Source: Ginglymostoma cirratum
Taxonomy: Eukaryota
Direction: 5' to 3'
Assembly: GCA_024137785.1 (NCBI GenBank)
Contig: JAHRHZ010000085.1
Location: forward strand, 15,420,772-15,484,771
DNA length: 64,000 nt
Shown: in pieces, positions 1 to 64,000 of the stretch
Position numbering within the stretch: position 1 is the first letter of the stretch
Layout of the letters: each line of letters opens with the position of its first letter
Program-made: the position numbers and the translations under genes
Notes under the pieces: model-generated
Seen by the model: the letters and a program-made list of their open reading frames with translations, nothing else
Database searches by the model: none
What the model was told of the DNA's origin: nothing

Positions 1-831
1 GTTCTACTTCGCTCGTCATTGGAAACCTCTGTCATGCCAAAGAACATGCCTGTCCTCCAACAGATTTGTGAAGAAGACGAAGAGGAAGAGGAGGAAGAAG
101 ATGCAGAGATGGAGGTCAAAGCTACACCTTTGCCAAACATGATGCAAGTTCCGTGCACCGGTACTAATCAGCAAACCTTGGGCTGCCCCAGCAAAGATAC
201 CGAGATGGACGGCAACAAACTGTTTCACGAGATGTGGAGCTGCCAGCGGGAGAGTGGGGTGATGAACTCCTCAGTTGAAGTGCCAGGGTCAGTGGGGCCA
301 CTCTGCTGCAGCAGGTGGGCTGGGAAAAGTGAGCCGCTCTCCGGTTACTTTGCGAACCGGCCGATCAACCTCATGAATGAGAGCAACAACAACAGCACCA
401 GCAAAGGTATCATCAGAGCTCCTGTAGACGTTAGCGACATCAGTGTTCAGAAGGCCCACCCTTGCCCGCACTCTCATCAATGTCCAGCCAGCCTAGACTC
501 TCGAGTTACTGAGCCCATACTGTCTAGCACTGACTTGGCCAAGGACAAACTGCAGGGGCTGCAAAAATGCGAGGGCCCGAGTGTGGAAAGTCCAAAACAC
601 CTGATTGACTGGATGGCTGAGAACAGTGGGTTGGCAAATGACAATGCAAGCCTTGACAGCAGTGCAGACCCTGTGAATAAATTTGATCCTACCCGGTCAA
701 AAAACATAAACATTAGGGACCGGATTCTGCAAATCCCACTCTGTGAGAAAGCCCTTTCCTTTAAGATCAAACCGAACTCTAAAGAAAACCTCCTCTCCTT
801 TGGACAGTTCAACTGTTGTCATGTAATTTAG
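1..831 (+). CDS. snrk: SNRK-like (SNF-related serine/threonine kinase family) terminal coding exon, 5'-truncated by the window edge
   Basis: Frame is open from base 1 to TAG at 829-831. KNMPVLQQICEEDEEEE resembles SNRK ...APVLNQIFEE.... The C-terminus ILQIPLCEKALSFKIKPNSKENLLSFGQFNCCHVI resembles the recalled human SNRK end (LQLPLCEK...PKEGLL...SCCHVI). Tail-to-tail position with an ANO10-family gene matches known SNRK/ANO10 synteny. The middle is divergent, so it may be a paralog. Confidence 0.85.
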   Translation, partial: VLLRSSLETSVMPKNMPVLQQICEEDEEEEEEEDAEMEVKATPLPNMMQVPCTGTNQQTLGCPSKDTEMDGNKLFHEMWSCQRESGVMNSSVEVPGSVGPLCCSRWAGKSEPLSGYFANRPINLMNESNNNSTSKGIIRAPVDVSDISVQKAHPCPHSHQCPASLDSRVTEPILSSTDLAKDKLQGLQKCEGPSVESPKHLIDWMAENSGLANDNASLDSSADPVNKFDPTRSKNINIRDRILQIPLCEKALSFKIKPNSKENLLSFGQFNCCHVI

Positions 832-2257
832 TTTTTTTTTTAAGAAAAGAAAAATTATATAGTTTGTGTGGGTCTACACACAATCGTTGTAAATATGTAT
901 CATCTTTTACAGTCTAGGGGTACGGCATTAGAAAGGAAGGATATTTAAGGTTGGTTTCTGTCTGCACTCCCAAAGTGGGGAGCTCTGTCTGTCATGAATG
1001 TATGTTGGAAACCAGTGATTTCCTGACTTGTCTGTTTAGATGGTGGGACTCTCACCAATAATTGATCCATAGACCCAGCTCCCCACTTGAAGTGCGAAAT
1101 TGGAAAAATAACCCTTTAATTCTCATAATGGAATAACGGGTATAAAGTAAAATACAATTTGGTGCTTCTTTCTGAGTTGGAAGAAAGTTCAAAGTAATTC
1201 TCCATTCTTTATACTGTCTAACTTGTGAAATCCTTCGCTGCTGTACCATGTTGGAACATAATTGGGTAGTCATGCAGTGATTACACCCTTTTTAGGCACA
1301 GACCCAGTATCCCACCTTCAAATTTCCCAATTAGTTCACTGTTATCTTGAGACCCCATTAGTTGATGAGACTCAGTGTTTGGGGAATTTCTTCATGTACA
1401 TTATATGACAGCATACTGTAGACATCTGCCCTGGTGCAGTTAACTGAAGTGTGTACATAATAGTGTACTTCCTTCATTGTCACCTTTATATTAAAAAAAA
1501 ATCTAGTGTTCGCAGATTAATTTTCACAGGTCTGTTTTATTACGTGTATAAGAAGTATGACTTTTAAGTGTATAGTGTGTGTTCCTCTTCCTTCTATTGT
1601 AAATGCTAATCCTTCACTGTACATATCGCACTGTTAGCTCTGGAAGCTGCCCTGCACTAACATGTGAATATGAAATGGTAATTTTCCCAAAATAGTACAT
1701 ATTTTTAAATACTGTAAAGTACTACATTGTAATTTGTTTGTCCACCTCTTAAACCTAAGATAAATTCATGAAAGATTGTGGAAAAATTATGCCTCTTTAT
1801 TAGGTATATACCATCCTAAAATAGGCCTGTGTACCATCAGTGTTTGTTACTGAAGGCCTGGCAAAGTTCACACATGAGCCGAGTGATATGCACAACTGGA
1901 GCGCTACTCCCCACTCTCCCAGTAAGCTATACCAGCTAGTGGATTCGTTCTCCAGTCATTGTTACAAGCGATTAAAGAATTATGTCCTCTTACTTCCTGC
2001 AGTTCCTTCTAGGACATCCAAGATTCTGTCTTGATGAACTTGAATCTTGCATCTTAGTTTTAGTGTGACTGGTTCTAGAAGTAGCCCATGGGCTGCAAGA
2101 TCTTCTAAGTGATCGTTCCAAATTGACTGTCAGCCAGCACTTTGTTAGAAAGACCACACAGTGTTAAAGTAGCAATATCCCATCCGCCACCATTTTCTTC
2201 CATCTGGGTCTGCTTGTCCTTTAATTTTCCCTTTAACTTATTTTTTCCACAAATAAA
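832..2257 (+). promoter_or_regulatory. Probable 3'UTR of the SNRK-like gene with candidate poly(A) signals (ATTAAA 1490-1495, AATAAA 2252-2257)
   Basis: AT-rich, repeat-free sequence after the stop. Three TGTANATA Pumilio elements at 888, 1452 and 1618. The true 3' end cannot be fixed from sequence alone. Confidence 0.55.
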
Positions 2258-4016
2258 AGATGTGGCCATGGGTACACACACTAGTTATGCCTGTCCTTTA
2301 CTGGGGTATGTGGAATACTCTTGGTTCCAGCCCTGAACCCATGCCCTCCCCCATCCCATTTTCTGTTTCTCCCTCGCCATCTCCCGTGTCAGCACTACTG
2401 CAATCTCTTCCCCTTTTCATCACCCGAAATCTCCGCACGTTAACAGGAAAGTAATTCAGTGGGAGTGGGATGGACATTGACCTGATTTACTCACATTTCA
2501 TGCAAGCTTGCGGATAGTGCCCAACTTGTCTCCAGTTGTCCATATCAGCCCTTGACTAGGGAGGAACTATTCCACCCTGGCTTATACTGCTGAAGGCCTT
2601 TCTGACAGAAGGTGTATGTAGTTAAGAGCAGGATTGAGTCTTCTTGTAATGCTGACCATTCCCTCTCCTCAGTGGCTAAGTAGTCTTACGCATGAAGATT
2701 CTGATGGACTCCAAAACCGTCAGGAGCCAGTCACTTTGAGTTGTTGTAGAAAATAGACGTGGATCAGAGAAAATAGTTCTAAGTCTGGCAGTGGGTGTGG
2801 AAGCAAACTGGTTGGGTTAAATGGCTTCCTTCCACGCTGTAACCATTCTGTCATTACCCAGTTCTCAGCTTGTTACATCTGCGTGGGCAGTGTATCAAGC
2901 AGTGAACAGGAAGTCAACGCCAATGCTGTTGTCTTCAGGTCCTGGCACTGTACTTAAATGGTATCCAAATGTTTCTACCAGCCCAGAGCATCAGTGGGGC
3001 TCTCAGAGTGGGCGTCTTCAGTTAAACATTCTGACCTTTCCTTGGTAAGCCAGATTACACCCTTGGCCAGCCTCCTTGACCCATGTCCATTACTGTCCCT
3101 TGATTATACTCCATGCCCTGTGCAACTTAGACTATGGCCACTCGATCTCAATCATGGCACACTATAGATGAAGGCTGCGCAATGAGGGCAAAGCAGCAGC
3201 TTTTCCAATATCTTCCCTGCTGCTGCAGGCATTTGATATAAAATCATGAATATGGCAAATCTCAATTGGGAAGGGAATCTTAATTTTGATGAGCTGGCCT
3301 TTTCAATGAGTTTGCATGACGTGCAAATGCATGCAAAATGTGTTTCCTGAAGCTTGCAATCAGGAAGCTTGACCTGCCTGTGAGGTTCCAAGAATTTCAT
3401 TATGAACCTTCTTCCTGTCTATTGGACCCTGATTTCTTTGGGCAATTGTTCCCTTAACGACCATCGCCCTGCTCCTGGGAGCAGCTGAAGATTGTACCCT
3501 GGGATTGGGAACCAAGGACACCAGGACAGGAAGGCTCACAACCCAGAACGTGGATTTGAAAGTACTCCCTATGCTAAAATTTGGCAAAGAGAGAACATTT
3601 GCTTGACCTAAGATTTTTAATAACAATTTGCAACTCTGAGCAGGAGATTTTCGTCTTCTTTGCGCACCTTTTAATAAAGATGACTTTGGAGGTAAAGGCA
3701 GGCAAGACATGTGTAGACCAGTTCAGTGATGACAAGTTTGGAACCAGCTTTTGAACTATATTCAATTATGTAATTATAAGTAGTTAACATGCAACATTAG
3801 CAGCATGTGGTATGATTTTCTGTAATTAGACAAAATGCATCCCATGTTCCAACTGTATTCTTTCATTAGTCTCTGGCTGGAATCAACCCTGAACTTAATT
3901 ATGAAGTGTTACCAATGTACTGAAGATCCTTCCAATACTAATTAAGATGATTTGATGTTTATTCAGCTTGCATTTATGTGGTCTTCCTAATTTGTAGGTT
4001 TATTTGTCAAATATGT

Positions 4017-4265
4017 CATAGAATCCCTACAGTGTGGAGGCAGGCCATTCGTCCCATCAAGTCCATACAGACCCTCTGAAGAGTATCCCACCCAGACCCA
4101 CCCCCCTATCATATCCCTATATCCCTGTATTTCCCATGGCTAATCCTCATTGCCTGCACATTCCTGGACACCATGGACAATTTTCCATGGCCAATCCACC
4201 CACCCTACATATCCCTGGACACTATGGGCAATTTAGCATAGCCATTCCACCTAACTTGCACATCT
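4017..4265 (-). mobile_element. HE1/V-SINE-like element, 3' part with internal tandem repetition
   Basis: Matches the 3' half of the full copies at 19889 and 47133 (catagaatccctacagtgtgga...ggccaatccacctaac). The unit atggccaatcc...cctggacac is repeated. Confidence 0.75.
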
Positions 4266-4699
4266 TGTCAAAAATTTGTCAAACATGAATAGGAAAAATG
4301 TAGAGGGATATGGTCCAAATGCAGGCATGTGGGACATGTTTAATTTGGGAAATTTGGTCGGCATTGACGAGGAGTCAGTTTCCTTGCTGTAGGACTCTGT
4401 GATTAAATAAGGAAGGAAGTGAGAGAAATGGAGAGGCTAGTTGAAAAGGAGAGCAGTAAGAATGGTTGGTTGTGGGGAGGGGTGTTTACAACTGCAGGGA
4501 GGAGGGGTGAGATGATGGGAGGAGTATTCCAGCGGCTATGCTCACTGAACAAACACACTGTTGTGTGGAGAAATTGAGGTCACAGCATAATGACTGGGAA
4601 TGAAAGCAAGTATGACAGGAGGAGACTATGAAGATAAAGATGGCCAAGGCAAGGGAGAGATTTGAAAATGTTGAGAGAGGTCCTGAAGACATTCCTGGA

Positions 4700-5330
4700 G
4701 GTTGGAGAACCCAGTGTAATGGGATTGTAGGACTTCTTATTTCAAAGGAAATGAAGTAGAAAGGTATGGAGGTCTTGCTAAAACTATAGTTTGACCACAG
4801 CTGGAATACAGTGAACAGTTCTAGTCCCCTTATCTAAAGAAAGATATACTGGCATTGGAGGCAGTCTAGAGAAGGTTCACTAGGTTGGTTCTGGGTATGA
4901 ACGGATTGTCTTATGAAGACGTTGAGTGAGTTGGCCTGTACCCATCGTAGTTTGGATGAATGTGAGGAGACCTTATTGAATCATACAAGATTCACAGGGG
5001 GCTTGACAGGATGGATGTGGAGAGGTTGTTTCCTCTCATGGGAGCGTCTAGGACCACACCGCATCATCACAGAATAAGGGGTCACCCATTTAAGACAGAG
5101 GTGAGGAACTTCTCTTAGAGGGTAGTGAATCTGGAGTTCTTTCCTGCAGACAGCTATTGGGTCATTAAGAATAACCAAGTCTCAGATAGGCAGGTTGTTC
5201 TTCAGTAAGGGAGTCAAGGGTTATGGAGAAAAGATAAAATGTTCCAGATTATCAGATCAGTTGTGATATAATTGAATCATGGAAAAAAACTTGATGGTCC
5301 ACTTCTGCTTCTATGTCTGATGGTCTTAAA
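4700..5330 (+). mobile_element. CR1-type LINE 3' fragment (degenerate RT C-terminus and tail)
   Basis: Decayed LEY..QFWSPYL.KDILALEAV.RRFT-like coding, followed by a typical CR1 3' region shared with other copies in the window. Confidence 0.75.
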
Positions 5331-6991
5331 GAGCCGGTCAAAAATGTGATTATAAAACTTTCAATCTGTCACTTAAATGTGTAAGGGTCTGAAAACATTA
5401 ATATTAAGGAGTGCCTTAAGCTCCATCCAATATGATAATATCTGGTTTTGTAGAAAGAACAGTTTCGAATCTTGAGTGATAAAGATCTACCATCTGGGCC
5501 TGCCACATCTCTGTGACAATGCCTATCACATCAGGATACCTCGTATAAAGCTGCTAGCATGCAATAGACTACATCTTGCTTAAATCAACAGTCTCTTCCT
5601 GTTAGGCTATTCAGTGGTTTTTGTCTACTACATCAGACTAATCAGGCCCCACCGATCCTGACCCCGGAAGAGGATGGTGGCACAAATGTGCAATGAAGAA
5701 CAGAGCTCAGACATCACAATGAACAGTGGTAGAGATTGTTCATGCAACAGGCTCAGCCTAGAGTTTGGAGAGAGACACATAGCAGCACACTGGAGAATTT
5801 AGTCCTTGAAATGATGATGGCATAGCAGGATATTAAAGGGGAGAGTTGTGTGGGGCGAGGGATATTCTTATAGAGGGTACAATCTGCTTTAGTCTCAGGA
5901 TGTGGAGGCTAAACAAACTTTGGGATTAAGGAGAATTCCAATATTACAAAGTTCCTGATTGAGGCTGGGGTAGCAGCCAGGGAAGTTGGAATCCAGATTC
6001 TCTGGGAATCTTTTCTGATAACTACTTGACACTTCGGCTAAGCACAAATAACTTGCAAGAGTTGGAGCTTTTCTAACAAGCTTTTTTTCCCCAGTACCTT
6101 CAGTGGAGCAGGAGAGAATGCACATAACAGATCACAATGTATTGCTACTATCAAAATGTTTCAGCTGTTTTCCATCTTCTGAGTACTCAGGTGGATTCTC
6201 TAAACCTTTTCAGTAATGTGGCTGCTGATACCAGGTGCTATTCCTGACAAGGCTGATATTGGGCGACCGGAAGGTGCAAGGATAATGCAGTTAAACATGA
6301 TTGCATCACTCTCACTTTCTTCTGCTGTTTTCCATTCTCTCTATTTCACCCTTCCACGTCTTTCACACACCCCCCTTTTTCACTGTCTTTCTGTCACAAC
6401 TCCTTTTATCTCATTTCTTTCAATATTGATGGCATTCCGTGCAGGCACATCCAAGTTGCAGTCCTTGTAACATACCAGGAAATAGAAACACAATCTGGGC
6501 ACTTCAAACTAAGAGGCCGTCATTCCCTTTACGGTAGTTAATTGTGTAAGTTCAGTAAGTGGCCAGGGATGGGAAGATGTGACTGAGTCAGGTAAATAAT
6601 AGGATCCAGGAATTCATTGGTGGAGCTTCAACCTTGTTTAACAACTTTGAGATACTTGCAAGTAGTGTGGATGAGAACTGATGGTGAAGGACAAAAATGG
6701 AACCTGGTAGCAACAGGAGAGTAACGATATTCAACCCAACCCTTATCAGGTGTTTCTAGTGCTGGGATTAAAAAATCTCTTTTGTGTCTGGAAAAGAGTA
6801 AACAATGTGACTCGTTGGATCCATTTGTATCCTGGTTCATGTCAGAATGAACAACATAGGTAGAATGAGGAATAGTGTTGTGATGAATGAATCTGAGGGC
6901 CACAGATCAAAATTGCTAAACAGAACCTGAAAACTAATAATCTCCAGATTATTACCTAATCCATGTGGTAAATGGACATGAGGGAAACACA

Positions 6992-7088
6992 TCACAGAAG
7001 AGCCCTGGCTGGAAACATCAACTTTCCTGCTCCTTTGATGCTGCCTGACCTGCTGTGTTCCTCCAGCTCCACACTGTGTTGTCACAGA
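6992..7088 (+). mobile_element. Truncated short Penelope-derived (hammerhead-family) element
   Basis: gaaacatcaactttcctgctcc...gatgctgcctgacctgctgtg body is shared with the 29233, 29975 and 60638 copies. tcacaga occurs on both sides. Confidence 0.6.
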
Positions 7089-7421
7089 GCTCGACCTGTC
7101 ACTTATGGAGTTCTGTGGGAGACTGGGGTTTCAATTCGTGGAGCACTGGCACCAATACGAGAGAGAGAGAGAACTGTTTGCTTGGGATGGGCTTGACTTA
7201 ACATAGATAACGACCAGTGTCCTGGTAAATGAAATAGTTATGGTATGACTCAAGAGAGAGCTTTAAATTAAAAATAGGTTGGCTGTTTCAGGAGAAGCAG
7301 GGAGGTCAGGTGAGGGGAAATTTCTTAATCTTGGAAGGTAAGTCAAGGCGCAGTGCTGTGTCACTGTGTGGATAGAATGTGATAACAAGGAACACAGTTT
7401 CTTTTGAAATCTAATGCATTC

Positions 7422-7684
7422 GGGGGAGGCAATAGCATCGTGGTATTATCACAGGGCTGTTTAATCCAGAGACCCAGATAATGTTCTGGGGACCCAGGTT
7501 TGAATCCCGCCACAGCAGATGGTGAAATTTGAATTCAATGAAAATCTGGAATTGAGAATCTAATGATGACCGTGAATCCATTGTTGATTGTTGGGGAAAA
7601 AAACCCATCTGATTCACTAATGTCCTTTAGGGAAGGAAACTGCCATCCTTACCTGGTCTGGCCTACATGTAACTCTAGACCCAG
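7422..7684 (+). mobile_element. tRNA-derived SINE with MER131/MetaSINE-like central domain (3'-truncated)
   Basis: A/B-box-like head (tggtattatcac...ggtttgaatccc) and core ttcactaatgtcctttagggaaggaaactgccatccttacctggtctggcctacatg. Near-identical to 46494 and 52366. Family name is from memory. Confidence 0.7.
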
Positions 7685-7929
7685 ATGAGGAAGAATGACT
7701 TGAGGATAATAGTGAGGAAGGAGATCTTTATTTTGATGATCAATAGTAGAAAGTATGGGTGAAGATGGAAAATACTGATGGGAATAGTTCATAGTCCTTT
7801 AACAGTTGTTATACCAATAGATGATAATTAATCAAGAAATGAGAGGAGCTTGTTACAAAGGCGATGCAATAATATTGAGACACAAATCTTCAGATGGATG
7901 GGACACATCAAATTGGAGACTGTAGTTTG

Positions 7930-8073
7930 TTCTGAGTTCTGAGGAAGGGTCACCGGACCCGAAACGTTAACTCTGTTTTCTCCTCCACAGATGCTGCCAG
8001 ACCTGCTGAGCTTTTCCAGCAACTTTGTTTTTGTTCCTGATTTACAGCATCCGCAGTTCTTTTGGTTTTTATT
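7930..8073 (+). mobile_element. Short non-autonomous Penelope-like/retrozyme-like element with 11-bp TSD
   Basis: Flanked by actgtagtttg at 7919-7929 and 8074-8084. Begins with a hammerhead motif. Body is shared with the 18592, 32422 and 9060 copies. Confidence 0.8.
7934..7973 (+). ncRNA. Minimal type I hammerhead ribozyme motif (predicted cleavage after GUU, nt 7968)
   Basis: Stem I GAGTT(7934-38)/AACTC(7969-73); core CTGAGGA(7939-45); extra A; stem II GGGTC-accg-GACCC(7947-60); GAAA(7961-64); palindromic ACGT in place of a looped stem III. Confidence 0.65.
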
Positions 8074-9059
8074 ACTGTAGTTTGGAGGATGTGTTCATGG
8101 GAAGAATTAAAGAACAACGCGCTTCTTAGAACAATGCATGTGCAATTGCAAAGGAGAAGAATGATCATAATTTGATAGAATTGTTCATTAAGTTGAAGAG
8201 AAGCATACCTAATTAAACCTAAAGGTCTGTAGCCTAATTGTTACATTGGTATGAGGGGTGAGTTATGTAAGGCATGCTTTATTCCAGTTACAGGCTAACA
8301 TGCTGTTAACGATAGTTGGCAAGATGTGTCTATCTCTGGGCTGTGGCTATCTACACATACATCCTTAGAGGCCGTTGGTTTATCTTAGAACAAGACTCTT
8401 TGCTGCACCATCTCTTTCATGTCTTCGCTACATTTAACATGCTTTATTTTCATCCATGCATTACAGCCTGCTGAATGCAGTTCTCGAGCATAATGTCTAG
8501 AACCTCTCTCTTCATATGATTATTCTTATCTCTCTTCTATGATTTCTTCTTCTGATCTATTTATTGGATATCAGAGTAACACGATCATTATTTGTATATT
8601 TCATTATACTGCAAGTTTGCATTTAATCAGATTTCCTGAACTATGAGAGTAGAAAAACAATGGCAAACATTTTTTTAAAAAATATCATCTCTTCAACAAA
8701 TATATATTCCATTGAGACATAAGAAATTCATGGAAAAGGTGATCCTTCTGAGCCTCACTAAAAATAATGATTATATTAAATTAAGAAGTTTATAAAGTTG
8801 TCAAGAGGAATAAGATGCCTAAAGTTTAAGTGATTTTTTTTCTTTATAAATCAGCAAAATTTGACTGAAGACAGATAGTGGATAAAATCAGATTAGAAAA
8901 CTAACTAACAAGAACATAGGAACCAGGAAAGGAAGCATTCAGGGCCTTTTTACCTACCGTGCCATTCAATAAGATCATGTCTAATATGTGTATGTTTTGG
9001 CTTTCACCTTCCCGTAGCTTTTGACCCCATTTCCTAACAAGAGTGTATCTAATACGCAT

Positions 9060-9200
9060 AATAAAAACGAAAATTCTACAGACGCTGGAAATCTGAATTT
9101 AAAACAGAAATTACCTGGAGAAACTCGGCAGCCTAGCAGCATCTGTGGAGAGCACAATAGTGATAACATTTCAAGATTAGTAGGACTCTTCAAATCTGAA
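9060..9200 (-). mobile_element. Degenerate copy of the short Penelope-derived element
   Basis: gacgctggaaatctgaa...ctggagaaactcggcagcctagcagcatctgtggag is the reverse complement of the 7930 family body. Confidence 0.6.
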
Positions 9201-10049
9201 GCAGGCTGGAAATTTTTTTTATGCTGTGAACTGAGGGAAGAGTGACCAGAGCAAAAGCAAAGGGAGTAGTAACGGTGGTAAAGGAGCGATAGGGCTGTAA
9301 AGTAGGTATAAATATTAGGAGTGAGAAAAGGAAGATGCACCTGCACTGCTGAGAGCAAAGCCACTAGTCACAAAAAGAGGCAGGTAGGGCTGAGGAGGCA
9401 CAGGGATGTTGCACTCTTAATAGAGGACAGACATTATGGTCTTGCTGTTGAATTCAATAATGTTTTGTTGTAGTGGGAGGGGAAACAAGAAAGAAAAGCT
9501 TCTGAGGGCAGATAGATGGCATGGATGACACTTAATTGTAATAGAATCTCCCCTTCATAAATGTATTGCTATTTTAAATCACCTCTCTGATCGACTGTGA
9601 TAGTAACACAACTGCATTCTTAATGCTGTGACGTGTCAGAATCCTGTCTAATCCTGGAGTAGTATCCTTTTCCTAATGCCCACCTGGTCATTATTTAGTG
9701 CTGACTGTGCCGTCCCCCAGTGACTGAATCAGAAGCCTAATCTTAACGCATAAGTGACAAGACCCCTTATTGATCTCCTGACTGAGTGACCTCTGATGCG
9801 CGGACTAATTACACTGGACCTTCAGGACTGATCAATGTCTGCTTCCCAGCCTGTAATGAAATGAAACCCTTATCCTGATCACCCAACTAACCTTATCCCA
9901 GCCCCTGAGTTGATATTGGCTAATGTCTTTGACTTACTGTGACAGTATCCCCTTACAGATGACAGTTGCCCTTGATTTGCCTGAGGACTGCTCCCCTCAG
10001 ACTTAGAGGAATAGCTACGTGGATGAAGCACCTTCAGTGTATTTGTTGC

Positions 10050-10890
10050 ACATGTTTCTGACAAATAGTGCAGATGTGCCATTGATGTTGCGTGGTGTCA
10101 TAACATAACATGCCCACCCTGATCATTGCTGGAAAGGTTGACAAGCTGCCTAGCTTTGTGTCTGCATTAAAAGGCAAGATTGGAGTACGATGAGCCTGCA
10201 AGATCCGAAAGATGCAGCAAAATGCAAAAAAGGCAAGACAAGTCGGAGATGCTGTGAGCACCCACCTAAGTGCAGACTAAGTGAGCACTAAATGAGCAAA
10301 CTCAAAGTGCTGAGGTGCTCCCTGCTGCAATCCATGGGATGGGAGCCTAACGCTGAACACAAAGTGGCCGGGTAGCAGTGTGACAGGGTAAGGGGTGGGG
10401 GCAGGGGCACTGACAGGCAGCAGTGACATGGATTCTCACTGAGTCAGGCACATGCCGTAAGAATGTGGGGGTGCTGGTGATTCTGTCTGTGTGGATGGGG
10501 AGTTACAGGCAGCAGTCACTATCCATGGAGTGTGCCCAGAGATACTGGGGGCTGCTGGACAACGCAGAGCCTTTGGAGGAGGTATCGGTGAGCTGGAACC
10601 ACTGGGTACTCGCTCTGAGTTTCACATTGGGATTTGTCCATGTGTAGTCATGTGGGAGAATGAAAACCTCCATATAAATGATGTGAGATTTAGATATTTG
10701 TGAGATGTAAATACATGGAAATGTGTCACTCCCTGCTCAAGAACAAGATTCTCCTCTTGCTGTTTAAACCTTCGGTGGAAACAACCCTTTTTTCTTGATG
10801 TAGGCAATCTCATTTTTCTAACTTCTCCAGTTTTTATTTCTTAACTGGATTTGTTGGCCGCTTTGTTGATGGCCTGGGAAGATTCCACCC
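10050..10890. mobile_element. Probable deleted/degenerate relative of the Harbinger element at 12802
   Basis: Ends in the same 11-mer agattccaccc (10880-10890 vs 15761-15771). Shares a ctaagtgagc..ctaa..gagc segment (~10277 vs ~15259). Left boundary is uncertain. Confidence 0.35.
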
Positions 10891-11259
10891 TTGCTATTTG
10901 TCACCCTCTGCTTGGATATTGTCCAGCTCCTGCTGTTTATTGTTGGGAACCTTTGATGTTCAGTTTCTTCTCTTTCCTTCATACGGAACCAAACAAAACT
11001 TCAATAATAAATTGTATGTCATGGGTATTATATAACAGGAAAAAATATTGTGCACATAGCATACACAGAGGGTTAGGAGAAAGATTAGGCCCTATGGTCC
11101 CTCGAGTGTGTTCCGCCATTAAATATTATTGTTTACAATTAAGGGAGAGAAACCCCCCATGAAACTGACTGAAATTGACAACTTACCGATTTTTTTTTTA
11201 TTTTTTTGGCAAAACTCAGCCTGAAGTTACATTTGTGGCATTCATGTCCCAGTGCCTCC

Positions 11260-11815
11260 AGCAGGAGAGGTCTGACCGTCCAGCCCTAACATTCAATGAC
11301 ATTCCTAAAGCTGAATCCACCCCCCCAGGGGACTACTATTGAACAGAACAGACAAGGCACGAGTCAAGAATGTGATGGAATACTTCCATTTGCTTAGATG
11401 AGGGCAGCACCAACAATACCCAATAGCCAGCTTAAAGGAGCCCACACCATTGGCACTAACACACTTTCTGCTGCCAAACACAATGGCTGCAGTTTTTAAC
11501 ATCAAAAGAGCCACTGCAGCAACAATCCAGTCTCCTCCAACAACACCTATCCATAACCTCTGCTGTCTATAAGTCTGGGGCAGCAGCTGCACAGAAAGAC
11601 GACCACTGGCAAATACCCCTCCAAGCCACGCCACATCTTGACTTGGAACTACATCTCTGTTTCTTCACTGTTACACTTTCTCTGTGGCGATACCTGCACA
11701 AGCTGGACCCCAACGATCCAAAACATTGGCAGACATCACCATCTCCAAGGCATTTAGGGATGAACAACAATTGCTGGCCTAACTCACAAAACTCACATCC
11801 CATGAAAGAATAAAC
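11260..11815 (+). mobile_element. CR1/L2-clade LINE 3' fragment (same family as 55490-56222)
   Basis: gagtcaagaatgtgatggaatacttcc and the tail ggcatttagggatgaacaacaattgctggcc...acatcccatgaaagaataaa match the 55-56 kb copy. Confidence 0.7.
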
Positions 11816-12801
11816 TGGAACAGAAGAGTTAACTTGGAAACTTTGACCCTTTATCAACAAGTAGCCTGGCTATTTAATATTGCTCTGAATTGAATCTGTA
11901 TGTGTTATTTGGAGAAGTCTATTTTTGCATCCAGTGGGTCTTTGAACCCTTTTCTTTTTAGTACTGTTCTTTTGTTATGGGAACAAAAATAAAATCATAG
12001 CTTTGTAGTAAATAAATCAATGCTGACATCTCCTGTGTTGAAGGACCTGCGATGTGCAGCACTTGCTGGCTAATGTTTGTATGCTGACAGAGGCTAAAGA
12101 CCTTCTGACTGAATGGTAGCTTTGCTAAGCCCAGTCCAAATGCAGATTGCCTTTGTCACAGGCTCTGAGTGCTGTGTGCATACAAACAATATAAGATGCA
12201 GTCTCTTGATAATTAGATGCTCAAAGGAGTGAGGCAATTGCAGCACGATTTCTTCAAACTTTGCTGTCTGTCATCGGTGATATTGACGTGCTGATCACCA
12301 CTAACCTTTCCTTCATGTTCCCTTTCCTGTGCCAATATCACACATCATTTGACAGCCAGAGGAAATAGGACAAGGCTTGTCAATTTCCTGTCTATGATGA
12401 AGCCTCAAGCTCTCAATGGCTGTGTTATCTGCACTAACACTCTCTTTTTAATGGAGAGTGCTTGAATTTAAACAATGGAATGTTTAATACACGTTACACT
12501 GTCACACGAAACTGATACCAAGGACTGAATTTTATGTTGAAGTCTAGAATAAATACTTTGCAATCTCAGCATATTGTTCACCAATAATTATCAATGAGAG
12601 TGTTTCAACTTGTGATTAATGTTCTGAAGTATGCGACCTTGGCTGAGTTGCTTATACATTGTACACCAGTCCCCGTATTCCACAGAGAGGATTTCATGAA
12701 CTCTCTTTGAAGTGTCAGTGTAAGCTATTTTGTTCTGTATATCTCATGGTGTTGCAATTTGGACTGCCTCAATCCATTTTACCCCAAATCACAGAATCGC
12801 A

Positions 12802-15771
12802 GGGCTGGATCTTACAATTTTTTTGGCTAAGTGGGAGTTGTCAAGTTTTTTGGAGGTTGTTATTATTGCGAGGTCTACTCATATTTCTTGCTGAATCTTA
12901 CCAAACTTTAATCACCCTACCCTGCCTTAATGACATCCCTCTCACTGATTCTAGCCCCATTTTATCACATGCTATTCTGGAACAACTCACCACTCCCCAG
13001 GCATCCCTTGCACCCGTGCCAGTCAGACAAGCATTGACAATCCAGTGTTGCCCCTCACTGGCAACATAATGGCACATTGGCAGCAAAGCAATGTTTCTCA
13101 CAATACATACAAAACCATTCTCTCATCCTAGCCCCCATTTAACAATAGAACACACAATCTGCCTTGTCCTTATCTACGTGTGTCTAAATAGCCTCCACTA
13201 TCTCCTCAGTGTCTGCTGTAGACCCACACCTTGACATTGTCCAGTCAGAGAACAGGCAAGGAATTAAACAATCCCAAAGAGTGAACTTTTATTTGCAGTC
13301 AGCAAAGGTGAACGCAATATAATGAATAGAGACTGTAGCTCACCCTGACATTGTGAATCAAAAGCTGGAATGATGACCAATGTCTATTTAACTATATTGT
13401 ACACAGCCCTCATTGACTGGAACAGGTTGTCCGTTAGGTCCTGTCTGGTCTGTAGCACCCAATGCGTTAGAGCTCTATCATGGACAAAGGAGAACTTCCT
13501 CTTCCCCAATATGTTTATCCCCCTCGTTGGGAAGACTGCTCCCATTCTCCCCATTCCTCACATTGCCTCACTGCCTGCTCCAATTGTGTAGAGCGCAGCA
13601 CACCAGGATGATGCAGCACACTATGTCTGGACTGTACTGGACAGCCCCTCAGACCCAGTCGAAACCATATCTTCCAAAGCCCCATCGTCTTCTCCAAAAT
13701 CGCCCTGGTCACAGATTATGCACCAACTTGGTGAAGGTGCCACACTGGCATTGCCCAAGTGATCAATGTATTAAATCAGAAAGGGAGTGTCCAGCCCCCT
13801 TTCCATGCCAGACCTGAATCGATCATTCAACTTTAGTTGAATTCAGCCACGTCCATTGTTGCAATTAGGTGACATATGATGAAACAATGTTATCTTCCTC
13901 CCACAGCAGCCTTGGAAATTTCACAAGTGATGGTCACCTTTGGCAGCATTTATCTCTTTTTAGACCTTTGCTGCCAAGTTCCTCATCACAACATAATAAT
14001 GTTAGATTTGCAAGCACCATTGGCATAGTGCAATCCATCTTGGGTCACCAAAGCACCTTCATTCTGCCTGCATTGCAAATGGGCAAATAGATTATTGCAA
14101 ATGAACTGTAGCTGGAGTTTGCATATACATTGCTTTATGATATTTGCCCTTTCAATCCCCTGATGCCCAGCAGACATGGATCCTGTACTTTCGCCTTCAA
14201 AATGACACTGACTCCGCCCACCTTGAGTTTAGTCCTGGTCTTTTCTCCAGTTGCATTTCGCATCAAGGGGACGGCGAGTGGTGGCGGGGAATGCAGCTTA
14301 CGGTAAACACCGTCAGCACCAGCCCCCGTCTGGTCACCAGGTTACCCCCAACCCCGCCATCCTGGCCCTCCATGTCCCCTGTCACCTTGCACCATCCCAT
14401 TTCTACCCATTCCCCCCAGCGGGAGATTGGGCAGATTGAACATTGCCTTCAGCTGTCCTCACTGCCCCTGAATGCAACATTGCACCTTAATGATGCTCAT
14501 TCTCCTCCTCTGCGCTATCCCTGTACAGGCCCTGTTGACGGTTACTGCCAGTAACTAACCATTGCCAGCACCCCCCCATGTCCTACCATGCCCTGTGATG
14601 CTATTCCGCACATTCTGTATACACATTGAGTACACCCTTGTCCCTACTTCCAGACATTCCTGTGCATTCTCCCAGCCTTGTCGCTCCCACCAGATTTGGC
14701 AGTGATTGCCCTGCTGTCCCTGGGGACTCCTCTTGCATCTTCCCCAAAATGATCAACACACAGACCACAGCAGCGTGTTCGCTCGACCCTCTGACCAACT
14801 TGGATGAGCAGCTCCTAGATGTGACAGACTGTGGCCCTGACCACTGTCTTTGCAGCTTCCTGAGTGATGGTATGTGATAGCCCCGAGAGACTGCTTAACC
14901 CACAGCCCCACCCCCAACCCACACCACAGTTGGACAGATCTATTAACACTAGCTGACCTGAGTGCTCAAACGATTGTGACCGAACCCCTGGATTGTGCGT
15001 GGGCAGTGCCCATGACCAATGGTCCTGGGGCCTCTGACCCACAGAACACTCTGTTTGAGGGGACTGAAGACTCCTTTTTCTGATGTGGTCTTTGGGTTGA
15101 AAAAATATGGCACATACTGTCAGTGTTAGAATGACGTTTCGACGTACCATACTCCATCCCACCTCCCCAAGCAACCTGTTTATATGTCAATGTGGCACTA
15201 CTGATAGCCCTTAAGTTTTGCAAAATGGCACGGCAAGTAGCGAGCACACAAGTAGGTGCTAAGTGAGCGAGCACTAAGAGAGCAAGTAAGCAGTTTTGTA
15301 AGCAGCCTGGTCCAGTCAGTGAGCTGTGCCTCATTTGATGCTAGCTGCTGCTGTCCCTTGAAGTGCAGGTCCATGGACAAAGGCTGGTGTCCATGAGTCA
15401 TACCCCCCTGAGATGTATTTGGTGCTGAGCAACATGGAGGGTCCTTCAAACCTGCAGTGAGCTAAAGTCACCAGATAACCACGCTGACTTCTGTGTCGAG
15501 AATTCTCGACATTGCATGCTTTGGTAGGGCAGAAAGTTGAATATTAAAATGGTGAGTTGTGACATTACTAAGAGATTAAACAAGCAATAATCTTCCTTAA
15601 TTGGCAATTCACTGTTGTCTAGAGAAAGATTTGCCTAGCCAATGGGGAGGTGTATCAAAGATGCAGCAAGTTTCTCCCGATAATCTAGATGGGCCTCACT
15701 GGATTTCTCATGTGATCTTGGCTCAAATCCCAATGTAAGCTCATCATTCAGCCCCCAGTTAGATTCCACCC
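12802..15771 (-). mobile_element. Decayed PIF/Harbinger DNA transposon (transposase pseudogene plus probable Myb/SANT ORF remnant)
   Basis: Minus-strand TRAILEKTMGLWKIWFR (start of the 13515..13712 ORF) and, after a frameshift, VQYSPDIVCCIILVCCALHNW are the Harbinger/HARBI1 C-terminal motifs. An N-terminal-like segment lies at 13986-14177. A KQVAW...R..T...C segment near 15100-15190 resembles Myb/SANT. Imperfect termini gggctggatctta / ttagattccaccc. Confidence 0.7.
13520..14177 (-). pseudogene. Harbinger (DDE) transposase pseudogene fragment
   Basis: R..LEKT.GL.K..FR and QYSP...C.II..CC.LHN motifs in different frames, with stops and frameshifts. Confidence 0.7.
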
Positions 15772-15852
15772 ACACACTGAATGATCGTTCACAACATTGC
15801 TTTTTCCAGGAAGCATGCCTTTTGTATTCAACTATGCATCTAATTTCATTTT

Positions 15853-16042
15853 GGTTAGGTTGATTGGCCATGCTAAATTGCCTATTGCGTCCAGGGATGC
15901 GCAGGCTAGGTGAAGTGGCCATGGAAAGTGCACGGTTACAGGGACAGGATAGGGGGCTGGGTCTGGATGGGATGCTCTTTGGGGGGTCAGTGTGGACTCA
16001 ATGGGCTGAATGGCCTGCTTCCACACTGTAGGGATTCTGTGA
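15853..16042 (+). mobile_element. HE1/V-SINE-like 3' half
   Basis: ggttgattggccatgctaaattgcc...aatggcctgcttccacactgtagggattct, as in the 24177 copy. Confidence 0.75.
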
Positions 16043-18185
16043 AAGTTACTATCAAACCTGCTTCCACTAGCCTTTCAGCCAGTGCATTCCAGATCAAAGT
16101 TAAACCCATGATTAACCCTTTCCAGAATGAGAGGTCTAGTTAGTATAAGTAAGGAATTAAATTGTTGGTTTTAAAACTGCCACATTTAGCTAAATGTATT
16201 TGTTTTTGATGAGCTTTAAAAAAGTACTTCTTTTCCTGGCTGCCAAGAGTGACCTCAGCAATAGAAACCCAAGGCAGAGATTGTTGGGAACTTACACAGA
16301 GTTACACAAGGTCTGCATCTTGTAGAGAGAGAGGGGAAACATTCATTGTAGTGTCTTCGACACAAACTTGGGAAACGAAAGTGAACAAATACTTAAGATG
16401 AAGAAGAGGGCGAAAACAATGACAGAAAACTGTGTAGTTGTTGGCAATGAATATAACTTTTGGAATTGGTGCTTTCTACAATCTGACTGAGGCCAATGGG
16501 CCACCAACAGCAAAATAAAACTAAATGCTGCTACTCTTTCATTGGTGGACATCCCACACCCAGGTCCTTGTCACAGTTACTTGTTCTTACCATGAAAGTT
16601 TCTAGACGTGTGCAGTTCTTTTTCCTCTTGTTTAGTAACAGTGATTTAAGACCCATCCTTTTGTATAAATGGTATGAAGTCCAAATCAACAGCACAGTAT
16701 AGGACAACACTAAATGAACATGACTCCACAACATAAGCGGGCCGTCATCAACCAAAGCAAGCATTGGAGTGGAAATGATAAGCAGTTTTGGACAGGCAGA
16801 CCATTGTATGACTTAATCTGATCCTGGATAACTTGTTATTCTTTCAATATCCCAGATTCAATGTGACCATTATTCTGCAGTAAGGGCAGAAGAAAGATTG
16901 GAAGAAGATCTGAGAGTGAATATTGGCAACGGGTTGACTTGGTAGAGTCAAGTTCAACCCCAAAAGTGAGAATTAATCATGGAGGGCAGGTACCTTGCAG
17001 AGCTGGTGTACTGTGAGGGGTCTCAGCAGAATTTTGGGATGATGAGATATGCAATGTAGACTCAGTGGGACAAATTAGAGAGGTTACAGCTGTAAAATCT
17101 GTAACTCTGCTTAGTGCCAATAGAAAGACTGAGCATTCAGAAATGATTTGACTGAGAAAATGTTGAAATATTATTTCTACTTCCAGATTTTTGCTAACAA
17201 GGGAGAGGGGTTTAGAACTGGGAACACAAAGAATGCTTTTACAGGTAATGTTTATTGGTATTAGTTGAAGCAGATTCAACTACACAAGTTAAGAAGGAGA
17301 TGAGACAAATATTTGAAGAATGGAAAGGTCTGTGGAGAAGCAGAAGAATGGAATTAGAACAGAAATCTCCATGGCAGAGTTGGAATACAGACTGAACAGA
17401 TATCTTCTGTGCCTGCATTTCGTAATTTGATAAACTGTCATGCATCAGTTATGTTGTATATTTAGGACTGATTAAGGATATGACCAGTCTGAGTCATTCC
17501 AGACCTCTTGCACACAGGAAGGAAGATTATAATTTGTGTAATATAATGTCATTAATATTATGCCTGGAAATCACCATGGATAATATTGTCCCTTGCTTGG
17601 AAACTTGCCGGTAATATAATGTAATGTTCGCTCCATGCTGTTTACATTCATTAGTTTGCTTTGATTGACAGCTGACTGATTGAAAAGTTTCTCACAGAGA
17701 CTGCACTGATGAAATTGGTCAGGTGCAAGGTGCAGGCTCTCCTGTTATCTGAAATTATCTATTATTAAATCTGACTGCATAATGTCTTTGCAGACTTCCA
17801 TCTATGAGCAGCATGTTCCCCATCATTAAGCAGCTTCAAAAATAGCTTTCTTTGTCACACTTATTCTTATTGAATAGAATTATAACATTGTAACATACTG
17901 TCGAGAATTATGTTGTGACACTATTCAGCAGAGAAATATGCCATTACGTCCATTGTGTCTGTGCCAGCTTTTTGAAGGAGTTGTCCAATTCATCCAACTC
18001 CCTTACCCTTTCTTCATAGAATTGCAACCTTGAAAGTCTGTATCCAAATCTCCTCTGGAAGTTAATCTTGGATCACCACTCTTCTAGACCATAATAACTT
18101 GCTGCCCAATAAACATTTCTCTTCATTTCTTCCTGGACATTCTTTAAAAGTTCTAACAGGGATGTGGGTGTAGTTGGCAAGGCCA

Positions 18186-18355
18186 GTCTCTGTAAAAAAA
18201 ATTGCCCCTCATATCTTTTTTAAGACTTTCTCCTCTCACCTTAAAAATATATGCCCTGGTTTTGAAATCCCCCACCCCAGGGAAAGGGCCACTGCCATTC
18301 ACCTTATCTATGTCTCTCATGATTTTATAAACCTCTATAAGGTCACTCCTCAAAC
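18186..18355 (-). mobile_element. CR1 LINE fragment
   Basis: Minus ORF RSDLIEVYKIMRDIDKV...FKVRG is a typical CR1 ORF2 C-terminus. Confidence 0.75.
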
Positions 18356-18591
18356 TTGATTGGATTCTATATACTGTTATAACCTTCAGTGCTACATTAA
18401 AAGTACCAAATATACCAAATATATTCTTGATATACTAAATGAATGAACTAACCTGCAGCTCAAATGATCGTTTCTTATGAAATTCAAAATATACATGTAA
18501 TCTTCCTTGATTTGACTAGTGATGAGTTATTAAGTTAGGTTCAAATAAATTTTATGTCTATTGCTTACAAATGAAACAATCTAGTTTAAAT

Positions 18592-18758
18592 AAAAAGAGA
18601 AATTCCTGGAAAAGCTCAGCAGGTTTGAGGAAGGGTCACTCGACCTGAAACATTAACTCTGATTTCTATCCACAAATGCTGCCAGACCTGCTGAGCTTTT
18701 CCAGCCATTCCTGTTTTTATTTTTGGCTTACAGCATCCACAATTGTTTCCGTTTTTAG
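18592..18758 (+). mobile_element. Short Penelope-derived element with inverted 5' segment and decayed hammerhead
   Basis: ctggaaaagctcagcaggt (~18606) is the reverse complement of acctgctgagcttttccag (~18686). ttgaggaagggtcactcgacctgaaacattaactc is a mutated 7934-type motif. Confidence 0.7.
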
Positions 18759-19888
18759 TCTATTCTAAATGTCTATTGTACAGATGCAGCGGCATGGATT
18801 TGATTAGAACTGTTCTTCTGGCCTGGTATCAAGGTACAGACGGAGACAGCTACAGTAAGGATTGCATAATTGTGCCATAATTAGTTCCAGTGTGCAGTGA
18901 GAAGTAAGAGAAATTATATTCATAGGTAAGCCAAGGATTTTCAACAACTTAAAATATACTCTCATATGTCTGACTCAGCATCTGCTGATTGACTTCTTGC
19001 TGTATAAAAGTTTGAGTGCAAAGAGATAGTACTATAATCCTTAGACAGTTAACTTGAAGTTGCTAATGGCAATTTCGCTGAACAAATATGCAGATTCGAT
19101 AGGAAACTCACAATTTGATGAATAGACTCTGTTAAATGTTTTGGTCCTGCAACTCCACTTAAATTTTCCGTCTTCCCACTAGCAAAGCTCCCAGGGAAAT
19201 GTCATAAAAGGTTAAAAATGGCAGATTACTTGGGAGTCCTATCAAAGTTATGAAGTTTTAGAGTCCTGAGGTCATTCGTTGCTAGTTCTGTGGATGACCA
19301 GAGAACATCAGAAATGTTCAGTACTGGGCGAAGAATTTACCACGCTGATATTTTTGATTTAATTGAAGAGAAATCAACTGAGATTTCTAACAAAGGCTTG
19401 GGCCTATCTTTTTCTCTTTGATTAAATGAAAATAACTAGATACAAATGCACAAATTAGGAGCAGAAGTCATAGCCATTCAGTTCCTCAGGCCCAACTCAT
19501 CTATTGATAAAATGGTAGCTGATCTGACTGGGCCCTCAATTGCACATTACGGCTTATGCCTGATTCTCTTTCATTCCTTGGTTGGTTAAGAATCTACTGA
19601 TCTACCTCCTCTTTAAAAATATTCAATGACAAGCATATTCAAAAACATGATCCTAACATACGTGCACAGCTTTTGGATAGATTGGAATAAAAGTAAATAT
19701 TGACTTAAATCAAGCTGTTTTGTGAATAAGTTTTTATGAGGAAAGGAAAGATTTCAAACATTTCAATGGCATTACTGATTGAAGTGAATAATGGGGGGAA
19801 ACTGGTGCCATGTTGTAACAAGAGCATATCAAAAGTCTACTTAGAGTCATACTATTTACAAAGAATCCCAGGCAAAATATGTACTGTA

Positions 19889-20206
19889 ATCATAGAATCC
19901 CTACAGTGTAGAATGAGGCTATTTGGCTCATCGAGTCTGCATCAGCCCTTCAAAGAGCATCCCTCCCAGACCCAATCCCCCATTCCTATGGCTAATCCAT
20001 CTAACCCGCCCATCCCTCAACACAATGGGGAAATTTAGCATGGCCAATCCACCTAACCTACACATCTTTGGACTGTGGGAGGAAACCCACGCAGACACAG
20101 GGAGAACATGCAAACTCCACACAGACAGTCACCTGAGAGTGGAATTGAACCTGGGTCCCCGGTGCTGTGAGGCAGCAATGCTGACCACTGAGCCACTGTG
20201 CCACCC
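19889..20206 (-). mobile_element. HE1/V-SINE-like tRNA-derived SINE, near full length
   Basis: Reverse complement begins gggtggcacagtggctcagtggtcagcattgctgcctcacagc with a B-box ggttcaattcc and V-domain-like tgtgtggagtttgcatgttctcc. Confidence 0.85.
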
Positions 20207-23200
20207 TAATGGATGCGGCTTTCCTAGCTTTTACGGGGCACCACATTGACAAATGTTCTTTCTGGCTTGTGTGCTACATGGCATCAATTTGACTCAATCA
20301 GTATTTCCATTATTTCATTAATAACATAAAAAGAAATCATAGCTAACACCATTTCCATATATGTCCTTCATTGTCTGTTAAGTCAGAGTGATATTCTTGT
20401 CTTGTCATGTGCTTTTTGAATAATTGCTTCAGTATCTTCCCCCCAGACCTTTGTAGGAGCTAACCTCTATAGTCTGTGTCCTACTGTTTAAAAATAGTCC
20501 CCTCCCTTGGGCAATGGATTCTGAAAGAGAGCTGCCTTGTGATAACGTTAGTGCATTCTCAGGAGAGAAACGGTATGAACTTGTTGAACTCAGTCTGCAC
20601 TGTATGTTACAGTTCAGATGGAGGGGACAAAGAGAAAGGATAAAAACAGAGAGACAGGGAGAGAAAATGGAACATGGGTAGTAGGAACTGGAGGCACACA
20701 GGTGGAGACAGGAATGCTTTTTCTACTAATTTGTTTTTCTACTTGTCTTGCCTCCCATGGGACTCAAGCTGAAGACCGGAGCACTGTGGACTTGTTCCCA
20801 TACAGCTCTCCATAGCATGTCTGTTAAGTATGTGCCAAGTGACTTTGGTTTATTTCCTTCTCTCACTCTGGTAAGTGTCTGGTTTTCCTTAATAAATTCC
20901 CACAGTGGCATGATTGAATCTATAGACTCAGTGTATGGTGTTTCAAATAGCATTCTTCAAGGCTGCCACAAACTAAGGTGAAAGTGAATTACAGTGGAGG
21001 CCAAAGTCTATGCCTATATGGAAAACCAGTAAATGTATTTCTCCAAACACCCCCCTTTCATGATTACAGTCTGCATTCACTGTCAATTGCAATGGCAAGT
21101 TATCCTAAAGACATATCAATGAATAAAAAATATCATTTGCGAATAAACCCTCAAGAATTCTAATCAGTCCCACTCTCGTAAGTCTGTGAACACACATTTC
21201 ATCCATTGTCTCTATCGAGTCAAGATCTTTTGGTGACATGCGTGTGAATTGCTGTTGTCAGTTTGTCTACTACATGCTGGTTCCTGGAGTGATGTTTCTT
21301 CTCCGAGGAAATGTTGTTCCCATGATGAGTGCTTGAACAGAGATGGATGCTTCTTTTCCACTGGGCATGACTTTCCCGATCTTGGAGATGGCAAGAAGAT
21401 TAAAGAAGTTGAGGAGATGTCCAAAGCTGTAATCTGGGGTTAATTGGAGTCTGTAGCTGATGACTGACAACCTCATAGCTTCTCCACATGTTCAGCTAAA
21501 TAGGTTAGTGCTGTCACATAGTTTTCCTTTCTCATTGAGGCTTGATTTTGAAGACAAACAATTCATACATAATATTAATAACGGGCTCAAAATATATCTT
21601 CAGGGCCTTCAAAATGGCTGCAATCTGAATTTCCTGCTCCCAAGTGAGATCTAGGGTGCAATATAGCCTATAACATTCCTTCTCCAGCACTGATCACAGT
21701 GTTGCTACTCCTATTTGCTCAGTCTTTTAATTTAATTCCATGGTAATTTCGTAGTTTTGTCACCAAATGCAAATTCTGTCTCATTTCTTTCATTTCCAAA
21801 GCAGCAGGAAAATTCACAGCCATTCTGACTCACCCAGCACTTCAAAGGTGCAGGCTGTGCTTTTAATTTTTTTATGCTGGTTTTGCAGTAACTGGTGCCC
21901 TTGCAGATCTGAGAATCCACTCAATATCAGATGTATATCTGACATCATATTTCAAGTTATTTGTTTGATGGTTGCCACATACTAAAAAGAAAGCAAGTTA
22001 CAGCAAAGGTAGAGGTCACATGATTATAGCAAACCAGCTAGTATACTGTGTACAAATGCATTTCTGCAAATGTGTTGTGAGTCAATGTTTTGATTTCTAT
22101 CCAGGTACTGCGTGACAAAGAATATTGGCACAGATAAGGCTGTGAAATAAAGAAATCCTCCTGTGTGTATCATGGTCCAGTCATCTTTATAGACATCAGG
22201 TAAAATGTGGGGAGAGTTACTCCCAGCTCTAATCGTGGTGTGTTGACTTTTTACCAGTTACAGCCACGTAAAGTACAAGAGCTTCCTCTTGATAGATTCA
22301 TAAAAATGAATTATTTCCAACACATTAATCATTTCAGAGTTTAAATAATTAATCGTGCCTCATTTGGAAGTGGCTTGCAGTTCATTAATTGAGTAAATGC
22401 CACTTAGACTGTTGTAATTAAGCAATACACATTAGCTGTATCACATCCTGATTCTCCCTGTATGAGGACTATGACCTTTGTCAATTCACTGACTCAACAA
22501 AACAGAGCAATTATTGTATATCATGTTTATTGACAGTGTTCCTCCTTTGGAAATATCAACCTTGATGAACTATTAGTGATATGAATGATATTTTAAAAAC
22601 TCAAAATTAGAGAGTATTTCCTCCGTACTATTAGTTTTTACCTTTGCTTCCATCCTTTTTTCACACTGTCATTTCTTAGATGATTTAACAACAGCTGAAC
22701 TTATTCAGATCTTCTCCCTCTCTATTCCTGTCCTCCAAATTGCATGAGGCAATCAACAACTCATTCATTTCGCCATATAGTTTTCTGATCGAGGGTTAGC
22801 TGTATTGCTGAGGCTGGTCCAGATTTTCCCGTCAAAGTCACAGTAAGAGTGATGGAGCTTGGCATTTTGGGTGTGTAAATGGTCAACCAAATCTGATTGA
22901 GTGGGTGATGCATGGTTTAATTAACATATCCTAAGACTGCTTTCTGAAATCGGTCACTGTAACGTGAGTGTCATAAAAACAGCATCTTGCTAACTGTCTT
23001 TTACCATCAAAATGCACTGAATAGTGTAAAGTTGTTATGCTTGTGGAATCAACTGGAACATAACTCTTCACAGGGGGTTAAGTCAAATCATTTCAATTCT
23101 AAATCTCCTTAAAATGATGTGATAGGTGTTAATTAGCCAATCACTCTGGCACTGAAAATAGTCCATTATTTAAAGCATATCATCTTATTCCTTGCACATT

Positions 23201-23644
23201 CAATTACTGGAGATTTAAAAATAGAACATGTTTACGCTTTAACTTGCTCCCCTTTATTCTGTCTCCTAATCCAACCTCATTAGGTCCAATTTTACCTCAG
23301 TGTAAATCGGAATTTGAGTGCATTAAAATCCTGCAGTTATTTTTCTTTCTTTACTTTCTGACCACCAGAATTTGTGAAGTCAAAGACTTGGAGGGGTGAG
23401 TTTATGGTAAATGTGACAACATAAATGAATTTATGTGTGAGGGAAAAAGGAGATGTTGTTATAAAGTAAGCATTCTGAAAGTTTTAATGTTGGAGACTGC
23501 ATTGAGGTCCATGCAATCTGACACTGTCATGGGATTTAGGTGTGGAAAATGCAGATCAGCTTGGAATCTTGTAGAAAGGGAACCTATATCCTATGTATCC
23601 TGATAGTCTTAAGCATTCTTACTACCTTACTAATGTAACTTATT

Positions 23645-23790
23645 GAGTTATAGAGTCATACAGCATGGAAACAGACGCTTCAGTCCAACTCATCTGTACT
23701 GACCAGACATCCCAATCTGGTCTAGTCCCATTTGGCAGCATTTGGCCCATATCTGTCTAAACCCTCCCTATTCATGTACCCATCCAGATT
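23645..23790 (-). mobile_element. CR1 3' tail fragment
   Basis: agtcatacagcatggaaacagac...tttggcccatatc, shared with the 28410 and 63550 copies. Confidence 0.7.
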
Positions 23791-24176
23791 GTACTTGATT
23801 GCTATCATGCAACAAACTACATCCTGTTTCAGACAGGAAAGTGTCATTAGGACTCAACAGGGCTTTTCCTCTATCACAGTAAACATTAGAGGCTTAAACT
23901 CCATCGAGGGAAGAGGATGGTAGCAAAAAACTACCCCAATAACAATCTGCTGGTGGCTGGCATTGTAACACATGTAACAGCAAAGACAAGTCTAATCATA
24001 GGAGAAGCCATTAGATCTCCTTTGCCAGTAATGAGTTTCCATTAAATTTCAATGACAATGAAAATGGAGACATGAAACTTTGATCTTCCATTTGGATCCC
24101 CAAGGCTAAACTGTTATTGCCACTTGAACCCCCTAGCTGTTCACCCTTACTTTCTTCCTAATGATTATTTTACAAA

Positions 24177-24532
24177 GGGTGGCACAGTGGCTCAGTGGTT
24201 GGCACTGCTGCCTCACAGCACCAGGGACCGAGGTTTGATTCCACCCTCAGACAATTGTCTGTGTGGAGTTTGCACATTCTCCCCGCGTCTGCGTGGGTTT
24301 CCTCTGGGTGCTCCGGTTTCCTCCCACAGTCCAAAGATGTGGCGGTCAGGTGGATTGACCGTGCTAAATCGCTCAAAGTGTCCAGGGATATGCAGGCTAG
24401 GTAGGTTACCCATGAAAAATGCAGGGTTACAGGGATAGGTTAAGGATTGGATCTGGGTAGGACACCCTTCAGAGGGTTGGCATGGACTCAATGGGCTAAA
24501 TGGCCTGTTTCTGCACTTTAGGGATGCTATGA
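24177..24532 (+). mobile_element. HE1/V-SINE-like tRNA-derived SINE, full length
   Basis: gggtggcacagtggctcagtggttggcactgctgcctcacagc head, V-domain-like core, tail tggcctgtttctgcactttagggatgctatga. Confidence 0.85.
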
Positions 24533-25667
24533 AACTTAAAGAACACTGAAGCAAAATGGAATTTGACAGATGCTATTGTTTAGTTGGTTTCTTTGATAAA
24601 TGCAATTGTTGGAAGTTATTTTATCTGCTGTAACGAATTTTAGGACCAGTCCAATAACAATCAACTTCATCCGCTGTGTAAACGTGCAGCCTGTTAATCT
24701 ACAGATTGACAACTGAGATTGAGGAACTGATCTATGCCTTCAATGATAAAGGTCCAGCTTCTAGATTGGTGCCTTCACCCTCTCTTCACTTCCTAAAATA
24801 AGCAGTGTTTTATTTGTCCTCACGGTTTCAGTAACAATCTTTTTCACAGCCTGTGTTTTTGTGGGAGGTGACTCACTAGTTGTAATGTTACTTTGATCAC
24901 TGTATTTTTGTGTGGGTTTTCCTCTGGTTCTAATGCTGACATTATGGCACAACGCCATAATGTTTCACAGTTTCCGACCAGATTTAACAGCTCAGCCTGC
25001 CTGGGATCATTCCAAATTAAAGAGTTTCCTGAATGACAAATTCCAAAAAAATGGCAACAGGATTTTCATTGAGCTCCTTTCCGAGAATTGTTGAATGGAT
25101 AGATGCTAGTTAATCCGACTATTAATCTCTAATTATTTAGTAGACCCCAAGGTTTGTAAAGATTTTGATTCCACAGACTGTAAGAATAGTATTTTCACTT
25201 TTGGCTACACGTACACTGTCATTTGATTTTTTTTTGTCATCAGTACAAAATATTAAACTAGAAATCAGGATAAGGCAGTTACATAATTTGCTTAGCAACC
25301 GACAATGACAAATTATCATTGCAGCCACAATTGCTTAGCAACACAGAAAGACCCACGACATCATTGATTTTGTCAGGAACAATGTGCAGGTTAGCAAATG
25401 CCAGAAACAAATCTCTTTGTTATATCTTGTAATGAAACTTAATATGGGCTATTACGCTGTGAACCTTAAATGAGCATTTGTCAGCTGCGCTCTGAAATAA
25501 ATATGCAGGGATGTGGGACAATACATACATATATTCTGCCTAGAGAAAGCTAGTAGTGAAACAGAAATTATTGTCATGTGTGCGGTGCTATAATAGGTGC
25601 CCACTTCACTTTGCATCGGAAAGCGGTTTACATAACTATTGCTGTAATACTGAGGAGCTTACTGCAA

Positions 25668-26050
25668 GTGCAGCTGTTCCTGTGGCTGAGGCAATAAATG
25701 CAGCTGCTCTCCGGGTTAAGGCACTCAACGCAGGTGTCCCTAGGGAAGCAATGCATACAGCTGTAGAGGCGCTGAGACAGTGAATGCAGTTGTTCCAGGG
25801 ATTGGGACAGTGAGTGCAGCTTTTTCCAGGGGCTGAGACAGTGAATGCAGATGATTCAGACAGCTGAACAAAACAATACAGTTGTTCAGGAACTGAGGCA
25901 GTGGGGGAATGTGTGCCTAGGGTTGAGACAGTATGTACAGATGGCACTCACAGGTATTCTAATGGTTAAGCAGGTTAGCACACATGTTACTGGGGCAGAG
26001 CCTATGAGTGCAGCCTCCCCAGTGTTGAGACAGTGAGTGCAGCTTGTCTT
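25668..26050. repeat. Degenerate minisatellite, ~30-nt period, ~12-13 units
   Basis: Recurring units like atgcagttgttccagggattgggacagtga and gtgcagctttttccaggggctgagacagtga. Confidence 0.7.
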
Positions 26051-26189
26051 TGCATTCAGCTGAGATTGTTTTTGGCTTTAAAGCTCATGCCCTACCTAAT
26101 GAGAACAGCAGCATCCAGTCTCTATAGTACATCCTGTTACTACTCTAAATTGGCTGGAGCATTGAATTGGGGATATTTTGTAACAAAGC

Positions 26190-26290
26190 TGTTCAGAAAT
26201 GTTATGAGACACTTCTGAACCAGGTGGGACTTGAACTCAGGCTTCTTGTTCAGAGGTAGGGGCATTACCATTGTACCACAAGAGCCCCCG
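26190..26290 (-). mobile_element. Short tRNA-like SINE
   Basis: Reverse complement resembles the tandem pair at 45895-46110 (tggtaatgcccctacctctga...cctgagttcaagtcccacc). Confidence 0.5.
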
Positions 26291-26929
26291 AGCAGTTATT
26301 TATACTCAAGCCTTGTTAGTTAGATGTTTTTTTCAGCACTATTCAGCCCAAAATGGCTCTGTAGTTTGTTGGAAGTGTGAGTAACAGTTAAATTGAGCAG
26401 TGAGCAAAGTAAGAAGTGGGAAGAAACTCACAAATTAGTTAGAGAAAATATTACAGTGAAAGATACCCAAATTCAGACGAATGAAAAAAGGATAAATACT
26501 AAATTTACCTTTCAAAGTTTCAACAATTATGGAATGACAGTCTGCACATTTCATTGGTCTGAACTTGACATCCTTGGCCATGTGGTCATTTGACAGTCAT
26601 TAGCAGTTATCACCCCATCAAAAGGAGTTTTATGCTATTATATACGAGGCTTTAATTCTTATGGTGAGTTTAATGGGAACAATTCATATGCAAAGGCTGC
26701 GATGTCTTCAAACTGACTTGAAAGTTAAAGCTGAGGTGCTGTTTTCAAAAGACAACAACGTAGTGTAAATCATCCAATATCAGGTGTCCATTTGCAGTTC
26801 ATAGAGTATCTCTTTCTAACCACCTGCATGTCAGTGGTACTGGGCATTAATGATCTAACGCAAAATAATAGTCTGCATCAATAATATGTGTTATTAGTAT
26901 TGTTCATCAATGACACTGTTTATTAATAA

Positions 26930-27360
26930 TGGAATGGAGGGTTTGAGTTATAAGGAGAGGCTGGATAGACTTTTTTTGCTGGAGCATAGGAGGTTGAGGG
27001 GTGATTTTACAGAGGTTTATAAAATCATGAATGGGTATAGATAGGATTTCCCCAGGGTAGGGGATTTCAAGACCAGGACACATATTTTTAAGGTGAGGGG
27101 AAAGATTTAAAAAAGACACGAGGGGCAATTTCTTTACACAGAGAGTGGTTCGTGTGTGGAATGAACTGCCAGAGGAACTGGTGGATCTGGGTACAGTTAC
27201 AACATTTAAAAGACATTTAGATAAGTACATGAATAAGAAATGTTTGGAGGGATATGGGCCAAACATAGGCAGGTGGGTCGAGTTTAAATGGGAACGTGGT
27301 CAGGATGGACTAGTTGGAATGAAGGGTCTGTTTCCATGCAGTACGGCTCCATGATTCAAT
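26930..27360 (+). mobile_element. CR1 LINE 3' fragment
   Basis: EGLSYKERLDRL...EVYKIM and VVRVWNELPEE..FKRHLDKYM motifs plus CR1 tail. Confidence 0.85.
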
Positions 27361-28409
27361 GACTTCCATTCCTTGGTCTTAAAGTTCCAGTTCAGCTTCT
27401 TTGAACCACTCTTCATTCAGTTGAACGTGATCGATTTGAGAAATTGTAGCTGAAGTTCCAGCACACAAAAGGGGAGAATGTCTCCAGAGAGAGAGATTGG
27501 AGCAGAAATTCCAAATGATTTGAATCATTATTGCTTTGTTTGCATATGTGTTAATGTTAGTAGTGATAACTGAGCAGAATCATGCAGTTGTATTAAATGT
27601 ACTTCACAGCGCCAACAGCGGGGCTGGAAGTGAATGGCTCTACCACTTGGAGATAGGCTGGTTCGCCACATGGTGACCAGCCCTTTTAGATATTCATGAT
27701 CTAGGGTCTCGGTGAATCACGCAGTGGCTGTGGGGCAAGCAATCAAAGATTGTACTTTTTTCCCCTCAGGCTCAGCAGCCTGGATGCCAGACATCTATTC
27801 CCTCCCTGTAATTAGGCAGCATCAGGCTGGCTGTGAGAAGGGATGTTTTGAAAGAACAGTAGCTATTGCAAAAACTGCTGGCCTGAGCTCTATGGCCCCA
27901 ATCCCCACAAGCGCTGCTGTAACCACCCACTGTTTCGGTGCAGGGATTAAGTAATTCCACTGTTTAGTGATGCCCACCAAACAGTTCTCTCCCAGGCCAT
28001 CCAAGAACGGCAAAACGTCCTGTTTCAAAGTCTGACCAGGCCTGGTCAGAAATCTCGAAAGAGTTGAGCAGCTGTGGGGTCCACAAGCAAATCTCAGTCC
28101 AATGCTTCATCAGATTTTATGGCCTCCTGCTCATCATTACAAATCTTAATGGTGTCCATCACTGTAAATGTGTGAAGTAGTGAAGGATACCACTTTGTGT
28201 TCTGGGCCTCAGCATCAAATGGAGCATGTGGACCAAATGTTTGGGAGTCAATTCATGCTTTGAAAGTCATACTAGTAGCAGGAGAGTGTGTGACATTAGC
28301 TGTCACAGGCCCGCATGCTCCTAATGGAGTTTGCACACCGATATTTATGATCCACCAATTCTTCACCATCTGCTTTCCAGAGAATTAGATAGAACCCAGC
28401 AGGAAGCAG

Positions 28410-28880
28410 AATCATAGAGCCATACAGCACAGGAGCAGACCCTTCAGTCCAACTAGTCCACACCAACTGTTCCCAAACTAAACTAGTCCCACCTGCCTGT
28501 GCTTGGCCCATATCCCTTCAAAACTTTCCTATTTCCTATTCCTATCCAAATGTCTTTTAAATGTTGTACCTGCATCCACCACTTTCTCTGGCAGTTCATT
28601 CCACACATGAACCATTCTCTGTATAAAAAGGTTACTCCCAATGACCTTTTTAAATCTTTCTCCTCTCTCCTTAAAAATATGACCCTAGTTTTGAACTCCC
28701 CCAACCTAGGGAAAAGACGCTTGTCATTCACCTTAACTATGCCCCTCATGAATGTATAAACCTCAATAAGGTCACCCCCTCAACCTCCTGTGCTCCAGTG
28801 AAAAAAGTCCCAGTCTTTCCAGTCTATTTTTATATCCATTCCCAGCAACATCCTGATTTGTTTTTTCTGAATCCTCTCCA
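28410..28880 (-). mobile_element. CR1 LINE 3' fragment
   Basis: Reverse-strand copy of the same family (MRGIVKVNDKRLFPRLGEFKTR). Confidence 0.85.
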
Positions 28881-29232
28881 GAACTCCTCGTTCATTTATA
28901 AAATCCTGAATGTTCCTTTATCCTGAAAAGAGCATAGCTGCAGTATAACTGATGCCACATTGTATGTCATAGAAGATCCTTTACAAGCTCAGATTACTTG
29001 CAGAGGCTTTTCATGGGGCAAGCACGGAGAGTTTAGGCCTGTTGTACTCATGGGGCTCTGACCAATAAAATTACAAATAAACACTCCTCACATGTGGTGA
29101 TCAGTGACCTGTAACACCAGGATAACAACAGTCAAAGAAACAGAACTCTTTTACCGTAGCTGAGGCTGAATGAGTATACTGCGTATCTCTGGTTCTCATA
29201 GTCCACTAGTCACCACATTTATTTAAATGTTT

Positions 29233-29466
29233 GATAACAAAGTGGAGAGCTGGATGAACACAGCACGCCAAGCAGTATCAGAGGAGCAGGAAAGCTAATG
29301 TTTCGCGTCTGGACCCTTCTTCAGAAATGGGCTGAATTTCTGAAGAAGGGTCCAAACCCGAAACGACAGCTTTCCTGCTCTTCTGATGCTGCTTGGCCTG
29401 CTGTGTTCATCCAGCTCTACACCTTGTTATCTCAAATTCTCTAGCATCAGCAGTTCCTACTATTTC
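29233..29466. mobile_element. Palindromic (head-to-head) short Penelope-derived element with two hammerhead-like cores and a 14-bp TSD
   Basis: TSD tatttaaatgtttg at 29220-29233 and 29467-29480. ~95-bp inverted arms meet at ...cccttcttcagaaat-gggctga-atttctgaagaaggg.... Confidence 0.8.
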
Positions 29467-29974
29467 TATTTAAATGTTTGCCTTGTTTTTGATATTACAT
29501 ACTTTATCTCTATTAGATTTAGAATTAAACGATCCATCAACCAGATTTCTTCAACAAATAGCAGAATTGTTTATTAATTTACTGTAAAACAGGACTAATT
29601 CAGCAAATGTGTCAACTGAATTAATATAAAGTTTAAAATGTTAAAGTATAAATATTTATCCATCTAAATAAACCCGCCAATGAATGGACACATACACCAA
29701 GTAAGGGAAAAATATAGCAATTCTCTGCAGAGATAAATGTTGAAATAAAAACACTTTGGCCAATAATTTTTAGTCCTTGAAGGAAAAGTGTTGAATTATG
29801 AAATGTTTAAGATACCTTTCAATAAGCATCATGACATATATCAATGAATATGCAAAATGCATGGCTGTGACTGGGATCTTCAAACACAGTTCATTCAAAG
29901 ATGTCACAAAATGTTATTGAGAATAACCCCTTCAGTGGATTTACATGAGGAAAGCTGGTTGAGGGTTTCAGTTA

Positions 29975-30181
29975 ATACAGTGTGGAACTGGAGGAGCACA
30001 GCAGGTCAGGCAGCATCAGAGGAGCAGGAAAGCCAATGTTTCAGGTTTACACCATTCATCAGGATATAAACCCAAAAGGTCGACTTTTCTGCTCCTTTGA
30101 TGCTGCCTGACCTGCTGTGCTCCTTCAGCCCACACTGTATTGACTCTGACTCCAGCATCTGCAGTTCTTGCTATCTCCGAA
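29975..30181. mobile_element. Palindromic short Penelope-derived element with 11-bp TSD
   Basis: TSD ggtttcagtta at 29964-29974 and 30182-30192. Arms gcacagcaggtcaggcagcatca / tgatgctgcctgacctgctgtgc are inverted. Confidence 0.8.
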
Positions 30182-31804
30182 GGTTTCAGTTATCACACTG
30201 GAAACTCCAAAAGAGGTTTCTCAGAAAGGAAGAGGATGGGCTTGAACAGCTTTTCTCTCTCTCTCTCTATTTCTCAGTAGTATGCACTCCAATGGAGCTC
30301 TAAGCAATACCAAATATAAAGCCATAATCCAGGCATGTGATTTCCAGTAAATAAATCCAAGCAAATTGCTTAAACTATGTGACTTCCGAGAAGTATCTTT
30401 GAAATAAATATCCCAGTGTCCTTATGGGACCCTATTCTAAAAACAATAGTCTATGTATCTCCTGAGCCTTTCAAATGAGCCAAATATCAGAAATGTTAAC
30501 ATTAGAATAAAATCACATGAAATTCACTGAGAAAATAATAGACTTTACTTTGGGTCTTGTTTTTGATGAAATACTGTACATGAGAACATTCATCCCCACT
30601 CCACATATACACAATAATAGTAATGCAAAAATAATAAATAAACGACCCATGTGTTCCATGCATCAAACATTTTAAAAGGGGCACAACCTTCTTTACTCAA
30701 TGTTGAATCCCCTGCAATGTCATATTTATCAGGCATCAATTTTGTAAAGTTTGTATCCACTTTCCATGGTTTGCAGAGGACGTGTTAGAAAGAATAGATT
30801 AGAATCCTTAAACCACTGAGTCTGAATGATCTACATTTCCAAAAAGTAACATCCAATGGGTGTGTGTGTGAAAGTCACTTTTAACATCAAGAGATAGACT
30901 GTGGCCAATAGCACTAATTCTTGCTGACATGAAGTTGTCCTTTTCTGTGTATATCAGCTTGAAGCAATGATAATATACCAGAGACTAATAAATGGTCAGA
31001 GATCCATACAGCAAGGAGCCTGAACCACAGTCAGATTGTCATATGGTAAAGGTTACAGCCAGCTTGCCGCAGTATGAGGCTTGCAACTATCACTCAGTTT
31101 CACAGGGTAAGTAACCCAACCATCAATCAGTGAGTCCCAGGCAAAGATATTATGATCAGTCAGGGTCATAATGAAAGGTCTCACAACTGTCAGATAGGAC
31201 CAACTGTGAATAAGAGGGCTGGACAGTATGCTAAACTATCACTGATTAGACCATTCAACTTCTGCAATGCTGTACTTTCATGAAAAACTTGCTGTTTTAA
31301 TGTTTCATCTCATAGCCATGCAGAGAAGCACTCAAAATAGAAAGGCAATAGGAACAAAATCTCACTAGGTAGGATGGTATTTATGCCAATTATCTGGAAA
31401 TAATGAGGACTTTGAGCTAATCTTTTAAATAAACAGGATCTTATTTGTAAAAGAGAAACCAATTTTCCTGCCACCCTCTCTGTCCAGACCATTGATGTGT
31501 GTTGCCCCTGGCTGTGATGATTTATATTTGTGAAAGGTTATTGTTTTAATCAAGAGACAAAGCCGAAAATACAAATGCAAACCATGGTTTCTGCTGTGAG
31601 GAGTGTAATTTATCAGTGACTGGTTTACATATATATTTGTGCAGTTCGAGGGAATCCACAAAATAACAAAGGAGCTGCGGGATTATCCACAAAGCAAATG
31701 CAAGTTCCGTACAAATAACTGATGGAGGGTCAGAGATAGTTTCTGAGCTGGGGTAACTCTATGTTTATAGAACTGTATTTCTCTTGCACATCATAACAGA
31801 ATGA

Positions 31805-31933
31805 TTACAGTAAGTTCAGCTGCTTGTTGCTTATATACAGTGAGCTGTCTGCAGAATTGAACTCTGTGGTTCCATCAGAGAGCGTCTCTTTCTCTGCCAT
31901 TCCCCTGCCGTGATCTTTATCTGCTTCAGCCAG
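31805..31933 (-). CDS. ano10: ANO10-like putative last coding exon (LAEADKDHG...SNKQLNLL*)
   Basis: Strong acceptor ttttacctctgttttag. Phase 0 matches the preceding donor. 42 codons then TAA. No clear homology, so tentative. Confidence 0.5.
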   Translation of the reverse strand: MAEADKDHGRGMAEKETLSDGTTEFNSADSSLYISNKQLNLL

Positions 31934-32421
31934 CTAAAACAGAGGTAAAATAGCAGTTACATTCCAAGGCTGATGGAAAAATGAGCCCTTTTTGTCTGCC
32001 GAGAATATTCTCTATTCAACCACCGGTGGCTTTAGTGTTGGGGCCCCCGAGCTGTTTGGCTGGAGTTGACTGCTCCCTACAAAATGCATTTTCTGTGGGT
32101 GGTGGATGGGTTTGGTGATGGTTAGCCCCCTGTGGCTAGTTAACCATGGCCAGGCTTGAACTGCTCTACATAATAAAAGGTGTTAGGTAAGGTGCCCACT
32201 TGCCCACATGGTACAAGGTTTAATGAGGCTTTTAAGTGGCCAGTTTCTGCCCTCTTACAGTCCTTGGTCTGCCCTCACTACCATCACATGCTGGGCAGCA
32301 GAGGACAGGCAGAAGTGGAAAGGCTTGCTTTACATCTGTGTTAGTGGAAAGATGGGAGGCCTGGCTAGGACACGTTTTAGAGGATGCCTTGTGTTTGCTT
32401 TGGGAAAAAGTCCTTTGATCA

Positions 32422-32521
32422 GAAACAAAAACAGAAATTGCTGGAGAAACTCAGCAGGTCTGGCACCCATGTGGACAAAAAGCAGAGTTGATGTTTCGGG
32501 TCCAGTGACCCTTCTTCAGAA
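32422..32521 (-). mobile_element. Short Penelope-derived element with hammerhead-like motif
   Basis: Reverse complement reads gtt-ctgaaga-a-gggtc-actg-gaccc-gaaa-catc-aactc (the CG of the palindrome has decayed to CA). Confidence 0.7.
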
Positions 32522-33947
32522 CAAGCCCCTTCAAGCCTATCCCTGTCTTATGCCTCATTGCCCAGTATCAGAGGCCTGCTCCCTCACAATCCCTACTTCC
32601 ATGGGGTGCCCGATTCCTTCCCAGACAAAAAGGCTCAACACCTACCTATCCCTGGCATCTATGGTACCTCTTTACAGGGTAGCCCACAGTCCCAGCAACA
32701 GCCTCTAAAGGGTCTAGTGTTGCTGGGTCTACAAAAACTCTTCAGGTTGTACCATCCTTGTACTGAGGGGTGGGGGCAGTGGGGTCGATGTCCCACTCTC
32801 AGCTTGTTAAGGCTGTCCCTGGCATTTTATCATTTTGAGGCAGCCTTTTTTAAAGTCAGTTAGTGTCGACCAACATTTCTCCTTAGGAGGGACAAATAGC
32901 TCCACATGCCCCTGTTAAAAACAGCTTCTGGAATTCTTTCCTGAGAATTTCCCGTCCCTAATTCACTCTTCCCCCTACAAGATGCTTGTCTAAAGATACT
33001 TACTTGACAAAAACCTATCTTTACCTTCCGCCTTTTCGGCTTGGCATCAATATTTGATTGACTACACTCTTAGGGTGACCTCATGAGCTTTACTGCATTA
33101 GAAGTGCTACACAAGAACGAGAGGTCAACCATTACGACTGACGGTTTATTCACTCAAAGAGTTGTCAATCTTTGGAATTCTCCACTCAAAAACCTGAAGA
33201 TGCGCATGATTAAGCATATTTGTAACAGCACACAGAAAACAGCATGTGCAGGCTATTCAGGCCATTGAATCCACTCGGCATTCAATAAGATCATGACTGA
33301 TCTTTTATTTTGGAAAAGACAGCATTCATTTAGGGTGAGAGATTTCCAGGTACCAAGGGAATTAGGGTATAAGCTAGAAGCTCATCCATGATCTTATTGA
33401 GCAGTGGAGCAGGCTCGAAGGCTGTCGTGGCCCCCTCCAACTTCTATTTCATATGGTCTTACATAAATGCAAGTTGTTGTTGTATGATGAGAAATCTGTT
33501 CGTATATCGTACGTGGATCACAGGGAGGTCTGAGCTGGAAATCACTCTACAACAGCTGACAGGAGTTGTACTTGTTTTGGGGAGACATGTTTATCTACCT
33601 TCGAGCTCAGTGTACAATTTGATCTGAAGCATCAGTGTGGAAACTATAGTAACTGGTGACAGGATCATCTGCTAACACAGGGTTGTGAGGCTGCAACCGA
33701 CTTCTTTGGTTCTGATTTGCTTCTGGGTTTCTCACAGATTACATTGCACAGAAACAGGCAATTCAGCCCACTCATCCATGCTAGCATGATCATTCTACAC
33801 ATGAGCATCCTCTGACTCTATTTGTCTATGATCCTCAGTGCTGTGGAACACCTTAAGACATTTTTTTCTCCACTGTGTACTCTATCGATGCAGGTTGTTA
33901 GAAGAGATGTTTTAATTCTTTGATACTTTAGTTAATTCGTACTTTAC

Positions 33948-34064
33948 CTTGTGCTTGAGGGCTTGGAGTGACTGATATTCAACTCTCTCAATCCTCAGCT
34001 TCACCCACTGAGGAACATCAGGAATAATGAAAGCTAAAATGATCTTTATGGTCAACAAGGCATG
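33948..34064 (-). CDS. ano10: ANO10-like coding exon 11 (HALLTIKIILAFIIPDVPQWVKLRIERVEYQSLQALKHK)
   Basis: 117 nt with ag|...|gtaaag boundaries. Homologous to the TMEM16K TM10 / IPD region. Confidence 0.93.
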
Positions 34065-34479
34065 CTGAAACACAGAAATAATGGAAGAGTCAGCTGTGGA
34101 ACTGTGGAAGAATTCATGAGTCACTTAAACAGGCAGCAAGAACAAACTGGTCTATGTTTCAAGTGTATAACACAGCAACGTGTTCAACATGGGGGTTTTT
34201 ATTGAAGTGAAGCTTAAGATGCCACTCTAGAAGGCATATGTATCATGGGAGAAGTCACATGACTATGGCAGCATCAGAGAGATATTTGCCTGTGATTGCA
34301 CAGCAAACCAAACATCCCCATCTTTATACAAAGAAAGAAAAAGAATAGCGTGCATTATCATGTATGTTCTGAGTTACCCAAGCTGGCAACTATATGCACT
34401 ACCGTTCTCATGCCTTATCTGTTCATTACTTCCATTGGTCGCTGCATACACGTAACACACATGGTGCTTAAATTATGCT

Positions 34480-35330
34480 GGATTCTTAAAGGTACATCTT
34501 GCACTGTTGTTGTTTGTCTGAGCGATGCTGTGTTCCCAGGGAGTGAAATTCCTGTGATTTTGTTGTTGTTATGGTGGTCAGTGTACCTCTATTTCTGTTG
34601 GTTGGGTTGCTGCGAACTCCTGGGTCTCCTGGCTGATGTGCATTCTCCCTGGCCGGTGTGTTCACCTCTTCCTGATCAGCTCTCCGCGTGTGAAGAACAA
34701 CTCCTTCAGCTCTCATTCCCAAAGTCACAAACCACATCTCACCTATCAACATGACTGAACCAAGCTGGTGTACAGTGATTTATCAGACTCTTCAGTCACT
34801 AGCTCTCCAGTGGCCATCTGTATATGTTTTTTATGTTTCTTTGTAGCCATGCTGGACATTCCTCATGATGTCTTTTACAAGATTTGCATCCTGCTCTTTG
34901 TCTATGATTATTTTGCCCTGTGTGTCTGGAAGTTCTGTCAGAATAATGCAGGACCTGGTCTATTCGACCATGAATATGTTCTACGTATTGATTCACAACC
35001 TCAGCACTTCTGCTTAAATCAATCACTATCTGAAGTGGATGCTTGTCTTCACTCAATAGACATAATTTTGCTTTTGGATCCCTTATTCTAATATAATCCT
35101 GTCTTTAATTAGCTCATCACTTAATGACAAAAATTCAGAGGTTTCTGCAAGCTGAGTTTATGAGGTGGCATATTGATCAATTGATTCTTTTCATTTTGTT
35201 CCCCGGTTGCATATGTGCTGTTTATACAAAATGTTAACTTAGGCCTCAATGCAGAATTTCTAAGCTTTTAAAATTTTTGCTGTATTCTTTATGTTCTTCA
35301 AAGAGAATTAGGGTGGACTACCTTTTGAAA
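34480..35330 (-). mobile_element. Internally deleted Ty3/Gypsy LTR-retrotransposon remnant (gag plus pol tail)
   Basis: Minus-strand ESIDQYATS*TQLAETSEFLSLSDELIKDRII...IDLSRSAE and CKSCKRHHEECPA (knuckle-like) resemble Gypsy gag. Contains stops and frameshifts. Confidence 0.65.
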
Positions 35331-35837
35331 TAGCCTCTTCCCAGCAGTGACAGAAATGTAGCAACTTGCACTTGTTCTGGTTTGCTCAACAAACTAGGCA
35401 GACTAGAAGGAACATTTGTATACGACTGCATTTCAATCCAAGCAATCTATGTGGTTGGATATCGAGAATGAAGCTACTGCAAGTAGACAAACAGATTCAC
35501 AGCACCTATCAGAAACATCAATGGTCCTGCTGTCGATTTCCAGCTATTTCTGTTTCTACAGCTAGTTTATTGAGTGCGGAACAGATAACCTTTATGCTCA
35601 TCAAAGGACCTCAACTACAAAAATAGCTAGAGGGATATGGGCTTTTTATCCAAATGACATGTGCCTGACATTTCTGTGATCACAAGATAACCAACCTCCT
35701 GGTCCCTCCTGACAGCATGTGTTTGTCTTCAGATATTGGAGATTCAGTGTTCTTTTCATCGGTCAAAAGGACTTTGAAGCTTACATAAAGGCATAGTCAT
35801 ATTCAGAACATAGACATGTACAATAACTAACTACAAC

Positions 35838-35839
<2 letters not shown>

Positions 35840-35872
<33 letters not shown>
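35840..35872 (+). repeat. (GT)16 microsatellite
   Basis: Perfect gt dinucleotide run at 35841-35872. Confidence 0.97.
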
Positions 35873-35873
<1 letters not shown>

Positions 35874-37911
35874 GGCAGGAACAGCTATGGAGAAAACACA
35901 TCAACCAAGGATCCTGAGGAGTAGATAATGAACGAAAGGAATGGGAATACTGTTATTTCTCTCCATGGATCTAAATTTCACTCCATCCCAGACGAACGGT
36001 TAAAAGTTTCTTCTTTGTCCAACTGCAAGGGTCCTGTGCAAGAGAAATGTGAGTTGTCTACTTCCTGTTCATTATTAGGACAAGCAGAATGTCCAAAATT
36101 GCTCAGAATTTGGCATGAGCTGACAAGTTATTGGCAGCTGAGAGGCTTTAACTTGTCTGAAATGTCAAACAGAGGCTGCTACCTTATTGGGAGCAGAGTA
36201 TGGGATGTTTTACTCTGTGCCCTGCCGTGATATGATCACATGGAATATACCTGGCCTTCTAATGAGTGTCCAACATGGAAGAGTATTCCCATTCTCCAAC
36301 ACTAGTCCCTCAACTCAATGTAGATAGTAGAGAATAAATGGTAAAACAATACAGATTAGCATGGTAGGTATAGATGTGAGATGCAGGCATTATTAGTCAG
36401 CTTCTCAACATCAGACAGGCAAACAATTCCAAAACTCTGAAGTCAGTCTTAAACCCAGTCTTACTGCAAGGAGAGACTATCTTCAGGCTTCCTGGTGCTT
36501 CAGCACTGTGATTGTCTAACTTGTCACTGAGCAGAAGGGAGAGAGAAGACCCTATTATGTCTCTTAGCCGTGTCTGGGTGCTTGCTATTGCATTTCTCTC
36601 TGCTGAAACAGAATTGTGTCCGGCCCTGTTACTTTGCACCACACTGAGGATGGGAAGTGGGTCTTCAGGAGCTCACACTTAGGATCAGCAGAACACAGGG
36701 TCCTTAGCTTTCACTTTGCCAATATACAACTACTTGGTTCTTTTTGGTATGACACACCGCACTAAAATTCCAAAAGGCTTGACTCTAGAAGTTTGTGAGT
36801 TTATTCTTTTCACATTTTGTTCATGGTAAGGGCATCAAAGGCATATGTTCCACTCCCAGAGTCTGGTTCTTTTAAAGAGTTTGATGATCTCATTTGTTTT
36901 CTATTGCCAAGATTGTTACACATCTAGAAGGTAATCAAACCAAGTCGACAAGCCACTTGTTACAGAACCCACTTATTACAGACATTCAGTCTGCTCGTAT
37001 CAATGAAGTCAGAATTGGTGGGTTCTAAAGAGAGCGAGTGATCTGCGAGTGATCTGCTCTACCAGATCACTCCCCAGGTGGTAAGGACAAACATCTCCCC
37101 GGTGTTGTTGGTACTGTGAAAGGCATGTGTTAGACTGAAATAAAGAATAAATGTATGTAGTACCCATCACTGCATGTGTCCTGGATGGATTCCTAGATTG
37201 GGCAAATAGTGCTGAACATTTTCAATTCCAGTGGGTATCGGTGAATGAGACACTGTTCATAATGTAGGCCAAAAATATCAGGCTGTTTAAGCATCTGTCG
37301 GCATCCTGTTAAAGTGACTTGGCTCAGGAAGCCCTGCCTGCTTTGGTCACCTGCTCTGTCCCACACCCTGTGCCATTGCTATGGCTGGCAGATCTTTACT
37401 GCTGCCTCGCTGAGCTCCTTGTCATTGTGGATAGTGACCTGAGAGGCTTTGTCCCTGCCTCACCGCACCTGCCAGCCTCAGGATTTTAGCCTTCAGATAC
37501 CTGAAGATGGGCGCAAAGGGTAACTTTTCAATTCAGTTTGGACGGCAAGTGTAGGTATTTCCCTTTGGAAAATTTATCTGAATTTTTTTGCTCCAAAGTA
37601 ATTTACTTTTAAATGTTTTGGTTATATCAATCTCTGTATTGTGGGCAAATCATGTTTACACCAATGCACCCACTATAGGCATTGGAGACTAGATGCCATC
37701 GTCAAATTCCCTTTAAATGCCAATTGTTGAACCAATGAGAATATTGGAATGATATTTTTGAAAATACATTCCAATTTGTACTCTATCACATTCAAAATCA
37801 TTATACTCCTCTCCCTGCTGTAACTGATGTTGATTTCAGCCTGTACCTATTGTAATTCATCATTGTATCTTGCAAGACAGAGAAGAATAAACACTAAGGA
37901 CATTCACTTAC

Positions 37912-38049
37912 CTCAATGCCAACAGTCCAGATCAACGCATTCTTGGATGTTATATTATTTTCTGCACAATACTGTTCTACTTGAGGGGAAATGCTAATTA
38001 GAAAACAGTTGGTGATGACTGACAAGAATCCTATCATCTCAAATGCAGT
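37912..38049 (-). CDS. ano10: ANO10-like coding exon 10 (TAFEMIGFLSVITNCFLISISPQV...TVGIE)
   Basis: 138 nt, tttcacag| and |gtaagt. Matches TMEM16K [24 protein letters not shown]. Confidence 0.93.
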
Positions 38050-38489
38050 CTGTGAAACAGAGCAGATAATGAGAGAGACATGGCATTATGAATAAAAAAA
38101 AGTTGATGCAAATTTTGGATGCGCCGGCCACAAAATATGAGGCAAGGACATGCTCCTTGGTTGTTAAAACAAAATAGGTAAACTTTAGGAAAAAAACACA
38201 ATGATATTAGCTTGCTGTTCAGTGTCTTTTATCTTCTGGCTGTCAATTACTTGGATAGACCGCTTTAACCAAGCTTAAATATTACCACTAACAGAGAGGT
38301 GAATTTAATTCCTAACTTGCAGCTGCAGCACTGAAACACTGGAGACTGAAAGCCAGTTGGAGAGAAATGATTTGTTTGGAAACAGACTGGAACCCCACTT
38401 GAGCTCATTTGAAAGCATTCCACTCCACTGTCCTAATGTAGCCAAAAAAATACCTCTGATATCAATTTTACATACGACCAAGGAACAAC

Positions 38490-39035
38490 AGTAGGCTACT
38501 TAACCTCTCAAACCTGTTCTGCTTTTCAATCAGATTGTGACTGATAGGATTTAACCTCAACTCTACATTCCTGCATATCCCCAATTAATCTTTAATCCCC
38601 TTGGTCATCAGGAATCAATCTACCTCCGCCTTAAAAATATTTAAAGATTCTGCGTTCCCTTTTCAGGAAGGGAATTCCAAAGATTCACAGCCCCCTGAGA
38701 GAAAAACTGTTTCCTCAACTCCATTTAAATGGGCATTCCCTAGTATATAAACTCTGACCCCTAGTTCTAGATTATCCCACAAGAGGAAGCATCTTTTCCG
38801 TGACCACCAGGTCAAGTCCCCTCAGGATCTTTTCAATTAAGTCACCTCTAACTCTTCTAAACTCCAGATGGTACAGGCCTAGACAGTCCAGCTTTGCCAC
38901 AGAAGACAATTAATGCATTCCTGGTAATAGCCTAATTTTTTAACAGATGTATTAACATACTTCTCTAAGTATGGTGACCAGTACTGCACAAAGTGCTCCA
39001 GACGCGGTTTCACCAATGCCCTGTTTAACTAAAGT
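38490..39035 (-). mobile_element. CR1 LINE 3' fragment (older)
   Basis: cttctaaactccag, ggaattccaaagattcacagccccctgagagaaaa and cagtactgcacaaagtgctccag are CR1 minus-strand hallmarks. Confidence 0.65.
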
Positions 39036-39039
39036 GAAA

Positions 39040-39266
39040 TAGCTCCACAGGGGCCGGTCTCCCGTCATTAAATCACTCTTTATTTTCACATGGAGATTCC
39101 TCGACTCTGATCTAGCTCCCTCAGAGCCAGCTCTCAGTGAACAGGATGTCTGGCACTCTTGTTCTTATGTGTCAGCCAGGGCTCTCTGATTGGACAGGAT
39201 TAACAGCCCCAATCAGGGAACTCTTTTCTATTAGGTCCACCTAGCTGAGCTCATTACAATCACTGT
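39040..39266 (-). mobile_element. Probable solo LTR (Gypsy-type)
   Basis: Compact segment with paired CCAAT/ATTGG boxes and a minus-strand AATAAA (tttatt ~39079). Resembles a recalled shark LTR family. Not verified. Confidence 0.45.
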
Positions 39267-39609
39267 ATAAAGTATACCTATTCTTACATTTAATATTCTC
39301 CTCACAATTAAACATAGCATCAAGGGGCTCTATTCCCACTCTCTATTTTCTAAGAATGTATAGAAGAAGAAAAGGCCAGAAATTGACCTGTTTATACACC
39401 ACCATGTTAAGGCTGTCCTCAAATCTTCTTCAGAAGCAGATTTACTCCATGCTGTTTATGATGTAAATCATATGTTCATTCTACCAATTGCCTGTTGACT
39501 CCTTATTGGCAAGAAAGTTGGAAAAGCATCCAAACAAATAGCAAGGAGTCAGCAAGGGCTAACTAGCGATCTGCTACACTTCTGTCTTTAGGTATTTGCC
39601 TTCACCCAG

Positions 39610-39930
39610 TAAGAGCACTCAGATGTTTGTGGCTTCAAGCCCCTCCCCAGAGTTTTGAGCACAGCATCTAGACTGAAATTTCAGATGACACTAAGAGTGT
39701 GTTTTAATCTAATCATGGTAGAGTTCAGACGACCCCAATCATTCTTTTCAAACTATTCTACTGAGGGACATGGCTGAATTTTAGGTGAGACATCAAACCA
39801 CTGCCCTCTCAGATGGATGTAGAAGATCACAAGGTACTATTTGAGTGAAAACAATGTTATCAACCCAGACTGCTGTCCTAGACCAAATATTTATCATGAG
39901 CAAACATTACCATGAAACACATTATTAGGT
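39610..39930 (+). mobile_element. Degenerate DeuSINE/AmnSINE-like element
   Basis: ctgccctctcagatggatgtagaagatc...ccaaatatttatc resembles the Deu-domain. Related to the 50183 copy. Confidence 0.5.
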
Positions 39931-40052
39931 AGAATCTTGTCTTTTCATATCTTTTGCAGGAAATGGGATAACGTCTGTAATAAAGACAACGTCTGTAATG
40001 AAGCCCTCCCCAAAGTGTGCGTAGGGAGAATCCAATCAATGCACTTTCTCAC

Positions 40053-40244
40053 CTGCCATGCCCCTATGTTTGCTGCTGATGTGATGAAAGGTTTTCTAAA
40101 GAGATGGCAGAGCTTCATCGCATCCGTTCGGATTTCTGTGACGTTGTTCACCACAATCAGTATGGCCGTCAAAGGGTAAATGCAGGAGAACAGGCTGACG
40201 TAACCGAATTGAACAAAAAGCTCCATGTACTCATCAAACATCCC
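40053..40244 (-). CDS. ano10: ANO10-like coding exon 9 ([25 protein letters not shown]...NIGAWQ)
   Basis: 192 nt, gtccag| and |gtgaga. Hallmark anoctamin TM7-TM8 Ca2+-binding region. Confidence 0.97.
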
Positions 40245-41689
40245 CTGGACAGACAAAAACAAAGGTGATAGGAATGCAAGTATCGGAGTATCAGGTTAGT
40301 CACAGACTGGGCACGGACTCCACCTCAGTTTGGTAAACTGTGCTGGCTCACATTTGGACTGCGATATAGAAGCTGGGCTGCCCCAAAGAAGGGGAATCCC
40401 ACTGATTGTCCATTTGATTTTGAGTTTTCCTGCTTATCTCTCAACAATAAAATGGTGGCTTTGGAGAATTCAATGAGCCAGGCCTAGCTCTTTTGAAGAA
40501 CAAACTGATTCTTCCTCCTCAGCCCCACCCTTCCTTCTCAAATTCTTTCATATAACGTTGATTGCTGTCTTACAGTCCATTTGAAGATGTTCTTGATCAT
40601 GCTGAGTTGCACCACCAATAAAATCATTACCATAGTTACTCACGTAGTAGAGTTCAGATTGCTCCTGTCATTCCTTATGAAACCATTCTACTGAGATGTT
40701 TCCCAGATGATATAATCTTTGGATAAATAGCACAAGTTTCAGAGTCTTTCAAATCAAAAGGTTAGTCAAAGAGTCAGAAAAAGATGCTGGTCGCCATCAA
40801 GGAACCATTTCTAAAATAAATGACCTATGCAGCTCATTTGGAAAACAAAACACATTGCTTTTCCTGTCCCTGTGCAATGATATGGTTCCTTTCTACACAG
40901 TGCTTCATTTCCCCAACCTGACTGAGAACAGATAGAACAACCCAGAGTAGAGCTGACTGAATTTGTCTAACAGGCTGCAACTATTTCCTTCTAGTATGTT
41001 CATAAATCATTAAAAGAGAAATTCAGCTTTTCTATGAAAACTAGATCAATCCCAAAACTTGTCAAGACCACCTTGTAAAAGTGAAGTTAGAGGATAATTG
41101 TCTGTGTGTCTATTAAAATATGCAATGATACCAAATGACTGCATTTTAATTTCATATCGGTACTGGGGAAGGTGGATTGGACTTATTTGAAATTTGTTAT
41201 TACTGAAAAAAAGAGACAGACTAACAAAGCTCTTTTATCCTGCCAAACAATCAGTACCCTGCTTCCCATACATGCTTTGTAATTGGTTGTTCCCTGTGAA
41301 ATTTGGTATTCCAGCATCTTTCCTGATGTGATGACTTCAAGATGAAAACCTTTAGCAGTAAGTTTGTTTTATTTTCAGCAATACTCAAGTTCTGTCCTTT
41401 CGGGTGAAAGTGGTTATTCTGAACCTCCCCAATATACAGTCAATTTAAGATGCATCAATAGCATTCTTCTTAAGATCTTACAGTGAATCAGGTAGATCTT
41501 CACCTCGTGTGACACCATAAAACAGACGATAGTGAGTGAAGGCCTGTTTTCAAGTAAAGTCATAGATGGCATGGAAAAAGACCCTTCAGTCCAACTCGTC
41601 CATGCTGACCAAGTTTCCCAAACTAAACTAGTCCGACTTGCCTGCATTTGGCTCATATCAAACTTTGTCCCCTGAAGTAAACTGTCCCT

Positions 41690-42180
41690 CTCACTTAGCA
41701 GAGCCTTGTGTCCGGTGTTGGCATTCCTGATGCCCCCCTGCTCCTGGTCTGGAAAGATCAGGTTAAACCTGGTGCGGAGTGTTCTCCCAATAAGCAACTT
41801 TGCTGGAGCTATCCCTGTAGTTGCATGAGGTATCCCTGTAGTTGCACTATAATCAAGCAAGAACCAGGATAGCTTGATATCTAGTGAAGCTGTAGGCTGT
41901 TTCTTTAAGCCTGCCTTCAAAGTTTGGGCTGGTCTTTCTGCCAGACCATTGGACGATGGATGGTATGGAGCTGACCTTATGTGTCAAATACCATTCAACT
42001 TTCAAATTGCCTGCTGGTAAATGATGGCCCGTTATCTGTGAACTACACTTCCAGGAGTCCATGTATTGCAAAAGATGCACATAGTTTTTTCTATTGTTGT
42101 CACCATGTTCTTCCAATTTTTTGTCCTGTTGATTTAAGTTGAAGCATGGGTAATGTGGATCTCATTATCCTGTCTACCAT
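41690..42180 (-). mobile_element. Gypsy integrase C-terminal remnant
   Basis: FLLDY...PHATTGIAPAKLLIGRTLRTRFNL, with frameshifted PYHPSSNGLAER upstream. Confidence 0.8.
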
Positions 42181-43395
42181 TTCCCTCACCAAGTTGTTAG
42201 GTCTTGCTTTCTCCAGTGCACCCAAGACTAATAATCTCAAAACTACCAGACTCTTCTCTTTTCTTACAATTGCAGAAACTCTGCTTCTCGCTATTACTGG
42301 ACTTTAGAGCCTTGGCATCCCTATCCTTTTCGGAGTGCCAAGCTCGATCCCAAATCCTAGGACGTTCTCTGAGAGCTTGCAGTACCTCAGACTACGTAAC
42401 TCTCGCTGCCATACCTTCAGAGACCAGGATCCCTCTCTCTGATCTCAAGACAGCTGCCTCAGCACTCCTGGAACCTCCTCATTCAATTTTCCCAAACCCT
42501 TGGATCCTCCCTCTCCTGATTCCAACTACCTCACCATTCCTAGCACTCCCAGAACAAAAGTTGCCTTTTCCAGTGCACCCCAATCTCAATGGTGACTAAA
42601 ATTCTGAACAGCTGGCATCGCTGATTAATGCTGCTTGGCATCCATCATCTTCTAAAATCTCCAGCTGATGGTAAGAAATGGTATGCGGGTTCTGCCTGTA
42701 CCTCATTCAACATATCCAGAGGAAAATAAGGACAAGAGATCTCTGTGAAAATCAAACACAACCAACTCCCAAGAGTTTTGGCAGGGCCCAAAGCTGTCAC
42801 CTTCCTATAAAGCAATAGTGCCCTCAAGTGGAGGAAATAATATCCAGCGAGAAGCAAGATCCAGTCAGGGAAGGAAGCAAAGAAGATCCAATGTTAAATT
42901 CCACAAGATACAAGAAGAACATCTTCAAGTAACATTCACTGACTGTATTTTATCTTGAACGTCATAGAAACCAGGACCATACAACACACAGGAGAAAGCC
43001 TTTGGTCACAATAACCAGTGTGTAATCCACCAAGTAATATATTTCAAATGTAAGGGGGGAATCACTTTTTAATTACACTATTTCAAGATATTTACCAAAT
43101 ATTCTACAACAGAATGAAACATCACGAGTATACTTTATATTTACAATATTCTTTTGCCCATTACATGCCTGGAGCATGCATTTTTAAGAAATAAAACAAC
43201 AGATCTCTTGAATCTTTCTGCTTTGCAATTTATGAACTGAAGAATCCCACTCATAGGCGAAACTAAACAAGTTGAACATATATATATACTTTTGAAAATG
43301 CAAACCACTCAGCGGAGAGTATTCTGAATATTTAAATAGAACAAGACAACATTTTTTTAACAGTAATTAACAATGATTATTATGACACTACTTAC

Positions 43396-43569
43396 AGGAA
43401 ATGACGGCATCTGTCCTTGTAATTTGATTTTGTCAATTTCTGGTGCATTTTCCATTGTCTTTTTCTTCAAACCTGCCCCTTTTCCTTTAAGGGTCTGGTA
43501 GAGATAGGGCACCAATGTCTCTATGAATTGATTGATGATCTGAGTCAGAACGAGGAGTGATGCAAGTTT
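43396..43569 (-). CDS. ano10: ANO10-like coding exon 8 (KLASLLVLTQIINQFIETLVPYLYQ...QMPSFP)
   Basis: 174 nt, cctag| and |gtaagt. Matches [22 protein letters not shown] (TM6). Confidence 0.93.
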
Positions 43570-44422
43570 CTAGGATGCAAAGGACAGCAGTGAGATTTGA
43601 AAACCGAAAGCTTTCTTTTAAAAAGACGGATGTCTAGAAATGACTGAAAATCAGCCATCCTAGCTATTTGTAAGAGATACCTGAGTCTGTTATTTTAATG
43701 AGTACATTAACCTATTCCATAAATGGGGTTAAGGCCATGGTAATGTATAGTGAGCAGTTGGAATTTCTTCAGTGCTTGTCAAGCACTTATCTACAGAAAT
43801 TAACATGAGATGGAGGTGTTGTTGTGAGAGTATAGAGGCACTTCAAGACTCAGTTCAGAGAGGAGTGCAATTGACAGTCTAATTATTTATATGGTGTTAC
43901 CAGAGATTGAGGATCTCGGGATTTAGTTTTTACAAGCTGAACACTTCTCCTCCTCTAGAAATGTGAACAGGTCAGATGAAAATGTGCCCACATATGGGAA
44001 GCAGACCTATATTATGCTGATCCTCTACATGGGCAAAATCAATTCATATATTTGAGTTACAAGGAATAATAATTGCATTTTGATCACAGAGGTCCAGTTG
44101 ACATTCAAACATTATTGGTGTGACTTATTGGAGTCTAGGAGAGATCCAAAGCTGCTATCTGTGTAAATGTACTCATGTTTGTTGTTAGTTTTAATGTCTA
44201 CAAGTGTCATGGGGCTTCAGTTTACATAGATTTATGAATCAAACTCTCTCACAATCTGAATAAAGTTTCAAGTGTCTCAGGTATTTATCAGTGGCATCAT
44301 GAAGGTTGCCCGACTAGATCACAGCTGCCACTCACTGTTTGTACCAGCTTCTATTAAATCCTGTTAAAAAGAAATGCAGCCATAGATGCTTTATATCTGG
44401 ACACAGATTTCAAACTGCCTAC

Positions 44423-44497
44423 CTTTCTGAGGAGCTCTAGGTCCTGGAGGTAGAGTGAGATGTAAAACAGCGCAGCAAAACAATTGACAAAGCGAAA
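44423..44497 (-). CDS. ano10: ANO10-like coding exon 7 (FRFVNCFAALFYISLYLQDLELLRK)
   Basis: 75 nt, tttctag| and |gtaggc. Matches [25 protein letters not shown]. Confidence 0.94.
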
Positions 44498-44829
44498 CTA
44501 GAAATGAAATGCGAAATTAATCATTGTCTCTAGACTTAAAATGTTGTGATTGCTATAATTAGCTATTAGCTGAGTACTAAGGAAGTCTCAAATGTGAAAC
44601 TCTCCAGGAGTTGCCATAAAGGATTTTTCTGTAAAAAAGTCCTATCTGATCTGTTCATAGTGTTCAGACAATGAACACTTATGCACCAGTGAAGTGGGTG
44701 AAATAGTACCAAACCGGATGAAATTGTCACATGATAAGGATGGATACGATAATGAAATGGTGATGTATGTCAACAATGACATCAGCAGTCACATGTAAGA
44801 GACAGGGAGGAAAAGATGGTTTAGTTTGC

Positions 44830-45330
44830 ATTAAAGAGAGAGAGGAGGGAGGAAGCAAACATGTAGGTGTTACACCTCCTACAATTTCAGGAGAAGGTGC
44901 GGTGGAGTGAGGGGTTGTGTTGGGAATGAAGGAGGAGTATATCAGGATGTCCCAGAGGGAACAGTCCCTGCAGAATGCTGACAAGAGGGAAGGGAAATGT
45001 GTGTTTGGTGGTGGCGTCCTGCTGGTGGTGGTGGAAATGGTGGCTAATGATCTTTTGGATGTGAATGCTGGTGGGATGGTGGTGATGTGGGAGAGAAGAG
45101 AGGGGGTGAGGACCGAAGTTGAACACAGCTGACGCCCTGTCAAACATGGTGGTGGAGAATCCTCAGCTGAGGAAGAAGGTGAATATTTCGGACAGCTCTT
45201 TGTAGAAGCCAGCATCATCAGAACAGATGTGATGGAGATAGGGTAACTGGGAGAATGGAATAGAGTCTTTAGAGGAACAAAGTATGAGAAAGTCCAGGTA
45301 ACTGTTGGGGACAGTGGGCTTGGAATGGCT
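44830..45330 (-). mobile_element. Penelope-like element RT/linker remnant
   Basis: KPTVPNSYLDF...KDSIPFSQLPYLHHICSDDAGF resembles the Penelope KPTDSHSYLDY...SIPFSQFLRLRRICS motif. Confidence 0.75.
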
Positions 45331-45510
45331 GATTAACCAGTCTGCCGTGCAAGAGCTTGTCAAAAACTTTGCTGAAGTCCATGTAGACCACATCGATTGC
45401 ACTACCCTAGCTATCTCCACGAAAAAAAATCGGTAAAACTAATCAGATATGATTTCCCCCTTTCAAAGCCACGCTGACTGTCCTTGATTGATCCTTGCCT
45501 CAATTTTCAA
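45331..45510 (-). mobile_element. CR1 RT fragment
   Basis: Minus strand DVVYMDFSKVFDKLLHGRL. Confidence 0.7.
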
Positions 45511-45686
45511 GGGAAAGACAAACGAGATGTCCACTGCCTCACAACACTATCGTGCCCAACTGCTTGCAAAGTGCATGTGTTCACCTCCCTCTTTTCGAAT
45601 GATGGCAAGTTGTGACTTGGAGCTGAGAGAGTATTCACCTTAAAACGATGGCAAATTTGAAAATGCAGCAAGTGCTTTGTACTTAC

Positions 45687-45742
45687 CACCAACACTTTGA
45701 TTGTCAAATAGTTTTGAAAGGATGATTCTAAACGATGATTTT
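45687..45742 (-). CDS. ano10: ANO10-like coding exon 6 (ENHRLESSFQNYLTIKVLV)
   Basis: 56 nt, ttgcag| and |gtaagt. Matches ENHRLESAYQNHLILKVLV. Confidence 0.95.
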
Positions 45743-45894
45743 CTGCAATAAAATTTCAACAAGCTTTAGAAATTATTTCAGTTGTCTCTCTCATCGCTCT
45801 TTGCCATATTATCGTTTCGCGGGTACTGTTTTTCACTGACACCTCTCCCCTATCCCACATTTAACCGCTCGTATGTCTATTGTCATCCTAAGCC

Positions 45895-46110
45895 TTTGGG
45901 TCTGTTACGGTGCAGTAGTAGTATTCCTAGCTCTGTGCCAGGAGGCCTGAGTTTAAATCCCACTTGATCCAGATGTGTGTAATAACATCTCTGAACTGAA
46001 TGATTAGACAACAGGTTAGGTTTTTGTGGCACAAAGCTGATATCCCTACGTTTGAACTGGAAAGCCTGGATTCAAGTCCCACCTTCTCCACAGGTATGTC
46101 ATACCCTTAG
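45895..46110 (+). mobile_element. Tandem pair of short tRNA-like SINE units
   Basis: Two successive units with cctgagtttaaatcccac and cctggattcaagtcccac B-box-like motifs. Confidence 0.45.
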
Positions 46111-46493
46111 CAACACCAAAAGATGAAACACTTGTGTAGCTATTTTTCTCTACTATTTAAAATACATTCACAGGATGTGGACATCGATGGCTGGGCCAAC
46201 ATTTATTGCCCATCTCTAACTTCCTAGTGGCCACCTACCTTCTAAACTACTGCAGTACATGGATTGTAGGTTGACCCGCTGTCTGTTAGGTAGTACCAGG
46301 ATTTTGACCCAGTGGCAGGGAAGGAATGATGATAAATCTCCACATCAGGGTGGTGAATGGCTTGGAGGGGAACGTGCAGATGGTGGCGTTCCCGTGTATT
46401 TGCTGCACTTGTCATTCCGGATGTAAGTGGACATAGGTTTGGAAGGTACTGTCTCAAGAGCCTTGGTGAGTTACAGCAGTGCATACAATAGTA

Positions 46494-46850
46494 GGGAGGT
46501 GATGGCCTCATGGTATTATCGCTGGATTGTTAACTCAGAGACCCAGATAATGGTCTGGGGACCTGGGTTCGAATCCCGCCATGGCAGTTGGCGGAATTTG
46601 AATTCAATAAATATCTGGAACTAAGAGTCTAATGATGACCATGAATCCATTGTCGATTGTTGGGAAAAACCCACCTGGTTCACTAATGTCCATTGGGGAA
46701 GGAAACTGCTATCCTTACCTGGTCTGGCCTACATTTGACTCCAGACCCACAGCAATGTGGTTGACTCTTAACAGCCCTCTGGGCAATTAGAGATGGACAA
46801 TAAATGCTGCTTGGCCAGCGACACCCTCATCCCATGAATGAATAAAGGGG
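46494..46850 (+). mobile_element. Full-length tRNA-derived SINE (MER131/MetaSINE-like core, LINE-type tail)
   Basis: Head gggaggtgatggcctcatggtattatc...ggttcgaatccc, core ttcactaatgtcc...ggtctggcctaca, tail catcccatgaatgaataaa. Confidence 0.8.
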
Positions 46851-47132
46851 AAAAGAAATCCTGTAGACGGTACACACTGCTGCTCCTGTGTGTAGGTAGT
46901 GAAGGGAGTAAATGTTGAAGGAGTTGGTGTGATGCTAATTAATTGTCTTGGTTGGTATCAAACTTCTGGAGAGTGTTGATTAAGCTGTCTGCATCGAAGA
47001 AAGTGGAAAGTTTCCATCACACTCCTGTTTTGTGACTTATAGATGGTTGACAGGCTTTTGGGAGACAGGATGTGAGTCACATGTCACTGAATTCCTAGCC
47101 CCTAACCTGCTCTTGTGTTCACAATATTTATA

Positions 47133-47481
47133 TCATAAAATGATAGCATCCCTACAGTGTGGGAGCAGGCCATGTGACCCATTAGATCCACACCGACCAT
47201 CTGAAGAGCATCTCACCAAGACCCATCGCCCCCATCCTATCCCGGTAGTCATGTATTTCCCAAGGGACGTCCCTGGACACTGTGGGTAATTTAGCATGGC
47301 TTATCCACCTAACCTGCACATCTTTGGACTGTGGAAGGAAACCAGAGCTTCCAGAAGAAACCCATGCCAACAAGGGGAGAATGTGCAAACTCCACACAGA
47401 CAGTCGCCTGAGACTGGGATTGAACCCAGGTCCCTGGCACTGTGAGGCAGCAGTGCTAACAACTGAGCCACTGTGCCACCC
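47133..47481 (-). mobile_element. HE1/V-SINE-like SINE, full length
   Basis: Reverse-strand match to 24177-24532. Confidence 0.85.
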
Positions 47482-48366
47482 ATGGCTAGTTTTGTTCATT
47501 TTCTGGTAAATGATAACCCCCAGGGTATTAATAAGTGGATGACTCAGCAACAGTAATGTCAAGGGGCAGTGGTTAGATTCTTTTTTATTGAATAAGTCAT
47601 CACCTGGCACTTGTGTGGCATGAATGTTTCTTGCCACTTTTCAGACCAAGCCTGGATTTTGTCCAGGCATTGCTGCATCCAGAAAAGGACTGTTTCAATA
47701 TCTGAGGAGCTGCAAAATGGTGTTAAAAGCTATGCACACATCAGTCAACATCACCACTTCTGTTCTTATGATGGGAGAAGATCATTGATTTAATAGTTGA
47801 AGTTGATTGAACCTAGGACAATACCCTGAGAGATATCCTGGGACTGAGATGACTGACCTCCAATAACCACAACCATCTTCCATTGTGCTCAGTAACACTC
47901 CTATCAATAGAGGGGTTTTCCGCTGATTCTCATTGACTCCAGTTTTGCTTGGGCCCCTTGATGTGACAGTTAGTTGAATGCTGCCTGGATGTCAAACACG
48001 GTCACTTTCACCTCACCTCTGGAGTTCAATTCTTTCGTCTGTGTCTGGACCAAGACTGCAATAAGGTCATGTTTCTGGTGGAACTCAATCTGGGCATCAG
48101 TGAGCAACGTATTGCTTTGCAAGTGCTTGACAATTCACTGTTGATGACCCCTTCCATCACTTTGCTGATGATTAAAAGGCTATTGGTCAGATTGGCTATG
48201 TCCTGTATTTTGTAAGCTGGACATGTCTGGCTAATTGTGGCATCCAACCTGCACACAACAATACGTCATTTATCAGATAACTTGTTCTACTAAAGTTTGT
48301 TGGATGGGCCACAGGGAATCTATTTTTCCCAGTTCTTCTTCAAGAGAGTGTTACAGATTCTCAAAT

Positions 48367-48685
48367 GTTAGCACTGCTGCCTCGTAGCGCCAGGGACCCG
48401 GGTTCGATTCCACCCTCGGGCGACTGTCTGTGTGGAGTTTGAACATTCTCCCCGTGTCTGCAAGGCTTTCCTCCAGGTGCTCTGGTTTCCTCCCACAGTC
48501 CAAATATGTGCAGGTTGTGGGGGGTGGATTGGCCATGCTAAATTGCCCGGAGTGTCCAGGGATGTGCAGACTAGGTGGATCAGTCATGGGAAATGCAGGG
48601 GTGGGTCTGGGTGGGATGCTTTTCGGAGGGTCCATGTGAAGTAGATTGTCTGAATAGCCTGATTCTACACTATAGGGATTCTATG
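48367..48685 (+). mobile_element. HE1/V-SINE-like SINE (5'-clipped)
   Basis: gttagcactgctgcctcgtagcgccagggacccgggttcgattcc...tatagggattctatga. Confidence 0.85.
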
Positions 48686-49292
48686 AATTTTTAGATCTTG
48701 TTGAGAGGTCAAAGGTTTGCAAACACCCCTCAGATAACAAATTTCAAGATTCTGAGGAGACGGTGCTACCACTGAACTCCAGCTGACACCTACATAATAT
48801 GGCCATTAGTCCACCCCATTGTGGTACTCCTTTACTGGCACAATTTGAGTTATATTAGTGTCCCTGAAACTCAGAAGGAAATCCACCAAGGAGATAAGAT
48901 GGTTCATAGAGACAGTGAACTGACACATGATACGTCACTGACTCGATATATTCCTAATCCAAAGATCTACTGCTTTCACCACTCATTCTCTCCTTCTTAT
49001 AGTTAATGGACAAGTGAAAAACAAAAAAAAAGTCACAACTTCTTGAATGGCCGTGTGATTTTCTTTCTCCTGGGTTGCTCTCAGCGTATCCGGGAGGTGA
49101 CCTTTAATTCCTAAAAGGTCCAGCCCGGTTCTGAAGGGTTGACAAACTAAGCTTGTGTATTGTAGCCACAATACACTGTGACCAGCAATGCCTTACAACT
49201 TCCTGCTAAAATGGCTCAGCTGGACAATATTGCCACAGTCTGTGTGTACCTGAAGAGTTGCTCCCTGCTGACTGTTTTCAACCCGCACTTAC

Positions 49293-49859
49293 CCCATTCA
49301 GTGAGTACTTCAGCAACCACTTTGTACAGACTGTTCATGCCAGTAACATAAAGAGTGTGAAGAATACTCGGTAGGTATAATGCACAGGCCCAGCAGCCAT
49401 CATTTTCACTGTGATAGGTCTTGAGCCATGCCTCTGCCCTGAAGAAAATAAACATCCCAAACAGAGAGAGGCTCAGGAACAAACACAGTACTGGCACAGA
49501 AACACACCAAATTTTCACTTTGCGTTTCCATGCAGGATAGTAGGGCTGGTAGCGATGGGTGATCGGATTTGTTGCCATTGGGCCTTTATAACCCACACGG
49601 GGCTCCTCAAACTGGCTGTTCATCTGCATGGTGCCCCAGGTGTATGACAGAACGGAACTGTGGCGTTTCCACAACTCCATGACCACAGTCGACCAAATAA
49701 TGTTGAAAAATGAAAAGAGGATGCACTTGTCAATTGTGTCCATTGATAGAACGACCACTGTGGTACCAAAGGCTGCTATTGGCATCAACGAACAGGTAAA
49801 GAATTCAAGAAAACTGAAGTACATGGCAACAGAACCACCGAAATATCTATAAATCGAGT
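49293..49859 (-). CDS. ano10: ANO10-like coding exon 5, large exon (DSIYRYFGGSVAMYFSFLEFF...ELWKR...AEVLTEW)
   Basis: 567 nt, ttttacag| and |gtaagt, phase 1/1. Matches TMEM16K TM1-TM4 ([21 protein letters not shown]...FEEPR...LTSWE). Confidence 0.97.
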
Positions 49860-50182
49860 CTGTAAAAGAAACATACACAAACATGAAAGAATAGTCATGC
49901 TGTGTGTTTTCCACTGCTATAAATACCATTGACCCGTTTCTTTTCTATCATGGGTAATCCCGGGTAATAGAAAAATATGGCAATTTTCTTCATCCACGTT
50001 TTGGTACCCCCTCTTCCTCTCTACTTGTGGTTTTCCTTCTAATTTGGCATCCTTGCCTCCTCTGAACAGGGCCTTGCTGTGACATTAGGCTAAGACCCAA
50101 CCACAGTGAATGGAGAGGTCTGATCGACAAACAGGGTGCATTCTTGTGTTCTCATGTGACACATTTCCTGCATATTCCATAA

Positions 50183-50580
50183 TAAAAGAAGATTTGCATT
50201 TATATAGCACTTTTTGTGACCACTGAATGTCTTAAAACACTTTAGGGCCAATTAAATACTTTGAAAGTGCAGCGTCAGGAAGTCCCTTTACGCGTAGTGA
50301 TCTCCCATAAACAGCAATGTGATGCTGACCAGGTAATCCGCTGTGTGATGTTGATTGAGGGATAAATATTGGTCAGGATATCAAGGACAACCTACAAAAA
50401 TGGTGTCATGGGGTCTTCTATCAGAGATGACAAGAAAAGACCTTGGATTAATGAAACAACAGTGGGGCACTCCCTCAGTACTGGACTGTTAGACTTGATT
50501 TTTGTGCTCAAACTTTGGAATGGAATTGAACCCAGAAGTTTGTGACTCAGAGATGAGAGAGTCTTTCAACTGAGCCACAT
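50183..50580 (-). mobile_element. DeuSINE (AmnSINE1/SacSINE1-like) element
   Basis: Reverse complement contains ccaatatttatccctcaatcaacatcac...cacattgctgtttatgggag and the tail gtgctatataaatgcaaatcttcttt, as recalled for Deu-domain SINEs. tRNA-like head near 50520-50580. Confidence 0.7.
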
Positions 50581-51326
50581 GTGATACAAGAATGTACACT
50601 CACTCCAATAATTTGCTAAAATCCCCTGATGCATTAAATGTGGCTTCATGAAAGAGCCCTGATGCATCGCATGATCAATATGTAATTCCACCACCATATC
50701 TCACTTTGCTTGGTGTAGGATCCTTGTCATATCCTTTAATGCCGCACCAAGATACTGAAAACATTTTCTTACCAAAGGTATAAGAATTCTACCATGCATT
50801 ATGTGATTTAACTTGTTAGTTTTTTAAAAGAAAATTGTGAGTAGGTACTTCTATGGTGAAGAAAACACCAACATGAATTAGAATAATAAAGTAAAATAAT
50901 AAAGTAACAGACAATTACAGAAAAGAATGAGATTACCATCACAACATTTACAGCCAAATGAGAATAGTGCAAGCACCAAACTTGCTTAAAGTGGAATAAT
51001 AGTCAAAAACACAATGTAAGGCAAAACCAATTAACACCAGTGGGTAAACTGAGATGAGTGGCATTAATGGTGAGACTAGACTAAGGGTAACCATAAAAAG
51101 CCATTTGGGTTGATTGTGATAAAGGACAGTTCCAATCTCATGGCATTAGTATCTTAAAAGTTTCAGACATAATATGTAGGGTTCTGAAGGAAGAAACCAG
51201 CTTCTGGGACAGACAAACAACTGTCCCTCAGGGAGTGGGAGGCATAGATGTATTGAACAGTGCTTGGGCAGCCCTGCCCCCTATAATATAGCTTATGAAG
51301 TCACCTTCAAAGTATGGTCTACTCAC

Positions 51327-51446
51327 CAATGGGCTGTAAGCTCAAATTCCTATAAGAATACCAGCGAGTTCCCAGTTCACACAGAATTTGCTCATCATGC
51401 AATGGATAGAATGCATGCAGAATCTTGCTTTTCTGTAGCCTGTTGA
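51327..51446 (-). CDS. ano10: ANO10-like coding exon 4 (FNRLQKSKILHAFYPLHDEQILCELGTRWYSYRNLSLQPI); not in the ORF track
   Basis: 120 nt, ccttcag| and |gtgagt, phase 1/1. Matches VFPLHD...TWY...QPI. Confidence 0.93.
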
Positions 51447-52365
51447 CTGAAGGCAAGACACATGTGAATTGGCAATGTAGACATGGAGCACAGCTGCCTC
51501 TTGCATTGGTCTCTCAAAGTTACAGGTTATACTCTTAGGTCCCTTATTATAAAGTGTTAAAACTCTTTCAAATTAAGTGAAACTCCACATTGAAAATGCA
51601 GTTAATTATGGAATAAATGTTCAGACTCCACTTTTTAAAATAGTCTGGGAAAATGGATAAAATTGTATTTATTTACTATTGAGAGAGGGTTAGGCATGTA
51701 CTAATATGATGTGGGAATTAAACAATACATAGTCTTTGCTGATAATGTTATATTTCTTGAAGAATAGTAAATGTTGGGTTTTGATAGCAGTTCAGAAGCC
51801 TTCATCATTAACAGGTACCAGCCTGCAAATCACAGAGGTTACTCAATTCTACTATCACACTACGTCATTTTGGGATTTGAACTCACAGTAAGGGTCACCC
51901 TGTACAATATCAATAAGGCTGGTATCTGGATTGTACTGGAAATATCCTTCTTGGTTCAATACTGCCTAGACCAGTACTTGATTGTACTGGCATTTCCTCA
52001 TCTCTTAAGCCAATCTTTCGTCATGCAGCCACAAGTTTTAGCTAACTCTGTTTATATTCAAAACAAACAGTCTAAGCCTTATTCAGTCATGCTGCTCACA
52101 TGTTAATATTTTTGGTTTGCCTGATAGGGAGGAGAAGGGATTGATTTCCATCAAATCCAACTTTATTTAATCTATGATTCCATCAGCAGATCTTAGGCTG
52201 TTGTTCCACTTTCCTGTAATGGATCAAGAATCTGCATTCACACTCATACCCATTGTTTCATTTTCTTCCTACCCATCCTCAGCTATGGAGAAAATAAAAT
52301 GGTTTTCTCGTGGTTCCTGAATAATTACCAGGCGTTTTGTTTTTGAATCAACTCCTGCCATTCAT

Positions 52366-52728
52366 TTTTTTAATATGTTCATCCACAGGATGAGGACATC
52401 GCTGGCTAGGTCAGCATTTATTGCCCATCCCTAATTGCCCAGAGGGCGGTTAAGAGTCAACCATATTGCTGTGGGTCTGGAGTCACATGTAGGCCAGACC
52501 AGGTAAGGATGGCAGTTTCCTTCCCTAAAGGACATTAGTGAACCAGGTGGGTTTTTCCAAACAACTGGCAATGTATTCATGGTTATCATTAGACACTTAA
52601 TTTCAGATGTTTATTGAATTCAAATTCCACCATCTGCTGTGGCGGGATTCAAACCCAGCTCCCCAGGACATTACCTGGGTCTCTGAATTAACAGTTTAGT
52701 GATAATGCCGCAAGGCTATTGCTTCCCC
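52366..52728 (-). mobile_element. Full-length MER131/MetaSINE-like SINE
   Basis: Reverse-strand match to 46494-46850. Confidence 0.8.
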
Positions 52729-53620
52729 ATATAACAATGGTCATATCAGGAGCAAAATAATGAGGGCAAGCAAGTCTCCAATAATCCACAGTTACATTGC
52801 AGATATGATCTCAGTCTGGTTTCTGTAGTGTGCACCATTGCCAAGACAGGTGAAAGTTACACCATCAGGTCTTCCCTACTGTAGTTGGAAGTGAAAGTCA
52901 GAGACGGTGGGAGTACTGACCTTGTGTGCTTGGACACATTTGCAGAGATGTTTCCCCAAGACCCTAATTCTGAACAAAGGAGTGTGCAAGTGGAAGTATT
53001 TGCAAGATCACAAGATAATTGCAATGGGTAACATTGTATAAATTGGTTGGTAACCAAAAGAATTAATTATCATCTCAACATAAGCTCGACCCATCAGGAT
53101 ACAAAGGACCGTTTCTGAGAGGAACTCACTAGTTATCCATGAGTCCCAACCAGTTTCGAGGTTGGTGTTATAGAGTCATAGAGTTTTACTGCATAGAAAG
53201 ATGCCTTCAACACAATCATCAATCATCCACCTATTCTAATCCCATTTTCTAACACTTGGCCCTTAGCCTTGCATGCTATGGTATTTCAAGTGCTCATCTA
53301 AATAGATATAAAATGACTTGAGGGTTTCTGTCTCTACTGCCCTTTTAGGTAGTGAATTCCAGATACTCACTACTGTTTGATTGAAAGAAAAAATTCCTCA
53401 AATCCCCTCTGAACCTCCCTGTTTCTTACCTTAAAACTATGCCCCCTGTACTGAGGAGGAAGGTTTCTCCCTATCCACCCTTTTTATATCCATCGGAACT
53501 TTGTACACCTCAGTAAAAACTCCCCTCACCTTCTCCACTTGAAGGAAAACAACTCCAGGCTATTGACAGTCCCTTCATAGCTGAAACACTCCAGCCCAGG
53601 CAACATCCTGATAAATAAGG

Positions 53621-54284
53621 TGTAGAGCTGGATGAACACAGCAGGCCAAGCAGCATCGGAGGAGCAGGAAGGCTGATGTTTCGGGCCTAGACCCTTCTTC
53701 AGAAAATTTCTACAGCACTACACCTTGTTATCTCAGATTCTCCAGCATCTGCAGTTCCTNNNNNNNNNNNNNNNNNNNNNNNNNNNNNNNNNNNNNNNNN
53801 NNNNNNNNNNNNNNNNNNNNNNNNNNNNNNNNNNNNNNNNNNNNNNNNNNNNNNNNNNNNNNNNNNNNNNNNNNNNNNNNNNNNNNNNNNNNNNNNNNNN
53901 NNNNNNNNNNNNNNNNNNNNNNNNNNNNNNNNNNNNNNNNNNNNNNNNNNNNNNNNNNNNNNNNNNNNNNNNNNNNNNNNNNNNNNNNNNNNNNNNNNNN
54001 NNNNNNNNNNNNNNNNNNNNNNNNNNNNNNNNNNNNNNNNNNNNNNNNNNNNNNNNNNNNNNNNNNNNNNNNNNNNNNNNNNNNNNNNNNNNNNNNNNNN
54101 NNNNNNNNNNNNNNNNNNNNNNNNNNNNNNNNNNNNNNNNNNNNNNNNNNNNNNNNNNNTTCTGAAGAAGGGTCTAAGGCCCGAAACGTCAGCCTTCCTG
54201 CTCCTCCGATGCTGCTTGGCCTGCTGTGTTCATCCAGCTCTACACCGTGTTATCTCAGATTCTCTAGCATCTGCAATTCCTACT
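53621..54284. mobile_element. Composite/tandem hammerhead-bearing short element spanning the assembly gap
   Basis: Inverted copy (53621-53705), a 3' end, the gap, then a forward copy starting ttctgaagaagggtctaaggcccgaaacgtc (54160-54190). Flanked by atcctgat(a/g)aataagg at 53605-53620 and 54285-54300. Confidence 0.7.
53760..54159. other. Assembly gap (400 N)
   Basis: Run of N. Confidence 1.
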
Positions 54285-54296
54285 ATCCTGATGAAT

Positions 54297-54840
54297 AAGG
54301 TTATTGGCTTGCTCACCGAGCTGGCTTGTTTTCATCCAGACATTTTGTCACCACGTTAGGTGGCATCATCAGTGAGGCCTCCGATGAAGCGATGTTATTC
54401 TACTCTGCTTGGAATTTATACTGTCCAATCTGTTGTGGTGAGTACTGTCATTTCCGGTTTTGATCTATATGGGTTTGTATATGGGGTCCAATTCTATATG
54501 TTTGTTGATTGCATTATGGGTTGAGAACCATGTCTCCAGGAATTCCTGTGCGTGTCAATGTTTGGAATTGCTAGAGGCATGGTTTTCAACCCATAATGCA
54601 ATCAACAAACATATAGCATTGGACCCCGTATACAAACCCACACAGATCAAAACTGGAAATGACACAATTCACCATAACAGACCGGAGAGTATAAATTCCA
54701 AGCGGGGTAGAACGACATTGCTTCTTCGGAGGCTCTCCTGATGATGTTACCTAGCATGGTGACAAAACGTCTGAGAACAAGCGAGCAAGTCAACAACCTC
54801 ACCCACAACCTGAGCTACAGATCTTTGCTGAAACCTTAAA
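54297..54840. mobile_element. Penelope-like 3' end (GIY-YIG C-terminus plus pLTR) arranged as a ~240-bp inverted repeat
   Basis: Arms 54297-54546 and 54564-54800 are imperfect reverse complements. They encode ELLEAWFSTHNAINKHIALDPVYKP (Penelope endonuclease end). Each arm has a CTGATGA...stem...AAAA-yGTC motif. Confidence 0.8.
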
Positions 54841-55489
54841 AATCTTGGTGAATGGCTTCTGCACGCTCTATAGTGCAATTACATTTTTCCTACTACAGTG
54901 TAGTGACCAGAACTGCTCACAGTACTCCAGCTATAAGGCCTAACTTATGTTAAACACAGCTCCGTTATAACCCTCCCCCTTTGCTGTTATATTTACTGCC
55001 TTGATATCCATTTGCCTTCTTGACTATCTTATTTGTCCCCTTCAAGGATCTATGAACTTATACACAAAGGTCCCTCTGATCCTCTATACTTCATATGGTA
55101 CTACTAGTCACCATGTACTGCAGTGTTGTGTTCTTAATTTTGACAGCTTGTAACTAAAGTGACAAAATGTACTTACTCAGACTGAGAATGATAAGTCACA
55201 AGAGGACACCATGTATTTCAGATGGAATGTAGCTAGCTACTAAGTAGTACGTACAAAGCCCTTTCATTGTTCATCAAGACTGACCCTACCTTCAGGTGCT
55301 CGGCTGAGAATGCCCCATTGGGAGAGTCCAACAGAATTCAGACATTTAGCTCCAAGCTGAAGACCAGAATCCGGAGTTGGGACTCAATGTAATTCCTCCT
55401 CTGCATGGTTAATTATTGACATATTGAGGACAAAACGTAGCCTAGACAAAAAATTGATCATACCTCACATGGCTTTTTGTAAAAGCAGT

Positions 55490-56222
55490 CTAACTGAATT
55501 CAAATGCAACAAGATTTGGATAATATCCAGGCAAGTAACATTTGAGCTACACAAATGCCAGGCAATGACCGCCTCCAAAAGAGACAATCTAATTACCACC
55601 CCTTGACATTCAATCGTGTTATTATCACTGAATCCCCCACTATCAACATCCTGGGGGCTACCGTTCACCAGAAACTCAACTGGACTCACCAATTAAACAC
55701 AGTGGCTGCAAGAGCAAGTCAGAAGCTAGGAATACTGCAGCGAGTACCTCCCTTCCTGACTCCCCAAAGCCTGTCCACCATTGATACGGCACAAGTCAGG
55801 AGCATATTGGAATACTCCCCACCTACCTGGATGAGCGCAGCTCCAAAAACACTCGAGAAGCATAACACCATGCAGGACAAAGCAGCCCACCTGTCTACAA
55901 GATGCACTGCAGAAATTCACCTCACCAAGGATCCTCAGACAGTAACTTCCAAACCTAGAACCACTTCCATCTAGAAAGACAGGGCAGCAGATTCAAGTTC
56001 CCCTCCAAGCCACTCACCATCCTGACTTAGAAATATATTGCTGTTCCTTCACTTCACTGGGCCAAAATCCTGGAATTTCCTCCGTAAGGGCATTTGTGGG
56101 TCAACTCACAGCAGGTATATTGCAGTTGTTCAAGAATGCACCACCTTCTTAAAGGCAACTAGGGATGGGCAATAAAACTGCTGGCCAGCCAACAACGCCC
56201 ACATCCCATGAGTGAATAAAAG
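55490..56222 (+). mobile_element. CR1/L2-clade LINE 3' end (RT C-terminus plus tail)
   Basis: ORF 55555-55974 INILGATVHQKLNWTHQLNTVAARASQKLGIL...VRSILEYSP.TW, with tail catcccatgagtgaataaa. Confidence 0.8.
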
Positions 56223-57689
56223 GAAATTGTCTGAAATCTTACTGGGGTGGGGGATGTGGTAGGGGGAGATGGGTCTGGAACAGGTCGGGCTAGGGGAGGC
56301 AGGGCCAGAGGGATGTAGCACAGGGGTAGAGGTGGGTGTAGGGGTTGGGGAGTGGGGTTGGGGTGTGGAGTCTCTGAGGCAAGAGGTAGGCATTGGGGGA
56401 TGAGGATGGGAAGCAATACTGACGAGGCCAGTGTCTGGGGGAAAGAGGCTGCCAGTTTGGGGAAGTGGTGCCATGGGCCAGTACAGCGGGGAGGCAGGAG
56501 GGAGAGGAAGCTGCAAAGTGGGGAGAGAAGACCAAAGGAGATCCGCACTCAACCAGCAGTTTATACATTCACTCCCTCACCCATGATTGAGTGGCAGCCC
56601 AGTGTATACCATCGACTTGATGGGCTGCAGCAACTGACCAGTGCTCCTCCAGCAGCGTCATCCAAACCCATGGCCTTTACATTCTACAAGAACAAGGAGT
56701 GGAAATTATTCAAGACGGCAGCTCACCACACCTTCTTCAGAATATTAGGGATGGGCAACAAATGGTGACCTTGCCAATGATACTCAAGTCCTATTAAAGA
56801 ATAAAATAAAAATTATGCTTTCCTAAATTTGCTTCCATCACCTTTCAAGCACTGAATTCAATACTATCAGATCTAATTCTTCTCATTTCTCCTTTAGGTT
56901 CCGTGCCAATTTGCACAAAGCTGTGTCCTCTGTCACCCATGCTGCTACTTGTGAAAAAAGTTTCCTCTATCTGCTTCATCAGAATTGTTCATAACTTTGA
57001 ACATTTCTATTAAACTTCTGCTCTAATTTGGAGAACTTTTTGTTTCTCGTAACATTCCTTTGCCAAAGTGGTATTAGATATTGTGCCCAGCTGGAGTTTC
57101 TGAGCTGCATTTTTTGATTCCAGTGTTCCTCCTGGTATCAAGTCGCCTCATTATATGGTCATTAGATTTCTAGATACAGTTTTTGCTGCAAATTCAGAAC
57201 ATCTATTTCCAAATGGCAGCAAAAGCAATGGGAAATAAGTTTAAGAAGCATCAAGAGGTCCAGCTTCCCAATGCTGGTATGCCTCCGGGGCCAGGCTGCC
57301 AAGGTGAGCAGTTGCTAATGTTGTTTCCACCTGTTCTCTGGGGCCTGGGATCCTTTAGGCACAGCTCATGCTGTTTTCAAAGCTAACTCCAGCTTGTTTA
57401 TCCCAATGGCCTATGGGCATGCCTATAGAATTAAAAGGCAGTAGCCCATGGACTTTGGCGTCCGGGAGTTTGATTTGATACAAGACAGTCTAATATTGCT
57501 GTTTGTTGTCATTTTCAGGCCAATGTTTCCCCACTGTTTCCACATTGTAGGGATTCTACGATTCTATGAAATGCACTATATATGGGTATACCAATGCCAT
57601 TCTAATTACTGACGGAATTATGAAAATGACACGGTGCAGAACGAGGCCATTCAGCCCATCACTGCATGCAGTTCTCTTTGCCCTATCAT

Positions 57690-58200
57690 TAAAGGATACT
57701 ATTAAACTAGAAAGTGTGCAGAAAAGATTTACTAGAATGCTAGCTGGACTGGAAAGTTTGCGTTATAAGGAGAGGCTGGATAGACTGGCTTTTTCCCTGG
57801 ACTGTAGGAAACTGACGGGTGTCATTATAGAGGTCTATAAAATCACGGCAGGCATCGATAAGTTAGATAGCCAACAGGTTTTCCCCATGGTAAGGGAATC
57901 TAAAACTTGAGAGCGCATGTTTAAGGTGAGATGGGAGAGATACAAAAGGGTCCAGAGGAGTAATCCTTTCCACACAGCGGGTGGTGAGTGTTTGGAACGG
58001 GCTGCCAGAGGTATTGCGTAGAGGCAAGTACAATTTTGTCAATCACGAAACATTTAGACAAGTACATAGATGAGATAGGTATAGAGGACTATGGACCAAA
58101 CGCAGGCAAATGGGACCAGTTTAATTGTGAAAACTGGGCAGCATGGGCAAGTTGGGCTGAATGGCCTGTTTCCATATTGTAGATTTCCAACTCTATGACT
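57690..58200 (+). mobile_element. CR1 LINE 3' fragment
   Basis: KLESVQKRFTRMLAGLESLRYKERLDRL...IEVYKI. Confidence 0.85.
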
Positions 58201-58645
58201 CCACTGGCTCTTCAAATGTGCATCATTCCCTACTGTCAGTCTCCTGCTTTTCTCCCATACACTTGCACAATATTTTTATCCTAATAATTACCCTCCTGAA
58301 TGCCCGTACATTACTTTATGTGAAAAATCCTAGCCCGCAAGTTCTGCAAACAGCATAGCTTTTGACAGTTTTACTCTCGAACTGAGAATGACAAAAAGCA
58401 CTTGAGATCGCATCAAGTTGTCGAGTGGGCATTATCCCAATGGGCATTTCATTGACAGGTTACATTGTGTGAACACTGCTCCAAGCAGCTGAAAATTACA
58501 TCATTTGGATCATAAATTTCCAATGCTTGGCTTGTGTGTGTAACAAAACAAGATCATTTTAATGTTTCCCATGCTTTAAAAATTAAAGACACCACTGCTG
58601 GGTATATCGCCGTTTCACAAATTACTGACAAAACCGAGAGCTTAC

Positions 58646-58780
58646 AAATTGCTTCTCCTGGATAGAGTGTTTCGGATGGATATCCTGGAATACATTTCTC
58701 ATCTACTGCCTTTATATTCTCCAGTGTGTGTAAGATGATAAACTGACGCTCAGCAAGTGTCAGAAATTCATTGATGTTGT
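58646..58780 (-). CDS. ano10: ANO10-like coding exon 3 (DNINEFLTLAERQFIILHTLENIKAVDEKCIPGYPSETLYPGEAI)
   Basis: 135 nt, tttccag| and |gtaagc. Matches [38 protein letters not shown]. Confidence 0.95.
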
Positions 58781-58874
58781 CTGGAAAGAAAACACAAGGA
58801 ATGAAAGAGTCTGATAAGTAAGAAATATGACGGAAGCTGAGGTGAATCTTTCCCATTCGATGCAGATGTGATAC

Positions 58875-59048
58875 CTGAGTTTTGAAAGTTTCTGCTGTCC
58901 CTGTAAGAAAATGAGATCATGGAGCCATCCTTGTAGAGCTTGTAAAGCCCCAGAACCTCAGCTGCCCTCAGCAGAACATGTTGAGATGCAGAAATGAGAA
59001 GCATGTCGCCATCATCATCTTCACCAGGGTGGACCATAAGCTCAGCAC
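58875..59048 (-). CDS. ano10: ANO10-like coding exon 2 (GAELMVHPG...LLRAAEVLGLYKLYKDGSMISFSYRDSRNFQNS)
   Basis: 174 nt, tttgtccag| and |gtatca, phase 1/1. Matches GAQLL...[23 protein letters not shown]. Confidence 0.92.
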
Positions 59049-59194
59049 CTGGACAAAGAGGGAGGAATTGACAATCGGAATCACAGATTGATTCAAGTAA
59101 ATTTGGCCTAGTTGATCTCATTCCTCTGGAATATCCAGTTTCCAGTGTAGCGTCTTGATCAGCTAGGTCTGTGAGTAAACAAACAGTAGTAGGA

Positions 59195-59700
59195 ATGATA
59201 TTATTAAATTAGAGAGGGTGCAGAAAAGATTTACAAGGATGTTACCGAGGGTTACTGGAGGGTTTGAGTTATAAGGATAGGGTGGGACTTTTCTCACTTG
59301 TGTGTAGGAAGTTGAGGAGTGACCTTGTAACGTTTTATAAAATTGTGAGGGGCTTAGATAAGATGAATAACAAAGGTCCTTTCCAAAGAGTAGGGGAGTT
59401 CAAAACAAGAGGGCATAATTTTAAGGTAAGAGGAGAAAAATTTTAAGGGATGCGAGGGGCAATTATTCAAGCAGGGGGTGAATAACTATGTGGAATGAAC
59501 AGTCAGATGAAGTGATGGATGCAAATCCAGTTACAACATTTAAAAGACATTTGTACTGGTACATAAATAGGAAGGGTTTAGAGGGATATGGGCCAAACGC
59601 AGGCAAACAGGACTGGTTTAATTCGGGAAATCTGGTTGGCATGGATAAGTTGGACCAAAGGTCTGTTTCCATGCCGTTTGGCTCTATAACTCTGTGACCC
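59195..59700 (+). mobile_element. CR1 LINE 3' fragment
   Basis: LERVQKRFTRML...GLSYKDR...FKRHL motifs and CR1 tail. Confidence 0.85.
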
Positions 59701-60637
59701 TATAACTGAAGGCAAAAAATGAAGAGGCAAAGCGAAGCAAGAGTGAAATAAAGGGCCTTTGATATACATACATCCATAAAGTGTGTCCAGAGAGTAAGAG
59801 AGGAGAAAGTAGTGATTGGGAGACTGAAAGAGGAAAATGAGGGCTCAGGACAGGAACAAAAGTGAGTCAATCAGACATTGAGAAGAACAAAAGTGATACA
59901 TAGCTAGAGTGAGGACAGAAAATGGGCTACGTGAGTGGATAGATTGTGAGAAATTTTTAAATGAAATTGGTGGTAGAGAAAAACTGCAGAAGTAAAAGAC
60001 TGAACACATTAAAGGGGATATTTCGAAGAGGAAAGCAAAGTTTTCTAAAGGAAAAACAATCCAGAGTCACAGTTCATGAAAGGAGAGTGAAAAACATAAG
60101 AAGAGAATCAGATTGAAGCCCCTAAGGTAAAGAATAAATGTATAACAAATGTCTGGATAAAGACCATGGTATTGACCATAAGAGAAGGTCAAGGGACAGG
60201 TGAAAGTTAAAATTCTGCAAGGAAAAAGGATGAACAAAATGCAATATTATAATGCAGAAATTCGGCAGCACTAGGCTTCCTCCTGCACCAAACTGTCACA
60301 TGTGGAGGGAGAACCACTTATATCGGGTTTCCGCTGTCTGTGCAAGTTACTAAAGAGATTTGCAACGTTCAGAATCTCTATCCGTTCCTTACTAAATGAA
60401 TGCTTAGTGTTTCCATCTCAAATTGAGGTTTCTAAGCCTAACTATGGTAGGGGACCCAGTGATGTAGTGATGTTTAGTATGCTGAGCCTGGTCAAAGAGT
60501 GGAAATCACTGTCAGAAATGTGCCCTAAATTGATGATGAGGAATATCTAACAACTACACATGGTTGGCTGAAGCAATGGGCTGTTGAAGTGGGTGAATAC
60601 CAAACATATACCCAAAACAGCAGCTGCATCTGTACAG

Positions 60638-60792
60638 CAGAAAGGCTGACTTTTCGGGCCTAGACCCTTCTTGAAGGATCTAGGCCCAAAATGTCAGCCT
60701 TCCTGCTCCTCTGATGCTGCTTGGCCTGCTGTATTCATCCAGCTCTACTCCTTGTTATCTCAGATTCTCCAGCATCTGCAGTTCCTACTATC
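60638..60792 (+). mobile_element. Short Penelope-derived element with inverted 5' end and perfect 15-bp TSD
   Basis: gctgcatctgtacag at 60623-60637 and 60793-60807. aggctgacttttcgggcctagacccttc / gaaggatctaggcccaaaatgtcagcct are inverted. Confidence 0.8.
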
Positions 60793-60956
60793 GCTGCATC
60801 TGTACAGTGCCTTGCAACTGAGCTCCCTGTTGTTGGCCCAGCAAATTTCAGTGTACGTTATCACTGCAGGGCATCAGTGGCTGCAATCACAGTTATCTTT
60901 TAAGGTGGAGCATCTTTTAAAACTTGTCTATTATCAGCTAATCAGCACTGACTTAC

Positions 60957-61101
60957 CACCGACTATCCTCTCTGCCTGGATTCGGGTCATCAGCCATTGC
61001 TTGGTTTCCATGTTAATGTCCTCAGTTAACTCCAGGGCGACCAGCGGCTGCACTGCCTTGGAAATACAGCATTTACAGGTAGGCCTGGTCCAAGATCCCA
61101 T
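60957..61101 (-). CDS. ano10: ANO10-like first coding exon (MGSWTRPTCKCCISKAVQPLVALELTEDINMETKQWLMTRIQAERIVG); not in the ORF track
   Basis: ATG in a gccATGg context, 145 nt, donor gtaagt (60951-56). PLVALEL...ETKQWL..RI matches PLVVIEL...ETKEWLKNRI. A likely acceptor (gagcag) lies 2 nt upstream of the ATG. Confidence 0.88.
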
Positions 61102-62071
61102 GGCTGCTCATGTCCATGGAAAAGAATGGAAAGTGTAAACCAACAGGATTTATAATCACAGAATATCAGTCTCTTAACCTAAATTGTTCCCATGTATAAG
61201 TGGAGCTGTAAATGCCACGTGATGCATCAATGATCAGAAAGTTTTTGCCATTTGAACGCATTATTTTGCCTGCATTGGCGAAGTAATGCTAACATCAGCT
61301 GTGTACTGTATTGTAAATTTGACCCAAGCCTGTCCTGATAAATAGTTTTGGGATGCAGGGGATAGAGGTTACACCAATACAATTTGTCTTTTGTATTGCC
61401 TATTGATGTAAAAGTGACTTTTCCTGAACATCTTTGTGAATTGATCTAATCTTTCTACTGCCATGAACCTGATGATAAATTGAATAAGAGGTGACCAATG
61501 CAGCCATCAGCATGATAATAAGGCAGCCTCGGGGGACTTGTGTCAGTTCCCATACCAAAATGATGAATTATGATTAAACATCTGAATCATTTTTCAAGAC
61601 TGCCTGAGTGTCAGGTACAGATAGATCAAATATCCAATTAGCAGTTGATGTGAAGGAGATACATTGCTGCGGCAGCATTATCCCTATTCTGCTGACAAAT
61701 GGGCAAACCATTCACCCATTCCTCCCTGAGTCCTTGTGTTGCTTTGTGCAACTATAGGACGTGCAAATCAGTGGAGGGTATTTTCTCTTCGTTACTTCTA
61801 ACCATCACCTACCTCCTCCAAAGTCGGTCCTAAACTTGATAAGGAACAATGTCACAGGGCAGTAGGTGAGAGAGTGGACTATAATCATTGTTTAAAACCT
61901 AACAGAATAACATGAGTAATATGTAACAACAAGCCTGAATGTTAATTTTCTACTGTTTGGACTTGGCAGGAGAATGTTAACCATGAGGGTCAGTGTGGAC
62001 TCAATTGGCCGAATGGCCTGCTTCCACACTATAGGAATTCTATGGTTCTATGTGGCAACCTGGTACATAGA

Positions 62072-62400
62072 AGGGGGATGATAATACTGCAGTATTCCCA
62101 CTGGATCAGTAATCCAGCAATTCAGACTAATGCCATGGGGATGCAATAAATAAAAAATCTGGAAAAGGAAGCTGGTCTGACTAATAGCGCCATAGGACTG
62201 CCACTATTTGTAATCAAACCCCATCAGCTTCACTCATTTCCTTCAGGGAAGGAAATCTGCTATCCTTAGCCAGTCTTACATGTGACTCCAGCCCCACAGC
62301 AATGTAGCGCTGTGAAATGGCCCACCAAGTCACTCAGTTCAGGGATAACAAAGGATAGGCAACAAATGCTGGCCTTGCCAGTGAAATCCACAAGCTAAGG
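62072..62400 (+). mobile_element. Degenerate MER131/MetaSINE-like SINE
   Basis: ttcactcatttccttcagggaaggaaatctgctatcctt...catgtgactccag...acaaatgctggccttgcc. Confidence 0.6.
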
Positions 62401-62680
62401 AAGAACATACAAAGAATTGAATTAGTGTATAGCACATGGGTAAGCAGCACCTGAACAGGACGGAGAAATAGGATCTTGTAGCAACTGAAGACTGTGACAC
62501 CCTGTACTATATGACTTTTAATAACATCAAATAGGCATCTTTTTGCTTGCAAATCTGTAGCAGAATGTGGCCTCCTTTCATGTTAATTCTTTTCACTGAA
62601 AAGTCAAAATGAAACCAAATAAATGTTAAACAGGAAGTATAATCTGTGCATTCCAATGCTACTAAATAATTAAGACTTAC

Positions 62681-62850
62681 CTGCACAGATGAGGATTTAA
62701 GGTGGAAGCCTAATTACAGGACTGCAGGAGGAGAGAGCTACGTTGCCTGACCCATCCTCGAATTGGGCTACATGAATAGCTTCTTTCCGTGAACCAGCAC
62801 AGGGAGAGGAAGTCAACAAAATCAACTCTAAACAAGTTAGTCAAGCTTCC
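62681..62850 (-). other. Candidate 5' non-coding exon of the ANO10-like gene (upstream boundary unknown)
   Basis: Perfect CAG|gtaagt donor at 62681/62675-80 in non-repetitive sequence upstream of the first coding exon. The joining frame contains a stop. Confidence 0.4.
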
Positions 62851-63549
62851 TGGAATGTTGTCATGCTAAGACTCTCCCATCTCCCTGTCAGAGTCAGTGA
62901 TCAGTATAGAACCCAATTTAACACGAGAGAAAGGAAAGAAGATTTGGCAAACTTTGATTATAAATAATGTCCACAGGGTTTACCGGACACTTTTTTTAAC
63001 ACCTTATTAACTACTGCTGCAGTTGGTATTGCTGAAGGAAAAATTAGCTCCTGAACTGACCCAGTAGCTTCTCCAAAACATGAAATTAGTGGCTCAACTG
63101 AAGGCGTGTACTACCAGGAAAAGGCATCCGTGTTGTTCATCAGATTGACTTGTCAAAACTGTTTGGCTCAAATGGTTTGGAAGGTGCACTGCTGCTGTTC
63201 AGCAGGGTGTGGAAGACAGGTAGCCAAGTAACTATTTGCTGTCTTTTCTTTGGGCCATTTGTTTGCCAATCAATGGGGAGATGAATCAAGTTAATGCCTG
63301 GAAGGCAAACAGTTCCACCCTGATAGTTGTGGTGAGCAGCTATGAAGGTTGAGTTGATTTTTAGAATCATTTCAATGAGGCACCCAAACTCACACTGACA
63401 GCTTTGAAATAATTTATTAATTATGTTACCATTAACAGAATCAGGTCCTTTAAATCAGAGGGCAAACTTCAAGAACACAGCCACGGTTCTCTTCCCTGTA
63501 ATCTGTGTGATCAGCAGGTGGAGTTATATAGAGAATGCAGTGCAGATAG

Positions 63550-64000
63550 GAGCCATAGAGTCCTACAGCACAGAGACAGGCCCTTCAGCCCAAACTGGTC
63601 CATGTCAACCAAAATTTCCATCCACACTAACCCCATTTCCCTGCACTTGGCCCATATCCTTCTAAACTTTTCCTATCCATGTATTCATCCAAATGCCTTT
63701 TAAATGTCATTAATATACCCACCTCAACCACTTCTGCTGGCAGCTCATTCCATATGCATACCACCCTCTGTGTAAAAAAGTTGCCCCTCAGGTTCCCATG
63801 TATTCTTTCCCCTCTTACCTTAAACTGATGTCCTGCAGTCCTTGATTCTCCAACCCTGGGAAAAAGACTGAGTGCATTCACCCTATCCATGCCTCTCATG
63901 ATCTGATACACTTCTGTAAGATCCTCCACTCAGTCTCCTACGTTCTAAAGAAAAATGTCCTAACTTGTCCAACCTCTTCCTATAACTCAGTCCTTTAAGT
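63550..64000 (-). mobile_element. CR1 LINE 3' fragment running off the window
   Basis: EDLTEVYQIMRGMDRV...FFTQRVVCIWNELP...FKRHLDEYM. Confidence 0.85.

Follow-up and report, generated by a model that had tools for sequence, protein, structure and literature searches.

The window, by which we mean the whole 64-kb stretch of shark DNA analysed here, contains the host gene ANO10 (anoctamin-10) on the minus strand at 31808-61107, where 12 coding exon matches are 87-100% identical to the whale shark protein. These matches support the shark origin stated earlier and point to a probable carpet shark related closely to the whale shark. An integrase-like fragment at 41414-41983 (minus strand) gives a weak rve_3 match (E 0.006) and is probably the remnant of an LTR retrotransposon in an ANO10 intron. 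The element that concerns us here, a short insertion carrying a hammerhead motif, lies approximately 24 kb beyond the ANO10 stop codon and on the other strand; no host exon was identified nearby. The plus strand also carries two SINEs of the tRNA type in which both A and B boxes are present (7424-7690 and approximately 24140-24440), the first of which ends approximately 240 bp upstream of the hammerhead element. The coordinates of the remaining features are collected in Table 1.

Table 1. Features of the hammerhead insertion and related sequences in the window.
Feature	Position	Strand	Remarks
Second fragment of a Penelope-like element (PLE)	2.2-2.4 kb		Unjoined to any hammerhead copy
Target-site duplication, left copy, 11 bp	7919-7929	+	
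Insertion, 144 bp	7930-8073	+	Family homology 7935/36-8073, after 5 copy-specific bases
Helix I, 5' arm, GAGTT	7934-7938	+	Read directly; 5 bp in this copy, with 4 bp probable for the family
Core C3-A9, CTGAGGA (CUGAGGA)	7939-7945	+	Read directly
Extra A between A9 and G10.1	7946	+	Read directly
Helix II, GGGTC-ACCG-GACCC	7947-7960	+	5 bp, 4-nt loop
GAAA (G12-A15.1)	7961-7964	+	
Palindromic CG (C15.2-G16.2)	7965-7966	+	Loopless helix III
TT (U16.1/U17)	7967-7968	+	GUU triplet; predicted cut after 7968
Helix I, 3' arm, AACTC	7969-7973	+	
Box conserved in all three window families	7988-7996	+	Complementary to tail 8045-8053; 8/9 pairs here
Optional tail	8034-8073	+	Left edge ~8031-8041; on direct copies, missing from inverted partners
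Target-site duplication, right copy, 11 bp	8074-8084	+	
Same family (A), decayed copy	9059-9191	-	72% identity
Same family (A)	18586-18761		83% identity; core broken; 5'-truncated inverted partner head to head
Family B (sister family), head-to-head pair	29234-29466		14-bp duplication
Family C (sister family), head-to-head pair	29975-30181		11-bp duplication
Same family (A), tail-less copy	32418-32523	-	84% identity; palindrome mutated; last ANO10 intron
Degraded Neptune-type PLE coding remnant	44791-45330	-	RT thumb to linker; unjoined to any hammerhead copy
Family B copies around a 400-N gap	53574-54291		
Family B, head-to-head pair	60638-60792		15-bp duplication

Boundaries and age of the insertion

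The earlier note had described a short repeat with a target-site duplication on either side, and an exact 11-bp direct repeat indeed encloses the 144 bp; by chance, a direct repeat of at least 11 bp is found in 0.57% of 2957 random zone pairs. When contigs are aligned to 7700-8300, the loose ends, among those listed, pile up at 7935/36 and 8073. The agreement among the loose letters is 0.34-0.36 at 7935/36 and 0.37-0.39 at the true 3' end, compared with 0.50-0.59 at internal clip points. Because the agreement at 7935/36 is as low as that at the 3' end, most copies share no sequence upstream of this position, and the family begins at the 5' arm of helix I (7935/36). It follows that the fifth pair of helix I, G7934-C7973, is probably specific to this copy. 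A eukaryote gene model (P0043, 85% identity), the single match among four candidates in an antisense-frame protein search, points to the same start. The sequence that follows in P0043 is unrelated and LINE-like, so that it provides no link to a PLE.

Contigs of organism C extend across the two junctions of the insertion for 32 and 34 letters and differ at 14 of approximately 260 letters each. The same insertion is therefore present in organism C at a divergence of approximately 5%, which indicates that it is old. Contigs of organism B cross the same junctions by 27 and 24 letters, short of the 31-letter threshold, and no empty target site is found among the alignments listed for the contigs of four public runs. 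At its 5' junction the insertion opens with a 7-bp tandem duplication (TTCTGAG twice, 7930-7943), possibly the trace of a template jump. The target duplications at 7919-7929 and 29220-29233 share the ending GTTTG; these sites are too few to speak of a target preference.

A minimal type I hammerhead motif

By direct reading, every part of the intact hammerhead of the minimal type I that had been claimed at 7934-7973 is found there. The published consensus of the minimal PLE hammerheads, with the core CUGANGA...GAAA-N-N-U-H, is matched by the motif. The extra nucleotide that the claim placed between A9 and G10.1 is the unpaired A7946, which stands ahead of the G10.1-C11.1 pair (G7947-C7960). Additionally, positions 15.2/16.2 are palindromic and have no loop 3 (CG 7965-7966), and the closing helix I is short (5 bp).

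With a strict descriptor (the core, helix II of at least 4 bp, the palindromic pair, UH and helix I of at least 4 bp), 7934-7973 is the sole match in the 64-kb window, and the number of matches is 0 in 300 simulated windows of 64 kb with matched dinucleotide composition. With the most relaxed descriptor, the window contains 4 matches against 0.08 expected. A scan with the Rfam covariance models at E up to 10 and 5 returned no hammerhead family at the motif or elsewhere in the window.

Related copies and abundance of the family

A profile found 16 segments in the window, among them the 6 copies from which it had been built; the 16 were sorted by eye into three related families, and 12 were aligned. 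The whole core and the palindrome are kept in 2 of the 12 aligned copies, namely the 7934 copy and the copy at 54160, and the 7934 copy alone combines a full core with a full helix I. The core is broken in the closest relatives on the same strand (7.0 and 18.6 kb), which leaves the 7934 copy without a nearby dimer partner.

The number of contigs placed on 7700-8300 is 10,570, 23,378, 117,000 and 125,534 in four public runs, nearly all of them on the element. The summed depth ratios, approximately 1e5 to 1e6, are not copy numbers, and the alignment to 7700-8300 favours copies that resemble the 7934 copy. The family is very abundant.

An assembly gap of 400 N at approximately 53760-54160 lies inside an inverted arrangement of family B, as expected where such repeats break assemblies. 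Rfam microRNA matches at 29976-30139, which are below the gathering scores, stem from the head-to-head pair of family C; RNA from such pairs would fold into long hairpins, and the pairs are a source of false microRNA calls. A conserved peptide starting from the ATG at 7991 was ruled out, as the reading frame of the tail motif differs between families. In family A only, the cut site is overlapped (7967-7993) by a branch-point-like TTAAC, followed by a pyrimidine tract and a CAG immediately in front of this ATG, which may, speculatively, represent a splice acceptor; in Drosophila Penelope, an intron end is located at helix I (PMC4209133).

Folding of the motif in isolation and in context

The minimum-energy structure of the isolated 40-mer consists of helix I and helix II, at -11.9 kcal/mol, and the folding z-score, taken by itself, is unremarkable (-0.86). 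Helix II is stable in every folded context, with a pair probability of 0.99-1.0. The pair probability of helix I is 0.68-0.99 and falls to 0.01-0.12 once at least 17 downstream bases are included (from 7990 onward); the hammerhead fold in context costs 0-2.9 kcal/mol. According to these models, helix I is favoured in isolation only and is out-competed in its sequence context, and the solitary copy at 7934-7973 would rarely fold helix I.

In the 12 aligned window copies, 78.7% of the helix cells are paired, a level reached in 4 of 500 shuffles, and the changes that affect both sides of a pair each come from one sequence. For helix I, the paired fraction is 61%. Covariation across these copies is thus thin and at most suggestive. 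A 9-bp pairing of the conserved box (7988-7996) with the tail is present in 85% of the cells and is kept across the three families.

Insertion anatomy typical of Penelope-like elements

Inverted partners are a recurrent feature of the family. The best 15 of 421 joints are all strand switches, and 14 of these 15 join 7932-7938 to 7983-8026, where the joints at 7983-7988 may reflect alignment clipping. Five head-to-head pairs are present in the window (18.6, 29.3, 30.06, 53.7 and 60.67 kb). The inverted 5'-truncated copy beside the 5' end is thus seen for the family, not for the 7934 copy itself. Inverted partners with duplications of their own end 36-41 bp before the direct copies, a difference that corresponds to the optional tail. 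Exact direct repeats of 10, 11, 11, 14 and 15 bp flank five of the eight units examined, the 10-bp repeat sitting approximately 22 bp outside its unit, and the other three have repeats of only 6-7 bp; a direct repeat of at least 10 bp arises by chance in 1.1% of random zone pairs.

Among the features that Craig et al. (2021, PMC8557442) describe for PLEs are inverted copies truncated at the 5' end and a tail of 30-40 bp on one side. Schostak et al. (2008, PMC2377424) likewise report a terminal repeat of 34-37 bp, target duplications flanking the copies and an internal promoter. The kinship with the minimal type I hammerheads of PLEs that had been proposed for the motif therefore holds, since the published consensus is matched and the insertions have PLE-type anatomy. 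The anatomy suggests that the hammerhead family belongs to the PLE terminus class, with no named PLE family assigned.

These observations also bear on whether the repeat could be a conventional Pol III SINE, or a repeat mobilised by a LINE, with a sequence that merely looks like a hammerhead. A SINE-like size, an A/T-rich 3' end and duplications of 10-15 bp would fit such an origin. However, the sense strand has neither an A box nor a B box and contains five runs of 4-5 T. The scan applied the Pol III A/B box patterns and the T-run terminator rule, and as a control both boxes were scored in the two neighbouring tRNA-type SINEs. Furthermore, no tRNA was found in the search, the hammerhead motif is far beyond chance, and a SINE accounts for neither the inverted head-to-head partners nor the optional tail. 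A SINE or LINE-mobilised origin is thus highly improbable, in line with the earlier statement that the repeat is not a Pol III SINE.

Coding remnants and the candidate autonomous partner

The remnant at 44.79-45.33 kb has 41 relatives in a full protein scan, including whale shark and stingray entries; a word-based protein search with the PLE remnant gave 0 matches among 24 candidates. Some of the relatives carry an RVT_1 match or a sub-threshold GIY-YIG match. We call the remnant Neptune-type from the cysteine-rich linker of its relatives, a sequence criterion taken from the accessible part of PMC8557442, and the possible assignment of the hammerhead family to Neptune comes from co-occurrence in the window. 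No copy of the family joined to a PLE coding region is present in the window, and pattern scans of metagenome and viral contigs gave 0 matches. We infer an autonomous PLE as the partner of the hammerhead family. Elsewhere, PLEs are reported to have expanded in whale shark introns (bioRxiv 10.1101/443036).

The metagenome relatives of the remnant comprise 14 loci with 24-42% identity. One of them, L013, on a non-shark metagenome contig, contains a head-to-head pair of minimal hammerheads at 1340-1480 that overlap at helix II. This pair resembles family B (E 6e-4) and lies 1.3 kb from a degraded PLE RT, a proximity that is not a demonstrated link.

An uncut or re-ligated RNA as the likely template

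The proposal that the repeat is processed by self-cleavage is not supported by the structure of the copies, which begin at helix I and retain the 33-34 bases that precede the cut site. Of the 16 profile matches, 13 begin at 2-21 of the model, in the stretch from helix I to helix II, and the other 3 at 73-85; none begins near the cut site (approximately 41). In four runs the depth just past the cut site amounts to 0.95, 0.74, 0.76 and 1.56 times that just ahead of it, the last value, a rise, being from run X17. The copy starts and the depth at the cut site indicate that the linear cleavage product is not the usual template. Since the copies begin at helix I and not at the cut site, the template RNA is likely uncut or re-ligated.

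Published work on related motifs provides a background for this result. A minimal motif had no activity as a monomer and low activity as a dimer (Cervera and de la Pena 2014, PMC4209133), and of 9 dimers from Xenopus, 1 was cleaved (Li, Clavereau and Pollet, bioRxiv 10.64898/2026.07.22.740005). For the PLE of the anole, Frangieh et al. (2024, PMC11167929) describe a hammerhead that needs the protein of the element to cut and is dispensable for insertion in vitro, uncut RNA as the main substrate, an absence of RNA reads that end at the cut site, and reverse transcription that starts internally at two sites, which sets the tail.

The decay of the motif was followed in the depth of the aligned contigs. 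G12 is mutated in 13-30% of the depth and the CpG of the helix II loop in 13-16%; taken together, G12 and the palindrome CpG positions (7961, 7965 and 7966) are mutated in 10-32%. G12 and the palindrome thus decay like other CpGs, which gives no sign of selection on the genomic copies at large. Preservation of the 7934 copy itself by selection, as a host RNA-processing element, would be in keeping with its being the only one of 12 copies with both a full core and a full helix I, with the retention of all three CpGs of the motif and with the sharing of the insertion with organism C at approximately 5% divergence. However, 68-90% of the depth is intact at each CpG site, so that an intact copy is expected often, and helix I is predicted to be out-competed in context. 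As the copy also lies far beyond the ANO10 stop codon, on the opposite strand and with no host exon identified nearby, such a host role is very unlikely. The 144-bp copy is likely inert now, and by itself it probably does not matter to the host.

Proposed mode of insertion

The insertion is quite probably a hammerhead-to-tail end-piece of a PLE, probably inserted by the reverse transcriptase-endonuclease of the PLE, which would nick the target in a staggered way and start reverse transcription internally on an RNA that was uncut at this ribozyme. In this proposal the anatomy is observed, and the enzymology is drawn by analogy from the anole element. The PLE protein would make staggered nicks 10-15 bp apart. 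Reverse transcription would begin inside the RNA, approximately 90-95 or approximately 127 bases past helix II, which would yield tail-less or tailed copies. Copying would then pass through the intact hammerhead and stop at the 5' edge of helix I, where either the RNA starts or the enzyme leaves its template. The second strand may often be primed separately, giving an inverted partial copy head to head. In the source element, cutting by the hammerhead would require a dimer or help from the PLE protein.

A retrozyme-type cycle, a refined form of the self-cleavage proposal, would be a different route to the same product: tandem masters of the 139-bp unit would cleave as dimers after 7968, the monomer RNA would be ligated into a circle, and a single pass of reverse transcription starting at the tail end would give copies of 7935-8073 in which the hammerhead is restored. 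The fixed 5' edge and the intact motif would also follow from a circle, and the palindromic helix III suits a dimer. Moreover, one chondrichthyan genome is reported to contain non-LTR retrozymes, elements that have monomer derivatives and descend from PLEs (bioRxiv 10.64898/2026.07.22.740005). However, the window copies include no head-to-tail pair, in a window that has the 400-N gap within it, no joint from 8073 to 7935 is found among the best 15 of 421 joints, and no overshoot of 3'-end sequence is present in front of the copy at 7930. In addition, retrozymes are described as tandem units with mostly canonical hammerheads (PMC7229834; bioRxiv 10.64898/2026.07.22.740005), and 8 of 9 Xenopus dimers remained uncleaved (bioRxiv 10.64898/2026.07.22.740005). 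We regard a retrozyme-type cycle as unlikely here and retain insertion of a PLE end-piece from uncut RNA.

A more tentative and rather doubtful extension is that the family may be a dedicated non-autonomous Penelope "SINE equivalent" of approximately 140 bp, with at least approximately 100,000 copies, whose RNA would start at the initiator-like A7935 and which would spread by internal initiation of reverse transcription on uncut RNA. If so, the hammerhead would serve as a retained promoter or protein-binding module and not as an enzyme that processes RNA, and no natural record of PLE insertion chemistry would be larger than that in shark genomes. That the copies have a fixed start at helix I, upstream of the cut site, in itself bears on what the hammerhead of PLEs is for, and the many copies with target duplications, tails and inverted junctions would make its role testable from genome data alone.

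Comparison with known systems

The hammerhead class is already published for PLEs, and the shark family is an additional member, which extends the association of PLEs with hammerheads to a very abundant carpet-shark repeat that might be mistaken for a SINE. A literature search found no description of this shark family in the sources within its reach, with Repbase, Dfam and subscription papers lying outside it. As far as the accessible part of PMC4209133 goes, the motif resembles the minimal hammerheads of metazoan PLEs in its CUGANGA core, the extra base before G10.1, the G10.1-C11.1 pair, the loopless palindrome, the NUH triplet and the short helix I. The motifs of that study are likewise mostly dispersed and single, and pairs on opposite strands 100-700 bp apart also occur among them. 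However, no shark is found in the part of its alignment covered here or among the supplement terms searched, the shark helix II of 5 bp with a tetraloop is at the short end, and the apparent abundance of the shark family is far higher than that of the coelacanth and Xenopus motifs (approximately 4,000-9,000).

Poseidon PAc of Anolis carolinensis, as presented in the accessible part of PMC11167929, has alternative 3' ends approximately 100-130 bases after the hammerhead that define an optional tail, as in the shark family, and its insertion from uncut RNA fits the shark anatomy. Unlike the shark copy, which is without a coding region, PAc is autonomous with an ORF from helix II; the remnants in the window are Neptune-type.

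Like the metazoan non-LTR retrozymes (PMC7229834; bioRxiv 10.64898/2026.07.22.740005), the shark elements are short and non-coding, carry a type I hammerhead and are probably PLE-derived; target duplications of more than 4 bp and the existence of monomer copies are further shared traits. Retrozymes are tandem and form circular RNA (PMC7229834), whereas the shark copies are solitary or head to head and have a minimal hammerhead at the very 5' edge. MRC1 of Chlamydomonas, a non-autonomous PLE (Craig et al. 2021, PMC8557442), shares with the shark family a non-coding sequence, a PLE 3' end and the insertion anatomy. In contrast to the shark family, such elements are members of the Chlamys clade, which is mostly without canonical hammerheads, and they are often arranged as head-to-tail multimers (PMC8557442).
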